Positions 1-64,000 of a stretch of DNA of 64,000 bases are shown in pieces. How positions within the stretch are numbered: the stretch's first letter is position 1; each line of letters opens with the position of its first letter. The notes beneath the pieces were generated by a model, which worked only from the letters and a program-made list of their open reading frames with translations, ran no database searches and was not told the DNA's origin. Position numbers and translations under genes: made by a program. The stretch comes from Eledone cirrhosa (taxonomy: Eukaryota), in the NCBI GenBank assembly GCA_964016885.1, contig OZ024745.1, positions 77,810,001 to 77,874,000 on the forward strand, written 5' to 3'.

Positions 1-2
1 AT

Positions 3-298
3 GCCCATACCCACTCCTTCAGAAGACCGGACAAAACAAACCAGACAACACTCGCCTCCTATGTTTGGGACCTCAAAAGGAACTCCACCCCCTTCACGCT
101 TAAATGGAAAATACTCCAGAAAGCGCGCTCTTGCAACGGAGGACACAAGGGCTGCGACCTTTGTATCTCAGGGAGCTACGAAATTTTTTTCCCAAGGACG
201 CGCTACTGAACAAACTTTCTGAACATTGCCCGAACTGCATGCACAAGAACTTTGCAACTTTCAAATACTTTAAGCCAGTGTTAAAGACCGATGGCTAA
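3..298 (+). pseudogene. Penelope-like element, C-terminus of GIY-YIG endonuclease (frameshifted fragment)
   Basis: Frame from 3 reads HTHSFRRPDKTNQTTLASYVWDLKRNSTPFTLKWKILQKARSCNGGHKGCDLCISGSYEI. After a shift at the T-run near 184-190 it continues DALLNKLSEHCPNCMHKN. This fits the PLE endonuclease tail pattern T.L..Y.W.LK...KW.I...CxLC...LLNK.SE...C.H. Confidence 0.75.
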
Positions 299-436
299 AA
301 ACGACCTCCTCCTATTGGCCCCTGTACCTCCTTCCCACCCTACCCCCACTCCTCCTCAACCTGAAATACGGCCACTATGGTTATGTGAGTACCTCTTACC
401 TATCTGCATTTTCTGCCTGTAGAGCTGTTTTTATGT

Positions 437-563
437 GCCCTGTGTATATGCGTATATTTATTGAGTACTTATTTATTTGTATGTGTATATATTTGTGTGT
501 ATGTGTGTATATGTATGTGTATGTATATGTATGTGTATGTATATGTATATGTATGTGTACACA

Positions 564-601
<38 letters not shown>

Positions 602-681
602 GTGTATTATATATATATATATATATAAATGTGTATATATATATATATATATGTGTGTATATATGTATGTGTGTGTATGTG

Positions 682-739
<58 letters not shown>

Positions 740-868
740 GTGGTGTGTGTGTTTATATATTTGTGTATGTGTTTGTGTGGTTCTCTCTCTGTGTGTGTAT
801 TTATTTATTTATTTATTATTTTTATATGTGTGTATATATGTGTATATATGTGTGTGTGTGCGTGTATT

Positions 869-917
<49 letters not shown>

Positions 918-947
918 ATATGTGTATATATATGTATATATATATGA

Positions 948-1031
<84 letters not shown>

Positions 1032-1122
1032 GTATATATGTGTATATGTGTGTGTGTATGTATGTGTGTGTAAGTGTATGTGTGTATATGTGTATATGTG
1101 TATATATATATATGTATATGTG

Positions 1123-1166
<44 letters not shown>

Positions 1167-1761
1167 CACCCCGTCCCGCCACCCACACCCCCACCCCATC
1201 CACACCACCCCGTTCTATGTAAAGTTATGTTGGTGCCGCGCCATCGAGGCCGAAACAGATGAGATCGTGTAGGTGTCACGACAAAAAAACACACAGTCCA
1301 CGCTGTAATGTGGCCGTGTAGGCGACACGGTAAAAACCTCCCAGACCCACACTGTAAATGTGGTTGGTGTTAGGAAGGGCATCCAACTGTAGAAAACCTG
1401 CCAGACAGTCCTATGCGAGCGTGGAACACGGACGTTAAACGTTGATGATGATGATGATGATGATATATGTATATGTATATGTGTGTATATGTATATATAT
1501 ATATGTGTGTGTATATATGTATGTGTATGTGTATGTGTGTATATGTGTGTGTATATGTGTGTATATATATTTGTGTGTATATATGTGTATATATGTGTAT
1601 ATATATATGTTTATGTATGTGTGTAGGTGCGTATGTGTATATATATATATAAATATATATATCTATATATATGTATATATATATATATGTATGTATTTAT
1701 ATATATGTGTATATATATATATGTGTGTGTGTATATGTGTATATGTAGGTGTTCGTATGTA

Positions 1762-1811
<50 letters not shown>

Positions 1812-1812
1812 A

Positions 1813-1847
<35 letters not shown>

Positions 1848-1903
1848 TATGTGTGTGCGTGTATATATATGTGTGTGTGTGTATATGTATGTATGTATGT
1901 GTA

Positions 1904-1944
<41 letters not shown>

Positions 1945-1959
1945 ATGTGTATGCGTGCA

Positions 1960-1992
<33 letters not shown>

Positions 1993-2007
1993 GTGTGTAT
2001 ATGTGTA

Positions 2008-2059
<52 letters not shown>

Positions 2060-2118
2060 GTATATGTGTGTATATATACGTGTGTGTATGTGTGTATATA
2101 TGTATATATGTGTATATA

Positions 2119-2165
<47 letters not shown>

Positions 2166-2217
2166 ATATGTATATATGTGTGTATGTATGTGTGTGTATG
2201 TATACATATATATATAC
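437..2217. repeat. Compound (TA)n/(TG)n microsatellite tracts (about 437-1162 and 1463-2217)
   Basis: Seen directly; explains the YI/CV/HT-rich ORFs. Confidence 0.95.
1290..1462 (+). mobile_element. 3' part of a SINE/LINE-tail repeat ending in (GAT)n
   Basis: GGTTGGTGTTAGGAAGGGCATCCA...GGACGTTAAACG followed by (GAT)n. A degraded reverse copy lies near 11450-11505. Confidence 0.5.
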
Positions 2218-2466
2218 TGATAGAATAACTATGTAGCTTGTTTTTCCTATCTTTGGTTAACTTTCCTCTGTGTTGTTTACTTGTCTCACTCGTTTTACGC
2301 GTTTTAATTGTCCTAATAACTTATTTTAGTTATTATTGCGCCAACGTGAGGTATATGATTTTTAATGCAATGAAATACCTGTGACCGTTGGTAAATCACT
2401 GATGAGGGACTCATTTTATAACATGTTATCCATGTGTAACCTTGCAGTATTCTTCACCCCATTTTT

Positions 2467-2505
<39 letters not shown>

Positions 2506-2783
2506 TATGTATGTACACGTACATACATATATGTATACAGACGTACAGCAGCATGCACACATATATATACATATATACATATACATATATATACATACAT
2601 ATATATACACATACATACATACACATACACATACAGGTACACATATATATATGTACGTATCAGTTTAGCGAACGTTTATTATAACGCTCGTTTTGTCCGT
2701 TTGTAAACAAGCGAACAGCCTGATTTATGCCATACGGTGTTAAGGCAACCACGTCACCTTTTTGTTCAACACTGACACAGGAA

Positions 2784-2824
2784 CGATGTACTAGTTTCAA
2801 GCTTGTTAGCTATCATCAGCACCG
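2784..2824 (-). ncRNA. Minimal type-I hammerhead ribozyme
   Basis: Reverse-complement copy of 3320-3360. Confidence 0.8.
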
Positions 2825-3319
2825 TATACCCTTCTGCCAGATAGTTGAACGTTCGAAAGTATATACTTTCCTTATGAAAATTAACGGCTGAGCAGCCTAA
2901 TTTGCATATCGAGTGAGTTCAGTCGGCCAGGCGTACCGAAAACGATAAATTGTAATATAATGAAACGAAATTTCATTTCTCACTCTTAGTATGGCACTTA
3001 CTTAAATGTAAGTATGTATGTACACGTACATACATATATGTATACAGACGTACAGCAGCATGCACACATATATATACATATATACATATATATATATACA
3101 TACATATATATACACATACATACACATACACATACAGGTACACATATATATATATGTACGTATCAATTTAGCGAACGTTTATTATAACGCTCGCTTTGTC
3201 CGTTTGTAAACGCCTGGCCGACTGAACTCACTCGATATGCAAATTAGGCTGCTCAGCCGTTAATTTTCATAAGGAAAGTATATACTTTCGAACGTTCAAC
3301 TATCTGGCAGAAGGGTATA

Positions 3320-3360
3320 CGGTGCTGATGATAGCTAACAAGCTTGAAACTAGTACATCG
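3320..3360 (+). ncRNA. Minimal type-I hammerhead ribozyme
   Basis: cggtg CTGATGA t agc taacaa gct t GAAA ctag TA catcg. Stem I cggtg/catcg, canonical core, stem III palindrome ACTAGT. Confidence 0.8.
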
Positions 3361-3699
3361 TTCCTGTGTCAGTGTTGAACAAAAAGGTGACGTGGTTGCC
3401 TTAACACCGTATGGCATAAATCAGGCTGTTCGCTTGTTTACAAACGGACAAAGCGAGCGTTATAATAAACGTTCGCTAAACTGATACGTACATATATATA
3501 TGTGTACCTGTATGTGTATGTGTATGTATGTATGTGTATATATATGTATGTATATATATATATGTATATATGTATATATATGTGTGCATGCTGCTGTACG
3601 TCTGTATACATATATGTATGTACGTGTACAAACATACTTACATTTAAGTAAGTGCCGTACTAAGAGTGAGAAATGAAATTTCGTTTCATTATATTACAA

Positions 3700-3799
<100 letters not shown>

Positions 3800-4462
3800 G
3801 GTGTATATATGTATATGTGTATGTGTGTGTGTTTATGGGTGCGAGTGTGTGAGTGATTGTATTTTTGAATGAGTCTGTTGATTTTTGGCATATAGTTGAA
3901 TAGTTTAAGAGAAATTTGAAGATAATTGTATGATATGCACTCAATATTTTGAATTTGTCCACAGAATTCTCTAAACCTTTGTCACTTAGTAGAATTGTCA
4001 CTTAAAGAATTTAGCTTTTAAAGAATCTCCCTTTCCTTTAAATCTATCAACCATGACTGACCCCCACTGATCTTATAGACACCTGTTAGCTTAAGAGAAA
4101 CTTAATAATAAGGAGTGGCACCCCATCCTGAACCTGTTTATAGAATTCTTTCTGCCTTTGTTACTCTAAAAATAAAAATAAACTATAGCTTTGTAGAATT
4201 AGCTTTAATGAATTCCCTTTTCTATCAACCAATGACCTACACCCATCCTACTCCCCACCCTCACCTACCACTTGAAGAGACCTATAATTACCATACTTAT
4301 TTTTTGATACCCAGATTCCTGATGATTTCTAAAGAATGAAACAGTTCTAGTCCTGTAGAATCTCATCTATATTAAAACTATATATATATATATATATATA
4401 TTAGAAAGTGAGGTTTTTTTTAAAAATTGAAAAATAACCGAGGTGTCCTACACGAGTGAAAG

Positions 4463-4759
4463 TATAAAGAAAAAGAGATGAAATCGAAAATGCAACTGGA
4501 GTCTTATTTTTTTTTTTTTAAATATATATATTTATTTGGTTCCTTTACCGGTTTCGCAGTTCTTCTGCTTTTCACAAGGAGAGTTGAGATGGAGGGTCTG
4601 TGGTTTTCCTCACAGATGTGGAAAAATCAAGACCCTCCATCTCAACTCTCCTTTTGAAAAGCAGAAGAACTGCGAAACCGGTAAACGAACCAAATAAATA
4701 TATATATTTAAAAAAAGAAAAATAAGACTCCAGTTGCATTTTCGATTTCATCTCTTTTT

Positions 4760-4766
<7 letters not shown>
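4463..4766. repeat. Foldback (about 137 bp arms, 30 nt loop) ending in (TA)n
   Basis: 4463-4599 is the reverse complement of 4630-4766 with a few substitutions. Confidence 0.9.
4649..4688 (+). ncRNA. Hammerhead motif, U3-A8 core variant (partner copy 4541-4580 on -)
   Basis: tcctt TTGAAAA gcag aagaa ctgc GAAA ccgg TA aacga; stem III palindrome ACCGGT. The minus copy has perfect stem I tcctt/aagga but G at core position 3. Confidence 0.6.
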
Positions 4767-4826
<60 letters not shown>

Positions 4827-5978
4827 CGACGTTACCTGGGAACTTATATAAAGTTATGGGATGTTAGCTGGAGTCATTTTGTTTTGCATTAGACGTAAAC
4901 GGAGCCTTGGCTTATGTCAAGGTAGCGTGACATTCGGTATCACTAGAGTAGTTTTATCTGGTACTTGAAACATTGCAGAATGACTCCAAAACTGGTTTCT
5001 CCTGCGTTTCATCATGCTTGGTTCCTGTATACTCTAGCATTAGCACCGTCAACACGCATTTCTTCTGACCTGATGGATCCTTGAACCATGCATATTCTTA
5101 ACCATCTTGCACATCTTGTTGGTTCGTCTGAATGTATTTGTGACCCCTCCGATTCACAAAATCCTAGGAGTAGCTTCTCTTAGATAAATTCGCAGCTTTA
5201 TTGCTGTGAGTATACTTTTCCTCAAAAGATTCAAATAAAGCTGCTAACCCTCACTCTCGAGTTGCCTTCTTTGCGGAGTACCCTTTGCTACACTTGATGT
5301 CACCATTCTGTTCTTGTTCCTCGACTTAATTCTGGTGGTCATTGCTTGTTCCAGTTAAGATATTGAACAATGAAAACTAAATTAATTTTTTTTAGTTAAA
5401 TAATACATATGTAGCTTTCTTTTAACATTATAATTTCTATCTTAAAATGAGTGTGGAATAATCTCTTGTATATTTCGATTATACAAACATATAGCTATTT
5501 CGTCCATCTACTACTGGACCATCTTCACTTAATTTACGGAAAATGATTGAATCATAAAGAAAGATGTAAAGACTAAGGGACAGATTTCAAACACAGAAAC
5601 TTGACATTTAAAAATGTACGATGAATCGGTGGAAGGACATATCCAATGCTCATAAATAACTCTGCAGCTATCTATTCACTTTAGCCGTAAGTACAATTAC
5701 GATAACATATGCCGACCAGACATGACACTTGCTTGCGGGGGAAAAAATGTAAGTCAAGATATTGAACAAAGAAAATATTTTTTCTTATTTGGGTCGACTG
5801 GCTTGCCATTGAGTAAAAATCTCTTAGAATGAACATAACAAACAAAACTGATAAAATAAGATAGTCTGGTTTAAATTTCATTTTGTCATGGACCAGCGTC
5901 TTCTATTTCTACAAATAGATACCAATCCTTATTAGTATTAATCAACAATCTATAGTAAGTAAGAATTGTAACAAATTG

Positions 5979-6019
<41 letters not shown>

Positions 6020-6195
6020 CATGTACATGTGTGTGTATGTGTGTGTGTGTATGTATGTGTATGTGTACGTGTGCATGCATACGCGTGTGTGTATGTGTGT
6101 ACGTATGTGTGTTTGAGTGTGTGTGTATAAGTTAAAATTGACCTTTTGTTACCCGATTTGACTTGTATCCCGCTAAAATAAGATTTTGGATTAAG

Positions 6196-6239
<44 letters not shown>

Positions 6240-6439
6240 GTACACACATATATGTACGTTTGTGGTGTGTGTGCGTTTGCAATTACTTCCTTCATCATTC
6301 CATGCTGATACACATAGTTAACATTTAGTTGAACATTTTTTTATCTGCACAGAGACTGCTTTATTTGATTAAATACGTTAAAGTAAGTAAATGTAACGCC
6401 ATTATGTGTGTGTATGTGGATGCTTGTATATACAATCAT

Positions 6440-7085
6440 AGTTTGGTTATATGATCTATTTCTTAAAGTGCTGGCCTAACAATCTTAAGGCCGTCAGTTT
6501 GATTTCCGGCAGCATGTTTTGTTCTGGATCAATACATCGTATTTTACGTTGCGCCAGTCCATTAAGCTGGCAAAAATGTGTTGAAACCTGTACTTCGAAA
6601 AAGACCAGCCTTTCCAAACAGCGTATCACATTGAAAACTACGTTAAGGATACGCCTGCCTGTGGAATGCAGTCACTTGAAGGTTAATTTTCAAGAGCAGG
6701 TTGAGCCGTAGTTCGAACAACCCCAACACATTGTCTGACTCGAGCAAGGTCCAATGTAAATGAGGTCCAATGTAAACAAAATGACACGTAAATATGATTT
6801 AATTATATATATGTGTGTGTTGACTATCCGTCGGTTCAGATGAAGAGTGTTCAAGTTGATATGGTCAACGGAAGAGCTTGCTTGTGAAATGTATGTGCAA
6901 GTAACTGAAGGTGTAAACATAACATAGTTCTCAGGGGGATTAAATATAACACAGTGGGACAAGGCGGACCCTTCGATTTACAAGGGCGCAATTGCTTTTT
7001 GTCAGCTTTGGGAACTGAAGTAATGTGAAATAATGAATAAAGAGTTTTGATCAAGGACTCGAACTCAGTACCTTACGATGGGCTG
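6440..7085. mobile_element. Two degraded, oppositely oriented copies of the long tRNA-derived SINE seen at 10485-10805
   Basis: Shared blocks such as ACTACGTTAAGGATACGC...GTGGAATGCAGTCACTTG (+) and TAACATAGTTCTCAGGGG...GAACTCAGTACCTTACGAT (-). Confidence 0.55.
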
Positions 7086-7121
7086 AACATTATGTATATA
7101 TATATATATATATATATATAA

Positions 7122-7309
7122 GGGCGGTGAATTGGCAGTATCGGTAGAGGGTTGGACGCCATGCTTCCTAGGATAGTTACGTCCCTTTACATTCTCAGTT
7201 CAAATCCCGCCGAGGTTAACTTTGCCTTTCATCCTTACGGGGTCGATAAAATAAAGTACCAGTAATGTACTGGGTAATTGCTGGCCTTGTGCCTAAAGTA
7301 GAAACAATT
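7122..7309 (+). mobile_element. Short (~190 bp) tRNA-head SINE with Meta/MESC-like central domain
   Basis: A-box-like TGGCAGTATCGG, B-box GTTCAAATCC, then GTTAACTTTGCCTTTCATCCTTACGGGGTCGATAAAATAAAGTACCAG. More than 12 copies in the window. Confidence 0.85.
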
Positions 7310-7312
7310 ATG

Positions 7313-7351
<39 letters not shown>

Positions 7352-7391
7352 AAACATCGCGTGATTAACATTCTAATTAGATTAAGAATTG

Positions 7392-7446
<55 letters not shown>

Positions 7447-7673
7447 AATGAGAGGTACACAGATATATGTGTATACATACATATACATGCATATATACAC
7501 ATATATCTTTCATAAGTATGTGACATTGTGTATTGCCAACCTTAACCAGTGTTGTTCTATGACTAAGGGAGACAAAATCATGGGAATAATTAAATTGACT
7601 CTATATCAGAGCATTATAAAGAAAGAAGAAATAGAAATATTAGACATAAATAAATACCTATTTTTTCTTCAAA

Positions 7674-7765
7674 TTCCCGACTGTACAGTTTCGTGGCTAC
7701 TTTGCAAAAATCCTATATCATAGAGATGTAGCATTCTTGTGAGGTTTGCCGACTTATCAAGAGAA
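7674..7765 (-). ncRNA. Type-I hammerhead, U3-A8 core, long stem II
   Basis: ttctc TTGATAA gtcggc...gccac GAAA ctgtacag TC gggaa. Stem III palindrome ACTGTACAGT; homologous to 14443-14535. Confidence 0.8.
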
Positions 7766-8093
7766 TACCTCATGTAAAATTTATATATATATATATATAT
7801 AAATGTAATCTGAGCTTTTCGAATATTAATGATAATATTCGATTCGTTTGCAATTATGCAAACACCCTCTTTTTTAAAGCCGTCAGTAGAAAGAGCACCT
7901 CATTCTTGCTCTTGTGTTGGCATGTAAACAGAATTTCAGACACTAATGTTTCTGGATATTAGTCTTCATCAGTGCAGTACACTGTTCACCTGCCAACTGT
8001 CAGAGCTAGTGAAAATATGTGATATTTTCTAAAATATACAGTGACTGATTAGCCTGATTTGCATATTTGCAATTTTCGATGATTCTATATCTG

Positions 8094-8622
8094 TATATAT
8101 ACAGTACAGATATAACTGGGACTGCGTCAATGCTTATATAAATTTACATATTGACTCTATAAACATGTAAACATAGTCTTATCAAATGATCTGTATAATC
8201 AGCTAAACAAACCATGAGTTAATACGTAAATGGAGGGCTTATATACTCTATTATTTATAGTAGTATCCTGAAATGGGGGTACTAATTTGCATAATATTAG
8301 TGTTCATGCTGGTAGATAATTTTGATATTAAGTTGTGCAGTAAACGGCCAAATTATATAATTTCACATAGGCATATATACAGTACTGAGGTAACCGAGAC
8401 TGCATAATGCGTATATATATATATATATATTTGAAAATTGAGTATATAAATTTGTAAATATGTCAAAGTTTACGCATTACTCGGTAAATTGTAAAAATGA
8501 TAAATATTTTCAATGGATGTTTTAAGCGTTTTGGATTCTCATCTAGAAATATGTATATCTAAACAACCACACGGAAATAAGTCACTTATAATAGTATCCT
8601 AAGATGGGTGTACTAATTTTCA
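8094..8622. repeat. Diverged tandem duplication (~280-330 bp)
   Basis: TATATACAGTAC..ACTGC..AATGC and TAGTATCCT...GTACTAATTT.CAT each occur twice. Confidence 0.5.
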
Positions 8623-10484
8623 TGTTATAAACCAAAAGGATATAATTGTAAAAATTACTATTGATGTTAAAAAAGGACGTGAATCACTGCTGGAACTGCC
8701 CACTTAGCAATGCCATTATGAACACACTAATCTAAAGACAACGACGCTATGTTTTGCATTCTCTTACCAAAACCAGCCAATTTGTTCAGTAAGAAACAGA
8801 ACTTACCACAACTGTAGAAAGATCAGACATTTTTTCACGAGCAGTTTGGTTAGAGTTATATATAATCCAACATAAGTATCTATAACACTTGCTACGAAAA
8901 GCGGGGTGCATCAAGGATAATAACTTGGAAAAACAACTATTAGACTAGTGATTAATCATACAGAAGCTTTACACGACTCGGGTTGTGGCCACGCCTTTAT
9001 GGATGATGATATTTGCAAGAATCTCTTCGAATTTGCAAGAATTTCTTCGAAATTAAACTATCTTTATGTGGTTGTTTGTTTGAAAATATGTGTGTGAGTG
9101 CATGTAAGTGATGTGCTTGACTGTGTGTGCGCGCTTGTGTGTGTGTATGCATATGTTTGTGGTGTGTATGTAGTGTGGGAGTGCATACATAGGTTCATTT
9201 AAGTTTACATACAAAGCTTAATAAAAGAACAAGCTGTAAGAAATCATTCGATGTAATACAAGTAACGAACTCATTATATCCACAGAAATAATAGCAAGCT
9301 GTCATAATTTGTTTCATGGGATTTAATTTCATTTCTTTGAAATATGGAGAAACTTTGGTTAATCCTACTTTATATAGTCAGTGTAGAAGAAAGGCTTGAT
9401 CACATAATTGAACAGAACATCAACGGAGTGGGTGTTGGCAACGTTAGATATATAACGATATAAACTTACATCATCGTTAAATGTTCTAGGTTTTCATTTA
9501 TGACTTTGTGTAAGCAAATTTACTATGTAGCGCCAATACATCAATATATGAAAACCACATAAATAACTTCTTGTTGCTCTTTAGCACCAGACATGTCAAT
9601 GCTGTGTTTTCCTTCCATAAATTAGTAGTGTGAGATTTGATGATAATTCGCTGTCATTTCTAGCAGGCTGCGTGATCACTTATATTCGCCTACATTAGAG
9701 TGATACATAAGTCGGTGTATGAACTGGCCCACTTCATTGCATATTAGTGTGAGAGTGATTTTTTTCTGTGTATTAGAGAAGGGATTATATATCTATGGAA
9801 ATATGGAAAGGTTTATTCCATCACGAATTGATGACTACTTTGCTCCTCCAAGCATTACAAATTGAATTATGCCCATATGTTACATAGGGAAATAATATAT
9901 TCTTTGTTCATGTTTAAGTTTTATTTTTTTTTTTTAAATCGTACCCTTTTTTTGAAATGAAAAACCTGATAAACACAAGACCCTTTTGCTGCCCTACATA
10001 TATAGCTCTTTGTAAAATAGTGATGGCAACGAGGTACTCTCTAAATGATTCACGCGATATGCTAGGTATAGAGGCTAAATCCCTCTGAAATCTCCCCGAA
10101 ATCGCACAGGAGACTTTGCAGGCCCATCGTCAAAACAGTTAATTTCATTCAGAAAAATATTCTATAAACTAGAACTGGCTAAATTTACATCAAATGAATC
10201 TGACATATTATGTATTAATCAAACCTAATGGCTATTAATATTTTTAACCTGTAGAGAAATAATAACGTTGCATATTCGGTCGACAAGAAATAGGTTTGAG
10301 CAGGTGGTCAATCGGCAGAGACATTATAATGCAAAATTTGAAAAGGATCTCTGCACTATGTGATCAAATACCTTCCATTTAATTTTGTCTTTCCTCCTGT
10401 TAGTATCGATAAATGAAGTTTAAGTCTCGGGGCTATGGTTTGGGGAAGAAGTATTTTGAATAAAACATATATAACCAATTTTTA

Positions 10485-10805
10485 CTGGCATTCCGTCGGT
10501 TACGACGACGAGTGGTTCAGTTGGTACGATCAACGGAACGGCCTGCTCGTGAAATTAACGTACAAGTGACTGAGCATTCCTCAGACACGCGTACCCTTAA
10601 CGTAGTTCTCAGGGAGATTCATCGTGACACAGAATATGACAAAGCTGGCCTTTCCAAATATAGACACAACTTATTCTTGCCAGCGGAGTGGACTGGAGCA
10701 ACGTGAAATAAAGTGTCTGGCTTAAGGACACAACGCGCCACCAGAAATCGAACTCATGACCTTACGATTGTGAGCCGAATACCCTAACCACAAATCCATG
10801 TGTCT
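10485..10805 (-). mobile_element. tRNA-derived SINE with CORE-like domain
   Basis: On minus: tRNA-like head GGTTAGGGTATTCGGCTC...GAGTTCGATTTC, then GTGTCCTTAAGCCAGACACTTTATTTCACGTTGCTCCAGTCCACTC. A partial copy lies near 40000-40120. Confidence 0.7.
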
Positions 10806-11816
10806 TTATATAAGCAATACTAACTCTTTAAAGGACAAATTAATGTGAATGTGTTAGAAATATATCATAAGTTGAGTAGCTTAAAGAAAGCTGAGAACTA
10901 GCAGGCAAATCAAAACACATGCAAAACAACACAAATACAATTCTATGTTAATTTATTGTTATAAGAGTATAGTATAATAATTTAAACAATGCAGTAGTCA
11001 ATAATAGTTCTTTCTAGGTGCCAAATAAGTATTCTTTAATAAAAATAGTGTTGCAGAAAAGACGTCTAGTATTCCTCATGTTTTCGCCCCCGGTAATATA
11101 TTTTAGAATGCTGAAAAGTGGCGGGACAAGCAGCTATTACGTCACTAGCAGACAGAACCATTTTCTTCAGATCTGATATTTTCATTCCTGTGGCCTTAAT
11201 CATATAAATTCTTTTATTTTCTCCACCTGAAAAATTCTAATGAAAACACACACACAACTTAATGTAGAGTTTATAAATTTCTTTAAAGAAAGCTAAAAAC
11301 AATGACTTAATTTCCTAACATTATTTTAATCTACTCAAGTAAAAGGACGTTCATAGTCAATAAAAAGTAAATATTAACGTACAGTGACTTTGTTGTATAA
11401 GAGTTGCAAGGTGAAGCTATATATCAGGAGGTTAGACATACGAACCTTCATGGACTACTTTTTGAGGTGATGTTTTACAGCCAGATGCCCTTTCTGTTGT
11501 CAAAACGGTTAGTAACCTGTAAGACATGTAAAGATACAGTGAACCTATTATAAATTGGTTACACACGGCACTTAACTGGTTACACCCGGCCCGTAGTGAA
11601 ACTAGATAAACACCAACACAATATGTGACAAGCTGGTTAACTTTGAGCATTTAAGAAGAAAGTGTGTAGTTATATGTATACAAGTAAACTAATGGACCAT
11701 AACATGTATAGTAGCTGATTGAGGTCTAATACGTATTCTTATTTTTGATGAAGGATAAATACATATATCATTATTTCATTAGTTGAAACAGAAATATGTT
11801 TATAAAGTAAAGGTTC

Positions 11817-12070
11817 TTTTTAGAAGAGCTTCTATAGTCATGCAATATGAAATAAGAGGAGATAATCGCTACATTCCCTTTAAAATAGATATGCAATACT
11901 TAAGATGTTTTTAGAATAGAGCTTCCATAGTCATGCAATATGAAATAAGAGGAGATAATCGCTACATTCCCTTTAAAATAGATATGCAATACTTAAGATG
12001 TTTTTAGAATAGAGCAATATGAAATAAGAGAAGATAATCACTACGTTTCTTTTAAAATAGTTATGTAATA
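11817..12070. repeat. Tandem repeat, ~93 bp unit, ~2.8 copies
   Basis: GCAATATGAAATAAGAG.AGATAATC.CTAC at about 11842, 11935 and 12013. Confidence 0.85.
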
Positions 12071-12304
12071 CCGTTTACATGTATCATACACCATCCAAAA
12101 TACTTTCACCAATTCCCAAGCTTTTTTTTTCTGATATTTACATTGTTGATATTTTCTATTACTTCGATAGCAATACATCAAAAGACTAATCTATTTCTTG
12201 ATATCAGATAGTATAAGCTTAAATTAGCATTCACAGCACTTTTCCTAAGTGATAAGTGTTATGGAACAACAAAAGAAACATAATCAAGCTAAACAAGAGT
12301 TGAT

Positions 12305-12400
12305 TCTGTGAATCACATGTGTGATAACTGAGGGGCATATGACTACAACATTTCTGTGAATCACGTGTGTGATAACCGAGAGGCATATGAATATAACATT
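12305..12400. repeat. Tandem duplication, ~48 bp
   Basis: TTCTGTGAATCAC.TGTGTGATAAC.GAG.GGCATATGA twice. Confidence 0.8.
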
Positions 12401-12714
12401 TTGTACAAAGCAAGTATTGTGAAATTCAACCAAGCAGTAAATTACTTTTTCAAAAAAATGTATTTTTAGCAACAAGAGATAGTCAGGAAGCTGTATGACT
12501 AGACCAACACTTGTATTCAGTAGCAATTGTACAATTTTTCGTGAGTGTGACAAATTTAAAGAGGTCTCTACAATTATGCAAGTAATCATCAACGCTATCT
12601 ATGGTATTGTTAGGGCATCAGTGAAGATTTCGAATTACCCCCCCCCCCCTCTTCTTCTCCCCCCGCCTCCTCCTCCCCTCCCCCTTCTTCTTTTTTTTCT
12701 TCTTCACCCACTTA

Positions 12715-13030
12715 TTCCTGGAAGGGAGAGGGTCCTGTTTGAAGCAACCATGTCCAATTGATCCGAGAGGATCTCCAAGCGAGACCAGCCGAGTTCATAG
12801 ATGTTATCCAACAATCATGTTCAGGATTCTACCTGGAGTGATAATCTGATCTCCTAGCTATGCACTCTATCGAGTAACAGTACTCCAAAGACCCTTCGGA
12901 GGAACCCCCATTTCGGACGCTTGTATTCGCGATTGATTTCTTTGTCATTACCCAAGATTTATGACCATAGGTAGTGCTTGGCATGAATACCTAATTGAAG
13001 ATAAAGAGTTTGGCTTTTCTACCTAGCTTG
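12715..13030 (-). mobile_element. RTE-clade LINE 3' remnant
   Basis: Homologous to 48635-49030 and 55560-55910 (CCCTTCGGAGGAACCCCATTTC block). Confidence 0.65.
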
Positions 13031-13894
13031 CTCATTACTGAATGTGAAATCTCACTCTGGTTTTAATATATACACTCTGCCTTAGCATAGACTGCTGGCT
13101 TTTGTACCATGAGAAATGTATTGAATGTTACGAATACTTTAATACAAGTAAGGAAATGTAGAAATATGTTATATAAACAATATACATGTAAAACAACGAT
13201 GTAATTAAATGTACTATATATTAATAGCAGCAATCAGATCTGGTGAAAAATAAAACAACATAAAGTTTTTATTGAAGCGAATTAGATACATGGTTTAACT
13301 ACATACACTCGGGCTCGGGTCCCAAATAATAGGGGTTAATATGCGAGGCGGGCAGGGATAAGTGGGGGAGGGGATAAATGAGGGAATTGCTAAATCGGTA
13401 ATTGCATAGTGTACGTTCGTAATTATGGATTTCTTGTAATGTTCTTTTATGTCATATGTGTTTTTTTCATGTAGAATAAAATTATAATTAGATTCTCCAG
13501 CTGCTGTATCAATATGAATCATCTACAATAACATTTCGTCGGAAATAAATTAGCAAAATTTATTAAGCAGGGGGATGGGTGAAATAAAGGCAGGGGTGGT
13601 GGAAAAAATCTAAAAAGTTAATAAGCGTGGGGGGGGGGGGGATTATTGAAGATCTGGGGTAGATGCTAATATAACTACGTGAATGGCATTCTATGTACAA
13701 AAAAGAAAGAATATAAATTTACAAATCTCCGTATATATGATGACATTTAGTAGAATTCATTTGTGACATACAAGGTAAGCAGCTACGCCTTTTTGTGGTG
13801 AATATATACTGTTGTAAACAAAACATATTTATAAATAGAATTCTTCGCACTCCCTCTCTCTCTCACACATTCTTTTGCTCTCTATATCCTACTG

Positions 13895-14083
13895 TCGTGG
13901 ATTGGCAGTATCGGTAGAGGGTCGGACGCCATGCTTTGACGCATTGAGTTACAGCCCTTGCCATTCTGAGTTCAAATCCCGCCGATGTTAACTTTTTCTT
14001 TCATCCTTACGGGGTCGATAAAATAAAATACCAGTAATACACTAGGATAATTGCTGGCCTTGTGCCAAAAGTAGAAACAATTA
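13895..14083 (+). mobile_element. Short Meta-like SINE copy
   Basis: Near-identical to 7122-7309. Confidence 0.85.
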
Positions 14084-14243
14084 TATATATATATAGTACC
14101 AAAAGTAGAAACAATGTGTATATATTGTGTATGTAGCCGATATCTCAGGCCTTTACAAAGCGCAAAGTGTGGTGAATAATGAAAGGATGTGCTGCCAACG
14201 TCCTCCCATATATGTGCTTATGCATGTACGTGTGTCTACATAT

Positions 14244-14276
<33 letters not shown>

Positions 14277-14442
14277 CAATATATAGAGAAACACACAGAT
14301 ACATGCGGACACATACATATACATGAATATATCTACATATATCCTTGAGTTTGACCGCTGTATCACGTGATTGACTCCCCCTCCGCCTTACGGGATTCTA
14401 TCTCGCGTCCTATGGACGTGTTTTGAAACTCTTAATGAGGTA

Positions 14443-14535
14443 TCCTCTTGATAAGTCGGCAAACCTCACAAAAATTCTATATCTCTGTGATGTAGTGTTT
14501 TTGCATAATATGCCACGAAACTACGTAGTCGGGGA
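14443..14535 (+). ncRNA. Type-I hammerhead, U3-A8 core, long stem II
   Basis: tcctc TTGATAA gt(c)ggca...tgccac GAAA ctacgtag TC gggga. Stem III palindrome ACTACGTAGT. Confidence 0.8.
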
Positions 14536-14609
14536 CTAAAGCAGCAGTTTGGATATGATATATCTTATTATTAATTATATCTAATGTTTCTTCTCTCTTC
14601 ATAATGTAT

Positions 14610-14692
<83 letters not shown>

Positions 14693-14797
14693 TAGAAGAG
14701 GTGCATTTGAATTGCGTTCACAGGCTATAAGCTAAGATGAGCACTCGATGCTCTTGGGGAGTAGAGTATCAATAGGGATAAATAGGAAGAAAGAATT

Positions 14798-15037
14798 AGT
14801 ATTGCATCATGTACATATTTAATTACATATTACATATGTTTCACTGCCGATCAGCTCGAGGAACGATCGAATAATGTTCGATCGTGACTCAGGAATCCGT
14901 TCGTCTACATGTGAGAATACATATCTGAGGAGCTGCCGATTCCAGAGTCAGGATCGAACATTATTCGATCGTTCATCGAGCTGATCGTCAGTGAAACATA
15001 TGTAATATGTAATTAAATATGTATATGATGCAATACT
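14798..15037. repeat. Foldback (about 100 bp arms)
   Basis: 14798-14897 is the reverse complement of 14938-15037. Confidence 0.85.
14919..15010 (+). ncRNA. Type-I hammerhead with extended stem II
   Basis: acatat CTGAGGA gctgccgat...atcgtcagt GAAA catatg TA atatgt. Perfect 6-bp stem I; stem III palindrome ACATATGT. Confidence 0.85.
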
Positions 15038-15070
15038 CCTTCTTTGTTCCCATTTATTATTATTATTATT

Positions 15071-15169
15071 TGCCGAGGTTAACTTTGCTTTCATCCTTAC
15101 AGGGTCGATAAAATAAAGTACCAGTAATAAACTGGAATAATTGATGGCCTTGTGCCAAAAGTAGAAACA

Positions 15170-15214
<45 letters not shown>
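15071..15214 (+). mobile_element. 5'-truncated short SINE with (ATT)n tail
   Basis: Meta-like domain followed by (ATT)n. Confidence 0.8.
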
Positions 15215-16350
15215 GTTCTTTGAGTCTCAGAAATTGATGTTATTTAACTGCAAAGTTTGTTGAAATGAATATCAAGCCGCTACCTGCAGCCTCAGATATT
15301 CAGCACGTCTCGGAGGGTTCTTGCTGTTCCCAGCAAGCATGCCTTTCGAAGTGTTCCAAAAAGCGGGGCTGGACTAATTTTCTTTAACCATCCTTGGAAA
15401 CCCTTTGCGATAGTACGTAGTGCACCTATGACAATCGGGACGACCTTGACTTCATGTCAGTTTCAAATCCGTTTTAACTCCCACTTTAAGTCCTGGTATC
15501 GGTTAATTTTCTCCATCTCCTTTTCTTGCACTCTCGTGTCAAATGGGCCGGCTACATCTACAATCAGGCACGATCTTTTTTCCTTGTCCAAAACCACCAG
15601 GTCAGGCCTATTGTGTTCTAATTTCTTGTCAGTCTGTATCCTAAAATCCCATAGCACCTTCACCTGATCGTTTTCTATCACCGACTCTGGCTTATGCTCA
15701 TACCACTTCTCAGAATGTGGTAAATTATTTACTTTGCATAGATGTCAGTGGATCACCCTGCCTATCACGTCATGTCTCAAGCCTTTATAGTGAGTCTGGG
15801 CTAGGTGTTTACACTCGGATACAATGTGAGCCACAGTCACCTCTCTCTCTACACAGATCCTACACGGTGAGCTGGCCTCCTCCTTGTCAATATGGTGTTT
15901 CACCCACTTCGTTCTGATGGCTTGCTCTTGCGCAGCCATTAGCATTTCTTCTGTAGCTTTTTTAAGGTCTCCTCTTTTTAACCAGTTCCATATCTGTGGA
16001 TCTCTAAATTCAGTTCTCTTAAAGAAGGTACTATGAAGGGATTTTTCATGAAGCTTGCTCTTCCTCCATGTTGTTATTTCCTCCTTTGACATCCCCTGGC
16101 CTATTGTCCCCTCCTTCAGTACAGTTCTGAGCATTGGCTCCTTACTATCAGTCACGTATTTGTGTAGGTTGTTTTTTTCCATCTGAACACAGTCCTCTAT
16201 GCTGATAAGAATTCTTCCACCTTTATATGTCCTTAAGTAGAGTCTATCGACATCACTCCTCTTGTGGAACATGTTGTAGATAGTCAATAGCTTCCTAGTC
16301 TTCCTATCCATTTCTTTTTGCTCAGCAACATTCCATTTCAGAATTCCCGC
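15215..16350 (-). mobile_element. 5'-truncated R4/Dong-clade non-LTR retrotransposon (CCHC finger + restriction-like endonuclease), frameshifted
   Basis: CRICVEREVTVAHIVSEC; LWDFRIQTDKKLEHNRPDLVVLDKE...IVDVAGPFD...KEMEKINRYQDL; C-terminal KACLLGTARTLRDVLNI* with stop at 15292-15294. Flanked by (TAA)n on both sides. Confidence 0.85.
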
Positions 16351-16590
16351 ATTATTTTTATTATTATTATTATTATTGAATGCCATGGTTGACGGAGGCT
16401 CGGCTCTGTAAGGTATAGTAATTTTTAACCGTTAAAACAATTGTAAATTGTTTAAAACTTGAACCAAATTGTTGATAAAGACACCCTCCTCCTCGTGAGA
16501 GGGGTCTTTCTGTCCGTTATTTGGCCCTTCGGGGTTAAATAACCAGTTATTGGGGTTTTGTACCCAAAATTTCATTTTAAACAAAAAAAC

Positions 16591-18690
16591 ATGGCTACGA
16601 AAAAGAAATTTCATACGTCACTCCCACTCATTCCGTCTTCTTCTTCCTCAATCATCACTACAACAGAGAGAAGATTGTCTCTCTCCCTCCCTTCTTTAAA
16701 TGTGTCTCTCTCCCTCCCTTCTCTTTCGCAAGCGACGAAAGAAAAGAAAAGTCTCGTGCAAAGCGTGCAAGGTTTCTCCACGACGACGACGACAGCGACG
16801 AAACAGGTGTGCGGGAAATACGAAAACCCAGTTCATTCGTCTGACGTCAGGAATAATAGCAGTAGCAGCCGTAATAACAACAGCAACAGTGACAATGAAA
16901 ACAACAGTAGCAGCCGCAACAGCATCACCAGCAGCATAAACAACAACAGCATTAGCAGCAGCAACACCAACAACAACCACAGCAACAGCGGCGGAGGCAG
17001 TAGTCGTAGTACCTGCAGCAACAACAAAAGTACCAGCAGCTCTGACGACAACAACAACAGCAGAGAAAAACCAATCTCATTTGCAGGTATTGCGAAAAAC
17101 TTGGAAACAATCCTCATAACAAATGAGGAATTAGAGGAAGCGAAGAAGATGGTGACAAAGAACGGACACCGAGCAATCTGCAAGGCAGCGAAAAATTTTT
17201 TCGAAACCCAAGAGCACTGTACGGTCACGTACCGTACAGTAAGTACAAAATCCCGTAGGGTGGAAAGAGCCACAGAGGCCCAAATACAAAAAGCCTTGGG
17301 GTCTGTGTGGCAGAGGAAAACGCACATCACCCGAGGCAAAAAATACGCCACCGTAGACGTACTTTTTGCCACACCCCAGGAGGCAAAGGCCCAATCAGTA
17401 GTGACCCTAAGGAGCGAGGAAATGGTGTTGGTGCCCTCCTACTGCGGGCAAAAAATTGTGAGGGTCAAACTGACCCACGTCCCCCCCCCGGAATGACCCC
17501 TTCTTGGCTGGCCGCGTCTGTCCTCGTCGGAATCGAGGACAAAACAACTGTACTGCAAGTACAGAAAAAAAGTAAGAGAAGATTGGGTCGGCTCCTCCAT
17601 TGAGATGCTAATCCAAACCAACCAGGAGTGCATCGAAGCTATCCCGGATGTGATAGACTTCGATAACAGCACTCAACTGCCCATAAGTGTTGAGGGCAAA
17701 CGCCCGAAATGCTTTCGCTGTGGATCGAAGACCCACCTCAGGGCCTTCTGCAACGAGAAGACCCTGAGAAAGGAGAAAACCCCCCTCCTTCCGAATCCGG
17801 CTCCACGGCTACCAGCAACAGGACAAGCGGCAACCAGGAACGATAGGCCCGTGGCACCCATACCCACTCCACGGAAATCAAAAACAGCAGCAGCAGTGGA
17901 AATACTAACAACAACAACAGCAATACCAAATGCAGCTGCAACAGAGACTCCAGTGCAAACATCACCAACAACAACAAGTGAAAGAGTGGAGTTGGTACCC
18001 CTCCCCGACCTCACAGAATCAGACATGGAGTGTGAGGTGGGAGAGAGATGGCAAAAGGTCGTAAGAAGACACAAACACAGAAGCAGCGCATCGTCGCCTT
18101 TGAAAAGGGAGGAAAGAAATGAGAAAAGGGTAAAGTCTACTGCAAAGAGACCCACAGCAGCAACAACACCAACACCATCACCACCCACACTAGCGCCACC
18201 ATCACCACCGGCGACAACCCCACCGCCAACAACACCTTCAACACCACCACCACAAGCACCAACATCGCAAACACAACAACAAAACACACACACCCAGCAA
18301 CAACGACAAGAAAATAACAGAACCACACCCCACCCCCAGAAAAACAAATGCACGGCAATAAATACACACAACAAGAAACTAATGACTTACATAATTGAAC
18401 ACACAGACATTTCACAACAGGACTACATAATACCAGCACCAATCAAAACGCCAACTAACATAAGACTGCTAAAAATAGCACAGAAACAATACACAAATAT
18501 TAAAACGAAATTCCCCAACGCAGTTGGTGATTTCAGGGACCTAGGAGGAACCATCAATCGAAGAGTATACTCAGACATTCTCTTAGAAGAGCCGACGACC
18601 AGCCGAAGGGACGATTCAACGGTCCCTTCACCAGACGATCAAGTGAAAAGGGATGTAAAAACCATCCCTCCTCTACCAAAAGTACGGTAA
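16591..18690 (+). CDS. LINE ORF1 (RRM-like region + CCHC zinc knuckle), interrupted near 17481-17571
   Basis: ORFs 16558-17496 and 17605-18690 share a frame and are separated by one TGA at 17494. Contains the knuckle CFRCGSKTHLRAFC plus S/N-rich and P/T-rich low-complexity segments. Confidence 0.75.
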
Positions 18691-18725
18691 GTGGTCTTTC
18701 CCATCTTTTCCACTCTATTTTAAAC

Positions 18726-21700
18726 ATGACCTCACTCAGAATAGGCAGCATAAATGCGCGTGGCTTGGGGTCGTCATGGAAGCAGGGTCACCTGCTCAAC
18801 GACCTCAGGTCACTAAACATAGATGTAGTGGCCATCAGCGAGACCAGAATCTCCGAAGCACGGGCCTTCGCACCGATCTTCGGCGGCTACGATGTGTACG
18901 CATCTCCCAGCCGTCCTGGATCGGGTGGAGGAGTTGCTGTGCTTTTTCGGAGAGGTTTGGATCTCGCCATACGGGCCATCTTCCTGGACCCAGAGGGTAA
19001 GCTGGTGGTGCTGGACGTGACCAGCGGAGACGGGCAAGCTTTCAGGCTAGTGGCCGTCTATGCCCCGACAGGAGCAGGGCGGCCTGATTTCTTCCGGCGT
19101 CTGGAGACCTTTCTTGGAACGTCCCGCTCTTTAGTGTTAGTGGGCGACTGGAACGGGATCTTAGATGCACGCTGGGACTGTGTGGGATTAGCGGATAGGG
19201 GTGGAGGGTGCAAGAGCCTCACCAACCTGCTCAGGCGTTTTGAACTGTCTGACAGGTACCGATTGGATTTCCCGAATGTGCCAATGTGGACTTGGACAAA
19301 CCGTATAGGGTCATCCAGATCATATCTAGATAGAGTATTTTGTAGGGAAATAGATAGGTCTAGCATAGGCTGTCCACAATTCAAGATAGTCAGCTACACG
19401 GACCACAAATTCGTGACCTGTGTGCTTGACTTAGATAGGCTTCATAGACGAGGACCCGGCTACTGGAAGCTAAACGCGTCCTTACCAGCGCGCAAGGCCT
19501 ACAGAGACCGGATTAGCGAACTAGTTAAGCGGGCGTTGACGGGGGCCATCGTCAACAACAAGTGGTGGTTTGCTCTGAAAAGAGCGATTAGAATAGAATC
19601 CATTAGCTTTAGTAAGGCTTTAGCAATAGAGAAAAATAGAGCAGAGGGAGAACTAGTTAGAAAATTAGACGAGGCGCTTAGCAAAGGCATTGCGACCGAC
19701 GTGCTTGCGGCGAAATTGGCCCTTGACCAATTCTTCAATGCAAAGCACGAAGGCTGCGTTGTCAGAGCTAGGGTGCGTGCTCTCAGACACGAGAGGACGA
19801 AAGCCGTTCAATGGGCTCGAGTGGCGGAGGCGCGTCGTGGCAACAAAACCACGATCCGGTCTTTGGTGGACCACGACGGGCGCATGCTACTCGATCCCGG
19901 GCAAATGTGTGAAGCTTTTCAGCGACACTTCGCTCAGCTGTTCGGGGGCAGCGGGGGGCCGGGTAGAGGGATGGACTTTAGTGTCTACCTCGACGGACTG
20001 CCGCGGCTCTCGGCCACTGAGGCGAAGTGTTGCGAAAAGCCGATAACAGCCGCTGAAGTACGGGAGGCAATGACTGGCTGCACAAGGGGTAAATCGCCTG
20101 GTTTGGATGGTCTGCCCTATGAACTTTACGTACAGATGCCAGACTTGTTCGGAGGCCTCTTGGCGGACGTCTACTGCAACTGGCAACAGAACGGGAGAAT
20201 TCCCAGTTCTGTGAGCCGAGGAGCGGTGGCACTGCTGAGAAAGGATCCGAACAAGGGGGATAACATAGACAATTTCCGGCCCATAACTCTGCTAAACACA
20301 GAGTTTAAGATTTTGGCCAAGGTGCTAGCAAAGAGGTTGGCGCTTGTCGTTGGTGGTCTGGTGGGAGAGGCGCAGACATGCGCCATTCCCGACAGATCCA
20401 TCAACGACAACCTCCACCTCATGCGATACATCGTAGAGAGGGTAGCTAGGGAACCTGGCACGGGTGGGTCCTTGATCAATTTAGATCAGTCGAAAGCTTT
20501 CGATAGGGTCGACCATCGTTACCTAGCGGCAGTCCTGAGGGCGGCTGGCTTTGGGCCCGTCTTCAGAGGCTGGATCGCTGCCATGCACAGCGACATCTGC
20601 TCTGTGGTGAGAGTGAACGGTCACCTGTCGGAACCGTTCAACATCATGCGCTCGGTCCGCCAAGGATGTCCCCTCTCGTCCCTCTTGTACGTATTGACTC
20701 TCGAGCCATTACTGCACAAACTGGAGACGTTGAGGGGAGTCCCGCGCGAACTAGGATGCGGAAGATCCGTGTCAGCATATGCGGACGATGTCACCGTAGT
20801 GGTGTCGAACGCCAAACACATCGAGGCGATCGGCACTACACTAAGAGAATACGAAGCGGTGACAGGAGCAATGATCAACCAGGAAAAGTCAGTGGGCCTG
20901 CAGCTCGGCACCTGGAGAGGCAGGTCCATGCCGTCCAACAGCGTCGTCGGGCGCTGGACGGACGGACCGGTTAAATTGCTAGGGGTCTGGTTCGGTCCGG
21001 ACCTCCAGACGGACAAAAACTGGGACGAGGTGACGAGCAGGGTGGCTTCTCTCACCCAGAAATGGGCGGAGAGGAAGCTATCCCTGAAAGGTCGAGCGGA
21101 GGTGGCTAACGCGTACATCGCGTCTGTCATCTGCTACCGCCTAACCGTCGTACCTTGTCCTAAGCCTCGCCTGACTGCGCTGGAGCGTTTGCTCTTTCGC
21201 TTTTTGTGGAAGGGACGTGCTCCGATGGTCAGGCGGTCCATCTGTTGTCAACACCCGCTACGTGGAGGGCTGGGCATGCCGTGGCTGATGATGCGCAGGC
21301 ACGCGCTCAGGCTACGACATCTCCACCTCTTCCTCGACGGTGATCAGGTGTGGTCGCCGTTTGCTAGACGCGTTTTTCCCCAGCTCGTTTCCTTGACGGA
21401 GCTGCAGTCCTGGGTCAAGCGAAGACCGAGAGGGAGCGCCTGGAGACTGGAATGTCTTCAGGCGCTCACAGCCCTCGACCAATCGGGCAATGTGATCGGT
21501 GGAAACTCCACCTCGGCGTTCTATAGAGGATTAGTGGAGGGGAAGAGCGACGACGTACTTGGGGAAACTCTAGGCGTCGACGAAAATCAACTAGCCAATC
21601 TCTTCGGAAGAACTTTCGGGCCGGGGCCTATGGACAACTTCCAGAAATCTCTGGCCTGGCAGTGCTACCGAGGAGCCTTGCCAGTTCGGGATAAACTCTA

Positions 21701-22145
21701 CAGGCATGGAGGTGCCGTCAGCCGGGCATGTCCGAGATGCGCGCAGGGCGACGAAACCGTCCTGCACGCACTCGTCCAGTGTCCGAAAATTGCTGACTTG
21801 TGGGTTTATGTCGAACACCTGCTGTCGCGTTTGGGACGGATCCAGCTATCATCTGAGTCCATCGTGAGGATTGCCCCGCCCTCCTCCTTTAGCCGGGAAG
21901 GGCAGGCAGTTTTTATCTGTCTGGTGGCCATGGCGAAAGAGATAGTATGGTGGACACGTTTGAAAGGGCTGAAGACGAGCACTTACCTCTTCGGTGATGC
22001 TCTGATTGACTTTTTCAAATTTCATTTGAAAAGGAAAATCAGAGTAGAGAGGGAAGTGCTCTCTTCCCAGCATTTTGTTGAAAGATGGGTGAGAGAAGCA
22101 AGAATGGCCCGAGTGAATGGGCCGACTCTGAGTATATATCTGTAA
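18726..22145 (+). CDS. LINE ORF2: APE endonuclease + reverse transcriptase + C-terminal CCHC
   Basis: 1139 aa. INARGL, ISET, VGDWN, LDRV and TDH (APE); GKSPGLDGLP, FRPITLLN, DQSKAFDRV, VRQGCPLS and YADD (RT); CPRC...H....C. GPGYWKLN is typical of Tx1/L1. Confidence 0.95.
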   Translation: MTSLRIGSINARGLGSSWKQGHLLNDLRSLNIDVVAISETRISEARAFAPIFGGYDVYASPSRPGSGGGVAVLFRRGLDLAIRAIFLDPEGKLVVLDVTSGDGQAFRLVAVYAPTGAGRPDFFRRLETFLGTSRSLVLVGDWNGILDARWDCVGLADRGGGCKSLTNLLRRFELSDRYRLDFPNVPMWTWTNRIGSSRSYLDRVFCREIDRSSIGCPQFKIVSYTDHKFVTCVLDLDRLHRRGPGYWKLNASLPARKAYRDRISELVKRALTGAIVNNKWWFALKRAIRIESISFSKALAIEKNRAEGELVRKLDEALSKGIATDVLAAKLALDQFFNAKHEGCVVRARVRALRHERTKAVQWARVAEARRGNKTTIRSLVDHDGRMLLDPGQMCEAFQRHFAQLFGGSGGPGRGMDFSVYLDGLPRLSATEAKCCEKPITAAEVREAMTGCTRGKSPGLDGLPYELYVQMPDLFGGLLADVYCNWQQNGRIPSSVSRGAVALLRKDPNKGDNIDNFRPITLLNTEFKILAKVLAKRLALVVGGLVGEAQTCAIPDRSINDNLHLMRYIVERVAREPGTGGSLINLDQSKAFDRVDHRYLAAVLRAAGFGPVFRGWIAAMHSDICSVVRVNGHLSEPFNIMRSVRQGCPLSSLLYVLTLEPLLHKLETLRGVPRELGCGRSVSAYADDVTVVVSNAKHIEAIGTTLREYEAVTGAMINQEKSVGLQLGTWRGRSMPSNSVVGRWTDGPVKLLGVWFGPDLQTDKNWDEVTSRVASLTQKWAERKLSLKGRAEVANAYIASVICYRLTVVPCPKPRLTALERLLFRFLWKGRAPMVRRSICCQHPLRGGLGMPWLMMRRHALRLRHLHLFLDGDQVWSPFARRVFPQLVSLTELQSWVKRRPRGSAWRLECLQALTALDQSGNVIGGNSTSAFYRGLVEGKSDDVLGETLGVDENQLANLFGRTFGPGPMDNFQKSLAWQCYRGALPVRDKLYRHGGAVSRACPRCAQGDETVLHALVQCPKIADLWVYVEHLLSRLGRIQLSSESIVRIAPPSSFSREGQAVFICLVAMAKEIVWWTRLKGLKTSTYLFGDALIDFFKFHLKRKIRVEREVLSSQHFVERWVREARMARVNGPTLSIYL

Positions 22146-22405
22146 ACTAAAGGTGGAAAACTGGGAGAGGGCACTTGCCTTGGTGGTCAGGGTCATTGTG
22201 GCTTTTTACTGGGCTTTCTCCACAAATGTCCCTCCGAAGTCTCCCCCCTATTGGGGAATTTTTCATTGTTATTTTCATTGTTATTTTTGTTACATCCTCT
22301 GTTTTTGTTTTTTTACACGCAGAAATGCCCATTTGTACCGTCCTGCATTGTCCTGCACTGTCCTTAATGTCTACTTTATGTAAACCCTTGTGGTTAATAA
22401 AGAAA

Positions 22406-22453
<48 letters not shown>

Positions 22454-22755
22454 GGGCAGTGGATTGGCAGTATTGGGAGAGGGTCGGACGCCATGCTTTG
22501 ACGTATAGAGTTACGGTCCTTGCCATTCAAATCCCGCCGAGGTTAACTTTGCCTTTCATCCTTACGGGGTCGATAAAATAAAGTACCAGTAATGCACTGG
22601 GTAATTGCTGGCCTTGTGCCTAACGTGAACACAATTATTATTATTATTATTACGCCCAACCGAGGTTAACTTTGCCTTTCATCCTTACGGGGTCGATAAA
22701 ATAAAGTACCCGTAAATGCACTGGGATAATTTCTGGCTTTGTGCCAATAGTAGAA

Positions 22756-22762
<7 letters not shown>
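22454..22762 (+). mobile_element. Two short SINE copies (22454-22635 full, 22661-22762 truncated)
   Basis: Same family as 7122-7309. Confidence 0.85.
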
Positions 22763-22793
<31 letters not shown>

Positions 22794-22955
22794 TAGAATT
22801 GGAGCTCTGAAATAGCAATATATATATGGATGTATATATAATGTATTTTGCAATACACTTTATGCTTAATTAAAAGCCTTTTGAAGACTGTAAGCTATTG
22901 TTTTTTAGAGTAGTGACAAATTCACTTACTTTGATCTCAGCAAACAGGGGAGATA

Positions 22956-23000
22956 AGCCGACAAGGCCTTGTTTCGCTTTTGTTGAAACTTATCAAGGCT
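22956..23000 (-). ncRNA. Type-I hammerhead, U3-A8 core
   Basis: Reverse complement of 23586-23630. Confidence 0.8.
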
Positions 23001-23275
23001 AACTACTCCCTCCTGTCTACCAAGATCACTGATGTTATATTCTTATAGAATTCTAGTAAATAATCAGGAGCTGATTATGCAGAGCGGTTGTTGGTCAGGC
23101 AGAAATTAAAAATTAGAATTGGAGCTCTGAAATAGCAATATATATATGGATGTATATATAATGTATTTTGCAATACACTTTATGCTTAATTAAAAGCATT
23201 TTGAAGACCGTAAGCTATTGTTTTTTAGAGTAGTGACAAATTCACTTACTTTGATCTCAGCAAACAGGGGAGATA

Positions 23276-23320
23276 AGCCGACAAGGCCTTGTTTCGCTTT
23301 TGTTGAAGCTTATCAAGGCT
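23276..23320 (-). ncRNA. Type-I hammerhead, U3-A8 core
   Basis: agcc TTGATAA gctt caacaa aagc GAAA caaggccttg TC ggct. Confidence 0.8.
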
Positions 23321-23585
23321 GTTTGCTGAGATCAAAGTAAGTGAATTTGTCACTACTCTAAAAAACAATAGCTTACTGTCTTCAAAATGCTTTTAATTAA
23401 GCATAAAGTGTATTGCAAAATACATTATATATACATCCATATATATATTGCTATTTCAGAGCTCCAATTCTAATTTTTAATTTCTGCCTGACCAACAACC
23501 GCTCTGCATAATCAGCTTCTGATTATTTACTAGAATTCTATAAGAATATAACATCAGTGATCTCGGTAGACAGGTGGGAGTAGTT

Positions 23586-23630
23586 AGCCTTGATAAGTTT
23601 CAACAAAAGCGAAACAAGGCCTTGTCGGCT
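23586..23630 (+). ncRNA. Type-I hammerhead, U3-A8 core
   Basis: agcc TTGATAA gttt caacaa aagc GAAA caaggccttg TC ggct. 12-nt stem III palindrome ACAAGGCCTTGT. Confidence 0.8.
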
Positions 23631-23792
23631 TATCTCCCCTGTTTGCTGAGATCAAAGTAAGTGAATTTGTCACTACTCTAAAAAACAATAGCTTACGGTC
23701 TTTAAAATGCTTTTAATTAAGCATAAAGTGTATTGCAAAATACATTATATATACATCCATATATATATTGCTATTTCAGAGCTCCAATTCTA

Positions 23793-23873
<81 letters not shown>

Positions 23874-23915
23874 CCATATATATATATATGTATGGGTGTA
23901 TGTATATATACATAC

Positions 23916-23996
<81 letters not shown>

Positions 23997-24020
23997 AATG
24001 TATATATATATATATATATA

Positions 24021-24723
24021 CATATTGTTATACTTGGGGAGGGTCATATTTGTGTAATATTGCCAGAATTGACAACATAACACACTCACTGTTTGGTTGG
24101 TTTTCGCTTTTCGCTTCTGTGTCTTTTATACCGGTAATCTAATTTATTCGGTCCTCAATGTTGCCATTGACTGACCAACGGTCAAAAATAATACAGATCC
24201 AATATAGACACAAACACATATATATAGTTTATCAAAGTTCTTTCGTTGTACATCTGAAACATCGTCAGTGGTGCTATTGTTTCCTCCCGTTGCATTGTAT
24301 TTTCTACGCCATCTTTATTTAGTCTGTTTATATACGAACGTGCCAGACAACAACACGACGGTAACATAGACAACATAGAAATTAGAATAATATCTAAACA
24401 TAGAAATGACCCAGCAGATAGGCAAATCAGAGAGGTCAGTGAAATAGAACTTAGAAGGTCAAGGCTAAACAAAAAGAATGAATGTAATAACAACAACACC
24501 CAAACAAACAACACTGACCTAAGAGAAGTGTAAATAAATAAATAGATAAATAAATAAATAAATACATACACAAGCACAATAACAACAAACACATATAAAC
24601 ACACACTAGTAAAGATAGAATACATTAACCAATACACAGTCACCCAATCACGAACACACATCAAACAAAACACTATACACACACGCAAACGCATGCGCAA
24701 AGAAGAGAAATAAAATAAACAAA

Positions 24724-24754
<31 letters not shown>

Positions 24755-25025
24755 ATATATAAACAGACTAAATAAAGATGGCGTAGAAAATACAATGTAA
24801 CGGGAGGAAACAGTAGCACCACTGACGATGTTACAGATGTGCAACTAAAGAACTTTGATAAACTATATATATGTGTTTGTGTCTATATTGTATCTGTATT
24901 ATTTTAGATTACCGATATAAAAGATACAGAAACGAAAAGAGAAAACCAACCAAACAGTGAGTGTGTTCTGTTATTAATTATGGCAATACTACACAAATAT
25001 GACCCTCCCCAAGTATAACAATATT
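24021..25025 (+). mobile_element. 5'-truncated Penelope-like element with inverted pLTR
   Basis: 24021-24335 is a diverged reverse complement of 24755-25025. The spacer encodes an endonuclease tail. Confidence 0.75.
24333..24533 (+). pseudogene. Penelope-like GIY-YIG endonuclease C-terminal fragment
   Basis: YERARQQHDGNIDNIEIRIISKHRNDPADRQIREVSEIELRRSRLNKKNE fits the pattern H...I.I......R.I.E...I......LN.K.E. Confidence 0.65.
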
Positions 25026-25141
25026 TGTTTCGACACACGATTTCATATCAAAAACCTCGCAAAACTAATTCATCGCCGTTATATATACACACATTTACAT
25101 ATACATATATATATATACGTATGTCGGGGGTCTTACTGGTT

Positions 25142-25187
<46 letters not shown>

Positions 25188-25593
25188 TAATGTATTTATT
25201 TATTTACTCTTGGTGCAGCAGATATGAAATTCCCGATTTAAGGTTTGACTCTCTTTGTTTATTTTTTTATATATGAATATTGATTGTTTCTTATATCTCA
25301 TTCTGTTATTTTACCCGAGAAAATATCTATGTGTGTCATCAAACGTTGTACACACATAGTTATTTTTTCAAGTTCCAATTGAGTTCTCGCACGTGGCCTG
25401 AATTCCTTTTAGAATTCATTGTCCTGCGCATGTATTGTTTTTTTGGCGGTGATCTACTTCCTCATTTTTTAATCAGTTTGAGTATTTCTTTAGAACTGCT
25501 GGAGTAGCAACCTAACAGATACCTCAGGCACTGATGGTGATTATCGCTAAATACTGATAATGGTTAGATTATCAATATTAGTATTATTGGGCA

Positions 25594-25720
25594 CCCACTG
25601 AAGAATTATAAGACCCCACTTGAATATATATCTGTTGATCTTATACAAGCTCCTACATAAATTGGTATAATTTCACCCAAATTGTAGGAATCTTATAATG
25701 AAACGAGACGTCCGTCTGAG
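25594..25720 (+). ncRNA. Type-I hammerhead with very long stem II insert
   Basis: ccca CTGAAGA attataaga [~77 nt] tcttataat GAAA cgagacgtccg TC tgag. Perfect 9-bp stem II; near-palindromic stem III; one stem I mismatch. Confidence 0.7.
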
Positions 25721-26786
25721 AAGAGATATATTCGATATGTCTCATAAGAAATAATACAGCCAATTTTCCACACAATACAATTAGTTAGCACCCCGAACAT
25801 TTAATTAGGAATATACTCACTTATTTCCTAATGTTTGTTGAGTGAGTTGGAATTTGGCCGGAGTATAGCTAAAAGCTTTCTCCGATAATGTATTTATTTA
25901 TATATATAAATGTATATATTTATGTATAAATCAAGAAAATAAATACAAACCGGAATTTTGGAAGCTGTTTAGGTGATTGTTAGTTATAACAATTCCGGTT
26001 TGTATGTATTTTCTTGATTTATTCTTAAATTGAGTCTGGCAAACTCTATTGCCTATAGTTAGTATTCTTTTCACCTTAGCGAATCTGCTCCCTTATGATT
26101 TGAACATATATATGTATATATCTGTGTTAGTTTTTCTTTTATATACAATTATAATATACGACTCGGAAAAAATCTCTTTCCTAGAGCTATTTTATTGTAA
26201 GAGACTATTTTGAGTTTCTAACTCAATATATACCTTTGATACATAGTTAGAAACTCAAAATAGTCTCTTACAATAAAATAGCTCTAGGAAAGAGATTTTT
26301 TTCGAGTCGTATATTATAATTGTATATAAAAGAAAAACTAACACAGATATATACATATATATGTTCAAATCATAAGGGAGCAGATTCGCTAAGGTGAAAA
26401 GAATACTAACTATAGACAATAGAGTTTGCCAGACTCAATTTAAGAATAAATCAAGAAAATAAATACAAACCGGAATTGTATAACTAACAATCACCTAAAC
26501 AGCTTCCACAATTCCGGTCTGTATTTATTTTCTTGATTTATACATAAATATATACATTTATATATATAAATAAATACATTATCGGAGAAAGCTTTTAGCT
26601 ATACTCCGGCCAAATTACAACCCACTCAACAAACATTAGGAAATAAGTGAGTATATTCCTAATTAAATGTTCGGGGTGCTAACTAATTGTATTGTGTGGA
26701 AAATTGGCTGTATTATTTCTTATGAGACATATCGAATATATCTCTTCTCAGACGGACGTCTCGTTTCATTATAAGATTCCTACAAT
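25681..26786. repeat. Large foldback: ~543 bp arms, ~21 nt loop, ending in (TA)n
   Basis: 25681-26223 is the reverse complement of 26245-26786 with only scattered differences. Confidence 0.95.
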
Positions 26787-26828
26787 ATATATATATATAT
26801 ATACATACATATAAATATATATATATAC

Positions 26829-26937
<109 letters not shown>

Positions 26938-27008
26938 CATATAATACATATATATATATATATATATAAATGTACATATATATAGTGAAAAATTGAAGAA
27001 TTTTTAAC

Positions 27009-27045
<37 letters not shown>

Positions 27046-27180
27046 TAGAAGGGGTATTTAATTTGTTGGAAGTTCGACAAATATAAATGGTTATAACTAA
27101 TTTAGAGCACTCAACAGAGTACTGGAGTAAATATTCAATGATATTAAATAAATGGAAACTATATTTATAAAACCATATTT

Positions 27181-27242
27181 ATTTTATTATATATATTTCA
27201 AGGGTACCAAGACAACATTGGTACACTATCATCAGATAAAAT
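27181..27242 (-). ncRNA. Type-I hammerhead
   Basis: attttat CTGATGA tagtgtaccaa tgttgtc ttggtaccctt GAAA tatata TA ataaaat. 7-bp stem I; stem III palindrome ATATATAT. Confidence 0.8.
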
Positions 27243-27331
27243 ACAAAGTTGGTTTTATAAATAGAGACATAACCATGAAAATCATACCTTATCGGTTGGA
27301 TATTCTCTGGATAGATATTATTTAATATCAT

Positions 27332-27384
<53 letters not shown>

Positions 27385-27460
27385 CAAAGGAATTGTGGTA
27401 AGGAACCAAATGGACCATAACGCACCAGAGTACTCAATACTTAGGGTAGTAGAGTGGGAA

Positions 27461-27627
27461 ATAGGAAAAAGTATGACTCCGACGGCAGAGCTCAAGCCGT
27501 TTCGACGGCTATTGCACCACATCAACTCATTCCCTCACCTCCTGTAGGAATTACTATCATTCTATGTATGGTCCACTAGCCGTCGAAACGGCTTGAGCTC
27601 TGCCCCCGGGGTCATACTTTTTCCTAT
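27461..27627. repeat. Foldback (~51 bp arms) between (TA)n tracts
   Basis: 27461-27511 vs 27577-27627. The minus copy has a GAAACGGC...GCCGTC half-hammerhead-like stem III. Confidence 0.8.
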
Positions 27628-27636
27628 ATATATATA

Positions 27637-28004
27637 TGTAGTAAGACGCCTTACGCCCCCTGTCGGATAATAAACCAGGCCTAGTTGTCTCCCCCTGGTT
27701 GAGAACACTATTTAAGTAAGCAGCAGTATTAATTTCGCAGACAAGCCACGGAGACAGCAAACAGCAGACGGCCTTTGTACCACGAAACAGCAGACAGCCT
27801 TTGGACCACGAGATCACACAGATGTCAATACACTGAACTCCTATGCCGAAGCCACAAGGATAGTGTTGGCCGAGCACTGGCTCATAACTGATTTCACTTT
27901 ACTGGTCCCGTCACATTGGTGACCCAGACGTGGGCGTTACATTGGTGACCCACGACAATTGTAATACGTTGCCTTCATTTCAACTGATCACGTCGGGGTC
28001 ACCA
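27637..28004 (+). mobile_element. LTR-like segment followed by tRNA-Trp primer-binding sites
   Basis: Starts TGT after (TA)n and ends ACA before TGGTGACCCAGACGTG (27917) and TGGTGACCC (27943). A perfect TGGTGACCCCGACGTGAT lies on minus at 27987-28004. Confidence 0.55.
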
Positions 28005-28041
28005 GTATGGGAATGAAGAATCTTTGTTGGATAGTTTATCA

Positions 28042-28332
28042 ATATAGACGTGAGGGAAAGTCCCTCGTCTATTTACCATTTTCGTAAGTGAGAGGATAGG
28101 TATTCCATAGAATTATAACAAGTGAGTGGGTATGTTGTTTAATTTGTAATATAACAAACACATAATAGACAAAATAAACATCATCCTTATTTACATTGTT
28201 GAATAGAACTCTCGTTGTGGTTATTATCTTGTCTATACACACACCCACTCACTTGTTATAATTCTATGGAGTACCTATCCTCTCACTTACGAAAATGGTA
28301 AATAGACGAGGGACTTTCCCTCACGTCTATAT
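28042..28332. repeat. Foldback (~90 bp arms) ending in (TA)n
   Basis: 28042-28130 vs 28243-28332. Confidence 0.9.
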
Positions 28333-28423
28333 ATAATATATATATAATATATATATATAATATATATATATAATATATATATATAATATATATATCTATA
28401 TATCTATATATATATATATATAA

Positions 28424-28848
28424 AATATTTATTAAAATAACAGATTAAAGTTTAAGCAAAGAATCGCTGCTTTCACCCTTAACGGGATCTTCTGAAACTA
28501 ACAAAGTCAATCTGTAAACGCAGAACTGGATATTTCAAAAAACGTTGCAACCGGAGGAAGACAGGAAGACGATACTTTGGTTAGTGGTAACGTTCGCTGG
28601 CAAAGAACGGGAAAAAACGAATAATACGTCATTAATAGGAGCGGTGAAAAACAATTACGCGCAAAGACAAAACCACGTTTATGGTATAAAAGAGGTCGTA
28701 GATGTTCCTGTCTTCCTCCGGTTGCAACGTTTTTTGAAATATCGAGTTCTGCGTTTACAGATTGACTTTGTTAGTTTCAGAAGATCCCGTTAAGAGTGAA
28801 AGCAGCGATTCTTTGCTTAAACTTTAATCTGTTATTTTAATAAATATT
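28424..28848. repeat. Foldback (~144 bp arms)
   Basis: 28424-28567 vs 28705-28848. Confidence 0.9.
28773..28823 (+). ncRNA. Hammerhead-like motif with CAGAAGA core (copies 28449-28499 and 31811-31860 on -)
   Basis: agttt CAGAAGA tccc gttaa g(a/g)gt GAAA gcag cgattct ttgc TT aaact. All three stems form, but U4 is A. Confidence 0.5.
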
Positions 28849-28957
28849 TGCTCTACAGTTCTTATATATTTGATATATATTTATCCTTATCGAGCCCTCT
28901 TTGGATTTTAGTCTTCAATTTTATTATTATTACTATATATAAAATATATATATATAA

Positions 28958-29060
<103 letters not shown>

Positions 29061-29241
29061 ATAAATTTTGAGTATGTGTTGGTTGTTTACCGACACCTCA
29101 GTATGCAGGTTGGAGCACTCAAGGAATGATTCCAGTTCATTGGAGGACTAACAACACACCCAGGAGCTGGACATATCGATGAATTGACAGTAGAACACAT
29201 TTCAACAACATGTTTACCTGTTTGCTCTGCATTAATTCGTA

Positions 29242-29294
29242 CTGCCTGAAGAGGTCATAGCCTATAATGGCTGTCACTGAAATATATAAAGCAG
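29242..29294 (+). ncRNA. Degenerate type-I hammerhead
   Basis: ctgc CTGAAGA ggtcatagcc tataat ggctgtcact GAAA tatata aa gcag. The cleavage-site U appears mutated. Confidence 0.55.
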
Positions 29295-29379
29295 AGAATT
29301 ATAATAAAGAAACTAAATTTAACATTTTTGACTTACTTATTTTATGTATGTATATATATATATACATTTATATATAAAC

Positions 29380-29442
<63 letters not shown>

Positions 29443-29669
29443 AATGTATATATACATATATGGATGATTTGATGGTCAGAGTGGGGTCATGAAGACTGCG
29501 GATTGACCTCTGGCCGGCCCTGATGATGATTACCTTTCGACATCCAGTGTAGCAAGCGATGACCCAGAACTTACCAGAGATCATTGTGTCATGAAGTGAT
29601 TCTGCAATCACCGCGCCTGGTCCTATGAGTAGGGTACAACCACAGGGATCATTAATTTAGAATCCTCGC

Positions 29670-29855
29670 GGTGAATTGGCAGTATCGGTAGAGAGTTGGA
29701 CGCCATGCTTTGACGCATAGAGTTACTGCCCTTGCCATTCTGAGTTCAAATCCCGCCGAGGTTAACTTTGCCTTTCATCCTTACGGGGTCGATAAAATAA
29801 AGTACCAGTAATGTACTGGATAATTGCTGGCCTTGTGCCAAAAGTAGAAACAATT
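29670..29855 (+). mobile_element. Short SINE with 19-bp target-site duplication
   Basis: ATTAATTTAGAATCCTCGC at 29651-29669 and 29853-29871. Confidence 0.9.
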
Positions 29856-30139
29856 AATTTAGAATCCTCGCTCATCGTCTATAATATTCATTTGTGGCAC
29901 CCTAGGATGGGGGTTAATTCACCATAATAATACGAACACCTTCAGCACAACTTAATAAACTACTCTATAGTTAAAACACTTTATGCTGTAGGAATTTTTT
30001 GGAAGTTGCGCATAACCATAGAAATTAGGGTCTATATTGAGACATTTCAATAGCTAGGTATAGAAACCCCGGAGTTACCTCCCCTCATGCATTAACTCCC
30101 CTTATCCACACACAATACTTCCGGGTAGTATTCAATGTC

Positions 30140-30310
30140 GTTTCGCGAAACGTAACAGCCTCCTGTATTGAACTAAAGAACATCGGACTACGATTCTCTA
30201 ACTGGATTGTCAAACGCTCAATATAGAATTGCCGTGGATTATGTGAGGGGCATATAATCGAAGAATACACTCCCCTGACCATGAAAATGTCGAAGTACAT
30301 GAGGTCCTTG
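30140..30310 (+). pseudogene. Possible degraded Penelope GIY-YIG fragment upstream of a hammerhead
   Basis: Broken frames give ET..Q...KEHRTTIL...HSPDHENVEV. Confidence 0.3.
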
Positions 30311-30742
30311 TCATCCCTTCGCTGTGCATCTCCAATACGTTTAATACTTTTAATGCTTGCACTATTTTTAATGCTTATATCTTTTCTCCACACACAGACT
30401 ATAACAATCATATAAAGAATTTCCCACCAGATCAACCAACCTAACACTCTTCTTTACCTACCTAAGTGCTCCTACCACACATATCTCTCTGCCACACTAT
30501 ATAAACAAGACGCACGTGCTTGCCACACATATAACATTTGCACTATATAACCGCTTATCTTCATGTTGCATTTTAACCTGTATTTTTGATTTTTGATTGT
30601 ACCTTTTATTATGAATGTAATCTCGAAGTGTGTACTGCCACTCTAAATGCTGTAATGAATGTTGACCCACAATATTTGCATATGTATCGGTATGTCTCTT
30701 CGGTGAAAAGGAGGTCATATAACTGTCCATTCATTAATAAAT

Positions 30743-30789
30743 TGCTCCGAAGAATCCAAACCTCGGTTTGGAGGAAACAGCTGTAAGCA
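30743..30789 (+). ncRNA. Type-I hammerhead (U4C core)
   Basis: tgct CCGAAGA a tccaaac ctcg gtttgga g GAAA cagctg TA agca. Stem III palindrome ACAGCTGT. Confidence 0.75.
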
Positions 30790-31731
30790 CAATAATGTTT
30801 TGAACAGTTCTTTGATTCTTATATTTCATATAACAGCTCTGTAAATCATCTGATGTTTTTACATTGAGCTACTTAACTTACTGGTAATAAGCTAGTAATA
30901 CATTACTGCCTACCACTATTTAGAGTTTGTATAAAAAATATATATAACTGCTAAAGTCTTTTGTATTTTCATAACCATAAATAGTACAATTAATACTATA
31001 TATACATATATATTTATATATGTTTTGTGATATTTTGCAATTTTGCAATAACCACACATACTGAATTCATCCGCCAAAACTAGGGGTTCTCTCTCTAAGT
31101 CGGGACGTGGGTTTAGATAACGGTCAGTTCCTTAGCTTTGCATAAACAAAATCCCTGTTGAAAAAGTGACTTCCTTGTTCGATCATCATACCAAATGCTT
31201 AGCATTATTTGTTTAAGCAGACAGTACTTGATTTAGGAGTTGCAGAAACCCCATATTGGATTTACCACCGTTTCCAAAGGGTCCGAGTAAATTTTTCAAT
31301 CATATTTAATTATTTGTTTGACCCGAATAGCTTGCTCGCTTCTATGGCTTTGCGGTTAATGGTTTAACCATCGTCTCAGTGTGTTTGGCCTTTTAACGTA
31401 GTGTTTATTGCTCTAGTTCACTCGTTTCTATTGAGCGCTTGCCACGCATCTCGCTAATTTCCAATAGCCGAAATGTGATCCTCGCTAATTTATATTTATA
31501 TATATATACACACATATATATATGACTACCATGACTGGATCTTAACCATCTACTATGTCAGGGTATGTCATGCATCATCTTATTTTATCTGAAATATGTA
31601 TAATAAAATATACTTGATCACAAGAAGTTCTATTTTTGTTAATATTTTGAATTAATATTAATAACTCCGGATAACCATTTCTGTTGAGTGCTTGTAAAAC
31701 TAATTCTTTGATTTATTCATTGTATAATCTT

Positions 31732-31794
<63 letters not shown>

Positions 31795-31871
31795 TAAAAT
31801 AACAGATTAAAGTTTAAGCAAAGAATCGCTGCTTTCACCCTTAACGGGATCTTCTGAAACATATATATATA

Positions 31872-32365
31872 TGCGAAGTGGTAAGTGTTATCAAAAGGTT
31901 TCAGGACTATTTCTGTAGCGCGCCAACAGATGGCAACATACGGTTGCGTGCGCAGTAAGAGCTAACAGTGATCTTCGTGCATCAGTGTGCCGAGTGAGAT
32001 CGCTGTTTTCACATTGCAACTTTGTGTTTTTGTGATCACATGTATGCTGTAGTCTGCGTGTTTGTCATGAACAGGAACTTGGAACAAAGAACCAAAGTGA
32101 AATTGTGTGTTCAACTTGGGAAGTCTGCTTGGGCAGGCTTACGGCAACGAGGCAGTGTGTCGTATGCAATGTTACGATTGTCACAGGCGCTCCGAAGAAG
32201 GCTCGACAGAGCCGCAGATCAACCAAGAGCATGCTCATCTTTATTTTTCAACTTCCGCAGTATTGTGCATCGTGAATTCGTCACCCAGGGTCAGACCGTC
32301 AATCGAGAGTTTTACTGCAACATTTTGAGGCATTCGAAGGAGGACATTCGTCGAAAGCAACCGTC
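31872..32365 (+). mobile_element. Internally deleted mariner transposon remnant
   Basis: MNRNLEQRTKVKLCVQLGKSA, QAYGNEAV and IVHREFVTQGQTVNREFYCNILRH...IRRKQP match mariner transposase motifs. Confidence 0.8.
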
Positions 32366-32620
32366 AGATACGTTAAGATAGCGGCACAAAAGGCCGGATA
32401 CAGAGGATCTATGCAGTTCAAAGACAACTATAGTTAAAACAATGATTTAGAACAACCGTCTCAGATGGCTTGACTATGTATGCCGAATGGAAGATAGTCG
32501 CATTCCAAGCAACTTCTGAATATGGTACGTCATGACCGCTGACCACACTGCATGGATGCAGCAGACAGAAAATGACTGCGCTCTTTCAGTAGCGCAACTT
32601 GCCTAGCAATTGGAAATGCG
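32366..32620 (+). mobile_element. RTE-clade LINE 3' remnant
   Basis: RLRWLDYVCRMEDSRIP. Confidence 0.55.
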
Positions 32621-32635
32621 CTGAATATGTCATCA

Positions 32636-32803
32636 TAATTGTATCTGCTTTTGGCACAAGGCCAGCAATTAACCCAGTGTATTACTGCTACTTTATTTTA
32701 TCGACCCCGTAAGGCAAAGTTAACCTCGGCGGGATTTGAACTCAGTCCGTAAAGGGACGTAACTGTGCTACAAAGCATGGCGTCCGATACTGCCATTCCA
32801 CCA
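32636..32803 (-). mobile_element. Short SINE copy with diverged TSD
   Basis: Flanks CTGAATATGTCATCATAAT and CTGAAGATGTCAACATAAT. Confidence 0.8.
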
Positions 32804-32936
32804 CCTGAAGATGTCAACATAATGAGAGTCCCCGTGACGGGGACGAGAGCAGATGATTTAAATTTATTCTTTATGCAGATTGCTATTAAATAGAATTATC
32901 CTTTGCTTTATCTATTTTTCCTTTAACATGTATATA

Positions 32937-32994
<58 letters not shown>

Positions 32995-33161
32995 GCTCTA
33001 AGATACTGAGAGAAAACGAGTGACTCTCTAACTACCCGGAAATAAATTCTCATTCCGTCAATTGTGAGTATACATCTGTTTTAAATGTCTACACTAAGCT
33101 AATAGGATTCACAATACTTTGAAATATGACATGATATACATCTACGAAAGCCTCTAGGATA

Positions 33162-33209
<48 letters not shown>

Positions 33210-33224
33210 GTATATATATATGTA

Positions 33225-33342
<118 letters not shown>

Positions 33343-33386
33343 TGTATGTATGTATGTATGTATTTATGTATGTATGTATGTGTGTA

Positions 33387-33455
<69 letters not shown>

Positions 33456-34169
33456 GTGTGTGTGTGTGTCGCAGATGAAGAAACATGTTTGAACCTAACA
33501 TATGTCTCATAAATATTTGTGCCTGTGTCCGTGTGAGCGCGATTTTGTGCGCATGCGCGTGTTCATACACGTACATGAAAATATGTTAGTGTACGTGTAT
33601 GAACATATGGGTGGGATGGGTAGCAGTGTTGATTATTGAGCTGTCCTCGTGAAGACATGAAGTGTTAGTTAAAATAAATATTGATATTTCAGAAGTATGT
33701 ATAGAGGACATAAACTTCTTAACATATATGTCTTTCTTGTCTAACGGTATTCATGTGATTTGTTGTAATAACCCCTAATAAGAAGGCTAATAAAAATAGT
33801 AGAACGTATGGTGAAGATATCTTGTTTGACAGGGATTTAGATATATAAGAGTTTGTGACAGCTAGAATGCTGTTATTTTCTTCCTTTGACAACAACATTA
33901 GTAGTGTAGATTGTAGGGTAGTTTCTTCAAGTAATCTAAAGTACCACGCCAACTATCATCTCTACGGGGGTTTATCTTGCACAAATATATAAGGAGCGTT
34001 TTACATGATTCGTGATATTTCTTGTGGCTGTAGAAATAGTAACCAAACTTACAGTGAAGGAATTATAGGTTATAGAAGTGTCATGTTATTATGATTTTCT
34101 TTCCTTGTGTCTGTGACAGTGTGTATTTGCATAAGATATCAATACCAAATTCCAGGCATAGATTTCATA

Positions 34170-35330
34170 TTGGCTGAGCTGACGGAAATAGTCTTCTGAA
34201 GGATTCTGACCAAATCCTTTCTCGATGGGAACATTTCAAAGATATCCTCAACTGCCATCATACGGTTGATCGGGCTGCTCTGAAACAGTTTCCTCAGCCT
34301 CCCCATATCGAATAACTAGATGCTCATATTTCGTTTGAGGAGGGCTCTTTGGCGATACAATCTCTCCACAACAGGATGTCCACTGGGTCAGATGGCATCC
34401 CTCCTGAAATCTGCAAGTATGTTGACATCACACTGCACAACTATCTCTACGGACCTGTTGAAGACCACCCGGAACACCGGTCTCCTTCCTCGGGAGTGAA
34501 ATGATGCGAACATCTACCCTAGAAAAAGGGTGATCCTTCCGTCTGCGGATATAATCACGGGATTTCCTTTCTGGCTTAGTCCCATCTCTAGATTTGTCTC
34601 CCTTCTCACCGAGATATTTCTTCCGTAGTTAACGTGTGGTTTCCACAACAAAGGCGGTACCGTGACATGACGTTGTTGCACGCCAAATTCAGAAGTGTCG
34701 ATAACAACATTGTGATCTCTGCTTGATTTTCCTCGATATATCAAAAGCGTTCGACACTGTAAATCGCGAACTTTGCAAGGAGACTACTGCAAAGGCTTGG
34801 GTGTCTACCAAGCTTTTAGCGACTCATCCAATAATTGTTTCTACTTTAGGCACAAGGCCAGCAATTACCCAGTGCATTACAGGTACTTTATTTTATCGAC
34901 CCCGTAAGGATGAAAGGCAAAGTCAACCTCGGCATGAAGGTATGAAGATCCGTGTGGTTATTGGCGGTTTAGAATCAAACTCTTTTAATGTCAGCCTTGG
35001 CTCCGGTTCTTTTCAACCAATGGGTGAACTTGATCCTGACAATGTAATCACGATCAATTACGATCTTGACTGTAGTGTATTCAAATCTGACGACTCAGAT
35101 ATCAATCGAAGTCTCTGACTTTAAACTCGTGTACACCGCTGACTCTGGTCTGGAAATTCACGATCAAGAATCGCCGCTGCATGTCCTGAATGTCACAGCG
35201 AACGTTTATCAACGACTCGGTCTTAATGTTAACACCATAAAACCTGAGTGTCTCTCTATTGCTGCAGATCGAAGTGGATGGTGGACCATCTGTCATCAAG
35301 CTTGTGAAATCATCGAGATATATGGCTTGT
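34170..35330 (+). pseudogene. Degraded RTE-clade reverse transcriptase with a SINE fragment inserted at 34830-34932 (-)
   Basis: GSDGIPPEICKY, KKGDPSVCG and IFLDISKAFDTVNRE. Confidence 0.7.
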
Positions 35331-37529
35331 GAAAGCATCGAGATATATGGCTTGTGAAAGCATCGAGATTAATGGCTCCATGAACACCGAACGGAGCGTG
35401 CTACCGTCACTGATTGAATGCCTCAAACACGCAGATCATCGCAGCTTAGCATTTGTTCTCTGCTGACATCAACGTATTAACCAACTGAGATTAACCAGCA
35501 TGTAGAGATATCGTCGCCCTCGAAATCTAAGTAGAAAGTAACTTTGTCAGCCTTTAGGGTGAATGCTTGAATAAACAAAGTACCGAGCGAAATAACTAGT
35601 GAAAGTCACACATATACATATATACAGAGGTATGTAAAGGAAAGAAAAAAAAACGACCGTTTTTATAGTTGTTGCTTTGAACTGAGTGACATAACATAAA
35701 CAAGATGTAGGGAGTGGGTTTCTTTCCAGCCAACATTATATGTCGGTCTGTCTCTTCTTTTATAGTATTAATAACATTACAATAAAAGTTATTCCAGGTT
35801 AACCATAAAGGACCGATTGACAATATTGAGCCAATTAGCTACAGTTAAATAATGCACTTTGCCATGTGAATTATTTAACCCCTGATGACTAATTAAGTTA
35901 TTTTAAAGGCATAATCTTTAAAATGCCGAAAAATTCACCTTGCCTTATTTAGTTCAATTCTGAAATCAAATGCTACTAAATCTACATCCCCGCCTAGTTC
36001 CTTACCTGAGTCAGTAATATGAAGTACTAGTACGGTCGATTAAAATGTTTTGTCGCTTAATTAGGTGGAACAAAAATGTTTATGAACCTCAGAGACCGGT
36101 AAAAGGAGAAACAAGGCAAAAAGTATCCTCAAATGAAAACTTGACCCGAATGATTCAAACTCATAGAAAAGGCAAGGCAGAATTCAAACTAAGAAAGACA
36201 GAAGGCGAATAAATACCGATCATTTCGTTAGACGCTTTAACGTTCCTGGCAATTCGTCGCCTCAACAATTCAACGGCCGAGAATCTTAAACCAATCTATT
36301 TAGTGCTGCTAACAATTTAAAGGCGGGTGAGAATTCAATAGTCACAGTAATGCTATCAAAAGATCCCGGGTACCATTAATTTTGAAAAGGATAGTAGATT
36401 ACTAAAATAAGTAGAGCGTTGAACAAAATAGCTTGTGGTATTCATTCCCACTCTATATGTTCTGAGTTCAAATCTTGTCGAAATTAACTTTCATCTGTCT
36501 GGGGTCTGTAAAATATAATACCAGTCTATACTACGGCGGCTGATTATATTTCTGACTGCATGTTTTAGAAATAATTATTAGATTTGAAATACATAAGGGT
36601 GGTTTAATGCCACACACACATAATTAACGGGATATCAGGCATCGTACTGGTTGAGGCCTGTGGTAGAGAAAGAATCAACATTTTTTCCATAATTACAATG
36701 TTTTTTTTCTTTGAATTCCCTTATAATTTGAATTCTTTTTGTTTCTTTTAATAACCATAGGTTTATTAAAATATTTGATAAACTTACTTTCGAGTAATTA
36801 TTTCTGCTATTACTGCTGTTTATCGAATTACCAACACCCTTACAACAACTAAGAAATATATGCCTTTCACGCGAGGTTTTAACAGCTTATTTTTATATTT
36901 TAGTTTTCTCAGATATCATTTTTTCAGTGAGGTATAGTTTATTCTTCTTATCAAAATGGTTCATCCAAACTGTACTCTTACCAAATATGTAATTACCAAT
37001 CAGGATTTACAGGTAATTTGTTTTTACCTCTATGAGCTTCATTGTCACACTACTCTCTTTCCATTCAGTTATTCTAATGAGTCAAATGTCCATAATATTT
37101 CATATTATTCTGAAACAAACTCTCAGTTCTATTTCAAGAAGATAATATTTCTTTCTGAATGTGAATTCAAAAGAAATAAATATAGGGATTGTCAAATAAA
37201 AAGAAAAAGGAAGCTCTTACTTTTAGTATTCATTGCATCACATTTTAATAGCGTTGCGTAATACATGTAACATACATTTTAAGGTATTGCAATATACACA
37301 AACTATTATGCCAGTAATAACTATAGCATTCAGCAAAACTATTCATAAGATTAGTTGCCATATACTAGAATGGGTAATTATTGGGGTGAATAATTAAGTA
37401 AAGTGTTATGAAGTGTTTAACTTATTTTAAACATACCAAACCTAAACAGAACATTCTCAGATATCTACATCAAGCCAGACACATTGTTATCCCATAGCAC
37501 CATAACATATTCTTTTTCTTCTTCGCCTA

Positions 37530-37790
37530 CTTATTCATGAGAGGGTCGTGGGGCCAGAGTCTTCAAATACTCCCACCAGTGGGTCCTGTCAGAAGCAACC
37601 GTCTCCAACTTATCCGACTGGATACCCAAGCGTGACCAGCTGTCTTGCTCGGGGTCTACCCCTGGGTCTCTTGCTTGGTTTTTGCCGTAAAATTTGCCCA
37701 CCGATGATTTCTTGAGACATTCTAACCACATGCCCATAGTATAGGAGCTGTGATCTCTCAATCTTAGCGACTCCTCTCTTTAAGGCTTCT
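37530..37790 (-). mobile_element. RTE-clade LINE 3' remnant
   Basis: IERSQLLYYGHVVRM...KRPRGRPR and LETVASDRTHW, with a GAA-rich tail. Confidence 0.75.
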
Positions 37791-38386
37791 AGCATCATTT
37801 GTTATCCTCATAAATAAAAACGTTGAGACAACAATTTGTTATTATTTAATAAGATAACAAAAATGTTACTCCTTTAACAAAGAAACTGTACATCACACAC
37901 CGAAGTTTCACGAGTAACTCTCAACTTCAGATATCTTTCTCATAAGCAAATTGGTGCCGCTAAAATAAACTAATTTTAATAAATTCGCACAAAAGTGACA
38001 TCAATTAGATTTTTAAAACATACTAAAATTATGTATATAATCAGGCATTCGCACACCCAGCTTTGTTTGAAGTGGGGGCCGTGCTTGAAGAAGGGGCTCT
38101 AGTTGAAGTGGGAGGCTTGTTTGATGGATGAGGGTCCTGTTTGATGAGGGTGGCGCACGGCAAATGTCCCTCTCCACCCCCGATAAATATGGCAATGTTC
38201 CTGACCGATTTTGGTGGTTTATGAAGGATACACATCTTTTCGAGCATAACGTCGTAAACAATATGCTTGAATGTAGAACATAGCACTGGTTTTGTATATT
38301 TGTCGAAATATATTGCTGTTCTACATCTGTACAAATTATGATAAATATTTCTTTTAAATATAGCATATTAAGCAATATTATTATTT

Positions 38387-38561
38387 TGGCAGTATCGGTA
38401 GAGGGTCGGACATACTTTCCAGCATAGTTACGTCCCTTTATGAGCGGAGTTCAAATCCCTCTAATGTTAACTTTGCCTTTCATCCTTACGGGGTCGATAA
38501 AATAAAGTACCAGTAATGTACTGGGTAATTGCTGGCCTTGTGTCTAAAGTAGAACGAATTA
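38387..38561 (+). mobile_element. Short SINE copy
   Basis: Same family as 7122-7309. Confidence 0.8.
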
Positions 38562-38642
38562 TTATAGTTTTGAAGAACAAATGTGATCAGTGTAGCTTTG
38601 GACCTTGAGCTTTCAATTGATATATATATATATATATACAGA

Positions 38643-38673
<31 letters not shown>

Positions 38674-38781
38674 GGACAGAGAGACAGAGATGTCAACATG
38701 AATGGATCTGTTATTTTTATCTAAAGACATTTTTTAATTCCAACCCACCCGTCCACTCAATCTATCTTATTTCTCATTCTT

Positions 38782-38818
38782 TCTTCTGATGAAGGACTAG
38801 CGGTCCGAAACATTAAGA
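38782..38818 (+). ncRNA. Minimal type-I hammerhead (37 nt)
   Basis: tctt CTGATGA a ggac tagcg gtcc GAAA ca TT aaga. Stem III ACAT may be a CpG-decayed ACGT palindrome. Confidence 0.65.
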
Positions 38819-38927
38819 CCCTCTTTCTGCTATATCAAGCGTTAACCTAATATATCCCTTCCATATACTGTGCCGATTGTGTTGTTCTTTCTGTTTACTT
38901 TTTACATATATATATATATATATATAG

Positions 38928-38989
<62 letters not shown>

Positions 38990-39249
38990 CGTTTAACTGG
39001 ATTACCTAAAACGATAACTTTTATATTAAATCTTTGTTGTTTTTTTTCAATAAAAAAAATCTCATCATTTCTATAGACAGCATATATATGTGAAGGTATG
39101 TATACTTCCTCTGATAATTTGTAATATTTTTACACAGATCTATATGATATACATACCAACACACATATACATCCTAGAAACGATCGTAAAACGATGAATC
39201 TTTTAATATAAGGAACTTTTTCTTTGTTTTCATTTCATTGTTTTTATTA

Positions 39250-39357
<108 letters not shown>

Positions 39358-41319
39358 ATATATATATATATATATATGCACTAAAACAGATGAAATCACA
39401 ACTATTAATCATAAGATGACAACATAGAGGCTATAGGCGGGAAAGCTTTTCTGAATTTTTGAGTTCATGCTTCAGTTTGATATCTTCCTTTACTTCATCT
39501 TTAATCTTTAGCTCCCAATAAAGTTTGTAATATCAGAGAATCTTTTCCGCTATGTTTTATTTATTTAGCTATTTCTAATAAACATTTTTCTAATGTTTCA
39601 TTGAAAATTATCTTTCACGGTTGAACAGCGGTAGCTTACATACAACACTGAATACACTAGCTAACACCTCTATATCTGATGTATTATATTTCCTATTATT
39701 TGGTTATTATCTGGGAGTGTTGGCTTGTATGAATAACAAAACCCTTTCTTTGTTTGTCATAAAAATGTATAACGCACACTTAAACACAGAAAAAAAATAC
39801 ATACACATGTCTGTATATTATATGCAATATAATGCGTGTTTTATGCGTGTCAGTGTGTCTATAATTAGGCTTTTTAGGTTATTTTTTTTAAAATCCCAGA
39901 CCTCATAGGCTTAACGAGTTAGATGGAGCCTATCAAATCGGATCAAGGAAGCAATGTTTCCATTGCTCTTTCCATTTCTGATACTAGCTACCGGTCGCCA
40001 CTCCCGGCAGGAAGAGCTGAGTGAAATAAAGTGTCTTGTTTAATGACACAACGCATCACCCTGTCCGGGATTGAATTCACAACCTCACAATTATGAATCC
40101 AATTCTTTAACCATTAAACCATGCTATTAGATAACGTTGTTTTCAAATTTCATATAGTTTATAATAGCTGAAAGGTATAAAAGAAGGTTTTTCGAGGTGT
40201 ATAGTATTTGTTTCTAAATACTTAAATTCATTTACATATACTATTTGTATTGGAGTATATCAACAAACTAACCAACAGGCTAATGAATAAAAAGAACACG
40301 CATATTGGTTTAGCTATTGCTTGTATACTAAGCACCTGGTAAACCTTTTTGAATTAGATTGGCTTTACTTACTTTTCTAATATATTTGATGATTTTGTTA
40401 TTTTCCTTGAAGCAGTTATTTTAAATATATACGGAACAGAGGTGTATACTGTAAGTTTTCCCCATTTCATGTTGTTTGATACTTCACTGTTGTTTGAAAC
40501 TACTTATTAAAATTGATTTTAATAAAAGTTAAATTGTAGATAGATCACCAGGAAAGTATCCTGGACTTATTATTTACGTCTGTTTTTGTTTCTGAGTTTA
40601 GATCTCATCAGCTTCTACTTCTCAATTCATCCTTCCGAAGTCGATAAAGTTGGTGTCCATGTAATCCATTATGATATTCTCCGAAACCTTTGTCAGTGTG
40701 CATATATAACAAATCACTATAAGAGCTCTTGTATATTAAATGTGCAGATACGAAACCAAACCATTAAGAAAATGAGCATCTCCTTTTTTTTTATTTTAGT
40801 AAAATAGCTTTTTCTGTATTTCTTTCTTATATAGTTACTTTTATTACATTAATCATAGAAATGTGTAAGTGCAATTCAAATACAATGCAATTACTAAGAT
40901 GTCGGTGAAATACAAAGGTATATCACAACTATACAATGGAATCGACAACATTGTTAGTTAAGTAGAGTGTTTAAATGTGAACAATAAGCTCTTTAGTTTT
41001 ACTACAACCTACGGAAGTGAATATATTCACCAGTAAAGGAATATGAATCAGCGTATAATGGACACTTAAAGTAGATTCAGCCCGAATAACTCCTTCGTCA
41101 TTGCAACCGACTAATAATAAGGAAATGAGATTGTTATCAACAGCTATATTGCAACGTGTCATCAGCAATATTCAAAATGTGCAAAACAATAGAACAATAA
41201 TCTGTTAGAATATTAGAATTGTAAGATTGCATTCGCACACCCACTCAGACACACACACACACAACTGCACAGATACACATGCACACACACACACGTATGC
41301 ATGTATGTATGTATGTATG

Positions 41320-42655
41320 TTTGTTTTTAGTCCTGCAGGATGTCCAAAGTCACCCTCCTCACCAAGAAACCTTGGTGGGGTTGCCAGTTTAGTCGCCAAC
41401 GTCCCGACCATGAGACAGGTTTTACTTGGATACATGTTACCAGTAGCACCAACTGGTGACCTGACAAAGGAGCTCTTAAGAGTCAATGGCCATCCAAAAT
41501 CACCGGGAGAGATGACCCCTTAGCCTTTGTCAAGGCAGAATTCTAGGAGAATGAAAACTCTTATATAACACCTGCAACCCTGATGGTATCCAATGATGTT
41601 GACTTCTTTTTGGTAAATATCATCTTGGTTAAGAGAGTGGGACTGGCTTTGTGCAGTGCCTTTGCTCACTATAAAAGCTTCACGGCACAGGCATTGCTTT
41701 ATATCTGGAGATCTCTCTGCACTTGTCCTCACATGGTACCATGGGCCCAGCACTATGTGTCAATAATTGTCACAAGTGTAGTGTTTGTACCAGAGTTTTC
41801 AATACGCTGGCTGGACTAAAAAGTCACACTCGTTCAGCTCATCGGTAGGCGTTCTCCTACATGGATATAAAGTAGTGGCCATACTCGAAAACGAGTTGGC
41901 AGCCACCATGTATGTATGTATGTATGTATGTATGTATGTATGTATGTATGTATGTATGTATGTATGTATGTATGTATGCGAGGGGACATAGAAATAGTCG
42001 GGCTGGACACCTAGCCTTTGTCAGGGCATTCTTCTAGGAGAAGGCAACTCAGGTAACTGGGATAACTCCGATATAAAACCTGCGGTTCAGTAGTTACCGA
42101 TGATGTTGATCTTTTCTTCTTTTCGGGTTATAGCTAGTGTTGCTCAGAGAGTGGGATTGGCTCAGTGCACAGTCCTTCCTCACTTTAAAAAATATCTTCA
42201 CGCACAGGAATTGCACGATAGAATTAATTAATAATTATTAATAATGTTATATTGTGCAATGGCCATACTCGATAACGAGGGGGCAGCCATCATGTATGTA
42301 TGAGAAGATCAAACGGGATGTGCATAAGCAATGCCCTGGTGTATCTCTCGAAACGATCGGTGTCTCCATTGAATTGAAGTGCCCTGAGTGTGGAAAGATT
42401 TGCTTGAGCAAATCTGGTCTCAGGAGCCACAGTCGCAGCCATGGTCAAATAGAACCAGTGAACTATGATCTCCACGGTGTTGTGAGGTTTCACGGGCAAC
42501 CTGATGCAGAACCTCAAGCCAGAGAGATCCATAGTTGTCGTCAATGTGTGAAGGAGTGCAAGTCTCTAGCGGGCTTGAAAAGCCATATCCGAGCGTCACA
42601 CATCTGAATCTGACAAGCGATTTCAATACTCTTGGCAGAGTTTGCAGCCATCATG
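41320..42655 (+). mobile_element. Cluster of three RTE-related elements/fragments separated by (ATGT)n; the last encodes two C2H2-like fingers
   Basis: Shared 3' end ATACTC...GAG...GCAGCCA(C/T)CATGTATGTA at ~41881, ~42266 and ~42627. Shared TAGCCTTTGTCA.GGCA..TTCTAGGAGAA at 41521 and 42013. CPECGKICLSKSGLRSHSRSH and CRQCVKECKSLAGLKSHIRASH. Confidence 0.6.
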
Positions 42656-42681
42656 TATGTATGTATCTATGTATGTATCTA

Positions 42682-43153
42682 TGTATGTATGTATGCATGC
42701 ATGCACGTATGTATGTATTGGCAGAGTCGTTAGGAGATCGGATAGAATGATTTACGCTATTCCTCCCTCTTAATTACGCGCTCTGGGTTCAAATCCCGCT
42801 GGGGTCAACTTTGCCTTTCATCCTTTCGAGGTCGATAAAAAAGTAGTACCAGTCCAGTATGGGCATCGATTCTTCCTCTATAGAAAAACCGTCTGTGTTC
42901 AGATCAGGAGAGGGTTGGGCTTCGCCAAGTTTAAAAATCCCCTAGACACGCCGTTTGACGGTGCCTCCACGACTCCGCAAGGAGTCATAGAATCTTTATC
43001 CTTTATATATATATATATATAAAGGCAAAGTTGACCCCGGCGGGATTTGAACCCAGAGCGCGTAATTAAGAGGGAGGAATAGCGTAAAGCATTCTATCCG
43101 ATGTCTTAACGACTCTGCCAATACATACATACGTGCATGCATGCATACATACA

Positions 43154-43158
<5 letters not shown>
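42682..43158. repeat. Inverted duplication of a SINE 5' half together with its flanking (ATGT)n
   Basis: 42682-42818 vs 43021-43158, including the interruption GCATGCATGCACGT. Confidence 0.85.
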
Positions 43159-43189
<31 letters not shown>

Positions 43190-43395
43190 TATACCGTTGA
43201 GAACAATCCTGTTGCTCTACTTGGCTGCTATTTTTTTAGTAGTAATTGTAGACAGCAAGTCTTTGATTTTCCCGCTTTTACTTCGGTCCAGTTTACATAC
43301 GGGTCAATTTTACGACCTTTCAGACCTTTATTAGCTGGCAGGAGGTTGTATATTTTGTCGTTCCTGGGACGTTTAGCCCTAGGAAGGGAAAATGC

Positions 43396-43474
43396 TTCTC
43401 TGATGAGCTTTGGTTTTCCATCATAAATCCATCGGATTTATGAGGTTTTACAAAGCGAAACTGATCAGTAAGGG
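43396..43474 (+). ncRNA. Type-I hammerhead, canonical core, extended stem II
   Basis: ttct CTGATGA gctttg...tcataaatcc atc ggatttatga...caaagc GAAA ctgatcag TA aggg. Stem III palindrome ACTGATCAGT. Confidence 0.85.
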
Positions 43475-43555
43475 CCACTAGGAGAGGTAAATATTTATAT
43501 TATATTTTTTAATGTATTTTGAAAAATTGATTGAATTTTACTTGTTCTGCTTATC

Positions 43556-43643
<88 letters not shown>

Positions 43644-44195
43644 TTAATAAAACAGATAGACATCATAAAAAGGCAGTTTATTCCAAGTGTTTACAAATGT
43701 TTCTTTAGTAGTTACACAGCCTAGTCATGCTATATGCAAATTAGTAGTTATTAATTTGCAGATACTCAATTTTCAAATTCTGCTCGTACTACCAAATCGC
43801 CAGAACGAATGGTTGAATCATGGATTCTTTATATTTCTTAAAGGGAGATAGAGTAGAAAAGGGAAGATAGAGTAGAAAAGGAAGAGAGAAAGAAAGGGAG
43901 AGGGAGAGATAGATATGTAGGGGTAGGAGAAATGGGAGAGGGGGTTTTGAAGAATACAGATAGCTTAATCTAAATGCTATGACAGGGGTCCAACAAGTGG
44001 TTTTATTATACTGCTTACTCTCAAAGAGACAATTTAGGCATTGTGCTGATAGTATCAAGTTTGGAATTATTTATTGCCACTGAAGGCAGGTTAATAGATG
44101 TGGAGAAGGAGGGAGATAGACAGAGAGCGAGAGAGAGAGAAAGAGAGAGAAAGAAAGAGAAAGAGAGAAAGAGAAATATATATATATATTTATAT

Positions 44196-45206
44196 ACTAG
44201 CAGCAGTACCCAGCGTTGCCTGCGTAGGTAAAATAATATCTGCTTTGATGAAAAGGTGTTGATCTTAGCGACTGCTTCTCGATGACTCATCAATGGCCAC
44301 ACACAGGCTATGCGGGGGAGGGTGGTGATGACCTCTATCACTGAGAAACGCGGGTGACTGACGAAGGGACATGCTGGGGGAGGGAGGTAATGACCTCTAA
44401 CACTAAGCCAAATTTCCCCACGCTACTTGATTGGAAACCGATGAATTCTCAAATACACAACTAAAAGCTCAGACGACGTCAGTGGCCGTCGTTTTGCCTT
44501 TGACCATCTATAAGATGTGCAATGATAGGTTCTATCGTAGTATAACAGTTGAAACAAATAAATTGATTTATGTGTGAGATGGAGCCGAAGTTTCGTATTT
44601 GAACGAAATCGGTTGAAAAATGTGGGAGTGAGAGCCGAAAAGACGGAAATTTGAGCGAAAAGGTGGTATTTTCGAATATTTAAGCGGCTGCCACGCCGTT
44701 CCTGAACAAAAAATCCAAAATGTAAAGCCACTTTAAGACGTGAAATAATCAGATCTAGTGTAAAATTTGAACAAAGTAGGTTGATTAATGTGGGAGCTAG
44801 AGCCGAAAAAGTGGAAATTTGCGTCTAAAAATGCTATTTTTGAATATTTAAGCGGCTACCACGCCGTCCCTGAACAACAAATGCAAAATATAAAGCCATT
44901 ACAGCATGTGCAATGGTAAATTCTAGTTTGCTTTAAAATTTGAACGAAATCCGTGGCAAAATGTTGGAGCTAGAGCCAAAAATCTTATTTTTCGATACCA
45001 AAAAAGAGGTGACCCCCCTATCGATTTTTATCTGCAGAATGACCCCGGAAAAAAACGATACGCTGATATATCGAAAACACACCCCGATGACTAATCTATG
45101 AGCCTGTAAAGTTTCATGAAAATCGGTCGTGAGATGTAGGCCCCTATAGGTAATACACAGACACACAGACACAGACATACACACTTAATTTTATATATAT
45201 ACAGAT
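44196..45206 (+). mobile_element. Non-autonomous Helentron/HINE (Lep1/DINE-1-like) with internal ~180 bp tandem units
   Basis: Starts ACTAG..ACCCAGCGTTGCC and ends AAAGTTTCATGAAAATCGGTC...ACAGAC repeats...TTTTATATATATACAGAT. TTTGAAC.AA..GGAG..AGAGCC occurs three times. Confidence 0.65.
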
Positions 45207-45671
45207 ATATATCATATATATAAAGAATTGGATAAGTGGAGATTTCCACTTAAGACTTCTCTATCAAGATATGGAAATGCTCAATGAATATTAATCATCA
45301 GCAATCATATAAGTCGAAATACATTGTCTCAGCGTATGTTCAACAGGATATAGCCACTCATGGGTCTTCTGTAATGTTTAAATCATATTTCTCATATCCC
45401 TGTTCTGGATAATATGCTGAAATTTTATACATTTTTTTATGTAGGAAAAATGTTGCTATTATACAAAACTAGCTGTGTCACTATTATTTGACATAATAAA
45501 ATGTCCAAAATGGAAGTGTGGAATATAAAGCTTCTAATTACGGATTAATAAACAATTGACTATAGTTAACGTATTGAATATGCTTGGGTTATTTTGAAAT
45601 CGCTAGAATGGCTTTGAATTACATGTATCAAAATCTGCTTTCTTTTTCTTGTTGTAAAGTAGAAAAGCTGA

Positions 45672-45912
45672 CTTCTTCTTCTTCTTCTTCTTCTTCTTCT
45701 GAGGGTCATGGGGGAAAGAACACCGAGGCACGTCTTCCAGCGGGTCCTGTCAGAAGCAACCGTCTCCAATTGATCTGGTTGGATCCCCAAGCAAAACCAT
45801 CCAAACCCATGGATGTTATCCAGTCATCTTGTTACGGGTCTACCCCTGGTCCTCCTGCCGGTTGATTTTGCCCGTAAAATCTGTTGAGCGATTCTTTCCT
45901 GAAACATTCTCT
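45672..45912 (-). mobile_element. RTE-clade LINE 3' end with (GAA)n tail
   Basis: LETVASDRTRWKTCL followed by (GAA)n. Confidence 0.75.
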
Positions 45913-46320
45913 TACTTATGTATTTTAATTTAATCATACTTTTAACTCGTAATTTAACGATGATTGAATTCTATCTACTAATCTAAACTATAATAAAGTA
46001 AGAAGCGCGGGACTGCGTATGGTTTATAATTTGTTATCCCATAAGTAAAATAAGTTGGATTACTTTGAATAAATAATGAATGAATATTACATAATTTATC
46101 TACTAAATTTTGTGGCTGTTCATTAAATATATTTTATTACTTATTTAAAGATTCACTTCTTTAACATTTTCAAATGTCAACACTTCCGGTTAGTGATCGT
46201 TTAAATAAATATTCATATATTTCCGTCACTAATTTTCTTCTAATGCAGTTTATATATAATATCGTCTTTTTTTAATGTATCATGGATTACGTTACCGATT
46301 ACATAAGACAGTGTAACGCA

Positions 46321-46454
46321 GTCTTCGTTCAATTTCTGTGTATATTGTCAATTACGATTTTATTTTATCATATCTACATGCATATAAACTTGCGTATGTA
46401 GATATGATAAAATAAAATCGTAATTGATAATATACACAGAAATTGAACGAAGAC
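46321..46454. repeat. Hairpin/foldback, ~60 bp arms
   Basis: GTCTTCGTTCAATTTCTGTG...CACAGAAATTGAACGAAGAC. Confidence 0.9.
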
Positions 46455-47928
46455 GGGTAAGATGCTGACATCTCAATAAACAGTAAAATCGTGCTGAAAG
46501 ATATAAGTTCAACGTACGGCGTGGGACGTGCGACAGAAACTGAATATTTTATTCCGTATATATAAGTAACATTTTTTCAACTGGAATTTACACAGCTCCT
46601 CCATTATCAAGTTGGTGCTTGGAATATTAATCAAACAGGGTCAGTCAACGTTACGGAAATACATAAGCAGTGATATCCAAACAATATATTTGTTTTTCTT
46701 TTCATTAGTTTAGTTCTATAATTTTCGTTGACTGGTGGTTTTAGTTATGAGAGCGTCTGACATAGTGTAAAGCGGCATTGGGTCATGTTTGGCTTAAATA
46801 AATTGTTGTTATTTTCATAGTTAGTAGTGATGATGACGATGTTGACATAACCTGTTCTTGCATCTTTGTGTGGTGATGATGAGGACTGAGTTAGTGATAG
46901 AGAAGTGATGGCATAGTAGGGTTAGGAGTAGTAGTAGCAGTGATAATAATGACGATAGACGTAGATCTACGCTAGCGGTCGTTTTGTTGGCCTTGCGTTA
47001 AACTGCTATTTTGTTGTTGTAAGGGTAAAAGAAAATATGGTGGTGATGGTGGGCTTTCTAGGCCAGCAGGCAACGTTGAGATTCTTTCGGGTGAATTGTG
47101 TGTAAGAAACTCTACACTTCAATAGCGAAAGACTTCATGAAATCAGGTTAGGAATTGACAATCACACTGTTTTTTTTATATAATTTTTATTGCTTTTATT
47201 TTTCTCTTACTTTTTAGATCTAAATATGTAATTTCTATGAGTGGGTTTTATTTTTTAAATTTAATGTCTGGTTACTACGTTTTAATTTCAAACTTTTTCC
47301 ATAATCTTTTTCTCTTTCTCTCTCTATTTCTTTCTCTCTTTTTCCTCTCTCTATTTCTTCCCCTCTTTCTTCTTTCGCTTTCTCTTTTAAAGACACACAC
47401 ACGCAGACAAATATCCAAAGCTCAAGGTTAAGCTCATGTATAATGGATTATCACCCTTCCATGAAGATTTCTGTCATAAGAGGTGGGAATTTGGTATTAG
47501 TCTTCCCAGACGTAACTGATTGTAGTATCTCTCATTGTGTCTTCCCACCTGGTTAGGACTCCACAAGTAACACCCTCAAAACTTATATAATTATTATAAT
47601 TAGTTTGTGAAAGGGACCGTATCAATGACCTTCGCAAGCCCTATGAGACCAATTAGATACAAGTGGTTAACGTTCCTATTTATCAGTTGCATGTGGTCGG
47701 CTACAGGAAAATAAAAGGAATTCCAGCGGGACGATATTTTGGCAAAGAAGGACTGGACGAAGTTAGGCCTGAGAGTTGGCACAATATGGTTGCTGGAGGA
47801 AAAGTAACAATTAAGACGGGAATATCTGAATAATGGTGGACCGTAAGCAGCAAGCTATGCGAGGCAAGATGACTGCTACAGAGGTAGAACAAGCAGAGAG
47901 AGAGAGAGAGAGAGAGAGGGGGAGAGAG

Positions 47929-47961
<33 letters not shown>

Positions 47962-47988
47962 TGTGTGTGTGTGTGCGTGTGTGCGTGC

Positions 47989-48046
<58 letters not shown>

Positions 48047-48605
48047 AAGAGAAAGAAAGAGAGAGGCTGTGGATGAGATAAGATTGACACAACCTCATTG
48101 GAGGATATTGTCACAACCAAAATTCAGGAAATCAGTGTACATTTGGTTTAAGGTGTCTAAGTTGCATAATAGAATATGCTTAGGAACGTTCCGAAGCAAT
48201 GAAAACGACGTCATATGCGTTGTTTAAGGTGACGGTAAGTTATTAATCTATATTGGAAGTTGTAAGAGTGATCTTTGAATGCAGTGCGTAGCATGGATGG
48301 CAGAGATTGGATAAGTGTTGAGAGATTTGTTCCTCGGAAAGAATTATGATGAATGGTTTGCCGTTTAGCAAGCGGTGATGATTAGGCTCTTAGATTAATA
48401 ATAGTTCATGGTAATGGTGAAGAGGAGGTAACATTTCCGCCAGGATTAGTTTTAGCAGTTGTCTTCTTAAGTGGTGTAGAGATTAGCTACGTATCGTGAC
48501 ATTTCACACAGCCCCTCTTGAGAGGAGCGGAAAAACACCGTTAAAGGCCCTCATAGGATATGATAAGGGTTGGTGTTAAACCGGGTGACCCGATGTGCCT
48601 CCTCT

Positions 48606-49030
48606 TTCTTCTTCTTCTTCTTCTTCTTCTTCTTGAGAAGTTAGTGGGAGCAGAGTTCTCAAGCATTCTTTCCAGTGGGTCCTGTCAGAAGAAACCGTCT
48701 ACAACTGATCCGGCTGAATCCCCAAGCGAAACCAGCCAAACTCGTGGATGTTAAGCCAAGTTGCTCGGGGTTTACTTCTGGGTCTCCTGCCGGTTGGTTT
48801 GTCCGTAAAATCTGTCTAGCGATTCTTTCCTGAGTCATCAACCTACATGCCCATATAATCGGAGCTGTGATCTCTCAATTCGGAGAAGTAACGTCTCTAC
48901 CTGGAGTGATTCTCTGATCTCTGAGCTACGCACTTTATCGAATAACGTTACTCCAAAACCCTTCGGAGGAACCCCATTTCGGCCGCTTGTATTCGTGATC
49001 GTATATTTTCGGTCATTACCCAAAATTTAT
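48606..49030 (-). mobile_element. RTE-clade LINE 3' end with (GAA)n tail
   Basis: GVTLFDKVRSSEIRESLQVETLLLRIERSQLRLYGHV. Confidence 0.8.
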
Positions 49031-49319
49031 GACACTAATATATGGATGAGGATTGTTATTTTTGTTTTAAAGAAAACAGTGTTGTTCATAATGGACATAT
49101 ATTATCACTATTGGAATATGAATATTTATTTTGACATTCAGCAAAAATTATTTCTGCACTGGTGACTTGTTCTACGTGTATAAGCGATCTATAAATATTC
49201 ATTGTGTATATTGGAAGAAAAGAATTATTTGGAGTACAGTAATTGCGTGAAGGGAAACAATAGCATCTGTAGCAGATTTTATGCGTAACTAAATGTGCAT
49301 ACATTTGTATTTTGAATAA

Positions 49320-51277
49320 CACCGTGTAACATATTTTTTTGTTCCCCCGTTCTAAGTGTCTTTTCATGGTTTGTTATATCCCATTATTATTTAAAAAAAA
49401 CTATTATTTAATCAGAAGTTTGGGTTTGTGGTCAGGAGTTTGATATTTCGAAATTTTCATATTTTTCAAGATAAAACACATTTTTTTAAAATTTATCAGT
49501 TCATATAATTAAATCAACAGAGTATATATTTATTTTATTACACAAGCTTATCAAAAGCAAACAACTAAAAACAAATAACACTTATAAAGCAACTTATACA
49601 CGTCAGAAATGACTGGATTTCCTGGATTTGCGGTTGTAGTCCAGGTCGCATTCCCGCACTAGCCCCCAGATATAGTCCCCCATCATTTTTTTCATTGTAG
49701 TGGCCCTGGTACCTCCGCTCTATCTCTTTCACATCTTGGTGGAATCGTTCGCCTTGTTCTTCTAGGCGCCCATATTGTCCTTGAATTTTTCCAGGTGAGC
49801 GTCCAGCATATGGAGTTTAAGCGATATCCTGAATCCTATGGCGCCAAAAGCCTTTATCAGATCCTGCACCAGTTGCTGGTAGTTTTCAGCTCTGTAGTTG
49901 CCCAGGAAGCCCTTAACAGTTGTCTTGAAACAGTTCCATGCTGTTCTCTCAATCCTATTGAGCTTATTGGAGAACTCAGTAGACTCAAACACCTTCTTTA
50001 TCTGAGGTCCAACAAAAATTCCATTTGACTTTGGCCTCAGATAACTTGGGAAGAACTCAAGAAGGTACTTAAAAGCGGCTGATTCTTGGTTAAGAGCCTT
50101 CACAAACTGCTTCATCAACCCCAACTTAATGTACAGAAGCGGCATGAGCACAATCCTGGCTCCCACATGACGTTCCGGGTCCCAACTACAAATTCTGTTC
50201 GCTGCTCCCAGTTCTTTCTTTTGTAGTGGTCAGAGGTGGCTCTGCTGTCCCTAAGGCAGAGGAAGCATTGGAATTTGATAAAGTCTCTTTGGAGTCCAAG
50301 CAGGAAAGCCACCATCTTGAAGTCTCCAATGATTTCCCAATTGTACTGGTTGTATTGCAGAGGTCCAAGAGGACTATCGCACTGTAGCAATCTTCCTTCA
50401 GGCAGACTGAATGAGCTAGGGCAGTGTCGGGAACTTGTTTCCATTGTGGAGGAGGACAGCCTTCAAACTTGTGGTTGAGCTGTCTATAAATAGCCGCCAC
50501 TCCTTGGGCACAAACGGCACCCCAATAACGTCAAACAGTCCAGGCAAGTCATGGCAGAAGCAGAGGCCATCCCTAAGAGTGTAAAAGCCTGAGAAAGGTT
50601 CGTGTCGACTTCTCTGACTTGTCACCTGCACTTCCTTCTTGACCAAGTTCTACTGCTTCACTCTGGAGACGAATAGCTCTGCATTGGACTTGGTCAGACC
50701 CATATCCCTGACCAAGTCATTGACTTCTTTTTGGTTTTGGAAGTGAGGAACTTTTTCTGGTACCTCAAGCAGGTAATCAAAGTCCTCAGCATCCATCTCC
50801 TCCACTCCATCAGAATACTTGTCTTGGAAAATAAATTTGATATGCAATACAAAATAAATATTGGAAAGGGAAATACATACTTAAATAATATAAAAGAACA
50901 CTAATCATACTAATGAAAATTCGTGCTTAAAACACAACTTACTCTTTATTCAGGGTGCTAAAATCCAGTATCAATAAATCTCTTTAATCCACTTTTTAAC
51001 AATTTTATACTTTATTGCACTTTCATAATTTTCTTTAGGTATTACTCTTTATTTTATAATTTTAATTTAACCTGAAACTTATAAAAAAAATCATTTAACA
51101 TAAGCAAATTAAACTTACATACAACGTAAAATCCAGCATACAAATAATTCTAGTGAATAGCTTAGAATTTTTACAAACCCAAACTTTTAACTGTTTAATA
51201 GCACTTTTTTATTTATTTTTTATTTATTTATTATTAAAAAGCCAGGAACAGAGAAAAAAAATTTTTGTTACACGTTG
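49320..51277 (-). mobile_element. Chapaev3-like (CMC superfamily) DNA transposon with both TIRs and TAA TSD; transposase disrupted
   Basis: taa-CACCGTGTAACA...TGTTACACGTTG-taa. Transposase motifs WRLFIDSS..SLKAVLLHNGN, GDFKMV..LLG.Q....CFLCL.DSR, PLLYIKLGLMKQFVKAL, SLKLHML.AHL and GERFHQD. Confidence 0.8.
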
Positions 51278-51789
51278 TAACTAGTAGCTCCTATTCAATA
51301 ATCAACATTTTCTATAAACAACAATTTCTCTACTAAATATGAATGTTTTAAATTGTTAAATCATAAATCGTAGGATTGCATGGACATAATAATAAGACAC
51401 ATACATTATACAAATTTAGATTACGAAATTGTTTTATTTGTGGTTGGTCCCTTGCTGGAGATATTCTAAACATAACAGTACGTAGTTCTATAGATATTTT
51501 AATTGTTTCTATATGCCATACCTTATCCGTAAATAGAATAGTATAATTTCCAATAAACCATTAAATATTTCAGTCTCCAAAAACAAAAACATTCAACAAA
51601 CTTCCTTGCTAAGATATTTTATTTTAAACGATATCAATGAAATGATGCTAATAGTGGAGCATGCTCTAGTAAAGTATTTAATCAATCTAGTCAGTTACTC
51701 GTACTGAAACATCACATCAATGAGCGACGCTGAAAGATTTATAGCACAAATGCGAATTGGAATTTAACTAATACATAACAAGGACATCA

Positions 51790-53040
51790 TTCAGACTCTT
51801 GCTTTCCCATCAATCGGAGTACGGCCTCAAGATACCTGAACTTCTACACATGCTTTTGTGAAACTACCTTCACATGGTAGAGTGCATTGTGCAGGCTTGC
51901 TTGAGAAGACATGCGTCTCATTCTTCGCAGCTTAACCCCAATATTCGGATCATGGCTTATCCCCAATGACTTAACTTTGGACGCCTTTACGCTCTCTACT
52001 GCGATTCTTCGTGCCTACTTGTACCGCAATTGTAGAAGGAGGACCTATTTCCAAGACACGCTTTATAAGCCTCCTTCTTTCCTCGGGTGGCACCTTTGAA
52101 CTCTTGATTGAACCAAGGGGTCCTCCTGTCATACGGCCCCACACCAAGCCTCTTTCGCCCGCAGTATTTTACATCTGAAGCAGTAACTGCTGCGTTGAAC
52201 AATCTCCGCCCTGACTCAACGTCCTCTATTTGCCGAGGGAGTTTTCTGAATTTGATGCAATGGTATCTGCATACCTTGTCCTAATTTCCATATCCACCAA
52301 TGCTTCCCACTTTATCATGTAGGTCGCCCTGGACCAGCCAGTTTTGTGGGCTTCTTTAGCTCTAGGCTGTCTTAAGCTGCAGATAATTAGATGGTGATCA
52401 GTTGACAGCTCAGCCCCTTTCTTAACACGAACATCCAACACAGAATCAAAGAGATCAGAGACAATAACAAAATCAATTATTGATCTTTGTCCCTGATTCA
52501 CCTTATACCATGTATATTTATGGATGTATCTGTGCGAGAAGAATGTGTTCATAATAGATAGTCCATTGCTAGAACAGATGTCTAGTAAGGCTTCTCCATT
52601 TGTATTTAGATAGGGTCGCCATTCCTTCCAATCAGTTCCAGCATGACCATTGAAGTCTCCCATCAGGATATATAACTCAGTCTTAACTACATCTAACGCT
52701 GCAGTGACTTCACCCTGTATTCGGCGGACATCTTGTTTAGTGCATAAACTTGCACAACCCACAAAGACCTATCCTTCAGCCCAAGCTTCAAGAGGAAAAT
52801 CCCCCTTCGAAATAGGATCCAGTCCGTAACATATTCTGACAGCCGGGCACTTGTGAGTAGCCCCACTCCTGCTTGTGCAGTCATTTCTCGTGCCACACCT
52901 GAATAGTGGAGTTTCCATCATCCATCAGAGCCACGGAACTATGTCTAACCGGTAGCATCTAGCCTCCTCCACGAGTTCTTGCTCCTGGCCTGTAAGGCTG
53001 GTGATGTTTCTGGTTCCAACTGTTGGAACATCACCGGCTA
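51790..53040 (-). pseudogene. RTE-clade (Expander/Rex3-like) APE endonuclease remnant
   Basis: AQAGVGLL, VVQVYA, LMGDFNGH, IMNTFF.H..IHKYTW, SIIDFVIVS and ELSTDHHL. Confidence 0.85.
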
Positions 53041-54162
53041 GATATAGTCGGGGGTTCTCCAACAAGTTCCGTGGCTCTGATACAGTAGATTTGGATGGAG
53101 GATGGAAACTTCACTATTCAGGTGTGGCGCCAGAGTATTATATTTCACCCTTTTAAATCTTGAGTTCAGATATAGTTAGGCTAATCTTTGCTTTTAATTA
53201 TACCGAAGCCAATAAAATTCTGTAATGTTGCAGAACCGATTAAATTGACTATACCTTATTTAATTACGTTAATTAATAAACATCTACTATCATAATGGAA
53301 AAGAAAAACAATATAAACGAAAATAAATTATTTAAAAAATTATTTTTGAAACATTTTAAGGGAAAATGTATTAAGAAATGTTCATAAATCCTCAAATGGT
53401 TATACATTGATACTAACCAGCCCCTGTATCAGTACCTGGAACTAAATTTTAAATTCCATTGTACTTTTCTAAAATGAATATAAAAATCGATAATAGTCAC
53501 ACGAGGCACAATAATTGAGAAGATCGCCTTTCAATTTCATTTCCTACATTGAATTACACAAATCACACCTTAAAGAGTATAATACAGCAACTGTCTTCCC
53601 AGAAATTCCTGTTACTACCTTCCCAATAAAAATAAATTTAAGAAATGTAGACTTAAATTCCTGTCCAAAAATAGAACGAAGCACATTCTGAGGACTGAAA
53701 ATGATGACCCATATATCAGTAATTCAATCTTTTGATAACTGGTATTTCGCCTCTAAAATGATTGACATGGGAATATTTTATATAACATAATTCGTTTCTT
53801 TTGCTTAACTATTTGTACTCAGCATCACTCAGTATTTGTACGCTGGTTTCTCTTCACCCCGAACGGATAAATCTTTCGCTTTTTACTTCGCATCAACAAT
53901 GCTGATGACTAACTAATGGCTTCTGTAGATGTGAAATGAGAGTTTTGCTAATCATGCATTTCCAAAAGGCATTAATGCCGTAGGCCATCAATGGAGATTG
54001 TGCGTACGGTTTTGTAAACATCAGTGAAATCTCATTCAAATATCATATCAATTTAAGAAGAAAGGGACACATGTAATCTAGTCCTAGATTACATGTCAAG
54101 GGATGATAACGAGTGGATTTGTAAAGAACGGTTGACCTAGTACTAAACTATCACAATCTGTG

Positions 54163-54225
<63 letters not shown>

Positions 54226-54543
54226 GTGTGTGTGTGTGTGTGTGTTGTGTGTTGTGTGTATACTACACAAATATAGTAAATGATAGCTTTGCACAAAGTT
54301 TATTTTGAAAGAATGAAAATAGGTCATTCATCAAAATCAGATTGTCTTTTAATTAAGTTTATCACTCGACATACGAAATACATTTATAATTATCAGTCAG
54401 TCAATCACTATTTTGCCTCATTGTTATCAAATTAATTCCACTGCTCATTCAATTAAGGGGTTTGTTGTGAACATAGAGATGTATCAAAATTTACTCTGGA
54501 ATCGTACAACTAGTTTCAGTTCCTTATATGATAGAGCAATATT

Positions 54544-54693
54544 GCTTTGACGCATAGAGTTACGACCCTTGCCATTCTGAGTTCAAATCCCGCCGAGATT
54601 AACTTTGCCTTTCATCCTTACGGGGTCGATAAAATAAAGTACCAGTTATGTACTGGGTAATTGATGGCCTTGTGCCAAAAGTAGAAACAATTA
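54544..54693 (+). mobile_element. Truncated short SINE with ~20-bp TSD
   Basis: TTATATGATAGAGCAATATT on both sides. Confidence 0.85.
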
Positions 54694-54939
54694 TATGATA
54701 GAGCAATATTAACTACAAAGGAGGCGAGTGTATGAAAGACGTCACAGTATATGGAAAATGTGTATATATTCTTATATAAAGCAAAAACAAAAGACTGAAC
54801 AAAACATGTGTTCCTTGTAAAACTCTTCTTCTTCTTCTTCTTCACGTTCTCCTCCTCCTCCTTTTCCTCATTCCCCTTCTTATTTCTGGGAGGATCAAAT
54901 ATTCATACTGCGGCAGGTCTTTGAGGAATCGTGTGGTTA

Positions 54940-55910
54940 TTGCCAAGAGGTGTATGTTTGTTTCGTTGACCTTGAAATTACATAAAATCCCGTTCCATAG
55001 AGATGTTGTGGAATGTGCTGCTGGAGTATGGGATCATTTGACAGCCTATTGTTGCTCGGAAATCTCTATACGAATTCGCTTGTACTGGTGTTCGAATAAA
55101 TGGGACTAAAACGATATTATCAATGTGGGTGTTGGACTCAGCCAAGGGCGCGTACTGTTACCTCTCTTATTCGTAATCTTCATGGACAGAATTGACATGC
55201 GCAGCCGTGTCGGAAGTGGTATCGTCACTAGTGGGTGTAGGATCTCTCTGGAATTTGCGGATGACATGGTATTACTTAATTCGTCACGGGATATCCATGC
55301 TTCACTTGTTAGGTTTGCTGCAGAATGATGTTCAGCTGGAATGAAAATCAGTGCTGCAAAAACTGAGAAACTCATCCTCTCAAGGAAGCCTGTGCAGTGG
55401 ACTCTACAGGTGAAAAGAGTTCCACTGAAGCAGGTAGAGAAGCACAAGTATCTCAGGTTTACGAGTGATGAAAGACAGGTTACTGAATTAAGTGCAAGAA
55501 TTGCAAGAGCTGGTGCAGTAATGTGCCAGCTTCAGCATTCAGTGATCAGGAGAAGGAGGTAGGCGTAAAAGCCAAACCCACTATCTTCAATTTTGTATTC
55601 GTGCCAGCCCTTACCAATTATCATGAATCTTGGGTAATGACCGAAAGAATACGATCGCGAATACAAGCAGACGAAATAGGGTTCCTCCGAAGGGTCTTTG
55701 AAGTAATGTTACTCAATAGAGTGCGTAGCTCGGAGATTAGAGTTATCCCAGGTGGAGCTGCTACTTTTCCGAATTGAGAGAGTACAGACCCGATACTATA
55801 GACATGTGGTTAGAATTTGTCAGGAATCGCTGAACAGATTTTACGGTCAAAACCAACCGCGAAGAAACCCAGGTGTAGACCCCGAGCAAGATGGTTAGAT
55901 AACATCCAAT
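54940..55910 (+). pseudogene. RTE-clade reverse transcriptase remnant
   Basis: VGLSQG..LLPLLFVIFMDRI, FADDMVLL, MKISAAKTE and WVMTERIRSRIQA.EIGFLRRV. Confidence 0.85.
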
Positions 55911-56294
55911 TCAAACTCGGATATAATAGCATTTAAGTAGATTGTGCCATTCAAATTTAAATGCATTCAGCACGATCAAAAGCCGTCACCGGTGAAGGGA
56001 GATATCAGACGACAGAATCATGTTTCAGCGTAGGTTTGGATGCACGTATTTTGGCCAGACCCGTGAAAAATCTTGACCGAAACTACGCTTCACTGCATTG
56101 CTGGTATAATGGAAGCAATGATGGCTCATAGAGCCTAGTAAGGCGTATAACATTCGTATCTTTATTTTGTAGAGTCTTCGTAGGTTTAAATGATAGATAC
56201 GTTGTTCTTTATTTACAACAATTATAATATAAATCTTTAACATTTTAAGTGAATTCAGACATATACACAACCACACATATAGAAATAGAGTCAG

Positions 56295-56390
<96 letters not shown>

Positions 56391-57125
56391 CTGATGAAAG
56401 CTATATATCAATAGTAGGCATGAGAAACGGGTGTTGTCTGATTGTCGAAAGAGAACAAGTATAGCCAGTTCTGAGATAGTTGCAAATTATGATGCAGAAA
56501 AGGTGGCGTGATAAAGTACAACAGGTGATGTAATGTGAGCAATGTAGGTAGAATCAAACTATTTTCTGCAGAGCAAATACAAATCTCCTGATATTTCACT
56601 ATTTATCCTCAAGCGACAAAAACATACGTTTTCTCGTCATAAATTTAAATGTTTACATTACTATGATGAAATAGAAAACAACAAGAAATAAAAATAAACG
56701 ACCATAAAAATTAGTTGAAACTTTCGTAGAATAAACAAAAAACTTCAGTTTTAAGTTCTCGTTTCATGGGAAAGGAAGTTGAAAATCTTTGCTATATTCA
56801 ATAGTATCCCTTATATGTTACACTATAAATTTAAGATCTTGTATAAGTGTATGAATACAGCTATATTTCCATTGTTTTAGCCTAGTGAGAATGTGTGCCA
56901 CAGCTTTTTGCTTTCCATTCCTATACTGCATGTTTTCCTTCTTTCATTCATTCTTTTATTTATTTTTCTATTGTGCATTAGTGAACTATTTATAGTTTTA
57001 TAATTTTGTCAAAAGATGGCTGATGTTTCTTGCGAATTGTTGAAATGGATCCTCTACGTGCCAGTTTGGTTTGCTAGACATAGCAACCAAACCTACAAGA
57101 AAACACACATTATTAGATTAATAGA

Positions 57126-57281
57126 CACCATGCTTTGGCGCATAGTGTTACGGCCCTTGCCATTCTGAGTTCAAATCCCGCCGAGGTGAACTTTGCCTTT
57201 CATCCATACGGGGTCGATAAAATAAAGTACCAGTAATGCGCTGGGTAATTGCTGGCTTTGTGCCAAAAGTAGAAACAATTA
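57126..57281 (+). mobile_element. Truncated short SINE with TSD
   Basis: ATTATTAGATT.ATAGA on both sides. Confidence 0.85.
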
Positions 57282-59279
57282 TTAGATTCATAGAAAAAAA
57301 ATAATAAAAGAGAGTATGATGTAATCTTTTATGCTTGATAAAAATATGTTCACGGCTGCGATGGCTTTGACCCATCCACATGTCAATCATGTTGATTCTG
57401 GTGCTAGAAAAAAGCAGCATCAACAGTACATATGAGACGCTGGTGGTGGTCTGTCTGAATACTAACATTTGATCTGTGCTGTGCTCATGGCCAAATTGTC
57501 TACCTCACCTAAATGTTGTAATATTTCGCAAGGTAGAAGCTTATTAGCACTCATTAAAGCGGCAGCACAATAAAATTGAGAGGTGTTTCCTTAGCTGGCA
57601 AAACTTAGATCAGCGTTTGAATGTTTAATGTGGGGCAGGAGATTCTCTTTTAACGCACAGACAACATTTTGACATTAGTTCATAGGATTAAGTACAATTC
57701 ATCGGATGAGCTTTAGAACCTAATTACCAATTTCGAATTTAATTCAGTAACATGTCCAACAGAAATCTCAAGCAATCTATACCATTTCTGCAAGAATACT
57801 CATGAATAATATATGGAAATAAACAGGGCCTGAAAACTGAGACTACGGAAAAATAATGCCTCACAAGATAGGTTAACAGTTTGTGTGTTTGTGTGAGCAC
57901 GTTTGTGCTTGTGTTGTCCTGTATTTATGTGTATCTCAATTGTTAACTATTATATCAATGTGAGAAATAGGTTTTGGTCGATTTGGTGAGAGAAAGTAGG
58001 TGTGGCCAGTTCTAAGACAGTAGCAGTGGAGTTAGAAGCAGAATAATTTTCTGCTGTACAAAAATAAATCTCTGGATACTTCACTATTTATCTTCAATCG
58101 ACCAATAAGTGTTGAAATTATTTCAATAGATAAAATATGAGTGTAAAGTTTCATAACATATACAAAACATTTTTAGTTATTAGTCTCTGATTTTAAGAGA
58201 AAATAACTTTAAAATATTTACTATACTCAAGCGTATGCCATATACGTTACTTTACAAATTTAGGCTACTGTAAAATTTGTTTCTCTAGTAAGAAAGAATA
58301 TTTCTGTTCTTTTCACCATTTTTTATTTCCTTCCTATAATTCAATCTTTTACTTTATCGCTTTCCTTCTTTCTGTGGATTTTATTGCGTCTTTGGAATTA
58401 TTTGTAGCGTTTTATACATTCATATTTTTTTCTAACGAATGAAGTGCACATGTTTTTCGAGGGGCTTCTTACTCAATGGAATTTGCCTGACTGATCTATA
58501 AATGTTGGCTGCTTCTGATTTTAAAATGGCCTAGCTTTAAGATAAGGGCTCTGTTTCGCCAGTTTCTTCTGTTTCTTCTCTTCTGTCTTTACATATTTCA
58601 TTCATTATGTCACTCTTATTTTAATTCTTTTCCGTCTCTTTTTTCGATTTCTCCCTCGCCTTCTGTCACTCTCCTTATATTTAACACCCCTAAGGTCTCG
58701 TTATCGAACCTTGTTAACGAACACCAATAGGTCCCAGACTGCAAAATTCAATATCTCATTAACAGGATCGGTTTCACTACCATTTTTTTCTTTTGGAGTA
58801 TAATGTAAAAAAGAACATCTCCCAGGGAAAAATAAACACACGTAGAAAACATTGAAAAAGTCAAACGACGTACTTAAGAATTTTTTTTTTCTTTGCTTAA
58901 TACTTTCAAGTCAAACAGTAAGTCGATTATTCTAGATTAGTTATATAAATACAATATCTAGATATACGTAGAAGCAAAGACATTTATCAATGAGACATTC
59001 ATATGGCAAAAAATATATATCTATATATCTCTACTTTCAGAAATGAAATTTACAGTATTTCAGTGAAATACACGTTACATATGTTATTAATTGGGAAGAA
59101 ATGCCAATTGACTTTCAAACTGAAAATAATCTAACCTTACTAGTATTTAGTTCATATATTCTTGCTCAGACTGTCTACAGGAAACCAAACTGCAGGAGTA
59201 TGCGTTTATAGATGTATAACATAAATGTATTCATGTGTGTATTCGTGTATATAAATATATATCATAACTAGCTAGCTAG

Positions 59280-59384
<105 letters not shown>

Positions 59385-59599
59385 CGTGTCAGTAGAAACG
59401 GAATGTTATCGACGTAATGAAGTTGAACATACACATATACATACAAGTTCAGATGAAATACTTGTGAGACTATAAATTGGAAAACGATACATATGTAAGT
59501 TGGCATCTATGCAACATGTATTGCATGAGATTAATTTAAGATATTTTCATTTTTTGTAAGATAAAAAAAACATATGAATCTAACTGTGTGGGCATTTCT

Positions 59600-59639
<40 letters not shown>

Positions 59640-59672
59640 TAAGAGAGAGAGAGAGAGAGTGAGAGTGAGAGT

Positions 59673-59716
<44 letters not shown>

Positions 59717-59779
59717 GAGAGAGAGTATGAGAGAGAGAATAGGAAGTCAGATTTGCAGCTTGTTATGAAACTTTATTTT

Positions 59780-59867
59780 GCACATTACCACTGTTTCGAT
59801 ATCGATCAGCTCGGGTTTGATCAGGTGATCGGATCCGGACTCTTAATTGACAGTTCTTTAGATAAGC
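59780..59867 (-). ncRNA. Degenerate hammerhead homologous to 14919-15010
   Basis: gcttat CTAAAGA actgtcaattaagagtccggatc...cgagctgatcgatatc GAAA cagtgg TA atgtgc. Core G5 is lost. Confidence 0.45.
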
Positions 59868-60024
59868 GAGTTAACATGGGTGGTCTCATCCAAACTGTTG
59901 ACATATGGTCCGTGTTCATTTGATATACGTGTTATTGGGTTATGGCGGGTGGGCGGGAAACGGGAGTGGGTAGATAAAGAACAGTAAATTTTCTATTCGA
60001 ATACGTATACACACACACACACAC

Positions 60025-60125
<101 letters not shown>

Positions 60126-60931
60126 ATCGTTTATATTCCATTGTTAGCTGGAAATAATTGACTCAGCTGATAAGGCAGAACAAAAACTTGTCTCCTCAAC
60201 TAAAATGATAAACATTCCTTTACGTTGAATATATACTAACTTAAGTTACCCCTACGTTGATTTATTTTAATTCCGGAATCAGTTCCAAAATCTTTACAAT
60301 TCTTTACATTTGTTAAAAAGATAAATAAAAACGTATTTATAAATAATATGTGTCTTTTTTTATATATAGTAAGAAAATTCGTATACGAACAAAACAAGTT
60401 CCCGTACGTGCGCAGGCACAGTCATACACCCACACACATATTTCCGACTCTCTCTTCGATGCCTATGCATTAGGAATCTGTATTGTTGAAACTATATTTT
60501 TAAAGCATAGAGCTTAAACAATTTCGATTGTTACATGTTTCATATGTTGTATAAATATAACATATTATTCCTCATTCACACGGCTTCCGCAACCCACTAC
60601 CACGTCCGATTTCTTCTTCGTGCTACGCAAATATAAATTGATTCAGTGCCATTCTTTACAGCACATATGATATATCTATGTAAAAAATAGATATGCCACT
60701 CTATTTAACGTACCTTCTACTTTGTATATTTCACGTGTCTGCATTACAAGAGACTCCTCAATGTTTGTAAAGAATGTCATTACCTCGACTGTAAGAACGT
60801 TTTAACTTGTACTATTTAAGGTTAAATGCTAGGTGTATCTCCAATTGACCACTCTTATAAAGGTCAATTTTTAGAATTTGTTCTCGAAGATAATTATCTA
60901 AAAGTATATGGCTTCGAATAAAAGATAGAAA

Positions 60932-61108
60932 TAATTGTTTCTACTTTTGGCACAAGGCCAATTACTGGTACTTTATTTTATCGACCCCGTAAGGATGAAA
61001 GGCAAAGTTAACCTCGGCGGGATTTGAACTCAGATCGTAAAGGGACGTAACTCTTTGTATCAAAGCATGGCGTCCGACCCTCTACCGATACTGCCAATCC
61101 ACCGCCCT
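60932..61108 (-). mobile_element. Short SINE copy with TAGAAATAAT TSD
   Basis: Reverse complement of the 7122 family. Confidence 0.85.
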
Positions 61109-61689
61109 TGCTAGAAATAATGGAGTGAAAGCTAATTCGTTAAAGATTTTTTTACGTAAATATATTTCGGAAATTATCATAGTTAGAATCTTTATGCTAA
61201 CCTACATTAAGAAATACTTAACGATGCAGATTATATAACATCCTTATGTTATAATTTTATTTGATTTGAAACTTCATAGTTTCCTCGCTAGCGTTTAATA
61301 CATACCTAGGTCAAATATCATACGAATGTTCTCAGTCACCATGAAACTTCAGTACTTAAATCTATAAAATAAACAATCTATAATGTTTGTGTATTCTGCA
61401 TACATATAGTCATGTTACTCGTATAAAAATGACTGTGTAAGGATATGCAGTTTCGTATTTATATGAACTCGTATGCATGCCTATATATGAACGTGCACAC
61501 CCACACGTATGCATTCAAATATTAATGCGGGTGGAAAATTTACATGCACACAATCAGATTTTCGTAAATGTACATTATAAATATATATACGTCATGTCTA
61601 TCTCTGTGTATCTTCGTATTCAGATCTAACTGTCCCTATTCATTACGTATAATACGACTTAAATGTCTTACATTTAATTCTTTTGACAT

Positions 61690-61860
61690 AAGGTTTGGTT
61701 TAGCCTTAATACTCCAAAGAGTGTTTGACTATTTCCTCAGACTCTATGTCCCTAGATTCCCAGCCTGTATCGTCAGCAGAGTTCGTAATTTTGTACGTCC
61801 ATTTTGACGGCCGATGACCATGGGGTTTTGTACTTTTTGCCACTATTGCCAATATCACCA
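61690..61860 (-). pseudogene. Possible Penelope GIY-YIG C-terminal remnant
   Basis: IVAKSTKPHGHRPSKWTYKITNSADDTGWESRDIESEEIVKH resembles A.H...GH...W...I.....W..R...E..EI.KH. Confidence 0.4.
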
Positions 61861-61917
61861 GTGCCGCACACGGCTCCCCTCCTCTTCTTTTGTGTATATA
61901 TATATATATATATATAC

Positions 61918-61990
<73 letters not shown>

Positions 61991-64000
61991 TGTGTATGTG
62001 TCTGTGTATATGTGTGTGTATGTGTGTATGTGCGTGTGAGTGTAGTTACATAATAAAGACATTACACAGTATTATGTCACCTATCGTCCGATTTTTTATG
62101 TTTCATACCAGAATAGAAAATGTTATTAGAGAAAATGCATCCATACATCTGTTCAACTCTTCTTGGGACTTAATATTTACAAATGTCCACACACATCCAC
62201 ACACCTTTCATCACCACAATGACCCCTATCTCCATTTGTGTATTGAGGTACAAACACTGCTTATATTGAAACGGACACCCACGAATGAGTGATCAGAAGA
62301 TCTTGAAGAAGATGATGTGTGGCAAAATCTTATGCCTAAAGCACTCCTATAAAATACCAGGGCTACCATTTAAGGACTGTGGAAAGTCCTCTTCGAATGC
62401 ATTTGAAATACGAGAGGACAACTGGGAAAGAAATGCTTATTGTCGTCATTAACAGAGAAATGGATAATCGATAGTGCGAAAGATTTTGAAAAAGTACGAA
62501 TCATTCATGCATAAATTTAATGAGCTGCACAAAAAAATACAATTTTTGATTTGGATGGGGTAACCTTGCTCTCGGGTAATTGTGGTCACACATGTCTTTC
62601 TATGGCTGGCCTGAGTAGACATCAACGAATTCAAAAGGCTACACAGCAATTTCACGCAAATATATTGTGTAATATGCAGTTCGTATTGGAAGGTCTGTAA
62701 GTTCATTGGTGAGCTTATTATGTAGTGGTATGCATCAGACCACGTTTCTGCATACTATACAGCATTGTAAGGTCTGAGGAAAGTCATGCAGGAGTCAGGC
62801 GAACTTTAAGAGTCAATGTCGAAAATACACACACACACACAGACACAGACAGACACACACACGCGCGCGCGCGCACGCACATATACCCACATGAGTGTGC
62901 GTTTGTGAATGTGTGGAGGCACGCATATGTATGAGTGTCCTTATCTAAGTAGTTGTCTACCAAATGGTACACCATTTTGCCTATACTGTACTTCTTTCGC
63001 AAGACTCGTACATGCAAAAATAAACAAATAAACTCACACTCCCGTGCTAAGATAATCTATTTTGGTATGAAATTTAGATACGTCTAACCAAAATACACGA
63101 CATCAACAAGAAGAGAAAATAAACAACTGCTGTCAACATTTCTACAATTTACACAAGGTTAACCACAAAATACCGCATATGTACACACACACACACACAC
63201 AAACATATATATATATGTACGTGTGTGTGTATGAGTGACACTAAAGTGATACAATGAAATACATCGCTACACAAAAAGAACACCATCGATGCTCTAAACT
63301 CGTTATAACTTGGCGGTTTAAACATCTGAAGAAGTATGCATTTCAAAATCCCCCATGATTCCTGAAACAATAAAACTATATAACGAAAAATAAATTAACA
63401 TTCTTTGATGATATAATGTTACACAAGGTTATCTGTCTTGTATATGTATAAAACAAAGGTATTCGTCAGTAATTTGCTGACACGACAAAACATTTTTAGA
63501 TGTGTGCATATACTAATTGACACTGTTAAACAAATATATTTTATACTTTGTTCCCATAAGGCAATGTCTAAAATGGTTTAGTCTTTTTCGTGCGAAATAT
63601 TTGTCAAATTTAGATTAGATAGAATGAGAGAAGATGCATCTGAGACAAAATAATTCAGATAAAAAAACTGCCTTTGCCGTTGCTATTACTGGCAAATATT
63701 ATTTTATTATTACTACTGTTGAGAATATATATATTTAACATAGGAAGACGTCAAAACATTTGCCAACGGGAGCAGTCGATAGTATCGACCACAGAACTTG
63801 ATTAGTATATATTTTGTCGACACCACTCTCACCACAGAAGGATATAATGCAAAGTCGACGTTAATAGAAATTCATATCAAAATGTAATGAGACGAAACGA
63901 AACGCTGGAAGGTATATTGTCAGTTGCTCTAATGTTCTGCCAATTCACTACCTAAAGTTACTATACTACATACTACTGTCATGCCGTAAGGTCATGTTTC

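Follow-up and report, generated by a model that had tools for sequence, protein, structure and literature searches.

A ~595-nt repeat of Eledone cirrhosa with a predicted hammerhead ribozyme and a palindromic stem III, likely mobilised by a Penelope-like element

Two truncated insertions and their hammerhead-type motif

The window examined here is a 64-kb stretch of the Eledone cirrhosa genome that contains two related ribozyme-like motifs, copies A and B, on opposite strands (Table 1). An earlier note had described them as homologous ribozymes whose compensatory changes preserve stem I and a palindromic stem III, and the sequences, the palindromes and the stem I U-A/C-G swap that it listed were confirmed from the window sequence. 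Copy A reads TTCTC, TTGATAA, long stem II, GAA, ACTGTACAGT, C, GGGAA, and copy B runs from TCCTC to ACTACGTAGT, C, GGGGA. Both ACTGTACAGT and ACTACGTAGT are perfect palindromic 10-mers differing at their four central bases, while stem I has U-A at pair 2 in copy A, C-G at pair 2 in copy B, and U·G at pair 4 in either copy. Copies A and B share 85% identity over 99 nt (E 3.5e-26), so their homology is not due to chance. They are independent 5'-truncated insertions, neither of them tandem, belonging to two subfamilies of a ~595-nt non-coding repeat. Insertion A is 86.5% identical to a natural subfamily A unit over 363 nt, and the forward and inverted arms of insertion B are 91.4% (267 nt) and 91.6% identical to a natural subfamily B unit, respectively.

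Table 1 Features of insertions A and B, by position in the window
Feature	Position	Strand	Remarks
Insertion A	7437..7782	-	single 5'-truncated arm of the ~595-nt unit, subfamily A; 3' end at second fixed 3' site (unit position +256); both flanks (TA)n
Copy A	7674..7765	-	predicted hammerhead
A leader TGAGGT	7767..7772	-	predicted pseudoknot 5' strand
A stem I 5' strand TTCTC	7761..7765	-	
A catalytic core U3-U4-G5-A6-U7-A8-A9	7754..7760	-	assigned from sequence; U3-A8 variant (PMC4209133)
A long stem II	7693..7753	-	G10.1-C11.1 base, bulged pyrimidine, internal loop, distal hairpin
A stem II internal loop with ACCTCA	7740..7745	-	
A stem II distal hairpin	7705..7739	-	
A stem III palindrome ACTGTACAGT	7680..7689	-	
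A predicted cleavage site	7679	-	3' of C17
A stem I 3' strand GGGAA	7674..7678	-	
Insertion B, short inverted arm	14271..14351	-	unit positions 170-252; end is second fixed 3' site, adjoining (TA)n
Insertion B, forward arm	14351..14616	+	5'-truncated, subfamily B; ends in (TA)n at first fixed 3' site (~+84)
(TA)n at insertion B	14607..14690		
Copy B	14443..14535	+	predicted hammerhead
B leader TGAGGT	14436..14441	+	predicted partner ACCTCA, 14463-14468
B stem I 5' strand TCCTC	14443..14447	+	partner GGGGA, 14531-14535
B catalytic core TTGATAA	14448..14454	+	U3-A8 variant
B long stem II	14455..14516	+	internal loop and distal hairpin (14469-14503)
B stem III palindrome ACTACGTAGT	14520..14529	+	
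B predicted cleavage site	14530	+	3' of C17

Both copies carry the core boxes in type I order (UUGAUAA ... GAAA ... GUC, with U3-A8), a layout that predicts a type I hammerhead ribozyme with a U3-A8 core. In an alignment of 43 copies of the family, G10.1-C11.1 is present in 42 and A15.1-U16.1 in all 43, and 91.6% of stem I cells are paired. An Rfam search of the window returned nothing at gathering score, and a search of positions 7400-14800 at E<=10 returned no hammerhead family, only microsatellite-driven sub-threshold matches. The assignment to the hammerheads is therefore based on the core motif and the stems. An Rfam match is a detection test and not a defining trait of hammerheads, and the long stem II is the likely reason for its absence.

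The hammerhead fold lies 0.4 and 2.6 kcal/mol above the minimum-energy fold, and RNAalifold missed the base of stem II. As a hairpin, stem III is predicted to be unstable (+1.5 kcal/mol). Predicted homo-duplex energies range from -12.9 to -16.9 kcal/mol versus -1.3 kcal/mol for the A+B hetero-duplex, in line with the expectation that mismatched palindromes would not complement each other. Stem II lacks a short terminal loop, and a 6-bp pairing between leader and internal loop is predicted; this candidate pseudoknot (leader TGAGGT, stem II ACCTCA) had been overlooked earlier, and its strands are conserved without a fixed two-sided change in the 43 copies. Scanning the window for hammerheads without a palindrome requirement yielded seven matches from three families, six with a fully palindromic stem III. 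No unit homology was found between family F and subfamilies A-G, nor between the units of families F and E and the 595-nt unit. Among other hammerhead families in the genome, ~10 of 88 six-base loops, counted by hand, are perfect palindromes.

The repeat family and its insertion structure

A pattern search of the whole genome returned 3,398 matches to the repeat and none in the control. Units are 583-600 nt long with a GC content of 37-42% and a single hammerhead each. They have no long ORF and no ORF with RT and GIY-YIG domains (longest Met-ORF 56-76 aa in the three family units folded), and the unit folds better as a circle than shuffled sequences do. Tandem dimers and trimers with intact ribozymes are present, including a trimer at C1:67403830-67405095, and 11 natural dimer units were extracted. 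A tree with the stem III loop masked, retaining 117 of 172 extracted copies, orders the subfamilies as G and A (TGTACA), D (mostly TGCGCA), and B and C (TACGTA), and agrees with a tree of 419 columns outside the ribozyme; 14-36% of background columns differ among subfamilies. No description of the family was found in the literature, although Repbase, Dfam or supplementary catalogues may already hold it.

A search for transcripts of the unit listed no RNA data set. One run from a second organism, whose library type is not recorded, gave a single 620-nt contig that closes on itself over exactly one unit; since either a circle or a collapsed tandem would do so, it was left out of the argument. 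No loop III changes were listed in contigs of three other runs, contigs being prone to lose rare variants. A single leader-core-loop pattern match in viral contigs was attributed to chance, GAAAC and stem III being absent downstream of it.

Insertions of the family have a PLE-like signature comprising 5' truncation, partial tandems, an inverted 5' arm, a tail and a (TA)n microsatellite target. Whereas the 199 5' ends are scattered, the 3' ends cluster: two bins take up 170 of the 197, and 144 of the 197 adjoin (TA)n. The bins mark two fixed 3' sites ~170 nt apart (tail about 165-185 nt), and 37 of 52 two-armed insertions use one fixed site per arm. The genome abounds in a candidate PLE (59,116 candidates) that targets (TA)n, shows Hydra-clade motifs and carries a hammerhead-like motif of its own; the Hydra label is based on three motifs (RWK, DKT and CxCx5C) read by eye against section 11 of PMC8557442, without a tree. 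The protein of this PLE has no Pfam or PDB sequence match, and comparison of the repeat unit with 44 loci of this one PLE family revealed no nucleotide homology. PLE-protein matches occur at nine of 122 family loci, in scattered positions and orientations. An upstream PLE ORF at one locus (L008) was rejected as an autonomous partner, being a nested insertion whose PLE 3' region differs in the other copies read.

Evolution of the stem III palindrome

The earlier note had called the A-B differences direct evidence, within the window, of selection on RNA structure. That is overstated: the differences are fixed between subfamilies, and with two copies the palindrome would survive by chance with a probability of 1/9 under equal rates or ~0.2 under the transition share of the family (618 of 1002 differences), computed by hand on the assumption that both bases of both loop pairs change. 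Covariation in A and B alone is consequently weak evidence (chance about 0.1-0.2); it takes five subfamilies to make the signal strong. Across these the stem III center passes from TGTACA through TGCGCA to TACGTA and is palindromic throughout. Neutral simulations with rates of 1-4x background and 1-4 units per subfamily (11 in total) gave five palindromic subfamilies with at least three states in 2-4e-4 of runs, a test chosen post hoc, after the data had been seen. No more than two double-change events, consisting entirely of transitions, underlie the three palindromes.

Pairing across the 43 copies points the same way, with 92.5% of cells paired versus 34-46% in slid controls; event-type covariation measures were no better than shuffles (78/500 and 153/500). 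Of the cells at the two central stem III pairs, which a monomer hairpin cannot form, 95% are paired, and each of these two pairs has changed on both sides. Stem I pair 2 is UA in 22 copies, UG in three and CG in 17, and the U·G intermediate of the swap sits in the intermediate subfamily D. Single variants that keep a wobble (TGCGTA, 11) were compared with those that break a pair (TACGCA, 13) in the same contig range, counted by hand; single-step variants of individual copies look neutral, and a preferential spread of wobble intermediates was rejected. One pair-breaking variant is common to both arms of an insertion, so an RNA with a broken loop pair may still have been mobilised.

Trees, pairing and simulation together support, at the family level, the claim of compensatory change and selection on a self-complementary stem III, which is the best reading of these data. 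Selection worked on spreading source elements and not on single copies: the A-B changes are fixed subfamily differences from different source elements and hence show selection on the spreading lineage, not on the loci or the host.

Interpretation and comparison with known systems

We consider it likely (probability about 0.7) that A and B are truncated copies of two subfamilies of the ~595-nt repeat, moved by a PLE, and that their predicted hammerhead is dimeric through the selected palindromic stem III. The repeat would then be a retrozyme-like element, likely PLE-mobilised, with a ribozyme likely folding as a dimer. RNA of more than unit length would carry two ribozymes, whose stem III copies, each unstable as a hairpin, would pair as a 10-bp duplex (-13 to -17 kcal/mol) completing both active sites; the dimer would cut out unit-length RNA, and the loop I-loop II contact usual in hammerheads would give way to the 6-bp leader/stem II pseudoknot. 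Target (TA)n DNA would be nicked by the reverse transcriptase-endonuclease of a PLE, with cDNA synthesis beginning at two internal sites, a different one for each target strand. New subfamilies would be founded only by variants that keep the dimer stem, and inserted copies would decay neutrally.

It is unlikely that the ribozyme instead cleaves as a monomer, by means of a 3-bp stem III and the pseudoknot, with the palindrome kept for other RNA-RNA pairing such as the joining of two RNA templates within the transposition complex. The dimer-initiation loop of retroviruses joins two RNAs in this way. Dimer-dependent hammerheads typically have a stem III of 1-2 bp, shorter than the 3 bp here (PMC4209133), monomers of invertebrate retrozymes cleave efficiently (PMC7229834), pseudoknots speed up hammerheads (PMC3088659), a PLE protein is predicted to be dimeric (PMC11167929), and two-armed insertions have two start sites. 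However, the stem III hairpin is predicted to be unstable, and copies within an insertion are far more alike than random ones (0.7-0.9% versus a median of 4.3% in subfamily C), which fits one template; no clear mixed-subfamily insertion was found, the four flagged cases resembling classifier errors or truncations.

A more elaborate proposal, which we regard as quite improbable, makes the palindrome a subfamily-specific pairing code that acts like a retroviral dimer-initiation signal: two ribozyme domains would be joined, allowing a PLE reverse transcriptase in dimeric form to prime the two nicked target strands at the two fixed sites, with each palindrome switch isolating a new lineage. If true, the purpose of PLE ribozymes could be studied in this family as a ready-made test set.

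There is little likelihood that a mutational process, template switching or repair, perfects near-palindromes, the states of the subfamilies having drifted with the loop free of selection. Just two events need explaining, the inverted arms indicate that these elements switch templates often, and template switching can create multi-base compensatory changes (10.1101/2021.04.15.439925). Palindrome-restoring double changes are nevertheless rare in individual copies: TYNNRA loops number zero among 3,398 copies, both outer loop bases changed in five matches, none from the ~595-nt family, TGCGCA on the C background is absent among 100 matches listed, and TATATA occurs once among 100 listed in a separate search. 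Such a process also leaves the stem I and stem II covariation and the palindromes of unrelated families unexplained. It is barely credible that A and B are host-domesticated ribozymes selected where they now lie, with a shared transcript or one another as possible targets. Both cores are intact and lie 6.7 kb apart, but the copies are truncated, on opposite strands and mismatched in palindrome, each is 92-99% identical to other full-length matches listed across the genome, and thousands of copies in 3 Gb give several hammerhead repeats per 64 kb anyway (seven matches here).

The family bears on the wider question of what hammerheads do in PLEs and in retrozymes. One PLE inserts in vitro without need for ribozyme cleavage (PMC11167929), and cleavage failed in eight of nine retrozyme dimers from frogs (10.64898/2026.07.22.740005). 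Both the palindromic stem III and the idea of a dimer are already published, in PMC4209133 and in the legend of Fig. S8 of PMC3088659. What the family adds is evidence from trees for selection on the dimer stem in those lineages that spread, and evidence from insertion structure for movement of a retrozyme-like unit via a PLE route. Its naturally matched and mismatched palindromes also lend themselves to a comparison of homo- and hetero-dimers; nothing is overturned.

With metazoan non-LTR retrozymes (PMC7229834; 10.64898/2026.07.22.740005) the repeat shares a non-coding unit of low GC with one type I hammerhead, tandem copies, a circular fold better than that of shuffled sequences, and co-occurrence with PLEs. 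Its ~595-nt unit is longer than the 170-400 nt of PMC7229834 but within the 51-972 bp of the preprint (10.64898/2026.07.22.740005), and its insertions are mostly dispersed, truncated and two-armed, whereas retrozymes form long arrays. Further differences are the U3-A8 core, a stem II of ~60 nt and, in place of the loop 1-loop 2 contact, the candidate pseudoknot; mussel retrozymes also lack the canonical loop-contact bases (PMC7229834). EN+ PLEs (Hydra, Neptune and Naiad; PMC8557442; PMC11167929) share (TA)n targeting, 5' truncation, partial tandems, inverted 5' copies and two internal 3' ends defining a tail, which measures 30-40 bp there and about 165-185 nt here; the repeat has no RT or GIY-YIG ORF and uses its two sites one per arm.

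Hammerheads of PLE pseudo-LTRs, including the Drosophila virilis Penelope variant (PMC4209133), have in common with the repeat U3-A8, a bulged helix II base, a short helix I, a palindromic helix III for which dimer action has been proposed, and families described as rich in compensatory changes. In contrast, stem III of the repeat is 10 nt and not minimal, its stem II is much longer, and it has no ORF. Among pseudoknotted hammerheads (PMC3088659) a stem I-II pseudoknot was predicted in ~40%, across all three types, and according to the Fig. S8 legend of that paper a palindromic stem III, together with loop III, builds a dimer stem of 10 bp. In the repeat described here the pseudoknot partner is instead an internal loop of the long stem II, and the history of the palindrome can be placed on a subfamily tree.

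The ribozymes and their repeat unit

Copies A and B, the two ribozymes first recognised in the window, both run in the order stem I, UUGAUAA, a stem II of ~60 nt, GAAA, a palindrome of 10 nt, C and the second strand of stem I, and re-reading the window sequence reproduced the stem I, palindrome and compensatory differences described in the earlier note. The layout reads as that of a type I hammerhead with a U3-A8 core pair, as known from ribozymes of Penelope-like elements (PLEs; PMC4209133), and neither copy was detected by an Rfam search. They are separate insertions from different subfamilies and, with one ribozyme in each, both are likely dead ends.

The family pattern occurs at 3,398 places in the 3.0 Gb genome, compared with none for the reversed control. 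Neighbouring same-strand ribozymes are mostly spaced 583-600 nt apart, and the interval between adjacent ribozymes is a single non-coding unit of ~595 nt (GC 37-42%), the predicted circular fold of which beats shuffles (e.g. -177.5 versus -137.4, sd 6.0, 12 shuffles). BLAST of the extracted loci gave 179 distinct copies, and five subfamilies are recognised. Run X4 (unrecorded type, second organism), compared with locus L075:1480-2290, yielded a single 620-nt contig that self-closes over exactly one unit, and run X1 yielded hundreds of fragments.

Hammerhead insertions and other repeats in the window
Feature	Position	Strand	Description
Copy A insertion (ribozyme 7674-7765)	7437-7782	-	truncated, in (TA)n, own subfamily
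Copy B insertion (ribozyme 14443-14535, +)	14271-14616	short inverted arm + forward arm	truncated, in (TA)n, other subfamily
Second hammerhead family	22787-23799	ribozymes 22996-, 23316-, 23590+	scan and pattern matches
Third hammerhead family	~43190-43560	ribozyme 43400+	485-nt unit
Minimal hammerhead	38786	+	stem III ACAT, followed by (TA)n
Hammerhead-like motif	~4654	+	TTGAAAA core, palindromic ACCGGT stem III
LINE	16543-22145	+	open 1,204-aa frame: endonuclease, RT, zf-RVT
~190-nt dispersed repeat	7117-7333, 13897-14095, 22449-22785, 29668-29866 and others

Stem III, the other helices and selection

In a loop-masked tree of 117 of the 172 extracted copies (the remainder being too truncated upstream), subfamily D (mostly TGCGCA) separates G and A, which carry TGTACA, from B and C, which carry TACGTA. 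The same order was recovered from 419 columns outside the ribozyme in 11 full units (supports 99 and 100), and the four differences between A and B thus resolve into two double transitions via a third palindrome. In a hand count covering the first 100 of 147 TG-starting loops, TGTACA accounts for 41, TGCGCA for 34 and other variants for 25. The two copies had been taken as direct evidence of selection on RNA structure; by a hand calculation using the family transition share, four changes would keep the palindrome by chance with a probability of 0.11 to 0.2, so that the pair is suggestive only. When four free sites were simulated on the 419-column tree, the five tips all kept a palindrome, with three or more states represented, in 2-4 of 10,000 runs at 1-4x the background rate, a post hoc result that treats sites as independent and has only two events underneath.

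Although a monomer hairpin, predicted at +1.5 kcal/mol, cannot accommodate the central two pairs of stem III, these are 95% complementary (43 copies). Predicted homo-duplexes range from -12.9 to -16.9 kcal/mol (A -13.4, D -16.9, B -12.9) versus only -1.3 for the A+B hetero-duplex, in line with the earlier expectation that mismatched palindromes should not complement each other. We estimate a probability of roughly 0.7 that the ribozyme of the unit acts as a dimer; that its palindrome serves instead some pairing role other than cleavage appears improbable. Mutation alone could also keep a palindrome, template switching being a described source of multi-base compensatory changes (10.1101/2021.04.15.439925), but palindrome-restoring double changes are rare in single copies, making this a very unlikely account. 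A window scan imposing no palindrome condition returned seven hammerhead-like matches, six of them fully palindromic and two other families among them. Perfect palindromes in ~10 of 88 six-base loops of short-stem-II families (a hand count in which decayed copies and other stem lengths are included) speak against a strict palindrome rule.

A palindrome is strand-symmetric, and neutral mutation should accordingly yield the wobble TGCGTA and the mismatch TACGCA equally. These number 11 and 13, respectively, in the same contig range; inserted copies therefore decay neutrally. Constraint is visible only among those source elements from which subfamilies arose, to which the proposed selection on stem III is thereby confined.

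In 43 copies selected to represent the five subfamilies, the paired share of 1,505 cells is 92.5%, versus 34-46% with slid partners; measures counting pairs or pair types did not beat shuffles in these 43 copies (78/500, 153/500), as expected from the few events. Stem I contains two covarying pairs, each with UA, UG and CG, and the pair first noted has its U·G intermediate in subfamily D. Overlooked previously was a likely pseudoknot between leader and stem II, in which TGAGGT directly upstream of stem I complements ACCTCA in the stem II internal loop (predicted -7.0 kcal/mol). Eleven of its 12 positions are fixed in five subfamilies versus 54% of background columns (p about 0.007), and one change gives U·G; no fixed two-sided change occurs among the five subfamilies, so the pseudoknot stays a prediction. 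Family F, another hammerhead repeat, has a different complementary pair, GGAAAA and TTTTCC, at the same two places, and stem I-stem II pseudoknots have been described for every hammerhead type (PMC3088659).

Insertions and neighbouring repeats

Following the predicted cleavage site, 90 of 197 3' ends lie at 40-100 nt and 80 at 200-260 nt, (TA)n adjoins 144 of the 197, and 5' ends (n=199) are scattered across the unit. Head-to-head insertions use one site per arm in 37 of 52 cases and the same site twice in three, with one end unplaced in 12; one site per arm thus holds for 37 of 40 placed insertions (p about 1e-8, by hand). In most subfamilies, copies sharing an insertion differ less than randomly drawn ones (C: 0.7-0.9% versus a 4.3% median), the inverted pairs of subfamily B being an exception.

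A candidate enzyme source is an abundant PLE (59,116 candidates; loci L258-L260, L246, L255, L256) with the Hydra-clade motifs RWK, DKT and CxCx5C, (TA)n junctions, a microsatellite-like 3' region of ~1.4 kb and its own hammerhead-like motif, which has a non-palindromic stem III and precedes (TA)n by about 45 nt. The PLE loci compared have no sequence in common with the unit, and this PLE cannot therefore be named as its partner.

The second hammerhead family lies in (TA)n as tandem units of 320 nt accompanied by an inverted arm, with a U3-A8 core and a 12-nt palindromic stem III, ACAAGGCCTTGT; it has 254 genome-wide pattern matches (control 0), mostly AAGGCCTT among the 100 matches listed, and relatives bear non-palindromic stems. 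The third has a C3-G8 core, a long stem II, the palindrome ACTGATCAGT and a candidate GGAAAA/TTTTCC pseudoknot, and its best 40 matches are all 100% identical over 121 nt, indicating a very recent spread. A motif near-identical to the minimal hammerhead is present in locus L257, and the ACCGGT motif also in L164 and L171. Two more open frames lie upstream in the LINE, which may be L1/Tx1-like, and the dispersed repeat has about 12 window copies, often adjoining hammerhead insertions.

Proposed cycle and known systems

Alongside the observed repeat anatomy, subfamily order, covariation and insertion signature, we propose a cycle in which transcription would yield more-than-unit RNA that folds as a dimer via stem III, cleavage would release unit RNA, the leader/stem II pseudoknot would form, and PLE machinery may prime on both target strands.

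Both the palindromic helix III and action as a dimer have been published before (PMC4209133, PMC3088659), and a literature search, with Repbase, Dfam and supplements outside its scope, did not find the ~595-nt family. The novelty is modest, comprising the large unit, the long stem II with its likely pseudoknot, the long tail with one site used by each arm, and a passage from palindrome to palindrome that follows the tree. The truncated copies, partial tandems, inverted arms, tail and (TA)n targets of the unit match the PLE signature (PMC8557442); its tail is about 165-185 nt, compared with 30-40 in these PLE papers, and in a PLE studied in vitro the tail is set by two internal start sites (PMC11167929). 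In its working the unit resembles a metazoan non-LTR retrozyme (PMC7229834), a group for which an origin as non-autonomous derivatives of PLEs has been proposed (10.64898/2026.07.22.740005).
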